Assembly: GCA_036172245.1 (NCBI GenBank)
Contig: JAYWIR010000028.1
Location: 1,736,001-1,800,000, forward strand
Length of the DNA: 64,000 bases
Direction of reading: 5' to 3'
Source of the DNA: Raillietiella orientalis
Taxonomy: Eukaryota
In this document: in pieces, positions 1 through 64,000 of the stretch
Layout of the letters: every line of letters starts with the position of its first letter
How positions within the stretch are numbered: the first letter of the stretch is position 1
Program-made: the position numbers and the translations under genes
Notes under the pieces: model-generated
Seen by the model: only the letters and a program-made list of their open reading frames with translations
Database searches by the model: none
Told to the model about the DNA's origin: nothing

Positions 1-1189
1 CTTTCTCCAGGGAATTCACAGTTTCCCGGGTTCCTGAAAAGTCCTCTTTGAGGGCACGTTTCAAACTTCTGGGACTCAGCAACAGAACGATTGGCGCAGC
101 AGAGGCTTCCGAGGATCGGCATTGGTTTTTGTTTTCTTCGTGGTAAACTTGAGGAGATCAAAAGGCGGTAAGTTTTGGGAGCAGGACAGATGCCGAGGAA
201 CGTGATTGTGACATGTCGTCCCACGAGAGCCATTCGCCTTCTTTTTTCTTCGCAGTGCAGCCGGAGAATCTCTGGACTACCTCCCCCCCGTCACACAAAT
301 CTATTTTTGTCCATCAGCCCTACTTGACAGGGTTCCTAGTACCATCACACTCCTCACAAAAAAGCATTTTTTCTTCGAAATGGGAGCGCATGACGATCAA
401 ATGCAGATATGCGGAGGAGAAAACATTGAGATATCTCTCGGTTTGCTGAAGCATCGAAGCCATTAGTGCATCTTAGCCTGACTGCTGAGCTTCCTTAACA
501 ACGAAAGGATGGAGGATCCCTTAGCAACGGATGCATACTCGCCTCGCGATAATGACAGATGTTTTGGATGACGTCGTCACCCAGTCACAAAAAGATTTGG
601 GTTGCCATCTAGGATCTACGATAAAAAAGAAGCGCTTTAGAATTTTTTAGAATCAGTTAGGTTACTGTGAGTTCTTGGTATTTTAATCTCCAAGGAAGCA
701 AGATTGGAAAGGGTAAAGAGTTTCGAGATAAGAAATGGTGCAGAAGAATTCGAAGGTGGGAAGCTTGAGTTCAGAAAACCAGGGAGGAATCTGTTCTACA
801 GGATGAGCCACTCGAACCCGGTTCACTTCAAGTCTGACCGTGTTTCTCCGGAAAGTCAGGCTTAAGGCAAACGGTATCAAGCCGCTGATCCCATAGTTTT
901 ACACTGCGTTGCCATCGGCGATGTTGATAGCAAACGCGACCTTGAGATGCTTCATGCCAGTTCACAGAGTGCCTTTTTCCCCCCCCTTTTTTTTTCGGAA
1001 TCTTCATCTTACCCAATCTTGTCCACTCTATTCATTTTCATTAGCAAAAATGCTCCGCTATTTTCTGACTGGCTCTTCCTCATAAGCACCTTTGTGGAGA
1101 CTGAGGTTCGTCTGGATATCCGTATAATCTCTTGCTGAGCAAAGCATTGTGAGTGTGGTTTTTCAAATAGCTCTGTGTTCTTCATAGAA

Positions 1190-1880
1190 AGCAAGAGTAG
1201 GAAGTACCTCGCACCGGAGAAGGAAGATGCTGGACATCAACAATTGGGAATCCATCCGCAAGGTGCGAAGAAGGTTTTGGTGTAAGATGCAGACTTGCGG
1301 TTTCGTTAATCTTCTTGCTACCGAATTTTATTTCAACCTTGAAACTAATCGGGTTCAGTTTTCTTCCAAGAGAATTTCCCGAAGCGCATTCCACTATGGT
1401 TGTTTGTGGACTTGAGCAGCCCATCCTTCGTGAGCACACACTTTTGACACGAAACTCATGAGATAAAACCAACCCCGTGATCCAGGCTAAGCAGCTTATA
1501 ATGGGACCCACCTCACGTCTGACTTTGTGATGAAACACTGCAAAGCATATTTCATACACAACAATGTGGCGCCGCCAACCCATTCCATACACAACAATGT
1601 GGCGCCGCCAACCCATTCCACACACAACAATGTGGCGCCGCCAACCCATTCCACACACAACAATGTGGCGCCGCCAACCCATTCCACACACAACAATGTG
1701 GCGCCGCCAACCCACTTCAAGGTTTGTCTTGGGACGGGCCGTTTTAAAGTCGCTCAGCCTATATCACAAAGTTCGAACTTGTAATCGCCGTATCAAGCGT
1801 GGGGGCTCACGAGGGCATGGGCTGTCCATAACATATACAGCCCTAGTGAAATGGAGGACTGCTTTTTTCCGGGTGCCCTC
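1190..1880 (+). mobile_element. Possible degenerate pogo/Fot1-like (DDE_1) transposase relic
   Basis: Frame-hopping translation gives THLTSDFVMKHCKAYFIHNNVAPPTH followed by RAVLKSLSLYHK. This resembles the DDE_1 block SHxxxxFxxxCxxxxIxxxxLPPHxxHxLQPLDxxxFKxLKxxY. Catalytic Asp residues are not cleanly preserved and no TIRs were found. Confidence 0.35.
1553..1714. repeat. 33-bp tandem repeat, about 4.9 copies
   Basis: Unit CAYACACAACAATGTGGCGCCGCCAACCCATTC starts at 1553, 1586, 1619, 1652 and 1685 (partial). Copies are near-identical with no spacers. Confidence 0.98.
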
Positions 1881-4800
1881 CTCGGTCTGAACTCTTCGTG
1901 AATCCCAAATTATTCTAGATTTTAACTTTCCATCCGCGTGTGACATGTGCACAAGCATATGGAGTTGCTCAGAAAACAACTGGAAATGCCAGAAATGGTA
2001 TGAAATGAGTGAACAAATGTTCTGATCCATCAGAACATTCGAAGGATAGGATGGTCTGGAAGAACCCACGAGAATTGGGTTTCTTGTGAAGAGAAGGTCA
2101 CTGAAAAATCGAACACCACTCACTTTGTTAGACAGTACTTTTCACTTTTACTCCGCATCTGCTCCGCCACCGCATCTGCTGTCAAGGCTGAAGGATATTT
2201 TCTGCGAAAGAAATATGGAGACAATTCCTACGAAGAAAAATGCGGCTGATGACGCTTTTTTCTTGGCTTGAAGAGAGTTTCGAAGCTTCAATCTACACAT
2301 CAATTCGTAAACGTGGTTTTCTTTCTTTAAAAATTTGTTTGCTGATGGTAAGTCATCCATCAAAACCAGAAAACGAACGTGTGCGCACAGCATAGGGCCA
2401 CAAAGTAGCTTATCAGATGCTGCATCTCCATTGCAGATTTCAATTGTAAATTTATTTTTCGGGATTTGGAGATTTGGAAAACGAGCCTAGTTTTACTTTG
2501 GGGCTTTTTCCCGCACTCCCCTATCGAGACTAAAAAAAACTTTCTTATCAAGAAAGAGTCAAAAAAAAAAAAAAAAGAAATTATTCAATTGAAATCTTGG
2601 AGTTGTTTTAAGGATGAACAATCCACCCACGATGGATTCCGTGGCAAGAAAGATTCTAAAGTCACACCAAGAAGTGTACCAAAAACTACCATAGGGAAGT
2701 GCATGTCTGGGAATCCACCGAAGGAACTGTCTTAAGCATGGCTCTTCACAGCCTAGTCACTGAGCCAAATAATCGATACAACCACTGAGCCCCTGAATAT
2801 CTGGAAGCAGAGCGAAAATAGGGAATGCTCTTCTCTCAGGGAAAACGAAAACGTCCCATTTCATCCTCCTGAACTGTGTACTCAAATCCTTAGTGCACAC
2901 ATTACCTTATTTGGAAACACGATTTTTGCTGATCCATCCCGGTTTTGATACTTTTGATGCCTGTCTCATTAGATGAAACACTTCAGCTGTGTTTTGGAAA
3001 AAATCGTTCGAAAATCAGCAAACTTCTTTAAAGATACGGAGTATTAGGCGAAGTTTCCGAGATTCTGCAATTTCATTTTAATGCAAGGACGCCTCAGGAG
3101 ATTGAAATTATTCAGATGAAAGGAGATTATCTCTCGGATGTGGCTCTCCGGTTAATTGGGCTTTTTCCTCGGACTTCTTAGATTTACAATCTCATGAAAC
3201 CAATCAGAAGCCTCATTCCTTGATGGTTCTCGGCATGTAATCCGGGCAAATGCAGAGCTTGTAAGAAGAGAGCGAAAGAGACATCCACATGCATTCTCAG
3301 GACATGAGCCCTCCAGGATGAATCCAAACGTGCCTTTGTGTGGAACTTTCGCCGTTGGCCTTCCAGATTGGCAGGGACCAGGTGAATGCTGGTTCGTTGT
3401 TTGAAACTGGAAGGCATCCTCTGCTCGACAGGCTTCGTAACAGGAGTGCTGCTCACCTGAACTACTGTCTTCCTTTAGAGGAGTTTTTTTTTTTTTTTTT
3501 CCAATTCCGTCCTCGATGTACATGATATCACCACCATCCCTCTTGTTCGACCTTTTTGTGGTTGATTTAGAGTGCTTGTGCTCCTCTACGATTCTTGAGA
3601 CTTGTGACAGATTCTCTTTCCACGATATAACTAGAACACCCACTCGAAGAGGACCTGCAACTCCCATCCGCCTTTGGCAAGAAAGTTGTATCTTACACTA
3701 GAAAAGCAATAGACATTTTTTCTGTAGATCTTAGGGAGCTGTTCTATGTCTCAGTCCTATCAGTGTGCGTTTTTCCCTCTCCAGTCTGATGGGGACTTCC
3801 GATTAACCTCAACTACAGCTTACGGGTCAGTGGAATGGGACTTCCCTGATGCCATGCTCCATTGCTGGCTAAATGCGAAACTCTCAGCAGATCGATATGC
3901 CCAAAGTGCGAACGCAAATATTTCGTCATATTGCACTGCCAGCTCCATGCTTGAAAAAAAACACCAAGGCAGACTAATTCCAGAAGTGGCGACGAACACT
4001 GAGATGAAATCCCCCTAGTCCCAAACTGCCTTGCTGCAGGACTAGAATTGGAACATTTGGTATCCAAGAAGACGTAGAACCGAAAAGGTTCAAAAGCCTC
4101 TGGGTCGACTTTAGCATCCCACGCCAAAGTTTTCCTAGCATTTCTTTGCCCATTTAGGGAAACACTGGGAAAAATAAACAGACTCTCACAAGAATCAAGA
4201 TCGAATGGAGAGATGGACTTGGCGTGGTGGCTGCGGGGTTTCATGTTTTATTATGAATTCGATTCATGGGATCGGCTTTGAAATTATCAAGAGCGTCCAA
4301 AGTATTTAACAGGGAACTGTCTCGAACCAATGTTTTAATGGAGAAGAACGAAGCTATTGTCATGAGTCTTCTATTAGACAGAGCCAGATGACATAGAATC
4401 TCTTTGAAAAGTTGTGGCGCCTTGAGCATGCCAATTCGACATCCAAGCAAGCGGTCCGTCTCAAAGGCTGGAGAGAGATCTTAGAAGAGCTCTTCTGCTT
4501 TGTAATTTTGAATTTGATGTTCGAGAAGAACCTTGGAAGACCTTGGAAGGCGAGACGATGCTTTGGAAGTAAAGGCAGACCCCTAGTCACACGGGACATA
4601 AGTTTTGCGTTAAGCGAATCCGCGTTATACGAGACCTGCAGTTGCACATGGATAGCATAACGTGCTTGCCTTCTTTTGAAACCACCTGGATGTCACCGCA
4701 AAATCAAAATGTCCGCAGGGGCGTACAGGAGTCATTTACAGTGTTATACGGAGGGGACTGCCACCATTTTTTCGTCGCATACTGCGAATCCGTTCGTACG

Positions 4801-6486
4801 GGAGTCTGCCGTAAATTTTGAGGTCATTGAAGGAGCTAAAGTGAGCTAAAATGAGGGGCAATTTTCATCTAGGGAAATGAAGAGGGATCAGTGAAGAGTT
4901 GTCTAAGATCCTACTTTTATGAGAATCTGAAGTTAACACAGAACCTGACTATCTCAAGGTTCAGTCAGGTATCTGTGTAAGGCAGAAGATCTGCCATAAA
5001 CCTTTGTTCGAGTGATACGTCGTTTTTTGCACACGTTGAAGTTGGTTTCTGTGGTTAAAAAGTAAAAGTAGCACGGAAGCACGAGGAAGCTGAGATCGCT
5101 TTTCCGTAGGAAGGAAGATGTGCAAAAGCCGTAAAGTGTGCTGATCATTATGCAAGGTTATTTGGGTATTGTGGATGATGCTGAGGAAGCTAAATGGGCG
5201 GAAAGGAGCTCAATGATCGTTCGGTTTTCAACAATTTCTCGAGTGATCTGAAACATCTGGAAATCTGGAAATCCCACAGTCTGGTGCCATAATTTTTTAT
5301 CCCCGATTCGGAACGGTAACCTCCTTCTAAATTCTGAGCTTCCACCTGCATCACTAGGACATTAGTGCCGACCACGGGAATTCGTTTGAAAATATCTGTA
5401 TTATGAGATCTGTCCTCAGCTTTCTTTAGAATGGGAAACTGGGATCATGAAACTGGATGAAAAAGAGAAACGGAAAGAATAATGGAGGTCCGGAGCGGTA
5501 ACTAGTGGAAATTTGGGGGGACTGCGAGACTTCGAGGAAACCTTGCTGCCGACAGATATTTCGAACGAATGAACATTCACATTTGTTACAGATCAGCCTC
5601 ATGCGGCAAGAACAGATTCCATCTCGAGAAGAACATTACAAATATACAATAAAACAAAATAGATGGACAAAATAGATGACTCCGCCGTATCTCATTTTCT
5701 TGAGCTCGAACCATGTTTAATCTTCATGGGCTAAAAAAGAGAAACTGCTCCTCTCCTGCTATTGTTCCTTGCTGCAGATTAAAGGCATCATCTGGAGGAT
5801 GTCCTGAACGGTGAGTACAGTAGAGTACAGTAAAGTGTAGTACAGTAGATGTCCGTATTTTCCTGGGTACATGAGGCCATTATCGAGTGCTTTGGGATGC
5901 CCAGCTCACGAATGATTCCATCGTTCCGAGGGTCCCCACGATCCTAGCGCACCTACAAGAAATGCACGTACTCGAGCCTGAAGACCTTTTCTCATGAACA
6001 GCAGGGCGATCTCCTAATTTTTTTTTTGTCTTTTTCGATCTTGTGAGGCTGAATCCGTCTTTTCTTACCTTCTTTTCGAAGGCGTAGGAGACTTCGAGTG
6101 TAAACATCCGATTCGTCTTATGCAACATCAGATCCGGTCCTAGGTTGAAACTGGACCTAGGCACAGTCCCTTCGCCACTGCTGATTGCCTTTTGACTGTT
6201 AGCATCGTGCCTAGCTGGGTACAGGAGAGAATGCCTCGTGCAGTGGTCCACAATGTTAGGTAGGGTTTCATCCAAATCTGCGCAGCATCGGCATGATCTG
6301 TCTGCTAGGGGTCTTCTTGACACGCCCTGAATTGGAAGTAGGGCCAGTCTTGAGGCATGGATGAACCGGAAGTTGCAAAGTGTAGATAATCTCCAATTGT
6401 TAAGAAGTAACTGGATGAACGGTTAAATCCAGTTCATGGCATTGTCTTTCCTTGATCTGGTTGTTCGTTGATCACTCCCAACCATG

Positions 6487-8586
6487 GGAGGCTTAGCGGT
6501 CGCAGTCGATCTGCACAAGGCATCCAACTGCGTCAACCAGAAGCTTCTTATGAAGCTTCTGGAACACTTAAGCTTTTCGTCCATATTGTTGGCCTATCTT
6601 CGCGCCAGCTGGCGCCACGAGCTTATTTACATCTCTTTCAGCGGGCATGCGTTGCACGGTGTACCGGTGCGATGCGGCATACGGCATGGCGGCAGTCTGA
6701 GCCCCCTGTTCTTTAGCCATTACTTCGGAATGGTACTGAAAGATAACAGGGACCCTCTGGCTCTCCAACCGTGCGCATGTCCCGGAACGCCTGTCGTCTC
6801 AGCATAAGCGGATGATCTTCTGCTGTTGCTCCCCATGTCCACGCCGGCATGCGCACTCGACGGTTTCTTCGAGCTGTTTAGTCGTGGGACGGGCCTGGTG
6901 GTGAACGAGGCGAAGTCGTCAGTGGTTCGCGTTGGTGTGTAATGGGGAGGACGACAGTGCTGGATCCTCCTGGGGATCCCCACAGACCGGTACTTAAAGT
7001 ACCTGAGCGTTTCGATGGGAGAATTCTGCCCCGCATAAGTCTGGTCTGGTCGTCTTCAGGAAGCACTGCAGGCGCTCAGCTCGTTCCAAAATGACAGGTT
7101 TTGCTTGCAGGAACGGGTCGCGGTGCGGAACATTCCCAAATTGTTCCAGCCCGTTTGTTTTCTCCTTCCAGAACACATCAAGAAACGGAAGGAGGATTTC
7201 CTCAGGATCATCCTTTGGGGCAAAGGGAGGTGTCGATGCCGACTTGAGGACTTATGTGCATGGCATCAGGATGAAAATCTAGGTCTCCTGATGCTGGAGC
7301 TAATGGAGCTTAAGCAACATTTTTGGATAATTGCCTCCTTGGTGACAATGCGGAGCACCACCTGATGCGACCTTGCACTCCTCTCGTCCAGCAAGCCACC
7401 GGCAGAGTAGGACTTACGTCCTTCCTTGCGCACCGTCGCTGCAACATTTCCTAATGAGGACTGCAGCTTCGGTAGGTGGCTACGCTCATCAGGAAGAATA
7501 TCACCTGGATCTGTTGTATTTTCGCGAACGGTAGTGGCTTGGTTGCAACAAACTGTTTGCATGTGAGAGAGAAACCAGGAGCGATTCCCGGAGCACACAC
7601 GTCTCCTGTACGGGCCCGTTCCGAGAAGTCCTCCAAGATCGCGGAAAAAGTGCTTGGGCAGGAAGAACTTTCCTTGTTGTAGCGCTGCCTTCTCTGAGGG
7701 AACATGACAGCATTCCAGCAAGATGGGAGGTATCCAAAGACATCTCTGGAAGCAGAAAAGGACTAGGCAAGTGGACGACGGGTCAGCTTACGGACGCTGA
7801 GACCCCGATGCCCCATCTCGTGAACTTTTGCGCTGAGGCGAGCTACTGGGTATTCCGGAGGAACATCTGTAGTAGTCCCCAGTGCTTTTGGACAGACACA
7901 TCCTCCCCTTAAAGTAACTGGAGTCGGCGTTAGTGCTGCTGCACTAAGGTCTCTCGTGTAACACCCGCCGGCATCACTGGACACGATGGTAGAACTGTGC
8001 CAGGTACGGGGAGCATGGATCCCTCCCTCATTCACCTACTTGTGGATCTTGTTCCTCTCTCCAGCCCCCTCTGGAAATGTTTTACCGCAACCCTAGGAAC
8101 CTCCGGAAGCAACTCCAGGGACGCTTTACGATCCTTCCTTCTACACGATGCCCTTCGGCCAGCAGCCTCACTAGCAGCTCTTTGCGGCTATTGTCGCTAC
8201 CTGGAGCGACGCAAAGTGGGAACCGAGCGGAAGAAATGCCTTTACTTTGCCATCCGATTCATGAGGATTGAAACGAGATGGCCCCAACTGAAGCACTGTA
8301 TGCAGCAAGAACTTGCCAGCATCCTACAATTGCAGAGGACCGCCCCCAGCAGAGGTGATCCATTCCTACATCCTCCCATCCCCCAAATGTATGTGTTTTT
8401 TTTTATTTTTGTTTCTTTTTTTCGTCGGCTTGTCCCCCCCTCTGCTGCCGTAGGGGGCTTCACCTGGCTGAGTACCGGTGACCCGGCAGGCTCCCGTTAA
8501 ATTGCACGCGGTTGGACCAGCGGTCCAACCACAGAGATTATAATTGTTCATTTTTATATGAAATGAACTCTTCGGCGTACTCGGGT
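6487..8586 (+). mobile_element. 5'-truncated Tx1/L1-clade retrotransposon (RT domain to 3' end), degenerate
   Basis: RT motifs AVDLHKASNCV, GIRHGGSLSPLFF and SA*ADD (TAA at 6805-6807 in place of Y). The C-terminal region is shared with other copies and a 3' hairpin lies at 8571-8585. Imperfect TSD GATCACTCCCAACCATG (6470-6486) / GATAATCCAGCCATG (8587-8601). Confidence 0.9.
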
Positions 8587-8882
8587 GATAATCCAGCCAT
8601 GAACGTTCTCTTCGTGCGTTACGCACGGAGCGAACAAACTTCCTCCTCGTGAATGCATCGAAAGTCAGTTGAATTCTGGCTTCTCCATCTACGAAGCTCC
8701 AAGTTGTCGACATGGGATGGGAGCTTCGTCTTCCTGTGGTCCAGCTGTTCTTTGTGTCGCCACTAATCCGGGAGAACTTTCTTGCAGTGTCGCTGGAGAG
8801 GAATGTTTCAAGGTCGTCATCCGAAAGTGATTGTAGAATCCTCTTAAGTACTTCCTCTCGAAGGGATCGCTTAGCAATTTCG

Positions 8883-9621
8883 AGTTTTCTTTTTTTTGGT
8901 TCCCTAAGTGTGCCTCAAGAGCCGGTCGCGTGCCTCGCGGAGCATGTGACCCTTTGAAACAGTTTTGTTTCCACGCCACTCCGCCTGCGGGGTGGCGTGG
9001 AAATTCTTCAGGATAGGGGGCAACCCGGGATGGGGGTCCGCCCTATGAATCCAGGAAGGGCTCGGAGTCCGTTCCTCTAACGCTTGGGAAGGGATTCCCC
9101 CCCGGATGGGGGAGATCGCACCTCCCAGCCTGGTTGTCTCCGAAGGGGAGCCCCGAAGGTAACCTCCTTCCTCATTCTCTCCGGAGGGTCCCCCGGGAGG
9201 GGGTGGTCCTCTCCATTTCATCTTCTCCGGAGGGAACCCGCAAGGGAACCGCTCCTGTTCACTCCTCTGAAGAGAACCCCTAAGGAACGCTTCCGAAACT
9301 CCGTAAAGAGGCGACGACTCGGAGGGTCCCCTCGGTGAGGAGGGTCCGCTCTCCGTTGTACGACCTGAAGGGGAACTCCCCACTCCTTGATTCCTGGAAG
9401 GACCCGAAGGTCGACTCCCATTGTTCCGGCCTTCATCGGGGGCCTCTGGGGCTTTATCCACCGCCGATGCCGCGCCCGAATGTCTCGGCCAACCAGCGCC
9501 ATTGCAGGACAAACTCGGAACCCAACGACGCAGTGGCGTCAGAGTTTCTGCCGGAGTATTCGAACCCGCGTCGCATGGTACCCCACGCGGAAGCCTTAAC
9601 CACAAGGCCTCCGACGCGGGT
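8883..9621 (-). mobile_element. tRNA-derived SINE, full-length copy (about 740 bp)
   Basis: Head GGCCTTGTGGTTAAGGC (A-box/D-arm-like) and GGTTCGAATAC (B-box-like, 9566-9556), with an A-rich tail. 12-bp TSD TTAGCAATTTCG (8871-8882) / TTAGCCATTTCG (9622-9633). Removing it restores the host Utopia reading frame. Confidence 0.85.
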
Positions 9622-9838
9622 TTAGCCATTTCGCTGACCGCGACATCGGAGGATATCAGAAGTTTGAGGCAGCTGTCCATGATGAAGGTGCTTGCTTCAT
9701 CTAACGGTCCTATCAACTCCAGGCATCCCTTCCGATCCCCGTAGGCACATTGGTCCCCACTCTTGGAGGTAGATGCCATATGGTCTTCACGACTCTCTTA
9801 ATCTCCTTATCGACAAGTTCCAATCTCCTTCTGGATGG

Positions 9839-9866
9839 CTTTGATCTTAGCCAAAAGGACGACAAG
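9839..9866 (-). ncRNA. U2: U2 snRNA 5' fragment (pseudogenic) at the 5' junction of the Utopia copy
   Basis: Minus strand reads CTTGTCGTCCTTTTGGCTAAGATCAAAG against the recalled U2 5' sequence CTTCTCGGCCTTTTGGCTAAGATCAA(A)G, with 2 mismatches. Confidence 0.75.
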
Positions 9867-12800
9867 TCTTATGAGAAGGCATCTTCTGCGTCCTTACTTT
9901 AGGGGCTTCCAAGTTCAAATAGCTTTGATGACCTGTTTTGCTCTGAAGATTGGTACGCCGTCTGTATCTGCAATTCTCTAATACCAGAACCACGGCAGAA
10001 TTCATTTAGCTCACGACAAAAATGCACTAACGGCCAGCACGAAAATTCCTTTGGGCATCAGCGGATGGACGCGGGACAGTCAAACACCAGCGCAGAAGCA
10101 GCTTATGTCACTCTGAAAGCAATGCGTTTTTTTCTTTTTCTTTTTAGTGAAAAATGATTATTTTCAACAAAAACTGTTTTTTCTCTTCCTGTTGCCTAGA
10201 GTGACAGCTTTAGATCGCACTATTTCTTCATTCCAAGGAAGCTGAAATCATAATTAAAAAAGATGAACCGGAAACTTCATCCTACTCAGCCGTGGCTGCA
10301 GAGTGAGCCACGATAGAGAGGGGAGAAGAGGGGAGGGGAGAAAAAAAAAAAAATTCATCTCAGCACGTTGTTTCGAATCCTCGAAACTCGGGTCCGAGAT
10401 TCTGGACCGAACAGATACGTGATTTCGACGGCATGTATCATCCTGATCACTTGCAAGTTTCGGCTTCTTAGGAATTTCGATATCCCGTCGTAGCCAACAA
10501 GCCGTGGGCATCAAAGAGGAAGCCCAGGAAAAAGCAAAAACAAATTCTTACGCCTCCGAAATTTTTGAAACGCCTGCCACGCTGATCCTCCATTAGACTG
10601 ATGGGATGTGCATGATGATGACTAAGATGAAGCCAACCTTCTGTTCCGTGATCGATTTTCGAATCCTATTTTGACGTCTCTTAGTCCTCATTCGGTATTC
10701 ACCTTGAATACCGCTGGAGGATCAGAGATGAGGCAGAGAGCTGACTCGTCAGAAAGATGACTGCATAAATTAGAACCTTGCTCCATTTCCTCGCGGGAGC
10801 GTCTTTGGTGTCCGTGGCTTTTATAGAATACGATGAAGTACGTAATCAGTTTATTCAAATGCAAAGTAGACGCGTTCCTCCGTGCTGCTCAGATGAACAG
10901 CCGGAACTGACGAAACAAGCATTCCCTTCTTTTGTTCAGGAAGTTTTCGAGCATCACCTGGCTTTTCCGAAGGATGTTATTACTTTTGCAGATGATAGAT
11001 TTCTTTTCCTTTCCCCCCCCCCCCTTTTCCTCTTTCACGAGTAGATTAACTCGAGCTGGTGTGCACAACTTACCATTAGCGGTAGAATTTCTTTAGCATG
11101 CACCGGTCAAGTCCCGCAGGAAGCTGACTCAACCAGGACTTCGACGGATGTCTAGACACTTTCTCAATCCAGGGCATCGTCTAAGACCTTCCAAAATTGA
11201 ATGAATTCTCGCTGCATCAGTTCCCATCGTCTGCAGGCGAATTAATGGCATCGAGCTGATTTTTTTTTTTTTTTGTTATTCTAGAAATCGAGGTGCAGGT
11301 TTCTGGGTGTGGACACAATAAGCAGCTCTTCTGCTCATCAAGTACAAGAGTGCGCCTTGAAAGGGAAAACTCCTGAAAAGATGTTTCTAAAGAAAGGTGA
11401 TCTTCCGGAATTCCCAGAATTCCGTGGAAGGTTTTTTGGTATGCAGCTGCTGCAACATATGGAACTCGCATCTTGGAAATTTAGCTCCAAACGGACAATT
11501 ACTTCACAACGTGAGCTCACACTGCTTGGTGATAGCCGATGTGATCACTGGAATCGATTTAATCCTCGTTCTTCATCAAGCTGCAAACCGAGCACGATTG
11601 TGCCGACCATTGCATGATGAAGCTGAACGCTGTAGCACATGGAACGATCCGCAGCAGCCAATGACCTCTCTCGCGCACATCCTGCATCGCCTTCAATATC
11701 CTCTCGCAAGTCTGTCAACGCGGACAAATCTCCGATACATAAGGAAGTGTGCCACCGTGATGGAAGATGCAGCTTTGTTCAGAGAGGCCTGGGTTCAACT
11801 GAAGCTTCATTTCCGGAGCGCGGACAACTGGGAAAATGCAAGGGCATCTTGGGATTGAGGTGTTTCTCCTGTTCGATCTTGGCAAACCGTAAGGCACGAA
11901 TGTTGAATTCGGCAGCATTTTTTGAATCTGCCGGAAGATCTGAATACACCTTCTCACCTCACCCATCCCATCTCCTCCATGCCTGTTCATCGTTCGATTG
12001 CCTGGGAGTAGTAGCAGAGGGTTGTTGCAGAACGTCAGTGCTCGAAGAATCGCCTGTTCCTCATTCCTCATCAGCTCACTGGAGATCTCTCTCGCAATAT
12101 GGAGGATGCTATTCACAGTTGTTCTGCATAGAATGGATCCTTGGCAGATTTTCCACAATCTTCCTGCTTAATCGTTTCGCAAAGGGTTTTTCTTTATTGC
12201 ACTTAAAACAAAGGCAAGGCAAATGTCCGTTGTGAGCTGCGGCAAAGTGTGTGTGTGAAGGGGAGGGGGGAGGGAGGCGATTTCTCACTGTCTACTCACT
12301 TTTGCACCTTATTTCATGGGTCTGGTTGCTCGTAGTTAAAATTATTATCCTTTCTGTGTGTCTAGAATTTTCCATTGACGAAACACTCAGATGACTGTGC
12401 TATCAGTTTGACTCCTCCGATTCTGCCTTCACTTTCCACTTCTTCTTTATAGAAGGAAGAGCATAGCCAGCATTATTAAAAGCGACCTATTCGATGTTCC
12501 GGTAGATCTCCAGAGAGCTCTGGACGTTGCTGCCATTTCCTTTTTCGAGTATCCGGTTCGTCTTTATGCGATTTCCAGCTTCCTGAAGACCTGATTGTTT
12601 TCCAAGTTTCACACATTCCATCACAAAGGTTTCTCCTGACTTTGCCTCCGCACTTTCACGCGAGAGCGAGTCGGAGACCACCGCGCAGAGTGTGCCTAAA
12701 CTGACGACTTTAGAAAAACTTCATAAGAGCGGCCGTGCCGGCATCCTGAAAGCGATGGCTTCTCCAAGGAACTTCCCCGCGGTTCCACCCTTGTCCCTCT

Positions 12801-13689
12801 TGTATTACAGAACCAGAGCGGGGCGCCAAACCACGAGTCGCTCTTTTGGGGAAGAGACATGAGCAGCATCTCTCGCCTCCCTTTTCTTAGCTTCAATTGA
12901 TGCCGTCAGGTCGCACACGCCTAATGCATCGGCCGTCGCAACTCTCAGCTTCCTCATAAGCTCATCATGGCGCTGCTGGTTGTGCAGTGTGGTAAAGCAG
13001 GCTCTGGTGAGCTTCCCGCACGAATCTTAGTGAATCTGAACCGAATCGAGTCGCATTGCACGGAAAGGTCGTCGACGAACCTCATGTGACCTCGAATGAT
13101 TCACTCCTCACAACTTTTGCATATCCCCAAAGCAGAGAGTGGATCCAACTGTCTCGATTCAAAGAACCAGACGGCCGAATTCATGGAACCAAGATTTTTC
13201 CTGTGTTCCTTTGCGGTTTCAGTCCTTAGCATTTAAATACTTGTAGTGACGCGACCTGAAAACATCAGCATCCCTCGTGCTGGATGAAAACCTAAAGCTG
13301 GAGCCCAAGTAAGCGAAAGAGACCACTGTTTTTGTTGCTGTTGCTTTCTCGTGATTGCAGCATCCTTTCCACCGAGTAACCTTACGCAGAATTACAGCCA
13401 CAGAGCTGTCGGAAACTTTCGTTTCTCATGAGTGGCAGACCTCGAATTGCCAAGGAGATATTCGTACCTAGTAAGGGACAAGGTTTTGTGAGATGGCATT
13501 TTTTTGGTTCCTTAGTTGCCCCGGTCGTCATTGGAGGGAAAGCCACTGGAGAAACCATGAAAACAGGACTTTCAGGGGATGAGAATTCCTATGAAATTCT
13601 AATTTACAACACGATTATTAGAGTAAATTCTCAGCCTTTTCGATGATCCCTTTAGTCTCCGACTCAGATGACTGCGGATAGCTGTCTCC

Positions 13690-14960
<1,271 letters not shown>

Positions 14961-14964
14961 AGAC

Positions 14965-15545
14965 ACTCCGCGTTGGCGGAGACCGTGTGGCTGCGGTCTC
15001 TGCGTGTGACGCCAACCGTTGCGGGTTCAAATCCCTACGTGGGGGGTCGACGCCGAGAAATGAGTGAGTCATGGGTTTCGAGCCTCTCCTGAAAAACTAC
15101 GCTGGTTGGTCTTATAGGCTTCGGGTGTGACAGCACTGGTGGAAGCCTGATGTTCTCGTTGACTGCTCGGGATTGGAAGTTGACCTCCCAAGGTCCTTCC
15201 AGGAATCGAGGAGCCGGTTCCTTCCGCTTGTGCAAAGGAGATGTTTTCCCCTCGCTCCAGTGTGGACCCTTAATCTCGTGCCACGGGGCTGGTGGATTGA
15301 TGGTGCCTCCCCAGAGTGCAAGAAGCGTGCTGCCCCCTTAGGGGAGTGCCCTCCAGAGAAAATTTGAAAGCTTCCCTTCGGGGTCCTCTTCAGAGGAGGA
15401 AACCAGAAGCGGATCCTTTCCGGGTTTCCTTCGGAGAAGAAACGATTAGTGGGCTCCCTCAGGAGGGGTCCTCTCGCAGAGAATGCTTGGCAAACCCGAA
15501 AAAAAGGAAAAAAAAAAAGCCAGAAGGGAAAAGCGAAGCAGAAAA
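14965..15545 (+). mobile_element. tRNA-derived SINE copy
   Basis: B-box GGTTCAAATCC at 15024-15034. Body motif GTTGACCTCCCAAGGTCCTTCCAGGAATCGAGGAG is shared with other copies. A-rich tail. Inserted right after the protease YTR codons. Confidence 0.8.
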
Positions 15546-16849
15546 GAACCGGCACTGGATGCCGGTGATCTCCGCCCCCTCTTCCAATTCCTCTGCAAGG
15601 TGAGGCCATCTAGCAGCTGCCCCCATGTAGGCAAGCGTTGGAAGTGGGGAGGGGGGTTTGCACAGAAGGTGCGGAACTCATTTTCGTTTTCGGAGGGAAC
15701 GATCACAAGAGGATCTTGATGTGGAAGAACGGTGATTCCTAAGCCACCTTCCAAAAATGATTCAAATGAGCCAATTGCACTTTTTTCCCCTTTATCTCTA
15801 AAAGGCAGTTCCTATTGGATATAGGATGAGCGCATGAATCATGAAAAATTCTTGGGGTGGGTCCTGACCTGGGACAGGGGTGGTGTTTCTCCACTCAGCA
15901 TGGCTCACGTGAAGAGCGCATGAGATTAGCTGACCCGTTCATCGAGTCCGTGGTCACGTGATAGCGAATGGCACTCTGTCGCGGATCTGCCACGAGCTAA
16001 GCGACAGAGACGGGACCTCAATCTCGTGCCTTTGGAGGCAAAAGAGGTTTGCCTGCTCACAACCTCGTTTCTCTTGATGGTCCAGCGAAGAGCGTTTCCG
16101 TCCTTCTCTCGGTAACTCCTCCAAGCAGAGCCGCTTAGTGCTCCCCAAGTTCTTATCCGCATTCGCCTCTTTCGAACTCCACTGTTTTTGCCGCTAATCA
16201 TTCATGTTACAGGCGCTCCCCCTTCTCCCTCGGAAAGCACGTAATGAAAGTTTGGCTTCATTCAACACTTTGTTGCTCAGGAATCCCATTTGAACAGTTC
16301 CTCCCTCCCTTGCTTGCCTCATCCTCCGCAGTTCTCAATGGGACTCCAATCTTCGGCTACAGTCTTGGTCCACGACTCTACTGCCGCATTTCCTCTCCTC
16401 CCCCCCTCCTTCAGCGCGTAATCTACGAGGTTTTCAGCCGCCTGATTCATGTGCTGGTGGTCCCTTCATATGGAAGATCTCCCCTCTCCTCCTCCAAAAA
16501 GAGGGAAACCTGAGGCATCTTCCGAAATGTGCGAGAACTTCCTCTCTCATTGGGCGCCGAGATCATCTTGTGACTGAAAAACTTCCTTTGTTTCCTCGAG
16601 GACAATCCCAAAAGAATCGCAACGTGTTTTAATTTGGGATTGTCATACGTATCAGGCTGTGTAATACGAGATACTTTGTAATCGGATAGGGAATCACTAT
16701 GGCGACGCTGCAGACATGCAATAAACGATCCAAAATCGATGAGGGTTAGTCAAGGGCCACGACCACGACGGTCCACAGCATCGCCCTCGGTGTACACCCT
16801 CTGCTTCGAGATGGAAACTGTGTAAATGGTTTTGCAAATGCTTTGCCGT

Positions 16850-17505
16850 TTTTCTGCTTCGCTTTTTCCTTCCAGCTTTTTCATTTTTTTTTTCGGGTTT
16901 TCTCTTTTTCTTTTTGGTTCTCTGAGTGACTCAGGAACCGTCGTGTGAATCGCCCACGCCACATGAGGGTGTGTGCAACTCTTCAATTAGGGGGTGTTCC
17001 GGGTGGGGACCACCCTATGAGTCCAGGACGGCTCCAGTGCTCTTACACCTGGCATGGAACCTCCAAGGAAACTTCCTCATTCTCTCCGGAGGAACCCCTC
17101 GGAGGGGGACCCCTGCTGCAATTTGTTCTCCGAAGGAAACCCTCAAAGGAACCGCACCTTGTTTCCTCCTCCTCTGAAACTTCGAAGCGACACTTCCTGA
17201 TTTCTCTGAAGAGCGCTCGCCAAAGGGAGCAGCACGTTCTTGCACTAGAGAGAGGCATCAACCAGCTCCATGGCACACGGTGGAGGTTCCCCGTCCGAGG
17301 AAAGGGGAACGGTTCCATTTGCACAACCGGAGGGGAACCGCGAAGGACTTTTTGATTCCCAGAAGGATTTCGGAGGGTCAACTTCAATCCCGGAGACCAG
17401 ACAACGGGGACATCTGGCTTCCGCCAGTGCCGCATGCAAATGTAGGCCAGCCAGCGTCATCTTGCGGGGGAGACTCGAAGCCCACAACGCAACCATTTCT
17501 CTAGA
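16850..17505 (-). mobile_element. SINE copy lacking the tRNA head
   Basis: Body and tail (GGAAAAAGCGAAGCAGAAAA) are similar to the 14965 and 8883 copies. Confidence 0.75.
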
Positions 17506-17919
17506 GCCAGACACCGTCGTAGCGTGGGCACCATGCGCAGCGTGCACGGTGTGCGCTACGGATGCTGAAGCTCGTGATCAGAGAATAAAAGCAGATATGC
17601 TAATTGCACATGCTGGATAATGACATTTGCCCGGATGGAACACTTGATTCAAGATGTAGAGGATTTGCTTAATGGACATCGTCTCATCTGAGAGTGAATG
17701 GAGCTGAAGGCGTTTCCGCTTTGAGAATCGTTCGTTACGTAACTAAGGGACCGGAAGTTCATGAACTTTGGTAGCTCTTGGTTTTGCGCGAAATCTCCAC
17801 GAGAACGTCGATCAATCGCCCGCAAGCCACCTCTGTCGTGCCCTCTGCCATCTTGGTTATGAGAAGGGATGAAAACAAACATCTGGGTGCGCAATGGACA
17901 GCTCGGGAGATGACTGACC

Positions 17920-18703
17920 CCGCAACCCCGGGTGTCCCACTCAAAGGATTGCCAGGCTGGGAGAGCTGCTACAAATCCCTCCGGAGGAGGTGCATTGGCC
18001 CGAGTGTGTTGGAACAGTGCTACCTCCCCTTGAAGTGGTAGGAGTCGGCAGTCCTGCTGTGGCATTGGGGCCTCCAGTGCAATGCCCGCCGACCTCACTG
18101 GACCCGGGGGAGTATAAACCGGAACTGCAGTAGGTGCGGAGGAATAGAGTCCCTCCCACACCTGCTCATGGATTGTGTTGCCTTCATTCTCCTGAAGGAA
18201 TTCTTTACTGCGTCTCTGCGGATCCGCGAGGGCATCCCCAAAGACGTTTTGAAGCGTCTCTTCCTGCGCAACGCCCTCATACCGACCGCATCCCTAGCAG
18301 CACTGTGTTGCCTACGCGGCCGGACCGTGGCTGCATGGAGCAACGCCAGAGGAGGCCAGAACGATAGGGACGCCATCTATTTCTCAGTCCTCTTCATGAG
18401 GATAGCATCAAGATGGGAAATCTGGGAATCCTGAAACAGGAACTTGCCGGAATCCTGGAAAGGATGCAGACAGCAGTCTATGCTTCCTTCCTGAACACTC
18501 TCAGTTTTTTTGCATGTATTTTATGTTTTATTTTTCTTTTTGTTTGTCCCTCCCCTCCTCTCCTACTGAGACGAATCTCTCTGGCCTTTGTTCCGGATCT
18601 CGGCAGGTTCCCATTTTTACATTTGTCAGGTGGCAGGGCCAGGCGTCCTGCCACCGACTTCGAAGTTTCTTTTATATAAATGAATGCTTCGGCGCAACCA
18701 GGT
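17920..18703 (+). mobile_element. Tx1-like 3' fragment (C-terminal CCHC, 3' UTR)
   Basis: WHWGLQCN..NCSRCGGIESLPHLLMDC..MRIASRW, a T-rich UTR and a terminal hairpin at 18688-18702. Confidence 0.85.
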
Positions 18704-18709
18704 TTCAGG

Positions 18710-20314
18710 CTATCTTGGTTGGTGCCTTCGCCTGCGGGGCAGCAGTCAGAGCGGTGCAGACTGTTGCCTCAGACCCACACGCTGCTGTTGCGCGCCGCAG
18801 CCCTCTCCTCCTGCACACGGGAACAGGAAGTAGCCCAGTGCAGCTCCACGTCGCCAAAGCGGCCAGCGTCTCCACGGCCAAGGCGGCAGGTTCCGGATCT
18901 GCCTGAAGGACTTGATGGCGCCGCTCCAGGACGCTGATTTGGGTATCCTGATCATTGATAAGATCGGATTGCAGATGTAGTTCCGGCTTCTCTCCCCGTG
19001 TGGGGAATTGTGGTCTTTTCGTTGGTGTACTCTGGTACGCCACATCCTCCGGCGATGCGCTGGAAGCTCAAAGCTGCTTCGCTACTGCTGCGCAAACTAC
19101 GTTGAAGGGCTGGCTTTGGCTATCCCCTGAGGCATCTGTCCTTAATACTGGTGGCCTACGCGTGGATCTCCCGTCACCCCTAAAACTGGAACGCCTGGCA
19201 GCAGGAGGCTGAGTCCTGGGTTGCCTCTTTGGAAGTGCGCCCAGAGGAACTGCGAACGCTGCAGAATCTCTTACGCAAACAGCTGGGAGATCTACAGAAT
19301 TGGACTGAGCGACTTCCACAAAGTAGGGAACGGAGGGAATATGGAACGTTTCTTAGTCTTTAAAAGCAGCTGTGGATGTTGGCCATCTTTCTGGAGACTT
19401 CTGGCAGATGGAGCCACCTTGCTGCATTCCTCATGAGGACTGCTGGCATGCTGGTGGCCTCTCTTTGCCGAGAACCTGACTCCAACACCTAGCAGGCTGT
19501 CACTATGTCACAAATGCAACAGATTGCACAGCACCCTTCTTCAGTCTGCCTCCGTTGAAGAAGCAAATCTGTGTCCTGCGGTTGTCGGAGCGCCAAAGCG
19601 AGTCTCCGCCTCAAGTCCTCCAGGGCACTGCAGCTCAGCAAAAGGCGCGGGAGCGATTTCCAGTTAGCCGCCACACTCCCGGTCGCAGCACTGCCTGAAC
19701 TCGGGGCAAAAAATGACAGCAGCCAATCGGCGGGGCGGAAGTTCTGCAAAATGGCAGGAGTAGAAAAACCTCTGGACGGCTGCAAGACGAGCGAGTTAGT
19801 GAACGCTGCTCCTCCTCGTTTCCAAGCAAAGGGACTCCTTCGGAGGAATGACCTGCTTGACGTGCCACCCGCAGAACTCGTGGTCTCTTCCCTGTCTGAG
19901 GACACCTCCGTGTTCCTTCCTCGTTGGAAACAGGATCTTGTGCTGTTTCTTCACTGGAGATTCCAGTGCTGTCGGCGCAGACACCTGGTTTGCGGGGGAG
20001 TTGCTTCCCCGAACTGTTCCAGGTGCGGGGCGACGAAATCGCTCCTGCACCTTTTGCTGGCTGCAGTGCCCTGGAGGACTCTAAAGAGTAAGGAACCAAA
20101 GACCTCTGTCCACACCCTCTCGTCTTTTTTATTTCTTTATTGTCCCCTCCCTCCGTTCCCTACTTTTTGGAAATCGGCCTGCGTGCCGGTGGTTAACCCG
20201 AATGAACTTTTTGGCACTCCTTGTTTTTGAGGGATTCTTCCCCCCTCTGACTTGTAGTTTGTTTGTTTGTTCTCTCTTTCAAAATAAACGTCCCGGCGTA
20301 ACCGGGTTAGAACC
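18710..20314 (+). mobile_element. Tx1-like 3' fragment, head-to-tail with the previous copy
   Basis: KGLLRRNDLLDVPPAELVV..LHWRFQC..NCSRCGATKSLLHLL, then AATAAA and a hairpin at 20292-20306. The 5' limit is uncertain. Confidence 0.75.
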
Positions 20315-22799
20315 GACGGTCAAGGCCACTAGGCTCCGTTGGCTGGACGCGTGTCTCCCGAGGCCGCTGCGCGACTCGCAGACGCGAGAAGCAGTCGGAA
20401 GGACTTCCGGCCGAAACGGAGGACACAAGAGGAATCCCTGCCGCAACCAATACCGAGAGGAAACTTAGCGCGGATTAATTTCCGCTCGCTTTCGCGTCAC
20501 ACTGAAGCATCTGTATCCAGTAAAATAATCGGCATCCCGTGGATGGACTTTCTGAGAGTGTCGTCATGAACATTACGGTCACTCAGCAGCAACAGCGGCC
20601 TAACCAATTCTCACTGAGAAAGAAGATTGAAAGCATGGACGTGCAAAATGTCAAAATGGCGGAAAGCGTTATAATAGTCATTTCAGGACTCTCGCCTCGG
20701 AACGATTCGCAGAGAAGATTCTGGAATAACAAATGATCTGCAGATGAAAAGATAAAAGAGGAAGATGAAACCGCGATTTTTCTTCGTCCCGCGTTATACT
20801 GACTCCGAACGGGATTTCTCCGTTTCTCTGCATCCTCTATTCTTCGGCTTCCTTCTTGATCTCCCTCATGAAAATCCTCTACGAGATCAGAAGAACAGAT
20901 CCTTCGATTTTCGCCGGTGCCTCTATGCTCCATTTCCTGAGAGTCTGGCAAAGGGATCGTTCAAGTTTCTCCTAGACCACCCTGCAAAATTCATCGCACA
21001 TCCCTCTCTCGTGTGCACCTTTGAATCATCGTCCCGATCGGAAAGTCTCATCCACGTCCTTCATCGATGCATGGTAAGGAAATGCTTCGGGATTGTACCA
21101 AAAGCTGCTAGAAGATTTTCGAATTCTTCTGGACCGAGATGAGCTGGTACATCTCTAATGCTAACTTCATTTCGCTTACTAAGACTTGGAAAACCTCCAG
21201 GAAACGATGGTTTTACTGTCAGAGAAGAATCCATCAGAGAGTTCCCTGGAAGGAAAAACATTCGATTTCTCGATCGACCTGTGTGCTGCACTTTGACCTG
21301 AACAACCAACAAAAGCATAACCAGCCTCGCTCAACTTAAACACTAACACAGCTGAGACCATGATCTTGAAAAAGCTCTCGTGACGTTGTTTCACAAACAT
21401 CCGCAGGCAGGTCACCTATATACAATCTACTCATGTGTAGACTTTAAGGAGCACTCCCTGATTTTCCTTCCTCACCATCTGTCGACTGGATTTGAATTCT
21501 GTTGCGGGCGCTTGGAAAGCGCTCGTCATATCCAGATTGAAGCTTCCTTTCCTCCTCATAGCTTGTGTGTTTTTTTTTCTTTCAGAAAAGACTGAGGTAT
21601 TTTAGCAAGTGACCATTGCTTCCATGGGAACGAAGCAACCCTCTTTTCCTTTGCTTGGTCTGCCGACGTATTCTGTTTCCAATGTGCTTAGTGATCTCAC
21701 TCTCATCACCGTTGTACGAAGCTCAAACAAACATCGCGGCGTATGCGTGAAAGCAGCTGCCATTGAGGACGCGGTGGTGTAGGAGCAAGAACTGCCGATC
21801 TTTTCCATGAAGGCTGCTTGCATTCTTCTGGATTTGCTTGAGAGTTCTGGGGCCACAGAGGGCTGCCACACGGGCAGCCCTCTGTGGCCATTTGCTTTGA
21901 ACGCACGGAAGTTCCCATCCCCACTTCCTGCCTCTGTCTTATGGCTTGGTCCTGGTTACGGATCCGTCCCTGCCCGACCGCTTTTCGCGAATTCATCCCG
22001 CTCTTTAGCGACCAGAACGAAGCTCTCCGTCCCGTGCATGGGACAGGATTTTCCGGAGATTCTTTCAGAGGCAATCTCCTCCAGGAAAACCTTCACTCCT
22101 ATAACATCTGCGACTCCTCCTTTTAGAAGGGAACCCGGAAACGGTGGGGAAATTGTGTCACGAGAAGCATGAATTTCTTGTTCCAAAGTGAAGATTGTAC
22201 TAATCAACCGGATCAATGCTCTGTCTCCTCGCTTCATTACTTGGGTCCTCCGCAGGGAACATCATCATTGGACCAGGCTAAATTCACCATCTGGCAGATG
22301 GTGCTGTCCAAAGTTGGCTCATGATTTCATTCTCATCCCTGTCGCACCAAGCTAAAGATGCCTTGAAGAATCTACACTCACTACACTGTGGCTCAAATCT
22401 ACGCTCCACTACACTGTGACTTGCAAAAAAAACTGTTTCTCATCATCTCATCTTTTGAACTGCCTCGATCGTTTTGCATCGTATACCCCGTTGGGCACGC
22501 GCAAAACCAAAGCAGCACTCCACCTGATTCCCTCATGCTCCCGTTGCCCTTTTCTTCTTTCCTGAGGCACTAGCAGGCACACAGCTCTCTTCCCACTTTT
22601 GCTCGGCCGTTCCAGAGAAATTGCCAACGTTTCTCAGCCTCCGCTCATTCGCGAGGTTCTCCACGCGCGAGAGTCTCCGCGCATTCCCAGAAATGAGGAA
22701 AACTTGCGCGCGTGCAGTAATGCAAGAGTGGATTCGGATAACTGGAGAGAGGAGTTTCTACCATTCTATGACTCATCCGAAGTATCCAGCGCAAGCCTC

Positions 22800-23650
22800 G
22801 AGAGTACTGGGTGCCAGAGCACACCACTGCACCCAGCCAGCTTCTTGAGAATTTCCCGGTCATCCCAACACTTCAACCTTTCTCGTACCCGAAGACCCGA
22901 GGGACTCCACCACGATTGCTCTTGCGATCGAATAGAGTGGAGGTCTAGTCCTCGGCAATTGTCCTTTATGGTTGCCTCCTCGCACGCTGCCAATGAATAT
23001 TCATTGGGCATGAGACGTTGCGTGGGACTTCCTTCCCTTCGCTCGGGAGCACTGGTTCTGGTTTTAGCGTCGAGCATGTTCCCGGAGTAGCCCTGGATGA
23101 AGCTCACCAAGTCCCAGCGTTTCAGGGTATCCTCTTGATCAGGGATTCCAGCTCGCCGCACCTCACCGTTATCATGGTTGCTAATGAGCCTGTTGAGAAT
23201 GTGGCCTGGAAGTTTTTCCCATCTTCCGCACCCCCTGCACAGGTGATGATGAGCTCTGTTCCCGGTGTGGACGGCCTGCATAAGCAGAGAGTTGAGTCGT
23301 GTCTCGTAAATTGCACCTCTGGTCAGCATTTCAGGCTGCTCTTCGTTGAGCAGAAAATTCCCCGAAGCGCGATGCCATCTCACTCATGGCATGCTTTTAC
23401 ATTGACCTGAGAGTTTTTAATAAGTGATGTCCACGTTGCGTCGGATTGTGACCAGGGTTGAGACCGATTGTTCAAGATCAGGTTTCAACAGAGCGCTGAA
23501 CTAAAGCGTGGATGCTTCTTCCGGAAATGTTCGATCTCTCTTTGTTGGAAGCTGCAAGCTGTTCCAGTCTTTAAAGCTGCAGCCGCTTTGCATTGGGCTT
23601 GCAATCGACGCGCTCAGAAATCAGAAATGACTGAGGATTCCACGCCATGC
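22800..23650 (-). mobile_element. NeSL/R2-type non-LTR C-terminal fragment (CCHC plus restriction-like endonuclease)
   Basis: SGNFLL..TRLNSL..CRGCGRWEKLPGHILN..LKRWDLV..MLDAKT within ORF 22766-23383. Confidence 0.6.
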
Positions 23651-25838
23651 GAAGATCTGCAGTAAATGATGAAAGGGCCTACCGAAAGTGATTTTCTTCT
23701 CATTCGATCCTTATTTCCCCTGCCACAACCCAAGCGAACTGAAGCTCTAAAATCTCAACCCCATTCCAAATCTCTACAATTTCCATCTGCTAAAAATATC
23801 TCTGGAAAACCATTCTGACATCGTCGTCAAGGAACCTCTCCAAGATGCCTGCATCTATTTTCATATACCGAACTCGCAATGATTCAAAGGGTTTCAGAGA
23901 CTATAAACATCTCACAGTGCAGAGGAACAAGATTAATATTCTTGAGAAGGAGGACGCAATCATTTTTTAGCAGCCTCTGGCATTCTTTTCTTTCCTTTCA
24001 ACAGATTCCAGCGATCCATAAACCACTTAGAAAGTCGCATAATCCGTAGCTCACGCCATGAGCCGCCGGCGCCCAGCTTCTGCCAATGCGAGTCGCTTCG
24101 GAAGGGTCAGGTGCCAAGGAAGACATGGGTGGAATTTGCAGTTGTCGCAGATGACCGCAGTTACCGGAATGGTAGTCCCCGGGCTATCCGTCCACCGACA
24201 CGCAAGCGGCTCGCAGGCAGAGCAGTGGAGGCACGGAACTTCCCTTCAACCAACGCGGAGGGAACATTCGCAGGAGCTGCGCACCGAAAGTGAACTGCGG
24301 CTCATCTGGCAAGAAGGAGAAAAGAAACGCACGTGCCGCTTTCTTCCAGCCTCACAGCAAACAGCACCGACCCAGAACTGTCGTTGCGGGGAGTTCGTAG
24401 CAGAGGCGAACAAAAAAGTACACGTGGGGTATCACAGCAGCAACCTTGAAGGACAGTCGGCAACCGTTTCGGATGTTTTTCTCGAGCCGCGGAAACGCGG
24501 TCGGCTCAAAAACACGAGAGAACCTCGGACCAGATCTCCGTTTGGGCGTGATCCTCTGATTCCAACCTGAAATGCTGTATGGACCAGATGCTACTCACCC
24601 AGAACCAATTACTCCTTCTCGAGGCTGCTTTTTAGCAAGCATTCGACCCACTGGAATAGTCTAAAGGATTGATTCGTGTCCTTTATGCTATTTCCTTTCG
24701 TTCGAATCATCCCGTACCGAGCAATCTAATCCAAAGATGAGACGAATGGCGTCAGAGCTCGGAAATTCACGTGTAGTAAATCCCTCGCTGGACTTCAGAT
24801 CCAAACATTAGGTTTGGCATCATCGGTTAGATTGGTTTACTATTACTGTGAAGCTTCATGCAAAGCTGTAGTTCCGAGTATTCGTGTTACATGAAAACTG
24901 TCTTTGTTTCTTATTGAATGTTACTATTGAAGGGTTGTTTCATTTATTCATCGTTTTCATTGATTTTTCATCGAAGTTTTTCCTAGTGGTGGTTGAACTA
25001 TCGCGGCACGTTACTGTAAGAACCCGAAGGCAAAGTTGTACGGTGTATGCCACAATGCTGCTGCTGACGCCCAGTGGCTGAAGAGAAAATGCAAACCATG
25101 AGGAGAAAGAAAAAAAACACAATCTGAAGTCCAGAAAAGCGAGCATTAAGAGGAAAGCTGATTCTTCGGGGAAGGCACCTTCCGAAAATTCGGAAATCAC
25201 ACGGAGTGGTCGTGATCTAAATTGAACTCGTGCTGTCGTGAACATGCGTTTGGGTTGCCCCTGAGATCTCGTCTTAGTGATGCGTCTTAGTGAAGCTCCT
25301 GTCGCGAGCTTTCCAGGCAACCTGGAAAGTATTTCAAGTCCAATATTTATCGAGTCCAATCTCCCGCAGTTCGCCTTTGATCTTTAGCTGTGCTCCTTCC
25401 CTGATCGCACAGAAACTCGGAAGCTACACGGACAATCCTTTTTCTATCATCCACACCATCCCACTAACGGGGTTCAACGAATCCTACTCTTAGGCGTTTG
25501 TCTGTAACAGCCCCGCTTTCCTATCCCGTTTCCAAAGCAGCTTCCTGCATAAACAGGCCGGTCCAGAGCTGTCCCAGGTCCCTTTCCGGAAAAGAGAACC
25601 ATCCTTTGCCTGATCTACCTGGAATGCGATCTCGCCCAGCAGTAAATAGAGAAAATGAGAGCAGTCCTCAGCTTCTAAAGGATCAGTATGGCTCGGAACG
25701 CGAGTTCATCCAACCACATGAATAACACCGGTCTGATTGGCAGTGGCGTCTTTGAGAGGTCGAAGGCAGGAATTTTAGCACAGCAATCCAGAACCTGGCG
25801 CTGGAATATCCTTTGGATGTTCCAAACGATATTCCGGT

Positions 25839-26245
25839 GCCCGGGTTGGAGGCCGTGTGGCAGTGACCTCCGCGTGTGAAGCCAAGCGTTGCGGGTTCCA
25901 ATCCCTACGTGGAGGGTTGACGCCTCAGAAACGGGGAGCGTCGTCTTCCTCTCAAGACGACTCTGGTTGGCCTGTAGGCTTCAGGTGCTGCACTAATGGA
26001 AGCCAGATGTCCCTCTTGACTGGACGGGATTGGAATTTGACCCTCCAGGGTCTTTCCGGAAATCAAGGAGCTGGTTCCCTTCGGGGTTCCCCTCCGGTTG
26101 TGCAAAGGAGACGTCCCCATCCTCCAGGGAGGATCCTCTATCTCCGGATGCTTCTCCAGAGCGTAAGAGGCACTCTGCTCCCTTCGAGAAGCCTTCCTTC
26201 GGAGAAGTTCCTCCTAGGCTGGGAACTCGATTCCTCCTCTTTTCT
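25839..26245 (+). mobile_element. SINE copy, 3'-truncated
   Basis: Head GGAGGCCGTGTGG..GGTTCCAATCC (25894-25904) and shared body. Confidence 0.8.
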
Positions 26246-26830
26246 AAAACCGGCACTGTGTGGTGGCGCTCTTGCTGGTGGCCTCCTTCAGGTGAGGCCA
26301 CCTGGCACCTCGTCATCACGCAGGGGGCTGACGAGGCTCCAGCAAAGGGCGGTCTGCAGCACCAGCGCGGATGCAACGTGATCGCATCGCCTTCCCGGAC
26401 CGCCGCAGCAAGCTCTTGGAGGCGTCCTCCAGGAGCAGGCGCTCTGGAGACGCAGCCTCTGCCGCGTTTCGGCGGAGGATGTCGCATCCCACCAGGGAAC
26501 GGTGAAGAATTTTCGGGAACGATTCCATCTATCCTCACTCTGAGCAGCTAGAAGACGGGACTTGCCCGAAAAGCGAGGAGCCGGCGCTGTTGGCGCTGGA
26601 AATCCCAGTGCAGCGCTTCCTGTTTTCAGCGCAACGGGAGCACAGGAAAGGCAGCGCGAGTTCTTCAGAGCGGTGCACGCTCGGCAGCCCGCACCATCCC
26701 GATGCAGTCCCTCCTCCCGGGGAACGCAGAGTGGAGGCTTCTGCCAGCTCGCTCGCCTCTCGAGAGTTTTGCCGAGTTTGCAATGGCGCAAAAGAACCCG
26801 GACGACCGGCTGGAAGATCCGGCAGGGCGT
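26245..26830 (-). mobile_element. Diverged Tx1-like ORF2 C-terminal fragment
   Basis: LHWDFQRQQRRLLAF and ARWPHLKEA..QCRF align by eye to LHWGFHCNQRAHLV and SRWPHISE..QRRFW of other copies. Confidence 0.6.
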
Positions 26831-27084
26831 GGTTATCACTTGCAAGAGTAGGCACTACGAAGAAGTGAGACGTAACAAAACCAAAGGAAGCCTCCTGCGC
26901 TCGTGTCTTTCTTTGCATGAAGAGAACGGGAAGGATAGAGATGCTTCGTCCCCATGGTTGTTTCCCTTCCATTTAGAACCGAGCCGAGATCGTTTCTTCT
27001 CGCTCTCGTTCACCTTCCATCCCGCTGCTTCAACATTCCTTTCTAGACTTTCCCGGACAATGATGGAAATCCTTTTGGGTTCTT

Positions 27085-27680
27085 TTCTGTTTCCGCTGTT
27101 TTCCTTTTACAGTTTTTTTTCTTTTTTACAGTTTTTTTTGGGGGAGGGGATTCGCTGAGTACCTCAAGAACCGTCATTTTCCTGGCGGATCAAGAAGCTC
27201 TTCAAGAATCGCCCACGCCACCCAAGGGTGTGTGTGGTAACTCTTTAAGTTAGGGAGTACCCGATGAGGAATCCAGAAAGGCGCTGGAAAAAGGAGTCCG
27301 TTTCTCCCTCGCCTAAGAGGGATCCCCAAAAGAGCCCATTCGTCGTGTCTTCTCCCGAGGGAACCCTCAAGAGAGTCCCTCCTTGTTTCCTACTCCCCTA
27401 AAGAGAATCCCGAAGGGACGCTTCCGAATTTCTCTGAAGGGCACTTCTTGAGATGCAAACCCCCGAGGAGGGTATCAGCCATCTCCATAGTACGCGATGG
27501 AGGGTCCCTTCCAAGGGCAGAAAGAGTCCTATTTTCACAACCGGAAGCAAGTCCCAAAGGAAACCAGCTTCTTGGTTCCTGGAAGGACATCGGGGGGTCA
27601 ACCTACAATCTCAACCAGCCAACAAGGGCATCAGGGGGGTTTCCGGCTTCCACCAGCGCCGCACCCGAAGCCTCACGGAC
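27085..27680 (-). mobile_element. SINE copy lacking the head
   Basis: Shared body (CCTTCCAGGAACCAAGAAGCTGGTTTCC), 3' CCACGCCAC hairpin and A-rich tail. Confidence 0.75.
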
Positions 27681-27764
27681 GTGTTTTTCGTTCTCTCCGC
27701 GGCTGCTGTGTCGACTTCCTATTTAAGTGCTTTGTGTGGATTCGGTGGCGGCTAAGAAAGCGAT

Positions 27765-30170
27765 GCATGGCACCACCACCAAGGAAGACCGGGAAAAGAT
27801 GCTCACATTTCCCCCAGAGGCTATAGAGGTGGGGGCGACCGCGCAACAGAATCGTTCCTCGCTCCAGCGAGAGCCTGGAATGCCGTGGCTGCGGCCCCCG
27901 TCGCTGGCGATCATGGTTGAACAGAAGACCTACCTTGAGGAGAACTGCAACCCAATCCTCCTCTACAAGGTGAGCAATCCCTGCAGTCTGGAGAGCGCGC
28001 ACACCTTCTCGAAGGCGATGTACGCTCACGGCAAGCAAGAGAAGCTTCTTGCGATGATCATCCGCTGAGGTGGTTTGCAAAGGGGCAAGCCTAGCTCAGC
28101 GCTTACTGCGCACCCCCGTTGCGATGAGAAGCAGAAGGCTCCTCCCGATAACGTAGGACCACTCGGTAGTGGTCCACCTTCTAGGAATCATCTACTCTTC
28201 TAGGAATCGCTACAGATGACCAAAGAGGCCGTCCGCAGTGAACTATCCAAACACGGAAAGGTCCACGCGCTGTGGGCAAAACCCTCTCCATCCGTGGAGC
28301 ATAGCGGACTTTCAGGGGGCCTCGCGGATCACCATACGCGAGGGCTGTGGGTTGCCCCACAAAATACAGGTAGCCGGGGAACAGGGGGACCTGTGGTACA
28401 TGGGGAAACTTGTGTACTGAGGCCATTGCGAGTGCTCGGGACACCTGAAAAAGAGGTGCCCGGGTGTACATTGGGCAATGTGGCAGCACGGGACACACCA
28501 GTAGGTGTGGCCATAAAGTACCGGCCGCGTCGCGTCTGCCAAAAGTAGAAAAAAGCGCGCGACCAGAAAATTAAAGAAACTGGCATCGGCGAAAGCCGCC
28601 ACACCTACCACCACGCCCCAGAGGAAGACCGCCTCGGAAACTCCGGCGAAAAATGCTGGAGCCACCGGGGAAAGCTGCCAGGAGCCTGGATGGCTGGTGG
28701 TAAAATCCAAAAAACAAAAGCAGGAGAAGAAAGAAAATAAGATGGCGAGGAGCAACGGGAATCCGCTGAGTACCGAAAAAAACAAACAGCTGCCGTGTGG
28801 TTGTTTCTTACCCAGTTGCGCCGGGACGTTTATTCGAAAATGAACCATCTGGGAACAAAGTCCCCGGGCAAAGGGACGAGCAGTTCAAGGGGAGGGCTCC
28901 CCGACACGCAGGTCGGGCATACTGAAAGTCCGGAATGGAAGGAAGGGAACAATAAATAAATACGAAAAGATATGGGAGGGTAGGTGACAGGGGTCTTTGG
29001 CTTCGGACGTTCCTTCTTTCCAGAACCGGCGCTGAATGCCGGAGATCTCCTTACTGGCTTCTTCGCTGATGTGAGGCCATCTGGAAGCCATCCTTATGTT
29101 GGAGACTGCAGTCCTAATGATCTCTGTTGGGGCTCTCGCGACTCCAATATGTGGTAGGCCATGACGATGGAGCGGATGCAACAGTTCGTTGCGATGACCA
29201 CACCTAGTGAGAGGCTGCCGCGCGTGAAGAACCGCCACATCACGTTGATGGCGGTGTAACTCTGGTGCAGGAGCACTGAAGGCAGCCTCTGCCACCCTCC
29301 TCGGAGGGCTCTGAGTCGAAGAGCAGGTGCGGGGAGCAATTCCACTGCTTCGCAACTTGCACAGTCCGGGAACGCAACTCCTCCGGAAACTGGGTTCGCG
29401 CGCTGATTGCAATGGAAGTTCCAACGCACTAGCAGAAGCGCGTCCTGTTTCCTCCGAAGGGGGAACACAGACGTGTCCACAAACGAGGAGGGGGCCACAA
29501 GTTTTTCGGGAGGGCCGTGCGGTCTTAGAACGCGTTCCCGAGATCGACCAGCGCGGCGCTGACAAACTCGTCGTTGCCACGCCACCCCCCGAGAAAGTTA
29601 GCGAGGAAGGGGAGCGAGGCGGAGGCGTCCGTCAGAAACGACATCGCTTTCGAGCGGGTGGCGGAAGAGTTCGCTGCCGCGACCCTCCAAGAGCGCGAAA
29701 AAGGCCCTGAGGCACCCGGTCTCTACGAAGGAGTCGGAGATCTCGAACTCCGAAGCGGAAGCCGGAAAAGCAACTTCCACCGCGGCTGCACCTAGCCTGA
29801 AGTCCGGACGAAAGTCCAAGACCCGGCAGAAGCGCATCGCCCCAGTCGAGGGGGAAGAGATCGCCTCCGGAAGCAAAGATGCGATGGGCGTGAGAACTCG
29901 GGGCTCGCGGCCCGAGAGAGTACCACGCTCCGAAGCGGAAGGGATGGAGGACGTGGAGGTCGTCCTGCGCCTCAGGTGTCCACCGTCGTCCCCGAAAGCA
30001 TCACGCTCGCTCAGGTAGCGGGTGCCGACACGTCACTTTCCCAGCACTGAGGACGGGAATCGCCTCTCGCCACCGTCTGAGGATTGCTTGCTGGAACGTC
30101 AACGGGCTACGCGACGACGGCAAGAGGCGTGATGTAGCCGCCACCCTACGGTGCTTCGACCTTGTCCATG
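27765..30170 (+). mobile_element. Tx1-like 5' half: ORF1 (gag-like, CCHC knuckle) and start of APE endonuclease, interrupted by an antisense copy
   Basis: EENCNPILLYKV..SELSKHGKVHAL..LPHKIQV..LWYMG..GHCECSGHLKKRCP, and LRIACWNVNGLRDDGKRR near 30078. Homologous to 58590-60520. Confidence 0.85.
28805..29570 (-). mobile_element. Tx1-like 3' fragment nested antisense in ORF1 of a related copy
   Basis: RWNFHCNQRANPVSGGVAFPDCASC..SRWPHISEEASKEISGIQRRFWK, then AATAAA and a hairpin at 28825-28811. Confidence 0.85.
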
Positions 30171-31681
30171 GGCTGCCTTCGGTGCCGTGCAGGCGGTTTT
30201 TTTTCCACATGCAAAGTCCGAGTCCAGGACAATCCTCAGAAACGGTTGGGGAGTGCTTTCCACCTCTTCCATTACTTCCAGGATTGGACGTTCGTGGTGC
30301 TGGAATCAGTTTCCGATTCGGGAACGGGTGCAGGGCACCTAGGCACGCGTTTCCCCAGTCGACCGCGAGAAACAGATCGCCTGGATCGTATTGCACTCCG
30401 GAGCCTCAAGAACGCCTTTCACAACAGCGATTGTTCCTCGCGTTTATTCGCACTTGACCTCCGGGACACGTCACAAGCGGGAGAAATCGGAACGCAGGTT
30501 CTAGGCGGCTGCTTCCGATGCTGGACCCCGTCCGGCCGGGAGTTGACCACGGCTCCTCTTATCGCAGTCGCTGGCTTACTGCACCCTCGGCGCTGCGTTC
30601 GGCGCTGGCCCGTGGCCCGCTCCTGCCAGCCCGAAGGAACTTCCCGCCGATCCCTTAGGCCATCGGGAGCGAAGAATTCAAGGAACCCATGTACACGCTT
30701 CAGTCCACGCACGTATCAAAACTCTCTTCTCGCTCAACGCTTCCTCCCCTTCACTGATGTGTCATCTGCTGCCGGGCAAAGAGAAAGCTGAGGCCACCAA
30801 CAGGAAGCATGCACTTTGAGATGCGGTCTCCCTCCAGCCACGGGAACACACTGCGGGTCTGCATTGACTCTGGAAGCAAAAACGGAACAGGATTGTCGAG
30901 GGATTGCCGAGAGCGAACGTTCGGAAGATGTTCCGAAAAGTCATTCACTCACGTCGATGAATCTCTTGTTTTTCAGCATGAATGGATACAGGATCCTCTT
31001 GTTCTTGCATAATACGGGCAATACGTGGTCGTAGCACTGCTGCTTCTGCCGACGGGCGCTGAAATGCAACGGGAGGAGTGCAAGCAACAAGAGGACGCTC
31101 ATTTTTTTTTCTTTTGCAAGCTGGAGAGGGAACGTTGACAATTCCCCCCCTCTTCGACTGGGAGCGCGGCGCTCGAAGGGAAAAAAGGAAAGACGTCAGC
31201 GAAAGAGGCAGCGAGTACGCCCACGCGTGAGCAGCATCCTTTACTTTTATCAATCACTGTTCTTAACATTCGTACCAGCTTTGAGGCTTCATCTTTTTGC
31301 GCCCTTATGGACACGTCCTCTTCAGATGTAAAGATCAACAGATTCGATCAGTCAGAACCCACTGCATCCGAGCGTTTAAATAATTGGATGGGAGGAGTCA
31401 AGGAAGGGTTTGATTAGTAATGACTACATTGATGAATTCCGCAATCGGATAGGAGTACTGTAACATCAGATAGGCAATAGGTGCCGTGCCGATGGCGCGT
31501 TACGACCTGGAGGCGGACGAGACGTCCGTCAGCGCTAGGCTGCCGGTGTGTGTCACCCCAGAGCATGCGCCATGGCCAAGCACGCGGTGCGTCGTGCAGT
31601 TTCTCTCTGAAGAGATGGAACGACGAAATAAAATAGAATAACTCTGAAAAATTCTGCAGGTGGAAGAGAGACGGTCTGCAA

Positions 31682-32213
31682 CAGCGATACCCAACCCAAC
31701 CTGCGGCCCGCGGGCCGCATGGGGGCTCGCCAAGCTCTTCTATGTGCGGCCCACATCCACAACCATCAAGCACTTTTCTTAAGCTCCTGATACTCAGACA
31801 GCAGTTTTTTGATAGAGGGCAAATCGCGAGCGGTTGGCACCCGCGCACACAGCGCCTCTCGCGGGTTGTTTGTTTCGTGATTCCGTGCAATGACGTTACG
31901 TACAGTCTCGCCTCTCGTACTTTCAAAGGTTAGTACGCGGAAAGAATACACTGCCTGCGCGCCCGGAACTCGCCACAATATTTAAAAAGGCATTTGTCTA
32001 CATCCATATCCTTAAGATTTTCTCGGCATAAAACATATGAATGTAAAAAAAAATTACACTGTGTTCAAATTTGCAGAATGAGTTAAAATGTATTAATGTA
32101 TAAACTGTTTTTTTACATGGTTATATTATAATATATAACGCACTATATGCAGCCCGCGTAATGTTGCAAACTTGTGTATGTGGCCCGAGGCGAAGAAAGG
32201 CTGAGTATCGGTG
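31682..32213. mobile_element. Non-autonomous hAT (Charlie-type) MITE
   Basis: Imperfect TIRs CAGCGATACCCAACC / GGCTGAGTATCGGTG (12/15). Subterminal GCGGCCCGCGGGCCGCAT and TGTGGCCC motifs are typical of Charlie-type hATs. AT-rich core. An 8-bp TSD is not convincing. Confidence 0.65.
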
Positions 32214-35200
32214 GTGCGGAGCGAGCTGGCTTTCAGTGAGCCCGATTCAGGTCAACGTCACAAGGCGGGAGTCACGTGACACGAGGAACCCGCAAAATTC
32301 AAAATGAAAATTCATTCGCTCTGTGGGCTTTGAGAGGGGACGTCAAGAAACCCATTCTAGGACCACATAAAGCAATGTCGTCATTACCAGCAGTGTTTCA
32401 TGCCTTGAGGGCTGAAGTCCTGAGCAGTGGTCTCAATAAAGTCGATCAGGCACATGTACGCCTTGCCCATGGAAGATCTCAAGCACTCCTCATGCTCTGT
32501 GTATTCGTATTCTGAAAGAATAAATTTTTCATTTCACTTCCTGACGTGCAAACGGTGCAAGGCGCGTTTTTCGAGATCTGGGAACAGAGAGGGACAGATC
32601 TAGAATTTGAAAAGGGTTCGGCCGAACTGGATGGAAGCAAACGTCGCTTCTGTCCCAGACGAGGCTCCCAGCCTTTCCCTTTGAACGCCTCATCACCAAC
32701 CTCGTCCTGTGAAGACTCAAACGAGGGGGTGCTGTTTCCTGATCACCTCAAGGATGTTCGGGAATGACTTGTTTCGCGGAAAAATTGGTCCGATGCACGT
32801 CTTGTGCAGATGTTAGCTGCGTTCTGTAGAGTTTTCCGTTCTTCTAGCTTCCGGGTGTTTCTTGAAGGCGCCAGGAAGAAATGGGGAAAGAAAGGACACT
32901 TGGTGGTTGGAATTTCAGAAGCTGGAATCTCAAAGTGTGAATTTCGGGATCAAGCGGTGAATAAATTCTTCCGGGACTGAAGCCTAGTGTCCTAGACGCG
33001 CCACGACCTTCGAAAGCAGGTCAAGAATTTCATTCTTCGGAGACTCTCAGAGACGAGTTACGTCCTCAGCATAGGCTGCTCGTTCGTCACGTGGGAAAGG
33101 CCTGAGAACAGAAAACGGGTGGGCAATCCCAGGGTCCTTGCAGTGTATTGGCGACGTGAAATTTCAGTCCATTCTGCACGGAATGGCAATTTTTACGACA
33201 TTCCCAGCTCGGGAAAGATCGAATGCAGCATGCAACGTACAGGAGTTCTGTTCTGATAGATGCATCTATAGCACTATTGAAACCTTGATATCTTGCATGT
33301 TCGGTACGTTAGCGTCATGCGTGTATAAAAGCCATGCTCGCATGTGCTATCGCCCGTACGTTTCATTGCGTACATAGCACCACATGGTGCAACATTGGCC
33401 ATGCGCACATTACGATCCTCATTTACAGCAGCAGCATACGTGTCTTTGATATTGTTTCTCTTTGTACCTATTACGTGTTTGGCGTTGGTATTTCTGAATC
33501 ATCTGCAAAGCTCGCTGGGGTTTATCTGAAAGTTCCAGCATCCCCTTTTCTGAGGAGGCGGAGAAAATTTCTCCAAGATTCCCGGAATGGCGTTGGCTCG
33601 ATGAAGCAACAAATGGCAGGCTCCGTAACACTTGGACCGAATTCTTGTCTTCACCTTCCCCACTACTTTACCTTTCCTCCCCCGCGGCTTCTCCCTAGCA
33701 AAAGCTCTCCTACTGATCGTGGTGGATCCCAAGGAATTCTTCGCAATGCTTTGTCCAGCCCCGAATCCAGAACGACTGGAATGAGCTGGAACAGTTTCTT
33801 TCTTTCAAGAAGGTACACAGAGGATGGAAGCATCCCTGGATGCTAAAGACCATCTTTTCCAGGGAGCATTGCGATCGTTGCGAATGTGTCAAGTTTAAAG
33901 ATCCGAGTTCGAAGTCGTTCATTCTACGGAGTCACTGTTTTCGATCCGGTCTTGACCTTCTGTTGGGTTTCGTCAACGGATTCTCATTCCACAGCTAGTT
34001 AAAATCCAATCTTTCTTTCTTTTTAGTGAGACATTCTACATGAATTCTACAGGAGGCAAAATACTGACCACGAATGAATTCCTCAAGCTCGCAAAAATGC
34101 TCCTGGTGCTCTTTGGTATCCTCGGTCTGCAAGAGGATTTTTTTGAGATGAGGACAGAGCTCGGAAGCCCTGATCAAGCAATCTGTCGCATCCAAAAGTG
34201 TCCTGAGAAATGAAAAGAATCTAGAGAAAACAGGAGGTGATCATCCTGCTGGATTCAGAATTAAATTTCGCATTTTCAGAAAGCTTTCGGCAAATTTCTG
34301 CATCCTTTTTCTTAACAACCAAAGCTACCTTTTGGAACAACAACAGCAAAAGAAGAGAAAAACAATTATCGCTTAAGTGGAATGCCATTACCCAGCGATC
34401 TCGAAGCCCACTTCAGAGTCGCTTAGGGCTGTTCGGTAGGAGGAAGAGACTTTCTTCCGCATACTGAAAAACATCCCGCATCTCCTCGACGGGATGATTC
34501 TAAGAAAACAACGTTGCTCTTTAGGGGAACGCCTGTCATCCTAGGTTCACTTCTGCCGTTCGTTTCTACTTGTGTCAGAAAAAAAATCTCCTTCTTTGCC
34601 TTCACAGAACACTTCATCTCTCCCAGCCGGCCCCAACCAGCTCTTCTACGGCTGCTCCCCATAATCGCTCTCAGAAGAAATAGGGGCGAAACCTATTCGA
34701 TGCGGCTACCACCATCGATCAGATCGATCCAATTCATCCCTCTCAGCCGCCGATCGCAATTTCGCTCCTCTGCGCCGCTTTAGCCGCCGAACAGATGTCC
34801 TCTAGAAGGAGGTTACTCAAGTTACAGAAGGCCACACATCCACCGGCTACCACCCGTCGCCAATTCTATCTGAAACCCTGCGCTGTCCTGCAAGCCATGA
34901 AATTCCGCGTACAACAACATCCGACTGTCTGGAAACCGTTCCCTGCCACTCTCGTGGATCTTTCTGGGCGAGCTATCTGATCTACCGGAGATTTGGGGAA
35001 CCACCGCCCTGCAATCAGGAATCTTTAAAAAGAAAGGTAAGCGAGAAGGCCTCCTTGTTTTGCTCTTTCGAGGAACATTCTTTCTGAGACATTCGAGGAG
35101 TTCCTTGGCAGTCACCGGGAATCTCAGATCTTAGGATGAGACCCAAAGATTCACGAAAAGCTTCGTACCTACAGCTTTGTTGGATGCTCCTTATGAAGTC

Positions 35201-38200
35201 TTCTCTGGTATAAGAGTTAGGCAAGAGCTTGTTCGTCTTCTTCCAGCTGTCGGCGTACAAAACGCACCTCTCCAAGATTTCATTGGTACAGTTCTGGTTT
35301 CGGGCCGTGGTGAGGACATCTGATTGGTCGGGGAGTGGGAAAACGGAAATGATGAGGATGGCCAGCTCTGCCAACATGAAGCCCGGTCAGACTTCTGGAA
35401 AGCAATGGAATAAATAAAACTCCCTCGAAAGCATCTCGGAGCAGCAGTGCCGGCAACGGCGGGCAGATTGCCGCACAGAGGAAGGTTCTTGGAGTGTTTC
35501 ACCGGGGCATGCCGCGGAGGGATAGCCGCGTTCTTTCCCATCCGTGGAGCCCGTCATCGTTTGGTCCTTCCTAATGGATTGGATCCGGGCGTCCGTCTCC
35601 TTCCCTCTCCTCCCCCTAAGCATCGGCACTCAGATTCGTCGCGGAGTCTCAGTCGCTACGTCGAGAACTAAGGCTCTTTCTCGGGAGGCGACCGAGCTGC
35701 AGGCCTCCCGGTCTCTCTGCTTGCACCTCATTTGCTGTTGCTAGCTTTGAGGAGCTTGAAGCTTCCCTTCTCAGTTTGTCTCACCCCCTCCCCTCTCTCA
35801 TCCACCCCCATGCATGAAGGCATTTTTTCCCCCTCTTCTTTTTCCCTTTGAGTTTCCCTTTCTTCTTGAAAGAAGACTGTGCTCGAAAGAATCCGCTGAG
35901 ACGAAGATGCAGCACGACCACTGCAGCACACCAGTTCCATATCTTCCTATTTTCTCCTGTTCCGGCTCTTTCCGGTGCTGTATTTTCCGGTGTTTCTTGA
36001 ATCCCGAGAAGCTTTTCCCTGATGTCTGCTTCTTTGCTTCCTTCCGCGCCAGCCTCACAGTTCACTGCTTCTCTCATTCCATCAAGAGGGTTATGGGTGA
36101 AGAGGGATGCTCATATCTCCAGCTCGTTCGTGATAACGCAAGAAACCACGCGCCGTACAACGCCAACATGACGACGAAGCTCTTTACACATCTCGGTACC
36201 TATCGATCGGTACACAACCTGGAAAGAGCTGTCTTGCATATCCTCTCATCGTCATCAGCCCTAGCATCCAAAGGAAAAAAAAAAAATCAAGAATCTGGAG
36301 CAGTTTTTAGAATTTTTGCTTTCCGTCCTACCCGAGCTCTCTCTCAACAGAGGAAAAAAACACTCGCAGGCACACAATTCCTCTAGGGGAGAAGATCACC
36401 TTCGTTTCGAAACCTGGAATTCCGTTTTTGTTGCTACCTTCGTCAGGAATGCATCTTCTCCGAAGATCTGTTCCTCGCTAGATTTCTCACTGAAGGGGAA
36501 GTCGGAAACAACTGGAACCGTAAATGTTTGCTCTGCTTCCATGATACATTAGGAACGAGGATTTCTTGAGGAACCCGAAGGAGCAGAAACCTCAGGGACG
36601 GGCTAAGGCAATGCAGTGGATTCCGGTCATTCGCTCAGTCAGGAGGCGGTGTTCATCGGGAGACAGTCTGTAAGCACGAGACTCAATCGACAAACAGTCC
36701 GGATCCTCTTCGCTTATTTAGAGGACGCCACGCCCTTTCATCGGGACGGAAACCTGGAGCATTCAGCATCACCCTCACTCTCACAAGAGAGCTCAGATAA
36801 CGTCCGAGATTTTCAAGATCGGTCTGACGAGCTGGAGCGGAATGCCACAAGGGAAATAGAAAAGTTCTGCTGCTTCCTGACAAGCATAGGACACATTGTG
36901 ATCCAGGATGCTTGAAAAAAACATCCAGCAGGACTTCCTGCCTGACAACCCAGTATCCTTGACGTAGGCAACGGGTACAGGAACCGTCATCAATCAGTTG
37001 TACCACGGAAAATTGTTGGATTATAATATTTTTGAAGCCGCTGAAGAGAACCTACCGACACCTTCTTCGGCAGGCAGCAAAGCGAGTGCAGGAGTTTCGT
37101 TCTCGGTCAGTCCAACCTGTCAACTATATTTGGAGAGAAAGCCAGAAGATCTGGAACTGCGCTTGCAACTTGCAGCCTTGGAGAATTCAGGAACATCCAA
37201 GGGCTAGGCGTCTTAAAAACTGCAGCCTACAGGCGAGCTACAGAGAACTTGAAGGTATCCACGAGTGGCTACCAGGATGCGGGGAAATTCGTCGTTGGCT
37301 CCTCCGCGGAAGGTGACGAAGATGGTCCAGAGATCATTTTCTTCACCGGATGTCTGTGCCGATTTTGCTCACCTGCAGGCAGTCAACGACAGGGTACGCT
37401 GGATAGATTTCTCCTTGGATGATTCTTAGAAAAAGTATAGTAAGCAGTCTGTTATACATCAGATATTTCCCTCCGATCTGTTGAGCAATTTGTCCTAATA
37501 ACTTCAGACAGGACCCAAGGGACAAGTGCCGTACTCTCGAGCAAGGCTGCAATGGACATCCATATGGACAATTCAAGGGCAACAAAAGCAGTCTAGTAAG
37601 AGGAACGTTTGAACATGGACAATCTGCTGGTGCTTGTCCTGTAATCCCCTTGAAGGCATCGCATCTTTCGCGGTGAAATCTAGCTTCATCTTTTCGAAGC
37701 ATCTTTTCATCCCTCACTTTTGGACAGCCGCTCGGGCTTGCTCAGAATCGTGCTTTGGCAGAATCGCAATGAATCCAACGCTCCCCTCCAATAATCAGAA
37801 TTCATTGTATTTGAAAGACAGAGCTTTCACAACTCCTATCAAAAGAATCCCACGTGAATCGGGGAGGCCAAAAGCCTCTTGCCATTTATCTGGAGCAAAA
37901 ATCCCATACCTGCGTCTCATGGGGTGGAAGAGAGATGATGGTAATGGTGGGAATGGCTCAGAACACGATTCATAGCTATAGAGTGTTAGGGAACTACAAT
38001 AACCTGATAGATTGCAGCTACAGTAATCTGCAGCTGCTATGTTTAAATTTATGGATTTCACATTCCAAGTAGAAACTTTTTATGGCTATGAAATTCTCTT
38101 CGAATTTACGAGCAGAGTTATGAAAAACTAGCGATATTTTTCGTGAAGAGGAGGATGCTTGGCTGGAAGGGCGGTTCCTCCACGCATCTCCACTGCAGCA

Positions 38201-41200
38201 TTGCCAGGAACCGGAAAACTTTGAAACTTCTGCCTTCAAGAAAACTCTTTCCTTCTGCAGAAAGGCAAGCATAGCTCTTGTCTACTTCGAGAGCATCTGC
38301 CAGCAAAGCACGGGATCTCCGCTTTCCTCCCAGTAACGGCAAGAAGTGCAAATGCCGTTCGCACTTGCCTCTGCAGAACACATAGAGGTGAGCACCTAGA
38401 GGTGCTCCGCGCCCACCAATGGATCTGAGCACGTGATCCCTTCGACAAACCACGTGCATATTCCAGTAGGGCCCACTCTTCCCTGAAGGGCGAACGCATC
38501 TCAGGAAGCGTTAATGGTCTGGGCTTCGTGTTGGAGCTCATGCCCGCTCTGAATTTAGCCTTTGGGCATGGCACCCCACGCATTCAGAGGCGGAAGACGC
38601 TTGCGCCTCTTGCAAATGTTGAAGTTTCACTTTTTAGCAGTGCCGCGAACCCACACGAAATCCAAGTGGATGGCCTCAGTTCTCCCTAAGCTTTATATAG
38701 AGAACTGCATGAAGGCAAACGGATGGATGAATCCATAATAATAAGTTCTCTCATGAATGAAGAAGACACATTCTCCTCTTTTCAGACATCTGTACAATTC
38801 GAACGCACCCATTAGATACTCCACTCGGAACTTTCCAAGAAGTATCTTGGTGATTTTCGTATAGATATGTAATATAGGTAATGGCCTTATTGATCACAGA
38901 AAGTCACAGAGAAACTCCAATTTTTTAAGTTTTACATTATGGAGGGCACTATTCATCGATCAGTATTTGCTCATCCGTGGCCTTGCTGTAAAGTGGCCTA
39001 CCTCCAGCTACTCCACTGAATTTCTTAGATTGGGATCCATTTTGAAAACCGCTGTCACACCCAATTATCGAAAGATCAATCAAATCGCTGCAAAGTCGCA
39101 AACCGATTCGGTATTTGGCATCTTTCTCGAAAAGATTTTCAAGAAAAAAAAAAACGTGCAGGACGCCGATGAAAACGAAAAGGGGCAAATTTTTCCTCAT
39201 CCCAATTCGATGTTTCCTGGGGCCAGACGATCTCCGTGGAGACACGAGGATTCCGCATCAATGGGAGACTGCCCAACACCGATATGGAAACTCAAGTGTC
39301 CATGAATTCAAGAGGTGCACAGATAAAGAATTGGGCTCCCAGTGCAAAGAGCATCCGGGTAATTCGAAACTTGATTTGGATGCTCATGTTTGGATCTAAT
39401 CTCTTTAGTCCTCAAGCAGTCAGTTCGAAGAGCTGCTTAAGAAATGAGAGGAGGAAAGGAAGGCGAAAAAAAAAACCAAAAATGAAATGATTAGCATACT
39501 AATCCGATTGTGTGGAACCAGCAGAAATCCACGAAAACAGGGAAGCATGCTCTTACTCATTCCTTGAAAGACCGTGCCCAGTTTCCTAAATCAATTATGA
39601 GCTCACATTTTCCTTTTCGGTACTCGAATCTCGAATTGAGATTCCGAAATCTCTCGGGACGCATCTTGGGGCCATAGGTTAGCATGCAGAGATCCTGGAA
39701 TGCAAACACGGGATTTCGTTGATTCTCCACGGAACGAGGTTTGGTCCGGAACAAGTACGTACGTATGTTTTTTGATTAGGTCAGACTTTTTCGAATGAGT
39801 TAAGCCCCGAGGTCGGAGATTGCAGTCTTTGATCGGATGAGGAGCGCTTCCAGAGCGCAGGCTGCAAAGCGCATCCAAAACACATTCGCAGCATTTAGCA
39901 AAATTGGACACTGTGGGAACGAACTGCGAAATGGGCAGGCGTCGAATTTCCCAAGCAGATGAGCGCATTCATACACATAATGGCTTTGCTGAGGCAGGAA
40001 ATTCTTGCTGAAGACGATCCCTGCCGAAGGAACGCCTGCCACTCCATAGACGACAGCAATTTAATTCGAACTCGGCATGTAAAAATCGAAATCATGAAAA
40101 TTAAAATTGAAACTGTTAATGACGCTGGCAGCGGCGGTCAGGCTTGCTCGGAATGGTCACAGGAAAGTGCTTCAAATGGTCACGGGAAAGTGTGTGTCTT
40201 AAACGAGTTTGCACGGGAAGGCGTCAGGGATTACTTTCAAGAGAAGGCTGCCTTCTTGCGTTCACTTTGAAAAATCGAATTGCATTAAATAATCTGAAGG
40301 CTAACGTGTGGATCCCTAAATTCACAACACCAATAAGGACAAATCAAATTCTGGATTGGCTGTTTCTTCTCTTGACTGTTGTTCCTTGCCACAGATTCTC
40401 CGCTGAAGGCCTCACTATAAACGGATCCAATGGGATCTCATGAATCGGCCACGATTTTCTTACTTCGACCTGCACTTCCTGGAAAGACATGCGAAGAGTT
40501 GAAAACCAACCGGAAGAAAAATGGATAATTCCAAACATGGTAGAAGGTGTTCATTCGAAACAGTTTCGACACATCCAGAGATCAGAAATGAGAGATGGAG
40601 GATTCTTCAGCATGAGACATTCATGCCATTTTTGAACGGTGGCAGTGGTCCACCATGGCGGGTCCACCGGTGAAAGGCTCCGTGTCCCATCAACACTACT
40701 GCCCCAGGCAGGACTAGGGAACCGAACTTTTGTGACCAGGGATTCCATCTTTTGCTTTTGCTAGGCACCTCACGTGAAGCGATCAGAAAGCAAAGGCTTT
40801 CCCAAGTATCAAGCAGAATAATGAGCGGATGCAGAATGAGAGGCTCGACGAGTATGGACCCAAATTTCAGTTCATAGCTGATCGAACGCAAGATGATGCG
40901 CTCTGAACCTCTGAAGGTCCCCTCCTTCTCTCCTGCCAACGATTGGTGAGCAGCCTGATTTCCGGGAGATGAAAAGGAAGGTTGGCTCAATGCAGGTCCG
41001 TCGGATACTGTATTGAGCTGTTGGAATCCGTCTGTGCTGCGTTTGATACCTCTCGTGTTCAGCAGATTTCATTTGTCACGTGATCGCCTTTATTCAGCTC
41101 ACAGGAACAAAAAGCTGAAGGAAAGGAAGAATTATGGATTTGGAACAGGGAAGAAGTCGAGGCATAAATCCTCTGGGATCCGAAAACTTGGGCAGGAGAG

Positions 41201-44200
41201 CACAGCAGAAGTCCAAAACCACCAGAATTACAGCCATCTTTCATTGGCGCGCCTCTCTTGGAATATCTCTTCCGCATGGCGGGCCAGTATTCCATCTGCA
41301 AAAGCACAGCCGTTCATCGAAGATCTGCGAAAACATGAATGAAGCTGATTGCTACAGAGATAAGAGGACTGTTTTGACTGCTTCCTTGTTGCTCTCTGTC
41401 ATTCGCCGAGCACGTGAGACATCTACAAACAAGTAGCGAATTTTTTTTTTTTTTTTTTCTACGCAGAGCTAAGAGCTTCTTCCATCCGCTGGTGGTTCGC
41501 TGTAATTGGATTGCGAAAAAAAAAAAAAAAAAACGGGAACCGAATAATTCGGATATTAATTAATCAATCAAACTTCCATGAAGGACTACGCCCTGATACG
41601 ATCAGGAGCTCGTTTAGGCAGACAAGGGTGTGTGAAGTGAATCTCTGAAATTGAATTTTCGGTCTCAAAACTTCCTTCGTGATGTGGATCGAATCCCCCG
41701 TAATTTTTCATCTTGATATTTTTGGATGAGTAAATTGCTCGTTATCGATTCTCAGATATTGCAGGACTGTTTCTGGGTAACTGGATTCTTTTAATAAGAT
41801 CCTTCAAGCGCTCAATTCACCTTTTCTTTTTCGTGATGACTTATTTTAGGTCATCGTTTCATTGCTAGGTCACTTATCCTATTTCAGTTTTCTAATGTAT
41901 TTAGAGGCACCTCGAAACACCTCATGAGCCTCGAAACTTCTCGGATGTATATTGAAGCTGAATGGTCATCGCTGATTTCTGATTGACCGTGTTTCAGAAT
42001 CTCTTAATTCAGTATCAGAGCATGGACCCAAATTCCCTTTCGGAATGCAGTTCTATCAGCCAGCCTTCCACGTTCATGACCCCACGAAGAAAATTCGGAG
42101 CTTCTTCCTCAAACTCGCTCGTTACGGAGAATTTTTCATAAGAAGCACTTTTATGAAGAAGAACGTGCGTTGCTCAGTGAGAGTGGTACACCTGTTGCCA
42201 AGCAGCTCAATGCGAAGAATTCGAGTCACGCGGCAAGCATCAAATGCATGATGTACATTGCATGCAATTAGCAGCTAAGGGAGGATGAAATGCTTTAAAG
42301 TGTTCGGAGCACAGAATGCAAGCTATAATTGGTAGCGAAAACGCCAAAGTACACTGCAGTGTTTCTGAAATTCACAATCTAAATGTTCTCTGGCATGTGA
42401 AATTCGGTAGGTTGATGGTTTCCGCGATGTCTAACATTACTGCATCATCTACTGGTTACATTTTTCGTGTTCTTCACTAGCCTACCTACGCGGTACAATG
42501 TACAATCTAAAGAGCTAAAAAAAAAAAAAACATGTACATCATGCATGACCTGGTTTCATTCGGTTGCCTTGAAAGAGCACTTGAACCCTTTCGAGCTTGA
42601 AAATGACCACTCTTTGGCTGTGAAGGCAGCATGAGGGAAGGGGAAATTCTCAGAGTTCCTGACTGACGAACGGCGTCCCTATTTCTTGTTTTCCGTGGTG
42701 TTGGGCGAGTTGGGATGCGCTCTAAGCTTGAGGTGAGGATGCGTCGCTGCTCGGGATCTCTCAACCAAGAAGATGAAATCCCCCCAACTATGCAAAACCA
42801 GCATCCAGCGAGCGGAATTCAATCCGTTGCCATGTTTCCACGTTGTGATCAACACCCGCGGTTGGTGTTAGCTCCGACAAATAGCGAATCCCATCTCGAC
42901 CAATCAAGGAAGAGGGAAAGATACACAACACCTTAGGAAGGGGGAGGAAAAAAAGAAAAACGCGTGTTTCCCGCGTTTCAGGCTGGAAGGAAAATAGGAC
43001 TATCTCGGCGACGCACAGAGTATTTGGTAACACTGGATTCTTATGAGGGGCGCCAAAGCGTCTTGGGCTTTCCGGCAACCCGAGGGAAGGCGAAACTCTA
43101 CACCGTCTCCAAGGAGTACAGTACGCAAGGCGGTATCCAGTTGAGGATCACTTAAGATAAGCTGCAGTGCACTTCTGCACTGAACGTAGATCGATTCGCA
43201 GGCAACGAATAAGGCGTACAAAAGCACATCTCGGGCCTTATTGGATCAATTCGCAGTCTTCGCTGCGGATGCCTCAGCGAGAGCAGAAGCGTATTCTGCG
43301 AGAAAATCGGCTGCAAGGAGAAAAAAAAAAAAAAAAAATAGAAAACTCTTTCAAAGGAAAGGAAAGCGAACTATTTTATCAATAATAGAGCAACCCCGAG
43401 TTCGATTTTCTACAAAGAGGAGAAGAGTAGGCAGGAGAATGAATTATGTATTTGAGAAACTGTTCGGGTGCAGAGCACAGATAGGCAGCAACACGGTGCC
43501 GTTGACGCTCCTGGAAAAGTGATGCGGTGAATGCTCTCCCTGCAAGGAAAACTTATCATTTCAGTGTTCCGGAAAATGATTGGGAATCTTCCTTGCATTT
43601 TCAGGCACCGATTCGTAATTCACGAGCTTGGAATTCGTGAGAGCGAAACGTGGCACGCTGCACCCAGGAAGATAAGTGTGAGCTTTTATCCCGAGATCCA
43701 GATGCCTGGGAACAAGGGACCGAGTGCCTACTTCTCTTGAATGTCGAAACTTTCGGGATTGCACGGCGATCCACTGCTCCCAGCTGAATACGCCGCTGCT
43801 CTCTGCAAAGGATTGTGCTTTTCGACGTGAACAAATGTCTCCCAACAGTGATTCGGCACTGCGAAGCTGACACCATTTACTGTTCCAACGGCCACGCCCT
43901 CAAACGGGCTACAAGCTGCAGCCGACGCGTTCAAAGAATCGCAGCTCTCACGAACGGGTAAACCGAAGGAGTTTGCCTATCTTCCTGCTTTCCTTCGGAA
44001 GGAAACGATCCGACAGGTTCAGCGAGCGGAGAAAAATGGGATCAGAACAGGATACAAGTCCAAGCATCGTCAGTATCCTACCCCTCGAACTGCAGAAAGA
44101 ATGATTGCCAGGAATCATGGGAAGGGGCAGCTAAAAATCGCTCAGAGAGAGGTAAGCGATGGGAGCAGGTTATCGACGGTTAGCACTGTGGGGAGGTAAG

Positions 44201-46084
44201 GATGTTCCTGCCGCCTGGAGCCACCGTCTTGTGAGACTGGCGCTGGCTGCACTTCAAATCAAGGCAGCTTGCGGTCTCCGTCGAGCTCGCTGCAGAAAGC
44301 TGAGGACGTTTTCAGGGTGCATTATTAAACACCAGCAGGAAAGTCCCCCGCAGAAACAGCATAGCGGGTACCTCCAAGAATCTCCCGGGTTCCACTGTTT
44401 TATAACACGGATCCCCCTGGTTATTCAGCTGACAGCAGGAACTATCATCGCTGTACATGAAACTCCCACATTAAACTGTCAGGCTCGTACGCCGCACCAA
44501 TGGCAGCTGGCTCCGAGACGTCCATCCAAGAATGTCTGGATCAATCTCGAATCGTTCCTATCCATCCATCCCCGTCATCTTTTGCCCGCTCTGCTACTCC
44601 TTATGCGACGAAGATGCCATCCGGATGATGAGAAATCAGAGATGCAACTTCTTGCTCTTCCGAAGAAACACGCCGGAAAGCGGTGCGGTACTTTGAGTTC
44701 GTGCATTCTGTATTAGGTATCCTGAAATCTCCAAAGTTCAGGAGGCACTACGGGGATCCTCAAACTCAGATTCAGTCAAAGGGTGCAACTTCCTGTCCTC
44801 CTTTACATGATTATTATTCTAAGCAAACCGTTCACTTGACAATCCACATGCCTCCTTTGTCAAAGGGGAACCAAGGGCGCCTGGTCTTAAAGATGCCCAG
44901 ACACCGAACCCGACTAGCCGTAAGAGCTCGAAGATGAAAGATGACTTTCGAAAAGCGCTGCGGAGCCAGAAAGGAGATTTGGGCACTGCTGGAGGCGTCG
45001 GTGATCCCTCGAAACTCCTTCCGGAGCCTGAGATGGTGATTAATGTGCCGGAAGGATGCCATCAAGGTTTCGAGGAAGCTCTCGCTGAATTTTCTTAATC
45101 AGGAGCGGACGGAAACTAATCTGCTGGAAGAACGGATCAGTCACTCGTGTTTTCTCGCGAAAGCTACAGGAGGAGCTGAGGGCACTCTCTCCGAAACCGA
45201 CTGCAGCGAAAGAAGGAAATCAATGTGGTCCTCTTCGACAGCAGCGGATTGAAAAGGAGAAAAAGAATCGAATCATTTTGTTTATCTTCTAGTTTTGCAG
45301 CTATGGAGAGACTGCTCTCTGGGATACACAGCCATCCTCAAATTCCAAGAAAATACCCTGGGAAACGAAAAAGAGAATCAAATGAAGCATTTCAGTCGAA
45401 AGAGATGCTCCACGGGGAAGCCGGGTTTCCTGAGGTCCCTCCCCTCGTGCTCCTTGCAGTCCCTATTCTTGGTCGATAAAAATGATGGATGCGCTTTAGA
45501 ATCCACACAATCCAGGAGGCTGGTAGAGTTCAGGAACGGGGAGGGAGCCCTAGCAATCCTTCTTCTTCACGCGGCCATTTTTTCGCCCACCCAAGTTGTC
45601 TGCAAAAGAAACCTCCGTACTACGAGCATCCATCATCTGATATTATCACTCTTCTTCCAGCTCTATAGCTCGAACGCTCAGTCCAGGAGCCCCTCATAGG
45701 AAGCAGGAAACAAGGTGAATGTCGTCGTCCCAGTTGCGTGCGCTTCAGGAAACTTCAGGTTTTCTTCCCGGTTCGTCGGCACCCGGACGCGCAGAAGTGT
45801 CTACTAGCCAGTTGAATATTCTATTGAACGCCTTACAGTCAATATAATATCTATGATAGCATCTTGAAACTTTTAGAAGAAATGCTTTGGGAAATATAAA
45901 ACCCTGAACGTTTCGATTGATAATTCATAATTAACAACCTCTGTCGTAGTAGGAGAACGTGCATTAAATAAAAGGTAAAAAAAAAATAAGTATGTTTTCA
46001 TTAACTGAGAGAGGATGAGATGAGTTTTATTTTTGGGACCATCTTCAGATTCTAACCGGAGCCCGGTCTTCAGGGGATTCATTT

Positions 46085-46566
46085 CAGGAAGAGCACGCTA
46101 GTGTGGTGCATCCTTACTTTTTCTTCTTCTTTCCCGGAGGACACCCGCAAGCAGCTCCTTGCTGCTACTCTGAAGGGAACCCCAAAGGGACACCTCCGAA
46201 TTTTCCCTGGAGAGCACTTCCCTAAGGGAGCAGCGCACTTCTTCACGCTCTGGAGAGGTATCATCAATCCACCAGCTCCATAGTACGAGATGAAAGGTCT
46301 TTCCCCCTCCGAGGAGTGGGGCTGCTCCACTTTGACAACCATAGGGGAACCCCGAAAGACCACATGCTTGATTTCTGGGAGGACCCCGGAGGGTCAACTT
46401 CCAATCTTTGCCGGTGGAAGGAGGCATCCGACTTGCACTGGCACAGCAGCCAAAGCCTACAGACCAGCCAGCCATCTTGCGGGGAGAACTCGAGACCCAT
46501 GACGCACCCCCCACTTCTCAGCGTCGATCATCCGCGTAGGGATTCGAACCCGCAACGGCGCAACGC
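46085..46566 (-). mobile_element. SINE copy
   Basis: Perfect B-box GGTTCGAATCC (46550-46540) and shared body. Confidence 0.8.
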
Positions 46567-47023
46567 CTGGTACCCTCTAGGCGGAGCCGAGGGACTCAGA
46601 CGCAAAGTACCTCGACGGTGCTTTCGCAAGGAAGGACAGGACTTTCCGCTATCCAAGTCCAGAGAAACCGTTCGAAGGAGGGACCGTGGTGGCCTCGCGC
46701 CGTTGTCCGGAGCCGATGACCTCCGTGCACGGAGGGAGTCGCGAGCGTGAAAAAAAGTTATCCCCGATCAGCGAGACCGTCGTTCCTGCTTGGTACTTCC
46801 CCCTCCGCTATGGGCAACGGTTTTCCGCCCCTTCCCTTGGGTTCAAGCGAGACTCGGCGCGGCAGTTTCGGGAAGATGCTGAGCGAATATGGAAACTGCT
46901 GGATCCAAGGAGGTCCAAATCTCCCGTCGACGAGACGTTGACCGCAGCCATGTTCCGGAGCGGAGGTGGTGCGCGCTTCTTCGGCGCAGACAGCAGCGAG
47001 TGCCTCTGCACGAAATGAGGATG

Positions 47024-47650
47024 GCACTGCGTTGACGGCCGTGTGGCTTCCGTGTTCTCCCACGTGGGGCGCAAGCGTTGAGGGTTCGAATCTCCACGTG
47101 GATTGTCGACGCCCCAGAAATGGGGAGCGTTGTGGGTCTCAGCAAGGTCTCAAATCCCCCAGCAAGATAACGCTGGTTGACCTGCAGGCTTCGGGTGTGG
47201 CACCAGTGGAAGCCGGATGCCTTCGTTGAATGGCCGGGATTGAAATTTGGCTCTCCGGGGTCCTCCCAGGAGTCAAGGAGGCGGTTCCCTTGGGAACTCC
47301 CCTCCAGTGGTGAAAATGAGATCGCCCTCCATCGCGTGTCATGGAGCTGGTTGATACCCTCCCCGGGGGTTTGCCTCTCCAGAGTGCAAGCGCGCTACTC
47401 CCTCCGGGGAGCCGTCCTTCAGAGAAATTGGGGAAGCGTTTCTTCGGGGTTCACTTCGGAGGAATAAAAAACAAGGAGTGGTAGGGGGACCTTGCGGGCC
47501 CTTGCGGGCTCCCTCCGGAGATGAAATCCCACGAGCGGATCCTTTCCAGTTTCCCATCGGAGAAGAAACGAGTAGTGGCCTCCACCATGACACGAGAATG
47601 AGGAAGAGATTACCTTCGGGAACAACCAGGGTGAAGGGTTTCCTTCGGGG
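47024..47650 (+). mobile_element. SINE copy
   Basis: GGCCGTGTGG..GGTTCGAATC (47083-47092) and shared body. Confidence 0.8.
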
Positions 47651-49283
47651 TCCCTACCAAACGTGAGAGGAACAAACTCCTTCCTCCGGAGCCTTCCGGA
47701 ACTCAGGGGGTGATCCCTAGCTCGAAGAGTGACTACACGCATCCTCGGATGACGTGAACAGCGTTAAAGAGCTCCGTGAACTCCTAGAGGAACGGATCTT
47801 GACTAATTAGACAGAGCCGCCCCCCTCCTTCAAAAAAATACGGGACCGTCCGTCTTCTCTTGAGCGTTCGCTCTGCCTTTCGCCCCCGACCCGTGGATTC
47901 CTCCCCTCCATCACTACTCCACCCCGATGCGAGATGGCGCGTCTCTCCGTGCCTGTTCTTCCACTTTGCCGGGCAGGCAGGAGCCTCGGATCAGCAAAGT
48001 CCACCAGAAGGAAGCCCACAACCTTATGACCCCCTTCCCTCCCTCCTCTGTCCCCCTTCCTTCCGCGAGCGCATTTCCTCTGCTGCTGCTGCCGCAAACC
48101 CGTCTCGCCTACTCACCTTCCCTCGCACGCACCCTCGATGTACAACAGGAACGAGAAGAACCGGTCTGCAGCCCGCTCCCGGCGAATTCCAGAGCACTGG
48201 TGCGCGGTGTGAAGAACGAGACCGGCTCGTATCCTGGTCCCGGACCCGATTCAAGACTGGAGCAGGCGAGCCGCATACGCGCCTTGTAAATTCCTGTCAA
48301 AATCTCTTGCGCAGGTCTAGAGTGGCAGCAGGGAAGAGACGAACGGGACTTCGCGCCCCGTTGCTCGCCTCCGTGGGAACGCACGGGGTGCTCCTGCAGG
48401 ATCCACTGCGGCGCACGCGCTGCCCGCCTCCCTCTCCCGCCACAGCAGATGCGGCCATCGCTCCTTCCGGAGACGACTGTCTGCCGAGAGAGGGAGCGGA
48501 CATCCGCGCGAGCTGCCCACGGGAGAGGCAGGCTCCTCCGGAACTGCTGGAGCGTTCCCTTTTCGTGAGCCAATGGGGCCTCCGAGCATCCCGGGTACCA
48601 AAGATCGCGAGGATGCCCTCTCTCTCGTCACCTCCGAGAGGGAGGTCATCCACAGGATCGCATCGGGGACCGAACGGGTGCACGTGGATCCACAGTTCCC
48701 GCGCCACTTGTGAAGAGTCCTGCAGTCGGTGCTCCGTGGAAAGAAAGAAAGAGAAAGGGCGGAGCCCGAGGAGCCGTTTCCAGGTGCAGTCGGCCATTCC
48801 CAGGTGCGGTGGTGTAACCGATCACTTCGGGATGGGTATGGGTTGCCTTTGGGGGGCAGCCGGTCGGGGTTTCTCCTAGCGGATGCAAGGAGCTTACAGG
48901 AAATCGTCGTCTTTCCTCGATTACTGCTGACTCGTCTTAAGCTCACAGTGGTTCCTCCCTCTCCCGACAAGTCACCTGGAAGGCGGGCGCTTCCTTCATT
49001 TCTCGCGAACCTGGACTGTGCGGGGGAAACTCCTCGCAGCCATCGCGATCTCGTGAACCCATCAAGCGATCCCGCCCAAGCCCAAGCAATTGGGAAAGCG
49101 GGAGCCGACAGCAAAACAGCAGCAGGCGGGTGAACTCTCCCGTCTTCGCGGATTCCCACAGGGATTCGACTTTTTCACTTCCCTATGCGTCTTGGAGCCA
49201 TCCGAACCTTCCAGAGATGACAGGGGGACCTCAAAGGACCCGAGAAGAGAAGATCCACGCGAGGATTTTTCTCATCGCATTCG

Positions 49284-49368
49284 ATTCGTGTACTAATTCA
49301 TGTATTCATTTCCTGTGCTTAATTCGTGTATTTAATTCCTGTATTATTCGTGTATTCAATTCGTGTAT
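49284..49368. repeat. Degenerate 12-13 bp tandem repeat (AATTCGTGTATT-like), about 7 copies
   Basis: Read directly. It marks the switch from GC-rich flank to AT-rich virus-like sequence. Confidence 0.85.
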
Positions 49369-49919
49369 GATAAATTCAATTTAACTGCATGAAAAATAAT
49401 AAATACAGTTTGCTTGTTCAAAAGATTTGATATTAATTGTTAACAAATGAATACAATATTTTGGATTTGATATAATGAATACATTAAGTATATCAATATG
49501 AAATATGAAATATGAAATGAATCCTGATTCATAGGTACACTGAGTGTTGCAAGCAGCAAAATGTTCTTCGCCATGTACTTCTTGGCATAATTGAAATGAC
49601 CACCAGCAGAAGCTCAACCTGTACGATTGAGGCCCCACCCAATACTTCATTCCCACTAACTTTGCCTGCTGGAAACTACTTTTCAGCTCTGTCACGTTGC
49701 ATCCTTTCAACCAACCCTCGTTGTCTTCTTATCCGTCTGCTCATTGGAACAATAACTACCATAAAAGCTTAGTATAGCCCAAACCCTCCTTCGCACTCGC
49801 ATAATTACGGCACAAAATGGAACAACCATTAGCAACCACTCTCTTCGTAAAGGGCACTTTCCAAGAAATCTTCCTGAAAAACCTCCTATAACATCTGCCG
49901 TAACGACGACCACAAAACC

Positions 49920-51485
49920 ACAAAAGAACTCCTTCGGCGGAGCGAACTGTTGAGTGTGCCCCTCGAAGAACTTGTGGTCCCTCCGTCGTGAGTGAACACC
50001 TTCGTGTTCTTCTTCGACGTGCTTCTTCTGCTGCTGCATTGGGGTTTCCATTGCAATCAGCGCGCACACCTAGTTTCGGAGGGAGCTGCCTCCTTGAACT
50101 GCAGAATCTTCGGAATGGCTCTCACATTTGCTCTTCCAAGGACTGTGGCAGAGGCTGCCTTCAGCGCGTTCCTTCACCAGGGGTACGCCGCCATCGACAT
50201 GATGCGGCTGTTCTTCAAGCGTAGAGACCTCTCTCTCTAGGTGCGGTCATCGCAACGATCAGTTGCATCCGCGCCATCGTCATAGGGCCCACCACGTGTT
50301 GGTGTTGCAAGAGCCAACATGGATTGCAGACGCCAGCATGAGGACGGCTGCCAGGTGGCCACATCTCAACGAAGCAGCAAGGAAGGATCTCGCCAGCATT
50401 CAGCGCCGGTTCTGAAACAGCCTTATTAAACGGCCGGAACGGTTCTACGCAGCCCGACTAAACGTCCTACCAGTCAGGGCTGGGCCCAGAATGAAACCAG
50501 AGGAACGCTCATCTCGGCACTGCCAGACGGAAGACGAAACGTTGTCTCATATATTAAACAGATGCAGAAGGCACTCTCGTGTGTCCATTGAGCGACATTA
50601 CGCGATTCAAGAAATGATTAGCAGACCGTGGCGGATGAGACAAAGTGGACTCTAGTGTCCACTAACCAGAGAACTCCAGGAACGGATTCCCTCTTAAAAC
50701 CAGACCTCGTGATGAAGAAAGGGAACCGGATGATAGTGGTGAACATCTGCTGCCCGTTTGGAGGTGGAAGAGACGCTGTCAGCACAGCTAGGAGGAACAA
50801 ACGGGAAAAGTAAAAGGAAGTAGCTCTCGAGCTAGGCAGAGTGGGGGAAGCAATGCAGGGCGCATGCTCTCAGCGTTGGCTCGCTGGGAGCCTGGGATCC
50901 AGGTAACGAAGAAGTGCTGCGGGATCTTGGAATTCCTAAGAAGCACTCGGAGAAGATGAGTCACCGGATGGTGGCTTCGTGTATCCGGCACTCCAAAGAC
51001 ATTTATGCCGCTTACGTCACACGAGGGACTGACAGTCAGATACAGTCGCAGAACCCCAGCGGTCAGCTCTCGCGAGATAGAGGACAGGAAGCTGTGGAAG
51101 CAACAGGCTGACAGGCGACGAGTGCCCCAGACGGACAGATGAGGAATCCCGGAAGAATGTCAAGAACCCCCTCTGTAACGCGATGTAAAATTATGAATTT
51201 CAAACAATAAAACCGAGGCCAATGGAACAAGCCGGGCACAGCTACAGGAACGGCCGAAGCCAAAGACCCTTGTCTCCACTTTCCACATCTTTTTTTTATT
51301 TTCTATATATAAACATATATATTTGCAGTCCCCTCCCTCCGGTTCCGTAGTTTCACGGTGCCCGACCTGAGTGTCGGACAGCCCTTCCCTTGAACTTCTT
51401 ATCCCTTAGTCTGAGAACCTAGTTCCTAGATGGTTTGTTCATTTTTTTTTTTCTTAAATAAATGCCCCGGCACAACCCATTGATA
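49920..51485 (+). mobile_element. Tx1-like 3' fragment inserted into the viral cap
   Basis: LLRRSELLSVPLEELVVPP..LHWGFHCNQRAHLV, and a 3' UTR ending AATAAATGCCCCGGCACAACCC. 15-bp TSD GACGACCACAAAACC (49905-49919) / GATGACCAGAAAACC (51486-51500). Confidence 0.9.
50421..51243 (+). mobile_element. NeSL/Utopia-like 3' fragment (CCHC plus restriction-like endonuclease) nested in the Tx1-like copy
   Basis: ARLNVLP..RHCQTEDETLSHILNRC..ERH..LKPDLVMKKG..VVNICCPF..NKREK..VGSLGAWDPGNEEVLRDLGI..IRHSKDIY. The host Tx1 sequence resumes after it (short ACAG duplication). Confidence 0.85.
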
Positions 51486-51879
51486 GATGACCAGAAAACC
51501 TTCTACTCAGCACGGGAGCCACCAAACCGCTCTTCTTCTCATTCACTTTCTTTATTGGTAGTCTCCGCTTACGAACAACAACCGCCATACCTCCTACTCT
51601 TCGGAAGGTTGCCTTCCTACCAACCCCTAAAACAGCGTTTCCCAAACTTTTCTATGATGAAACACTTAACAAATCCTGAAATTTTAACAGAATACCTTGG
51701 TTATTTTATAGGGTAGATAGATCTTAATGATAAATAAAATCAAGCAAGTAAATATAAGAGTTGGGAAAACAAAACGAACACCCATTCTCAAATTTTAATT
51801 ATGTAAAACAAAATACATGAAAATAGTAAATTAAACTTGACAGCATTTAAAATACATTAATTTCCATGATTCTTCACGG

Positions 51880-51941
51880 AGCACTTATTGACTTTCCGAG
51901 GAACACTGGTGTTCCGCGGAATATAGTCAAGTACAGGTGCT
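51880..51941. promoter_or_regulatory. Imperfect long hairpin in the cap/rep intergenic region (candidate viral origin stem)
   Basis: AGCAC..TTGACT-TTCCG-A-GGAACAC-TG-GTGTTCC-G-CGGAA..AGTCAA..GTGCT. There is no nonanucleotide at the apex. Confidence 0.5.
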
Positions 51942-52191
51942 ACCCCAAACAAGATCACCACCACTGAAGCCCCCTTCCCGCCAACCTCCCACTAACTGCG
52001 GAATGACATCAACAGCACGTGGTTTCCCAGGCCATTCCTCCCGATATTAGATTTTCTTATCAAGGAAAGGTCGAGGACCATCCGGGTAGCACTATCTACC
52101 AGATGGCCCTCTCCCGGCACTATCTATGCAGCATGCATTCTGGTAGCTTTCCAGTCTTCCTAACTTCACACTGTTACTCTGCTCAGTCAAC

Positions 52192-53184
52192 ATGCCGCAA
52201 GCAGCAGCAAACTCCTGGTGCGTGACATGAAGCATAAAACAGTGACGAAGACCTCCTAAACACAAAACAGTGGTGCCAATTAAGTGCCATCATCTCTAAA
52301 AAACAAAAAAAAAAAAACTGGCAGCAGCAACACAAACACCCCTTCCCTACCTCCAGGAAGGTGGAGGGTAGGGGTGGTTGCCGTCGGTTTTTACACCAGC
52401 CCCCTCAACTACACGGACCACGGACTCTTCCCCAAATGAAGCGATCACCCTTCTCCAGAGCCTACCCAGAAATTAGAAAAGGAAGCCCCATGCAAGTTAT
52501 GATTATAATACCAAACAAGACCCCCAACCCTGGGCATACGGATCACTCGACGATGGCCCTAGAGAAGAATCATTCCCACAAAAAGAAAAGTACGTTTTTC
52601 TCATTAAATCTTCAAATCATTCCCACAGATTCTGAAACTGATAAGATCCTGGAAAAATGAAACATACGTCCTGGAACATCACGCTAAATTTTACGCTTTC
52701 CCAAAAGAATGCTTCCGACTATATCGTGGCTGCGTTCACCCCAATCCAATGCAAGACTCCGTTCAAGGGAATGGAGCCGATGGCACACCAGCACGTACGC
52801 CACCCTCAACACCCTCGCAACAACATCTGGATCAAGGATGAAAGGCAAAAGGCCATTTTTGCTAAATTCTTGTTCCTTCGAAAAGGCGCCATCTACATGC
52901 TGTCTTCTAAAGAAGAAGACGCAGTGCATCTCTACAACAGAGAATCCATCATCATTACTGACCTCACAAGAGACAACCGCGACTGGGTCCAATGAGGGTT
53001 CATAGCAAGTCTCAAGAATGGAATAATATTCGATTTCAAATACCAAGGATACATAAAATACTTCCCCAGACCCCATGTCATCGTCATGGCAAACTGGGAT
53101 CTTCACCTCCACGAAATGTCCAACCCATGAACAACTCATATTATATACTATGGCAAGCGATGCTTAAGTCGAATAATAAAATGA
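52192..53184 (+). pseudogene. rep: Endogenous CRESS-DNA virus Rep (HUH endonuclease plus SF3 helicase), nanovirus/alphasatellite-like
   Basis: Motifs occur in order across frameshifts: MPQAAANSWCVT (motif I, 52216), PYLQ (II, 52345), RAYPEIRKGS, YNTK..PWAYG (III, 52504-52542), HPRNNIWIKDE..FAKFL (damaged Walker A), IIITDLTR (Walker B, 52948), LKNGIIFDFKY and HVIVMAN (motif C, 53077-53094). In-frame stops at 52228, 52993 and 53128. AATAAA at 53175. Confidence 0.92.
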
Positions 53185-53219
53185 AACTTTTTCAAACAGT
53201 AAAAGGGTGATTTGCAGGA

Positions 53220-53253
53220 TTCGGTTTTTATATTACAGTTGATAAAAATTGAA
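53220..53253. promoter_or_regulatory. Hairpin containing TATTAC at the right border of the viral insert
   Basis: TTCGGTTTTTAT-ATTACAGTTG-ATAAAAATTGAA (12-bp stem with two G-T pairs). TATTAC lies at 53231-53236. Confidence 0.35.
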
Positions 53254-54206
53254 TGCTTGCATGTAATTGTGCAAGAAGCTGCTCTGTACCCAACCTAGAA
53301 CTCATGGAATGTCTTAGGTTCTTGGCTGTGAACACTGAAGAAAGAACACTCAAGATAGTCGAGCGCATTCACTTTTCCTTGCTGGCGGTCACCCCAAGCT
53401 CAGCTCTCTTGGAAAATTCACTTTGCATGTATCTTAAATTAGGAATATTTCAGCGCGTCTTAGCCGTGATGGCAGATCAAATCTGGGCAGGCGTGAAAGA
53501 TTGGTCTCCATATGTTACCCTCTTCTCCACAAACCTTCCAGAAGAAAGAAGTTTTCTTCAACTTCCTGTGGACTGCTACATCCTCTACGCAACGCTCCTT
53601 TCGTCCCTGCGAACGTTCGCCCGTCTTACGGACAGCCACCGGAAGTCGGCTCTCGAAACCGACAGCCTCTCAATGAGGGGAAGCATCCAGCGCGGCCAGC
53701 ATGCCGAGTTGAAGAGAGCGAAAGGAAAGCACGGCCAGAAGGACAGGGATGCGTTCCGTCTCCGTGTACCGACTCGTACAGCAATGTCTCCGTGGTCCCG
53801 CTGGTCGAGACGAAAACTGTCCCGGTGCCGTTCGTGGAAGACGTTGTCAGCTAACAATTTTTTCATCAACAGAGAAGGCTATCAACGTCATTTGATTGAT
53901 TTTCCCGCCTTGCGCTTTCCGCTCAGCTAGCTCACTGTGACCCGAGACTCACACGAACGTGCAGTGTGGGTCAAGAAGATAAGGCTTACCAGGTGAGGTC
54001 TGTTGCCACGAAGTGCCCGACGTGCAGCCACAGCTGCACTCTGCCGCTTCCAGACGACCGTGCACTCATTCATCTTGCCGTTGCGAGACATCTGCTCGCA
54101 TGCAAGACACTGGAATGTCTTGGCTAGACAAGTCGACAACACCCTCCTCGTTTTCTCATGTCGCCCCATTCCACGATCAGCGAAAGCCACCCTTCCTGTT
54201 TCCATC

Positions 54207-55300
54207 TCCGCCCGGGTGCGCCGGGACTTTGCTTCTCACAAACTTCTTACAAAAGAAACTGTGCTTGGACCAGTGGACCAATCACTCTCAACTTATAAGA
54301 GACCTGCCGCATCGCCGGTTCGCAGACCGGCGCGGTTTACCGCGTCAGCAGAGGGAAGGGAAAAAAACAAAAATAAAAAACAAAGACACTTTGGGGGCGT
54401 TCGGGAAGAAGTTGCTGTCCGCTGGTCGTAGTCCGGTCCATCCTCTTTAGGATGTCGGCAACGTCTTGCTGGATAGTCCTGTCCGGGTGCGGCCATCCTG
54501 ATGAATTGGACAGCGAAATGGATGGCATCCCTGTAGCTGAATCCTTCCGTTGCTTTGCTCCAAGCGGCGACGATCCCGCATAGGCAGCACAAGACTGCAG
54601 GGGAGACCACTGGCCGAAGGGAGTCGCGAACGAAGGGGCTTTAAAAGCGTCCCTGCAGTTGCCTCCGGGGGCTGCCAGGGCTGCGTTCCGAGAGGAGCCG
54701 GAGGGCAACACAGTCCAGCAACAGGTAGAGGGGAGATTCCCGTATCCCGCAAGCGACACAATTCGGCCCCCGCGTTCAGTGATGGCGGCGGAAACTACAT
54801 GGGAGACCCCGATGCAGCACGAACAGCGCCGACTGCTGCCACTTCAGGAAGAGGGTGAGGCTGTCCATGAGCACCGAGGGCCACTTCAGATGATCCACCG
54901 GAACATCCTGCAGCTCGCCCCAGCGCAGGAGTCCGTGGGGCGGTGTACTCAGGGTCGCAGAGTCGAAGAGCTGGCCCGTCTTCCACGAACCCAATCCTTT
55001 CTTCTTTCCGGAGATGATGATCTTGACTTCCCGTTTCGCCACCATGCTGCCGCTCAGGTGTTCCCTGACAGAGGGCGGCTCTGCAGCCCTCGGAAAGCTC
55101 TTCCTGCCCATCCTTCCTGTTTCGAAGGCGAGGTGAGCCTGCGCAACCTCATTGCGCCTGGGAGGGCGTTTTTGTTTCTGCATGCACGTGTTTCCTCTTT
55201 TGGTGATGCGAGCCTGGGTGCGGACGAACAGGAGGAGGGAAGGGGGCGTGGTTGGCTGCGTACGTCGCTTGCATTTTTCGAACGGCAGCACAGCTCTTGC
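54207..55300 (-). mobile_element. Tx1-like 3' fragment
   Basis: HGLLRWGELQDVPVDHL..PNCVACGIRESPLYLLLDC..FAVQFIRMA, and a terminal hairpin CCCGG-CGCAC-CCGGG at 54225-54211. Confidence 0.85.
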
Positions 55301-56059
55301 TCGCATTGAACGTGCTGCAGGCGTGTTGCCCTTGTGTACGCTGTACAAACAGCAGAGTGCGAAAAAATCACCAATCAGCTTTGGGAACGCTCGCTTCTCC
55401 TCGAAAAAGCCTTCACCCTTTCAGGCGAGATTTCAGACCGGGACGATGCCACTTGCTGACGGAGAAAAGGGGGCATTCCAAAACGCTTGAGGAGCGTGAA
55501 GAAGGACCGCGTAAACTCGCTGAGCGAGGCGAACAGCAACTGGTTCTCGAATCCGCGGCTACACTTTCGAGATACGCATCAGACGGAGTTTCATGAGATA
55601 CAAGTAAGATGTATGACCTTAATTGACCGCAGATGTTAGAGCAGAATCCTTGAGGATAAAAGTGATAGATTTCCTTCAAGAGAATTCTATTCTGGACGCA
55701 AACCTCAGAACAAAGCATCTTCTTAATGAATGAATCAGACTACCTAAGGGAAAGGTCAACACACCATCTCCATGCTCGGTTTCGTGATCGATGTATCTGC
55801 GGCCGAGCGTGAAACCCTATTTTTCTTTTCTGGAGAAAGTCCTCTTGACTTGAAAACAGGGGTTTTAGACTGAGCTAACAGCTGAGCTGTGTGCTTTCGT
55901 TCACCTCCTTCATTGGGAACTGCTCCTCTTCTATCCGATCAGCTGCCATCTTTTGCAAGCATCCATAACTAGTTCGATGATCTAGTCTTCCGTCTCGGAT
56001 GATTTGGGCGCCACCAAATCTCGGCTTGCCCCCTCCAAATGACAGGCAAAGAAGTCAAA

Positions 56060-56450
56060 GGAAGAGATCTCACAAGTTGGCAGGTGCGAGAATCACCGAA
56101 ATGTCTTCATGCATTGCAACAGGTGGCACATGAAGTTAGCGAAGAAACGGAGTCCCGGTATCCACTCAAAGGAACCGGCTTGAAGAGACGATTTCCGTGC
56201 GGTGGGTTGCCAAAGAGAAAGAAGGTTCGTGGTTCCACTCTAGAGTCCTCTGTGGTTTTGGTACTTAAGAAGGGCAACGATGTTCAGATCCACATAGAGA
56301 GGTTATGCAAGGTGGGCAACAAGGACAGAGTCCGCATACTCGGATAGAGGGAGCTCGAGCCTAAGTTCAAACTCCAAGCGAAGTGGAGCAAGGAGCGTGG
56401 ATGCAACAAAGTGGTCACGTGGCTTTGGAGAGCAACGGTCTATTTGGTCA
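56060..56450 (+). mobile_element. Possible highly decayed restriction-like-endonuclease non-LTR relic
   Basis: SPKCLH..VLVLKKGNDVQI..EQGAW loosely parallels the 50421 fragment. Confidence 0.25.
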
Positions 56451-56949
56451 GAAAGGGGAAGCGCAAACGGGAGGAGAGAGAAGCAGAGGCTTCCATCAGG
56501 CTTCCTATGACTCTAGGAGGCAATGCGTGCTGGGAGTCTCCTGGAATTTCGAAGAAGTGGAGGAAACGTCGCGAGCCACCACTTGTGGAGCGAAGCTTCC
56601 GGAAGCTTCTCCATGTACAAAGACACCAGCAGGAGGAGGGTCAGCGGCGGTCAGGACAACAGGAGCTCGTGGAAAAAGGTGGTCAGTTAACGCAGGAGGA
56701 AGCTGGGAAAGAGAACATACGAAGTGAGCAATGCTTGGAAGGGAACAAAGAAGGGCAAAAGAGGGCATCCATGCTCTCAGGTTCCTTCAGAACGTGGAGT
56801 CTGGAGATCAGATGCTCTTTAGATGAAGATCCAGCACGACCTTCCCTGTAGCTTGCATCTCATCCTTGGCCTCCGGGAAGCGCAGACGCGCTGTTGGTCC
56901 CAGGAAGTGCTGTTTCTCTTGATTCCGGTGCCGCATCGCAAGAAGTTCG

Positions 56950-57400
56950 GAAGACTCCCAGCGCTGAATCTCGAATTGTCCGGCGAGCTGCTCCAAGATT
57001 CTGCCTCGATGCCTCTCCACGCTCCCTCTCACGGCTCCGGGACCCGCCAACTCGGCGGAGAGCGACGATGGTCCGGCAGCACCCTATCGTGAAGCACCTG
57101 GTTCTTGCCCCTCATCCCATCCCATCTTCAGCCAGCAGGAGAGTCCTTGTAGCTGACAATCCCAGGATGCGGGCAAAGGCAAAGTACCCTGAGCTCAGCT
57201 CGTGGACGAGCTCCAGGCACTTCGAGCTCGCAGAACATGCGGGACCGGCTGTTCCTTTTCCAAGATGCTGGTGCCGACATCCGCAAGTCCATCGCTTCTG
57301 GCAATATCCCGCGTGTTCGGTGGTCAACAACCGCCACCCTTCTGCAGCTCGTGCCGTCGCTAGTGGAGACGGCTCCTAGGAAAGAGGTATCAAGGCGAGT
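56950..57400 (-). mobile_element. Possible diverged Tx1-like C-terminal relic
   Basis: HQHLGKGTAGPACS and CCRTIVAL resemble HLVCGGVASPNCS and CCIRSIV in other copies. Confidence 0.35.
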
Positions 57401-60400
57401 GCCATTAAAATCCCAAAGACCCCCTCGTTGTTTGTTTTATTTCATGTGGATGCACGTTGCTAAGAAATCTCGCAGTCCTTAGGGAAAGGGAAGACCTTCT
57501 AAGGAACGGGAGGAGTCAACAGGGTTCTGGTCGACGTCTGAGATAAGAAGGGTTCTCTTCGGCAGATTCCTCCCCGTTTTTTCTCAGGGAACCTCCCCTG
57601 ATGGCTAGGTGGCAAACGGATCGCCTCCGGGCAAAGCAACCTGCTCGACGGAGCCGGCGAAAAGTGCCGCGCCAAGTGTTCGTGTGTGCAGCGATTGCTG
57701 CTCTGCTTCCAAGGGCGACGCACTGGGACAAGGTGAACGTTTCTCCGTCCGGGAAGAGGAAAGGGAGGTCACAAAGCTGGGAAAGCTGGGCCAGAGGGGA
57801 AAGTCAAAGAAGGGATGAACGTAAGCTCCCTCTTCACTCGGCGCCTTGGCATGCGCAGTTTGAAAGAGACGAAGAGGACTGCAAGGCAGCTTAGAAAGAG
57901 CAACGACAACGCTTCAGCCTTGCGATCCACGGAAACCTGTGATCCTTGAGCAAGAGACTCAAGGACCACCCCTGAAACCTGCCTTCGCCCTCGGGAAGTA
58001 GCTTCTCCTCTCCCCTCTCCACTCAGTAGAAGATCGGGAAATCCAGGAGGCCCCGACTAGATCAAGTGGACTTCCTGAGAGCCACGAGAAACGCTGCTGA
58101 TCCGAGGGAGAGTTCTCTTCCCGAGGGTTCGTGTGCGAACTCAGCCCCACGAGCAAGCCTAGGCCCGAAACGGTCTCAGGTTTTGCTGATTCGACGCCTT
58201 CGAGCCTCTCGCTCGACCTCCCAATTAAGTCTGGCCGTCATTCCTCCCTTCTCATCTGCGCGCATCTCCGAGCGATTTCCGTCCCAGAAGCCGACCGAAG
58301 ATTCCCCCAGATTCAAGCCTTTTTTTCCTAGACGCTTCCACGTGATGCCTTCGAGGTCAGCAAAGGTCCATGGAATCTATGCACTCAAGAGGAGTCTCTG
58401 AAAACCGGCCCTTTCGGGAAGCGGTCTGTTCGGCGCTGAGCTTCACTTCGTTCTTGTGTTCCTCACCCACTGTTGGTGTCCCACACACACTACACACCAC
58501 GCCTTCGCCGAAAACTGGTTTGGGAAGACGTGTTTTTCAGGCGCTCCGTGAACGAGTCCTTGGAAAAAAGTTTTCTTTTTTTTTGTGCGATGTGTAGTGT
58601 GGATCGTCGGTGTCCAATGACAGCGATGCTTGAGGACACCGCGATAGAAGTAGGTGTGAGGGAGGCAAGTTCCCCCCCACAACCTGCAGAGATGACGGCG
58701 ACTGCTCCAGGATCCCCCTCGCCGCCATCGAGGATCTGGAGCGCCATGGTGACCGCACCTAGTGCCGAAGCCTTGGCCGAACAGGCTGCATATAAGGCCA
58801 CCGGATACAAGCCTTCGTTTGTTTATAAGGTAGGCCCTTTGTTTGATGGGAAGACTGCACGCTCTTTCACAAGAGCGTTGCAGTCTCCAAGTGTAAAAGA
58901 AGAGGATCTGGACGGTCATACCATCCTCAGCGGGGAGCAGCGCGTCGAGCTTGTCTGCAAAGACATCAGCTTGGCCCAGTGCCTGATCAACACCCCACTG
59001 ATCATGGATGGCCGGAAGATTTTCCCGGTGTCCATGGACCGTTCCGTAGTGGTCCATCTCACCGGCATCACTAACCGCATAACGCGGTCTGCGGCTAGTG
59101 ATTAGTTAAAGAAATTTGGAAACGTGCACGCGTTGTGCCCGAAGCCCACTATCTTCCAGGGCTACGGTGGCCTTTTCGGGGCATGGCCGCAGCGCGTGTC
59201 ACTGTTAATGAACAGGGTGGGCTTCCACACAAGCTAGAGGTCGCGAAAGAGTCGATCGACCTCTGGTACGTGGGGAAGCCCCGTTATTGCGGCTACTGAG
59301 ATGCAGTAGGACACCTGAGGAAAAGGTGCCCGAACATCGAGTGCTACATGTGCGGAGATAAGGGCCACGGCCGTCGTGTGTGCCCGAAGCGCCCCACCCC
59401 GATTCCCCCGGCCGCTAAAAAGTCACAGGCGAAACGCGCGGGGAAATCCGGAAAAGAAAGATAGGGAAAATGGCCGGCCGAAGCAGCCAGCGCCCGAAAC
59501 TCCCCAACAGACGTCAGAGGAGAAATCTTCCGAAGACGTGGGAGAATGAAGGAACTGGCAACTTGTCAAGGCCAAAAATGACAAAAAACAGGAGAAAGCT
59601 GAAAAAAAGACGGAGAAAACGGCGACCGGAGAAATGAGGAAAAAATCCGAGCCGCATATTTAGACTCTCCACCAGTGCTCGGTGGCACTGGAACGCATAG
59701 CCATTCCCGACAACGCCACCCGAAGCGAAACTCCTTTCCCCCCCCGTTCCCGCCACGATCGATGCTCGCGAAGGCGCACCCACTGCTAGCACAGAGGGTG
59801 GGTCGCGCGACAAGCTCACCGACAGCGAGGACGCGGCCTTCGAGAAGGCGGCAGAGGAGCTCGCGGTCACGCTGGCCGAGAGTGGCCGTGCGAAGGTCGC
59901 CTCCGGCGAAAATGGCTCCCGCAGGTGAGTCTGACCGGCTCATCCTCCTCCGCGGAGGCATCTTTCCGGAAGGCAAGTCCCAGAAGCCGAGAAGGTACAT
60001 CCCGGCTCCGAGCGAGGGAGATGGAATGGACGCCGCGGAACTCGACGGCAGCGTGGAAGCCCAAGACGGGGATCTCCCACGCGCAGAAGCCGGCGAGCAG
60101 GCAACCTCCATGGAGGAGGGTGCTCAGGGGAGCGAAATACCGCCTGCATGCTCCGAGCCTGAACAGCCCGCCCCCATGGAGGAGGGCATACAGGTAGGAG
60201 AAGCACCACCTTCGGTCTACAAGCCGGACGCGTCGGCACGCATGGAGGAGGAAGGAGAGGAGGTGCACGAAGCACCTCCCCCTCCTAGCGTCCCGCCCCA
60301 ACAGGTGGCGGACGCCGCACCGCCGATTTCCCAGGAATAACCCCTGGGCTCGCCTGTCGCCGTCGGATCCGCGTGGCCAGTTGGAATGTCAACGGGCTGC

Positions 60401-60526
60401 GCGACGACGGTAACAGACGGGATACGGCCGACACCCTGCGAGAGCTCGACCCGGCCCTGCTGCAGGAGATCCACGTGATCACCACAGCAGACGTCCAGGA
60501 GATCGAAACGATCGCGGGGGGTCGTC

Positions 60527-61601
60527 CGTTTCCCACCCGGGTGCACCGGGGCGTTTATTGCTAAACTATCCGGGAACAGAGTTCCCGGACAAAGGACACT
60601 GAAAAAACGAATGGAGGGATCCCCGACACGCAAGGTCGGTAAACCGAAAGTCCGGAACGGGAGGGAGGGGGCCACAAATACACATATAAAAAATAGAAAT
60701 AAAGATATGGGGAGGGGAGGGGACAGGGGTCTTTGGTTTCGGTCATTCCATTCCTTCAGAACCGGCTGTGGATGCCGGCGATCTCGCTCCTCACGCCCTC
60801 TGGTAGATGGGCCCACTCGGAAACCGACGCCATGTTCTCGTCGGCTATTCCGGTGGCCTGTCGACGAATCGCCAGCTTCTCCAGCTCTCGGTGGGCCGTG
60901 TCGATGCCGCGGGTGCAGCAGACCGTTGCGATGACAGCACCTAAGGACAGGCTGCCTGGCGTGAAGAAGAGGCGCATCAAGTCTCTTGCGGTGTCCCCCT
61001 GGTGCAGGAGAGCCGAGGCCAGCCTCCGCCGCAGTCCTTGGAGGACACCGCAGTCCAGGAGCAGGTGAGGGAGCGTTTCCACTTCCCCGCACCGCTTACA
61101 GTTCGAGGAGGCAACTCCCCCGAAAACACGGTTCGTCCGCTGGTTGGAGTGAAAACCCCAATGCACCAGCATGATGACGTCCTGCATCCACGAAAGGGGG
61201 AACACGGAAGTGTTCAAACAGGAAGGAGGGACCACAAGTTCTTCGGGGGGCACACTCAAGTGTTCACTCCACCGAAGGAGTCCCTTCGAGATGTTGCGAG
61301 GCGTGGCGGCGTCTGCCAGCTCGCTAGTCCTCGAGCCGCCCGTGGGTCGGGTTGCTCCTGAGATGGTGCAGGCGACCTCCCACCTCGCTGGTAGGCACCT
61401 GTCATCACTTGCCCTGAGGGATGACAGCGCATCGGCGAGAGGCGTGACGGCCAGGAGAGTCCACTTCTCCTGGTCATTTAGAACCTGCTCTACCGTGAAG
61501 TACGGAGACAGGTTGACGCAACGGAGTTCCAAAAGGGAAACATTATGTTGCCTTGCCCAGGCACACAAAGGTTCCTGCAGCCAGGCGTCAAAGTTCGTTT
61601 A
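60527..61601 (-). mobile_element. Tx1-like 3' fragment, antisense in APE
   Basis: ORF 60756-61568 with HWGFHSNQR..NCKRCGEVETLPHLLLDC, then AATAAA and a hairpin at 60550-60536. Confidence 0.92.
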
Positions 61602-61611
61602 GGGGATCGTC

Positions 61612-61825
61612 TGTTTGTCACTCGGGTGCACCGGGGCGTTTATTGCTAAGCTATCCGGGAACAGAGTTCCCCGGACAAAGGACACTGAAAAAACGAAGGG
61701 GGGGGATCCCCGACAAGCAAGTCGGTAAACCGAAAGTCCGAAACGGTAGGGAGGGGACCACAAATACACATATAAAAAATAGAAATAAAGATATGGGGAG
61801 GGGAGGGGACAGGGGTCTTTGGTTT
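61612..61825 (-). mobile_element. Tx1-like 3'-UTR-only copy, tandem with the previous one
   Basis: Near-identical to 60527-60740. Hairpin at 61635-61621. Confidence 0.9.
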
Positions 61826-62019
61826 GGGCCGTCGGTATTGGCGATGTGGCTCCCGGAACACCTGTGGGGTCGCGTTCTTCCTGAAGCCAGCCGTCGACGC
61901 TGCCATGAAGGGCGTGCACTTTGATGACGACGGTCGGGTCGGCCAGTTGATCCTCAGGTGGTCCGACTCGATCGACTTGATCGTCACAAACGTGTACGCC
62001 CCCAGCGGCAAGAATTGGT

Positions 62020-62324
62020 ACCACAATCGGATGGCCCCAACTGGGACACATACAGAAGGACCTCGAGGGCATCCTGGAAAGGATGGACCCTCCTCTCAGT
62101 GGACAGTGATCCCTTCTGACCCTCCAAATTCTATCTTTTTTTCTTATTGTTTTATTTTTTTTTTGTTTTTTCCCCTCCCCCTTCCACTGCCGAGGAGAGT
62201 CACGCTGCTCTGCGTCCCGGCGTCATGGCAGGTCCGGCGTTGTGTTAGCCGTTAGTGGGGCCTTGTACCACGTTTTGTAGAGAATTTGTGAAGACTTTGA
62301 ATAAACGTCCTGGCGCATCCGGGT
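62020..62324 (+). mobile_element. Tx1-like 3' UTR fragment (second subfamily)
   Basis: RWPQL codons, T-rich UTR and AATAAACGTCCTGGCGCATCCGGG (hairpin 62309-62323). Confidence 0.75.
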
Positions 62325-62579
62325 GGCAACATCCGGGTTGGTCTCAAGGGCTGACACTTTGAAAAAGAGAGGTGACCGATCATTCTGGAGATCCATGTCT
62401 CACGAACAAGAATCCTGAAGAAACTCTGCTTCTGGAATCGTTCACAAAATGCTCGGGTAGCCGACCGGCCAAGGCTGAAACGAGCAGGACGTGCTTCATG
62501 TTCGATCCTCGCCCACGGCCAAATTGTTAGTGTAGACCTTTGTCTGTTGTCTGAGAATCGCTAGTGGTAAAGGGTAGTA

Positions 62580-63020
62580 ATGCCTAATACCACCACCAAG
62601 GAAGGCCAGAGAAAGATGACCTCATCGTCTCTTCAGCCAATGGAAGTGGGGACGTCCGTCCCCGCACCAGCAAGGACTTGGAACGCCGTGGCTGCTGCCC
62701 CGACGTCAGCAGCCGTGGCAGAACAAAAGGCCGACCTGGAGGAACGCTACAATCCTTGCATCCTCTACAAGTTAGGCCAATTATATACAATTATATACTT
62801 CTACTTCTTTTCCTGTACCGCGCGCTCCTTCGCGAAGGAGCTGTGCGCTCTCAGCGTAAAGAAAGAGGAACTTCATGGTCTCTCCATCCTCAACAGAGGT
62901 CTGCACATGAAGGTGATCTGCAAGGAGGCATGTCTGGCTCAACGGATGTTGAGGGCTCCCGTTGTAATGGGGTACAGGAAGCTCCTTCCGATCACTATGG
63001 ACCGCTTCATGGTGGTCCAC
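62580..63020 (+). mobile_element. Tx1-like ORF1 N-terminal fragment
   Basis: TWNAVAAAP..EERYNPCILYKL..ARSFAKEL..ITMDRFMVVH is homologous to the ORF1 starts at 27765 and 58590. Confidence 0.85.
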
Positions 63021-64000
63021 TGTGATCGCCACATATCAGTCAGACGGATCCACGAGCTGTCATCCACTTCGGAACTGAGGTCCAGTGATCCACATCTTCC
63101 GGAACGAATTCGGTCCACGAATCGACTGAGGCTGCTTCGTTGGGAAGCCAATGATGTAAGTTAACTCTCATTCCCAGAAGTGGAAGCTTCACGGCTGTGC
63201 TTCCCAACAGGAAAGCATTTGCCGAACTGAGGAGAAATCATCAGGAGCGCACATCCCGGCTTTTCGATAGCAGCCGAATCTCTGCCGAATATTGAAACCT
63301 CTGGAAAGCCAATGAGGGAAGCAGGCTGCTGAGTCTCATCGCGTTGCGTTGGTGCAGTTCATACCTTCTTATGACTCTTTTCGAGATGCAGGCATTACGT
63401 CCTTTCTACCTGATCATTGCAACTGGAGCTGTCGTCCACCCTATGAGAGGCTGTTTAGAGTATCTCGTCTCTCTAGCTCTAGAAATCAGAATGTGGACAA
63501 CTGGTGAACTTTCATGTGTGCTTTTTGTGCACAGTAATCACTGTCCTCATCCTGCAAGCAATTAAACGACAGCAAGTTTTTCCCTGGTATTCTTCCTTCT
63601 GTATGCACTCCAAGGGTAGAATTTCTAAATAAACCCCTGTCTTCAGGGATTATAGATAGATCCCTGGAAGATATGCTTCCTTGAACAGCAGAGCATTCAT
63701 TTTGGAATGATCGATGAAATAAAAGTTTCATTCAAGATCGGTGCATGAAATACAGGTTGATGAACATTCTACACGATTTGCTCCATCTGGCCATCCCATC
63801 GGAACCTCGTCGACAGTTGCTTGTCTTGACCAGAGCTCCAGAATGAATCCCCATGGCAAACCGTTTTCAGCTGATGATGCTATGGCTGTTGCAGGAGATA
63901 GAAGCATTTTATCCTATATCAAAGGATGTGAAGCATGCCGTGTGGTTCGCATGACGTCTAGAGGCGTACGAATCATCGAGCCTGTCCTAGGCAGTTATCC

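Follow-up and report, generated by a model that had tools for sequence, protein, structure and literature searches.

The Rep pseudogene

The stretch of DNA analysed here (the window, 64 kb) contains a pseudogene of the CRESS virus Rep protein at 52192..53130 on the plus strand. The frame starts with an ATG at 52192 and ends with a stop at 53128-53130; the coding span (52192-53127, 936 nt) comprises 312 codons. Nine of these are internal stops (codons 13, 18, 36, 60, 95, 148, 150, 151 and 268), five being TGA and the other four TAA or TAG. The original prediction called for correction of frameshifts, but there are none: the gene remains in a single frame and the damage consists of stops only. 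Read in order, the frame contains the strings SWCVT, PYLQ, YNTK..PWAYG, IIITDLTRD, LKNGIIFDFKY and VIVMAN. The AATAAA noted earlier at the end of the gene is present (53175..53180, plus strand), 45 nt past the stop, and is not followed by an A-tail.

In Rep proteins the N-terminal HUH nuclease nicks the viral origin and the C-terminal SF3 helicase unwinds DNA. The statistically supported part of the pseudogene (52471..53124, plus strand) covers HUH motif III, the linker and the SF3 helicase, in which both Walker B and motif C are preserved. Motif III (YNTK..PWAYG) lies within the significant profile alignment described below, at the correct place of the profile, and its Y105 and K108 occupy columns that do not vary in the MAFFT alignment. 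Walker B (IIITD) and motif C (VIVMAN) align to conserved columns of CRESS Reps. The helicase motifs had been described as present in order; this holds for these two, but the Walker A P-loop (GxxGxGK[ST]) is lost: the profile alignments have a three-residue gap there, and in MAFFT the Lys column alone is retained. The loss fits the pseudogene state and does not count against CRESS Rep ancestry.

The N-terminal nuclease part (52192..52470, plus strand) is decayed. Five of the stops fall within it, and it also has an A-run (52298-52317) and an inverted repeat of 16 nt (52333-52380). In the global MAFFT alignment SWCVT lines up with motif I (FTLNN-like) and PYLQ with motif II. The motif I region (the first 98 residues) scores 1.7 bits, a value reached by 17 of 1000 shuffles. 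Motif II (HxQ) is assigned by MAFFT position alone, without statistical support, and has Tyr in place of the first His. Thus, of the three rolling-circle motifs claimed originally, motif III is well established, motif I is marginal, and motif II lacks statistical backing. No better match was found when the other frames of this part were checked. The N-terminus is collinear with the relatives in the MAFFT alignment, and three of the phmmer matches described below begin at query residues 101-105.

With nine stops, a lost ATP-binding loop and eroded first nuclease motifs, the protein as deduced from the DNA can neither nick nor unwind, and the element is without any function that its sequence requires. 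The absence of frameshifts over 936 nt and the share of TGA among the stops might suggest that the frame is still read, be it through a different genetic code or because the host has co-opted it. This is extremely improbable given the loss of the Walker A loop and the erosion of the N-terminal domain. The alternative code can be rejected, as four stops, TAA or TAG, would remain even if TGA were translated.

Homology of the Rep pseudogene

A phmmer search of 1.84 billion proteins with the Rep read-through produced 857 matches at E<=1e-3, the best at 6.2e-24 and 41 at <=1e-10. The domains Viral_Rep (PF02407) and/or RNA_helicase (PF00910) are carried by 23 of the 25 top matches. A profile of 299 positions, built from 40 of the 857 matches, was run against the six frames of the 64-kb window. 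It had a sole match, at 52471-53124 (E 8.5e-38, profile positions 73-281). The comparison of the pseudogene with its relatives by hhalign gave a probability of 99.7 and an E-value of 1.2e-26. These protein matches and the profile match bear out the CRESS virus Rep pseudogene of the original prediction; that it lies in animal-type DNA is supported by the trypsin exon and the R2-like LINE piece described below.

The check proposed with that prediction, a search of the reconstructed protein against PF02407 and PF00910, had a different outcome: neither the 14 ORF pieces nor the read-through with X at the stops matched any relevant Pfam family up to E 10. Taking this blank as a refutation would be an error, since the homology is real, these families being reached through the relatives only. 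The lesson for method may be more useful than the fossil itself: Pfam was blind to the gene, whereas plain phmmer against a very large protein set found it immediately.

Other searches with the single Rep sequence also gave nothing: phmmer with the read-through had no match in PDB, a word-based search scored 228 candidates, none of them significant, and a scan of viral contigs was empty. A metagenome scan produced 73 loci but no closer relative, the highest identity being 46% over 49 residues. Over roughly 100 residues of the helicase, identity to the nearest relatives does not exceed about 40%.

Relatives and classification

The Rep helicase block, used as a search pattern, retrieved 303 relatives from IMG/VR. 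Circular-type ends were found in 97 of 151 related contigs, with unit sizes of 1.2-3.4 kb. Of these circles, 96 carry a second ORF of at least 150 aa; one unit of 1214 nt appears to be Rep-only except for an antisense ORF. Among 78 IMG/VR contigs, 75 have a second ORF of this length, in 52 cases on the strand opposite to Rep, and 59 contain a hairpin with NAGTATTAC in its loop. The Atlas clusters nearest to one relative, P0005, are labelled Cressdnaviricota, the phylum and nothing finer. Hairpins, circular-type ends and these labels show that the relatives are true CRESS virus genomes.

The strings PWxYG, DxxR..KNG..KY and VIVMAN had been proposed as signatures of Nanoviridae and Alphasatellitidae, families with rep alone on a circle (about 1 kb), and hence at odds with a rep plus cap layout. 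However, the consensus of the 40 uncultured Reps contains the same block, FD..R..VNYG.IE..KNG..FS.KY..PHV.VFAN, and the second ORF is nearly universal in the related circles. The motifs, present in hundreds of uncultured Reps, are thus not specific for these families, and the claimed conflict is not supported. The block FD..R..VNYG..KNG..KY..VIV(F/M)AN presumably does resemble nanovirus and alphasatellite Reps.

Groups basal to Nanoviridae and Alphasatellitidae are already published, namely CRESS4 and CRESS5, which consist of uncultured monopartite viruses (Kazlauskas et al. 2018, PMC5923481). The relatives found here may be compared with CRESS4 and CRESS5 viruses in being circles of 1.2-3.4 kb with Rep and a second large ORF. 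The fossil differs in that even its nearest relatives share at most about 40% identity with it (about 100 residues).

The situation with Circoviridae is mixed. The layout proposed for the locus is ambisense, as in Circoviridae, rep and cap having their 5' ends on either side of the origin, and the TAGTATTAC-type nonamer is common among the relatives of the fossil. However, the relatives' profile matches the full-length Rep structure 7lar, presumably porcine circovirus 2 Rep, no further than the nuclease and the linker (positions 4-149), and thus the helicase is of a different type.

The upstream region and the candidate origin

A candidate decayed origin hairpin was found at 52078..52106, on the Rep strand (plus), 105 nt 5' of the Rep ATG. 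Its stem is paired in 7 of 8 positions, and the 13-nt loop GTAGCACTATCTA contains TAGCACTAT, three transitions away from TAGTATTAC. The exact nonanucleotide NANTATTAC is absent from the AT-rich island. There are seven origin-type sites on the plus strand of the 64 kb, that is, about 0.03 expected by chance per 250 nt, a post hoc estimate. The position of the hairpin is typical: of 26 relatives that have the nonamer on the Rep strand, 17 have it within 250 nt of the Rep start. The DNA fold has a z-score of -2.0; the best fold is a longer stem with a 6-nt loop, in which part of the nonamer is paired. An exact iteron-like direct repeat of 10 nt, GCACTATCTA, is present in two copies on the plus strand (52089-52098 and 52117-52126), the first overlapping the hairpin loop, although short two-copy repeats such as this often arise by chance. 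The original prediction also described about 600 bp of intergenic sequence with a hairpin. The distance between the start of the basic ORF considered below and the Rep ATG is indeed 603 nt, and the hairpin meant there lies at 51894..51921 (13-nt arms, 92% complementary), but its 2-nt loop is not ori-like.

One possibility is a processed retrocopy, made when a host LINE reverse-transcribed the rep mRNA and integrated the product. This would explain the AATAAA shortly after the stop, R2-type LINEs are found on the spot, and 15 nt are common to the tail of the LINE fragment TE-B (see below) and the region downstream of Rep. However, this match is at chance level for two-copy families of the repeat search, the AATAAA has no A-tail, and no duplication was found around the Rep gene. 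Judging from circovirus biology, a rep transcript is not expected to include the upstream origin region, while here at least 105 nt 5' of the ATG, with the ori-like hairpin, came along. A retrocopy is therefore unlikely. As a short upstream stretch with the decayed ori-like hairpin accompanied the gene and no A-tail follows the AATAAA, integration at the DNA level is the better explanation, and it was most likely the double-stranded replicative form of the virus that was joined into the chromosome.

Host repeats and the history of the locus

The viral gene is disabled and, in the assembly as given, contiguous with host sequence. A nest of host repeats interrupts the AT-rich island upstream of it. 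The outer element, TE-A (49920..51494, plus strand), ends with an AATAAA and a conserved tail at the 3' side, and its 5' edge is uncertain (49897-49925). Other copies, about 70-83% identical, occur in the window at 28843-29508, 60615-61296, 61696-61832 and 19827-19906. Searches of Pfam and PDB for the class of TE-A had no match, and the repeat is left unassigned. The inner element, TE-B (50415..51242, plus strand), is a 5'-truncated 3' fragment of an R2-like LINE, of the restriction-like-endonuclease type; its only three PDB matches are all R2 proteins, with E-values of 0.18-0.37. Judging from the alignment of copies, the nesting of TE-B within TE-A is proven by an uninterrupted TE-A paralogue at 29018/29014.

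The original prediction had these elements flanked by target-site duplications. The nest itself is as described, but the TE-B junctions have at most four nucleotides in common (ACAG on both sides), and the duplication at TE-A is a candidate only, with 10 of 11 positions matching and with overlap both with TE-A's own homology and with a local tandem repeat. Host context is also given by a trypsin exon in the window and by repeat families of which the window has several diverged copies.

Sequencing libraries are often contaminated with CRESS DNA, and a free virus or contaminant contig might have been misjoined into an animal scaffold. Yet nine stops and a lost ATP loop are not those of a replicating virus, an intact origin is missing, and the island holds a host repeat whose family is represented by four further diverged copies elsewhere in the window. 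An assembly artefact is thus very improbable.

The region 52192-53130 is very probably a dead, germline-fixed endogenous copy of rep in its entirety, derived from an unclassified Cressdnaviricota virus, fixation in the germline being judged from the assembly and the nested repeats alone. After integration the copy would have drifted neutrally; TE-A would have inserted later, about 700 nt upstream of the Rep gene, and the R2-like LINE afterwards into TE-A.

The AT-rich island and the proposed capsid gene

The island is AT-richer than its surroundings, as claimed: the GC content is 0.38-0.46, compared with 0.54-0.60 in the flanks. All four island pieces also have low CpG observed-to-expected ratios (0.60-0.68), whereas the flanks and the repeat nest have 0.83-0.92. 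Low-GC stretches are present elsewhere in the window as well. The other AT-rich DNA around the Rep gene amounts to 1.1-1.3 kb. The left island edge is marked by a tandem repeat with a 13/24-nt unit (49279..49368), a flank of host type. No terminal redundancy was found between the island ends.

The putative capsid N-terminus is the start of a basic ORF on the minus strand (51501..51588), with M at 51588. It contains 10 Arg or Lys in the first 32 residues, and only 4 of 368 ORFs of the window are equally basic. The start and the basic composition agree with the Arg-rich ORF described originally, but the inserted repeat cuts it after about 30 codons, and the last 13 or so codons with the stop belong to the 3' end of TE-A. 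The reverse possibility, that the whole basic region is a mere tail of TE-A, was rejected: past 51494 there is only a low-complexity match with a score of 12.5, reached by 18 of 500 shuffles. The putative remainder of the capsid gene is the left AT-rich piece (49381..49912, minus strand), which contains an ORF of 115 codons (49381-49728), a length reached in 18 of 1000 shuffles. The lower end of this piece is of low complexity, with AATATGA repeated 3.4 times at 49495-49518.

The whole island (~49.4-53.25 kb) could then be the fossil of one near-complete ambisense genome of an otherwise unsampled CRESS lineage, with full-length rep on the plus strand, a decayed capsid gene on the minus strand from 51588 continuing to the left of the nest, and a decayed origin with iteron-like repeats between them. 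The capsid remnants would have diverged past recognition, and the virus, integrated as DNA, would later have been split by host retroelements whose insertions form a dated series. Without the nest the genome would be ~2.1-2.3 kb, which fits the relatives' circles of 1.2-3.4 kb. The low GC and low CpG ratio common to the four pieces, the frequent second large ORF of the relatives, often on the opposite strand (52 of 78 contigs), the basic ORF start, the 115-codon minus ORF and the ori-like hairpin between both genes are all consistent with this.

However, no capsid homology was found by any search. Pfam had none for the ORF pieces; tblastn had none when queried with the non-Rep ORFs (261+409) of the 151 related contigs, the best per-query E-value being 0.004 among 670 queries; capsid-cluster profiles gave at best E 0.079 in a first set, and 63 cluster profiles at best 0.0015, off the proposed gene. 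A viral-contig scan found nothing, a 5.8-billion word search yielded eight candidates, none at E<=10, and the AF2 single-sequence model of the proposed capsid (pLDDT 36) was uninformative. These negatives are weak, because capsids of Cressdnaviricota diverge fast. Other observations also speak against a near-complete genome. Only roughly 160 non-repeat codons can be counted from M 51588, whereas in the 15 best-matching IMG/VR relatives the largest second ORF has 205-457 aa; the 115-codon ORF has low-complexity DNA at its low end, and the island is not the only low-GC stretch of the window. The near-complete virus with a divergent capsid, as originally proposed, is thus a possible but doubtful reading, and the endogenous rep copy described above is preferred.

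Comparison with known endogenous elements

The fossil is a known kind of endogenous CRESS Rep that is unusually complete, preserving rep from end to end. Endogenous invertebrate CRESS Reps, some of them grouping with nanoviruses, have been published since 2011-2015, and Theze et al. 2014 reportedly described endogenous CRESS-DNA Rep elements of invertebrate genomes. The copy is one more record of past infection of the host lineage by a CRESS virus, here one most closely related, among those known, to uncultured environmental circles. What is chiefly missing for such viruses is the host, for which a copy in the germline is direct evidence. A near-complete genome, if true, would also link this host with a monopartite lineage whose helicase is of the nanovirus type and set the minimum age of that lineage.

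Rep and Cap occur as a pair in some endogenous cressdnavirus elements, the draupnirvirus and krikovirus fossils of saurians (PMC10193959). Under the near-complete reading, this locus would likewise keep two or more genes of the circle in native layout. The second gene here is, however, without detectable homology. The layout would be divergent, with the 5' ends facing each other.

Endogenous Rep elements of crustaceans and molluscs group with both nanoviruses and uncultured circular viruses (Metegnier et al. 2015, PMC4573495; Rosario et al. 2018, PMC6186406). Such elements are similar to the fossil in several respects: Rep-derived sequence in an animal chromosome is broken by stops, the setting is repeat-rich with microsatellite-type flanks, and the nearest relatives are uncultured environmental circular viruses. 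However, the elements described there average 128 aa, whereas the fossil spans the full rep, 312 codons in one frame, with what may be the remnant of an origin upstream of it and a repeat nest of two levels alongside.

Rep pseudogene

The island holds a Rep pseudogene on the plus strand, with its ATG at 52192 and its stop at 53128-53130; this locus is very likely a genuine endogenous CRESS Rep pseudogene. When 52150-53210 was read in three frames, one plus-strand frame held all the strings listed in the original prediction. This frame contains nine in-frame stops (codons 13, 18, 36, 60, 95, 148, 150, 151 and 268) and no frameshifts; thus the frameshifts that had been expected do not exist and there is nothing to correct. 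The AATAAA predicted at the Rep end is read at 53175-53180.

The frame was translated with X at every stop, giving the 312-residue sequence P0001. No Pfam match was obtained for this read-through or for 14 pieces, even at E 10, and neither a phmmer search of PDB nor a word-based search with the read-through produced a match. Judged by direct Pfam matching, as originally proposed, the Rep would have been discarded, yet phmmer against 1.84 billion representative proteins yielded 857 matches at E<=1e-3, 41 of them at E<=1e-10 (best 6.2e-24). The two expected families are reached through these relatives, as Viral_Rep (PF02407) and/or RNA_helicase (PF00910) occur at E<=1e-3 in 23 of the 25 top matches scanned. 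The source contigs of the ten best matches are 1.5-3.9 kb long. The best match, P0002, has 354 aa and comes from a 3.9-kb contig that its source calls a Methylococcales MAG; it consists of two tandem copies of the C-terminal half of the Rep helicase and has no nuclease domain. Probably it comes from CRESS-derived DNA assigned to a bacterial bin, or is a rearranged copy in its own right.

The 40 full-length database Reps found with P0001 that were made into a profile match residues 202-310 of P0001 (probability 99.7, E 1.2e-26). Across the six frames of the 64-kb window this profile hits one place only, 52471-53124 (+), with profile positions 73-281 of 299 aligned at E 8.5e-38. This segment contains HUH motif III (YNTK, then PWAYG), the linker, Walker B (IIITD), the LKNG..KY block and motif C (VIVMAN). 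The Walker A loop is missing through a gap of three residues, and the lysine column alone is kept. The N-terminal 98 residues match far more weakly than the rest. In the global alignment SWCVT lies beneath motif I and PYLQ beneath motif II; the N-terminal profile gives 1.7 bits, from motif I alone, a score reached by 17 of 1000 shuffles, and no other frame over this part matches the profile better. Hence the claim that all three rolling-circle motifs and the SF3 motifs are present in order holds in part: motif III, Walker B and motif C are confirmed, motif I has weak support, motif II is placed by position only, and Walker A is gone.

A 16-nt inverted repeat (52333-52380, arms 88% complementary, 16 nt between them) lies inside the decayed nuclease part and covers the position to which motif II aligns. 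It is adjoined by an A-run at 52298-52317.

Endogenous CRESS Reps are already established in invertebrates, and the pseudogene belongs to that kind. Metegnier et al. 2015 (PMC4573495), in the sections bearing on this point, describe 46 circovirus-like elements in crustaceans, some of which cluster with nanoviruses, mollusc elements and uncultured circular viruses, and the relevant part of Rosario et al. 2018 (PMC6186406) has endogenous CRESS elements spread across the invertebrate Rep tree. The crustacean elements average 128 aa, whereas the pseudogene covers 312 codons in one frame. What makes the locus notable is only that a single frame spans all of rep, that a possible remnant of an origin is present and that a repeat nest adjoins it.

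Relatives and classification

The strings PWxYG, D..R..KNG..KY and VIVMAN had been taken as marks of Nanoviridae and Alphasatellitidae. They are not specific: the same block is the consensus of 40 uncultured Reps, FD..R....VNYG.IE..KNG..FS.KY.S..K.F..PHV.VFANF. The Rep block of the pseudogene does resemble nanovirus Reps, and we take this resemblance to be genuine. Patterns from this consensus block retrieved 303 relatives in IMG/VR and 77 in metagenomes. Identical, circle-type ends were found in 97 of the 151 loci kept, with unit lengths of 1.2-3.4 kb. All but one of these 97 also hold a non-Rep ORF of at least 150 aa, as do 75 of 78 IMG/VR loci (on the strand opposite to rep in 52, on the same strand in 23); many of the non-Rep ORFs begin with a strongly basic N-terminal tail. 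Of the 78 IMG/VR loci, 59 have a hairpin whose loop contains NAGTATTAC. Thus monopartite circles with such a helicase are common, and the supposed conflict between these motifs and a rep-plus-cap layout is not supported. One related contig, L081, is a circular-type unit of 1214 nt, an alphasatellite-like size, with a Rep of 295 aa. Its sole other ORF of at least 150 aa (187 aa, minus strand) must largely overlap rep, because Rep fills about 885 nt of the unit.

Against the solved full-length Rep 7lar, presumably that of porcine circovirus 2, the relatives' profile aligns at positions 4-149 only, in the nuclease and linker; the helicase therefore differs from the circovirus type. Identity to the nearest relatives reaches at most about 40% across about 100 residues, and the Atlas places one database relative, P0005, in the phylum Cressdnaviricota only. 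From sequence comparison we assign the pseudogene provisionally to unclassified Cressdnaviricota; membership in Nanoviridae or Alphasatellitidae is not implied by the motifs. The groups CRESS4 and CRESS5 are placed at the base of nanoviruses and alphasatellites in the pertinent part of Kazlauskas et al. 2018 (PMC5923481).

Proposed capsid gene

The Arg-rich ORF predicted on the opposite strand is there: it starts with M at 51588 (-) and has 10 R/K among its first 32 residues, a basicity equalled by 4 of the 368 M-started ORFs of at least 40 aa in the window. After about 30 codons it meets the conserved 3' end of the repeat TE-A, so that its final ~13 codons and stop belong to the repeat. Beyond TE-A, the left piece of AT-rich DNA carries a minus-strand ORF, 49381-49728, with 115 open codons. 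This length is attained by 18 of 1000 dinucleotide shuffles, and the low end of the ORF is low-complexity DNA.

The divergent capsid said to lie beside Rep found no counterpart by homology. Pfam gave no match to the proposed pieces. In tblastn with 261 and 409 non-Rep ORFs (670 in total) from 151 related contigs, the hits below 0.01 of the 261-ORF set were all antisense within rep, and the best per-query E among the 670 was 0.004, with no capsid homology. Profiles of capsid clusters reached E 0.079 in a first set and E 0.0015 among 63 clusters, the latter from a singleton model whose 8-bit match lies outside the proposed gene. No capsid homology came from scanning viral contigs or from a 5.8-billion word search, and a single-sequence AlphaFold model (pLDDT 36) was of too low quality to search for folds. 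Because capsids of Cressdnaviricota diverge fast, these negatives are weak.

As predicted, AT content is higher in the island than in its flanks: the four pieces of the island have GC 0.38-0.46 and CpG o/e 0.60-0.68, against CpG o/e 0.83-0.92 in the flanks and repeat nest. Composition is the only positive tie of the left piece to a virus. A near-complete genome including a capsid gene is a doubtful reading of the island. Paired Rep and Cap fossils are known for draupnirviruses, according to a passage of PMC10193959.

Repeat nest

TE-A, an unclassified repeat (49920-51494, +), has several other copies in the window, about 70-83% identical to the island copy: 28843-29508 (-), 60615-61296 (-), 61696-61832 (-) and 19827-19906 (+). 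The segments 49928/49964-50417 and 51246-51435 together match one unbroken copy at 29508-28843 and further copies at 61281-60615 and 61832-61696, with about 70% identity. The copy at 19827-19906 came from a sensitive search, which shifted the edges to about 49913 and 51476; a four-copy alignment takes the 3' end to about 51494, beyond which the match to TE-A is low-complexity only. The copies end in common with AATAAA(C/T)G(C/T)CCCGG... Neither Pfam nor PDB gave a match to the long ORFs that lie upstream of two of the copies.

The segment 50415-51242 (+) is missing from the uninterrupted copy, in which 29018 directly adjoins 29014; ACAG stands at either junction of the segment. Its ORF piece matches three PDB chains only (E 0.18-0.37); each is a protein of an R2 retrotransposon, and the match falls at the zinc-knuckle/endonuclease junction. 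Therefore it is an R2-like LINE fragment nested inside TE-A, and this is well shown.

Of the host elements with target-site duplications that were originally described, the nesting of this fragment stands, with at most the 4-nt ACAG shared by its two sides. The candidate target-site duplication of TE-A, ACCACAAAACC (49909-49919) and ACCAGAAAACC (51490-51500), matches at 10 of 11 positions; however, its first bases overlap the conserved end of TE-A, its left copy is part of a local tandem repeat of 8 nt, and the homology of TE-A may extend to 49897. Whether TE-A lies inside a viral insert or merely beside one depends on whether the left piece is viral. The left island edge has tandem repeats of a 13/24-nt unit (49279-49368, about 3.6-6.8 copies) and of AATATGA (x3.4, 49495-49518). 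Microsatellite-rich flanks were used as a mark of host DNA in the corresponding section of Metegnier et al. 2015 (PMC4573495).

Candidate origin of replication

The predicted intergenic stretch of about 600 bp with a hairpin is present: 603 nt separate the M 51588 ORF from the Rep ATG, and the hairpin is at 51894-51921 (13-nt arms, 2-nt loop). NANTATTAC was not found in the island. The search for stems that enclose loops of 7-16 nt yielded a candidate origin hairpin at 52078-52106 (+), with the stem CCATCCGG / CCAGATGG (7/8 paired) and the loop GTAGCACTATCTA. The loop contains TAGCACTAT, three transitions away from TAGTATTAC, which is common in relatives. The hairpin is on the Rep strand and precedes the Rep ATG by 105 nt; among the 26 relatives that have the nonamer on that strand, 17 carry it no more than 250 nt upstream of rep. 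Seven sites of equal quality occur on the plus strand of the window, and therefore the chance of one in a 250-nt slot is about 0.03, judged post hoc. The DNA fold improves modestly on shuffles (z -2.0, with 7 of 200 as good), and its favoured form has a longer stem and a loop of 6 nt. A 10-nt sequence, GCACTATCTA, is repeated exactly, in two copies 28 nt apart, the first within the loop. As a lead, the candidate hairpin and the repeat would favour entry as DNA over entry as a processed message.

Other features of the window

An open frame of 225 codons, 53253-53930 (+), immediately adjoins the island on the right and has no Pfam match. Several old repeat families are present in the window. A second such family comprises 46120-47583, about 2 kb left of the island, and copies in both orientations at 14970-15457, 17151-17494, 25845-26209, 27348-27673 and 9216-9297 (64-80% identity). 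Right of the island, 54591-55110 forms a diverged repeat pair with 8182-7655 (67% identity over 542 columns). The sole Pfam match among the 124 ORFs of at least 120 aa in the window is Trypsin (PF00089, E 8.9e-10, profile positions 66-134) in the open frame 14346-14876 (+), which looks like a serine-protease exon.
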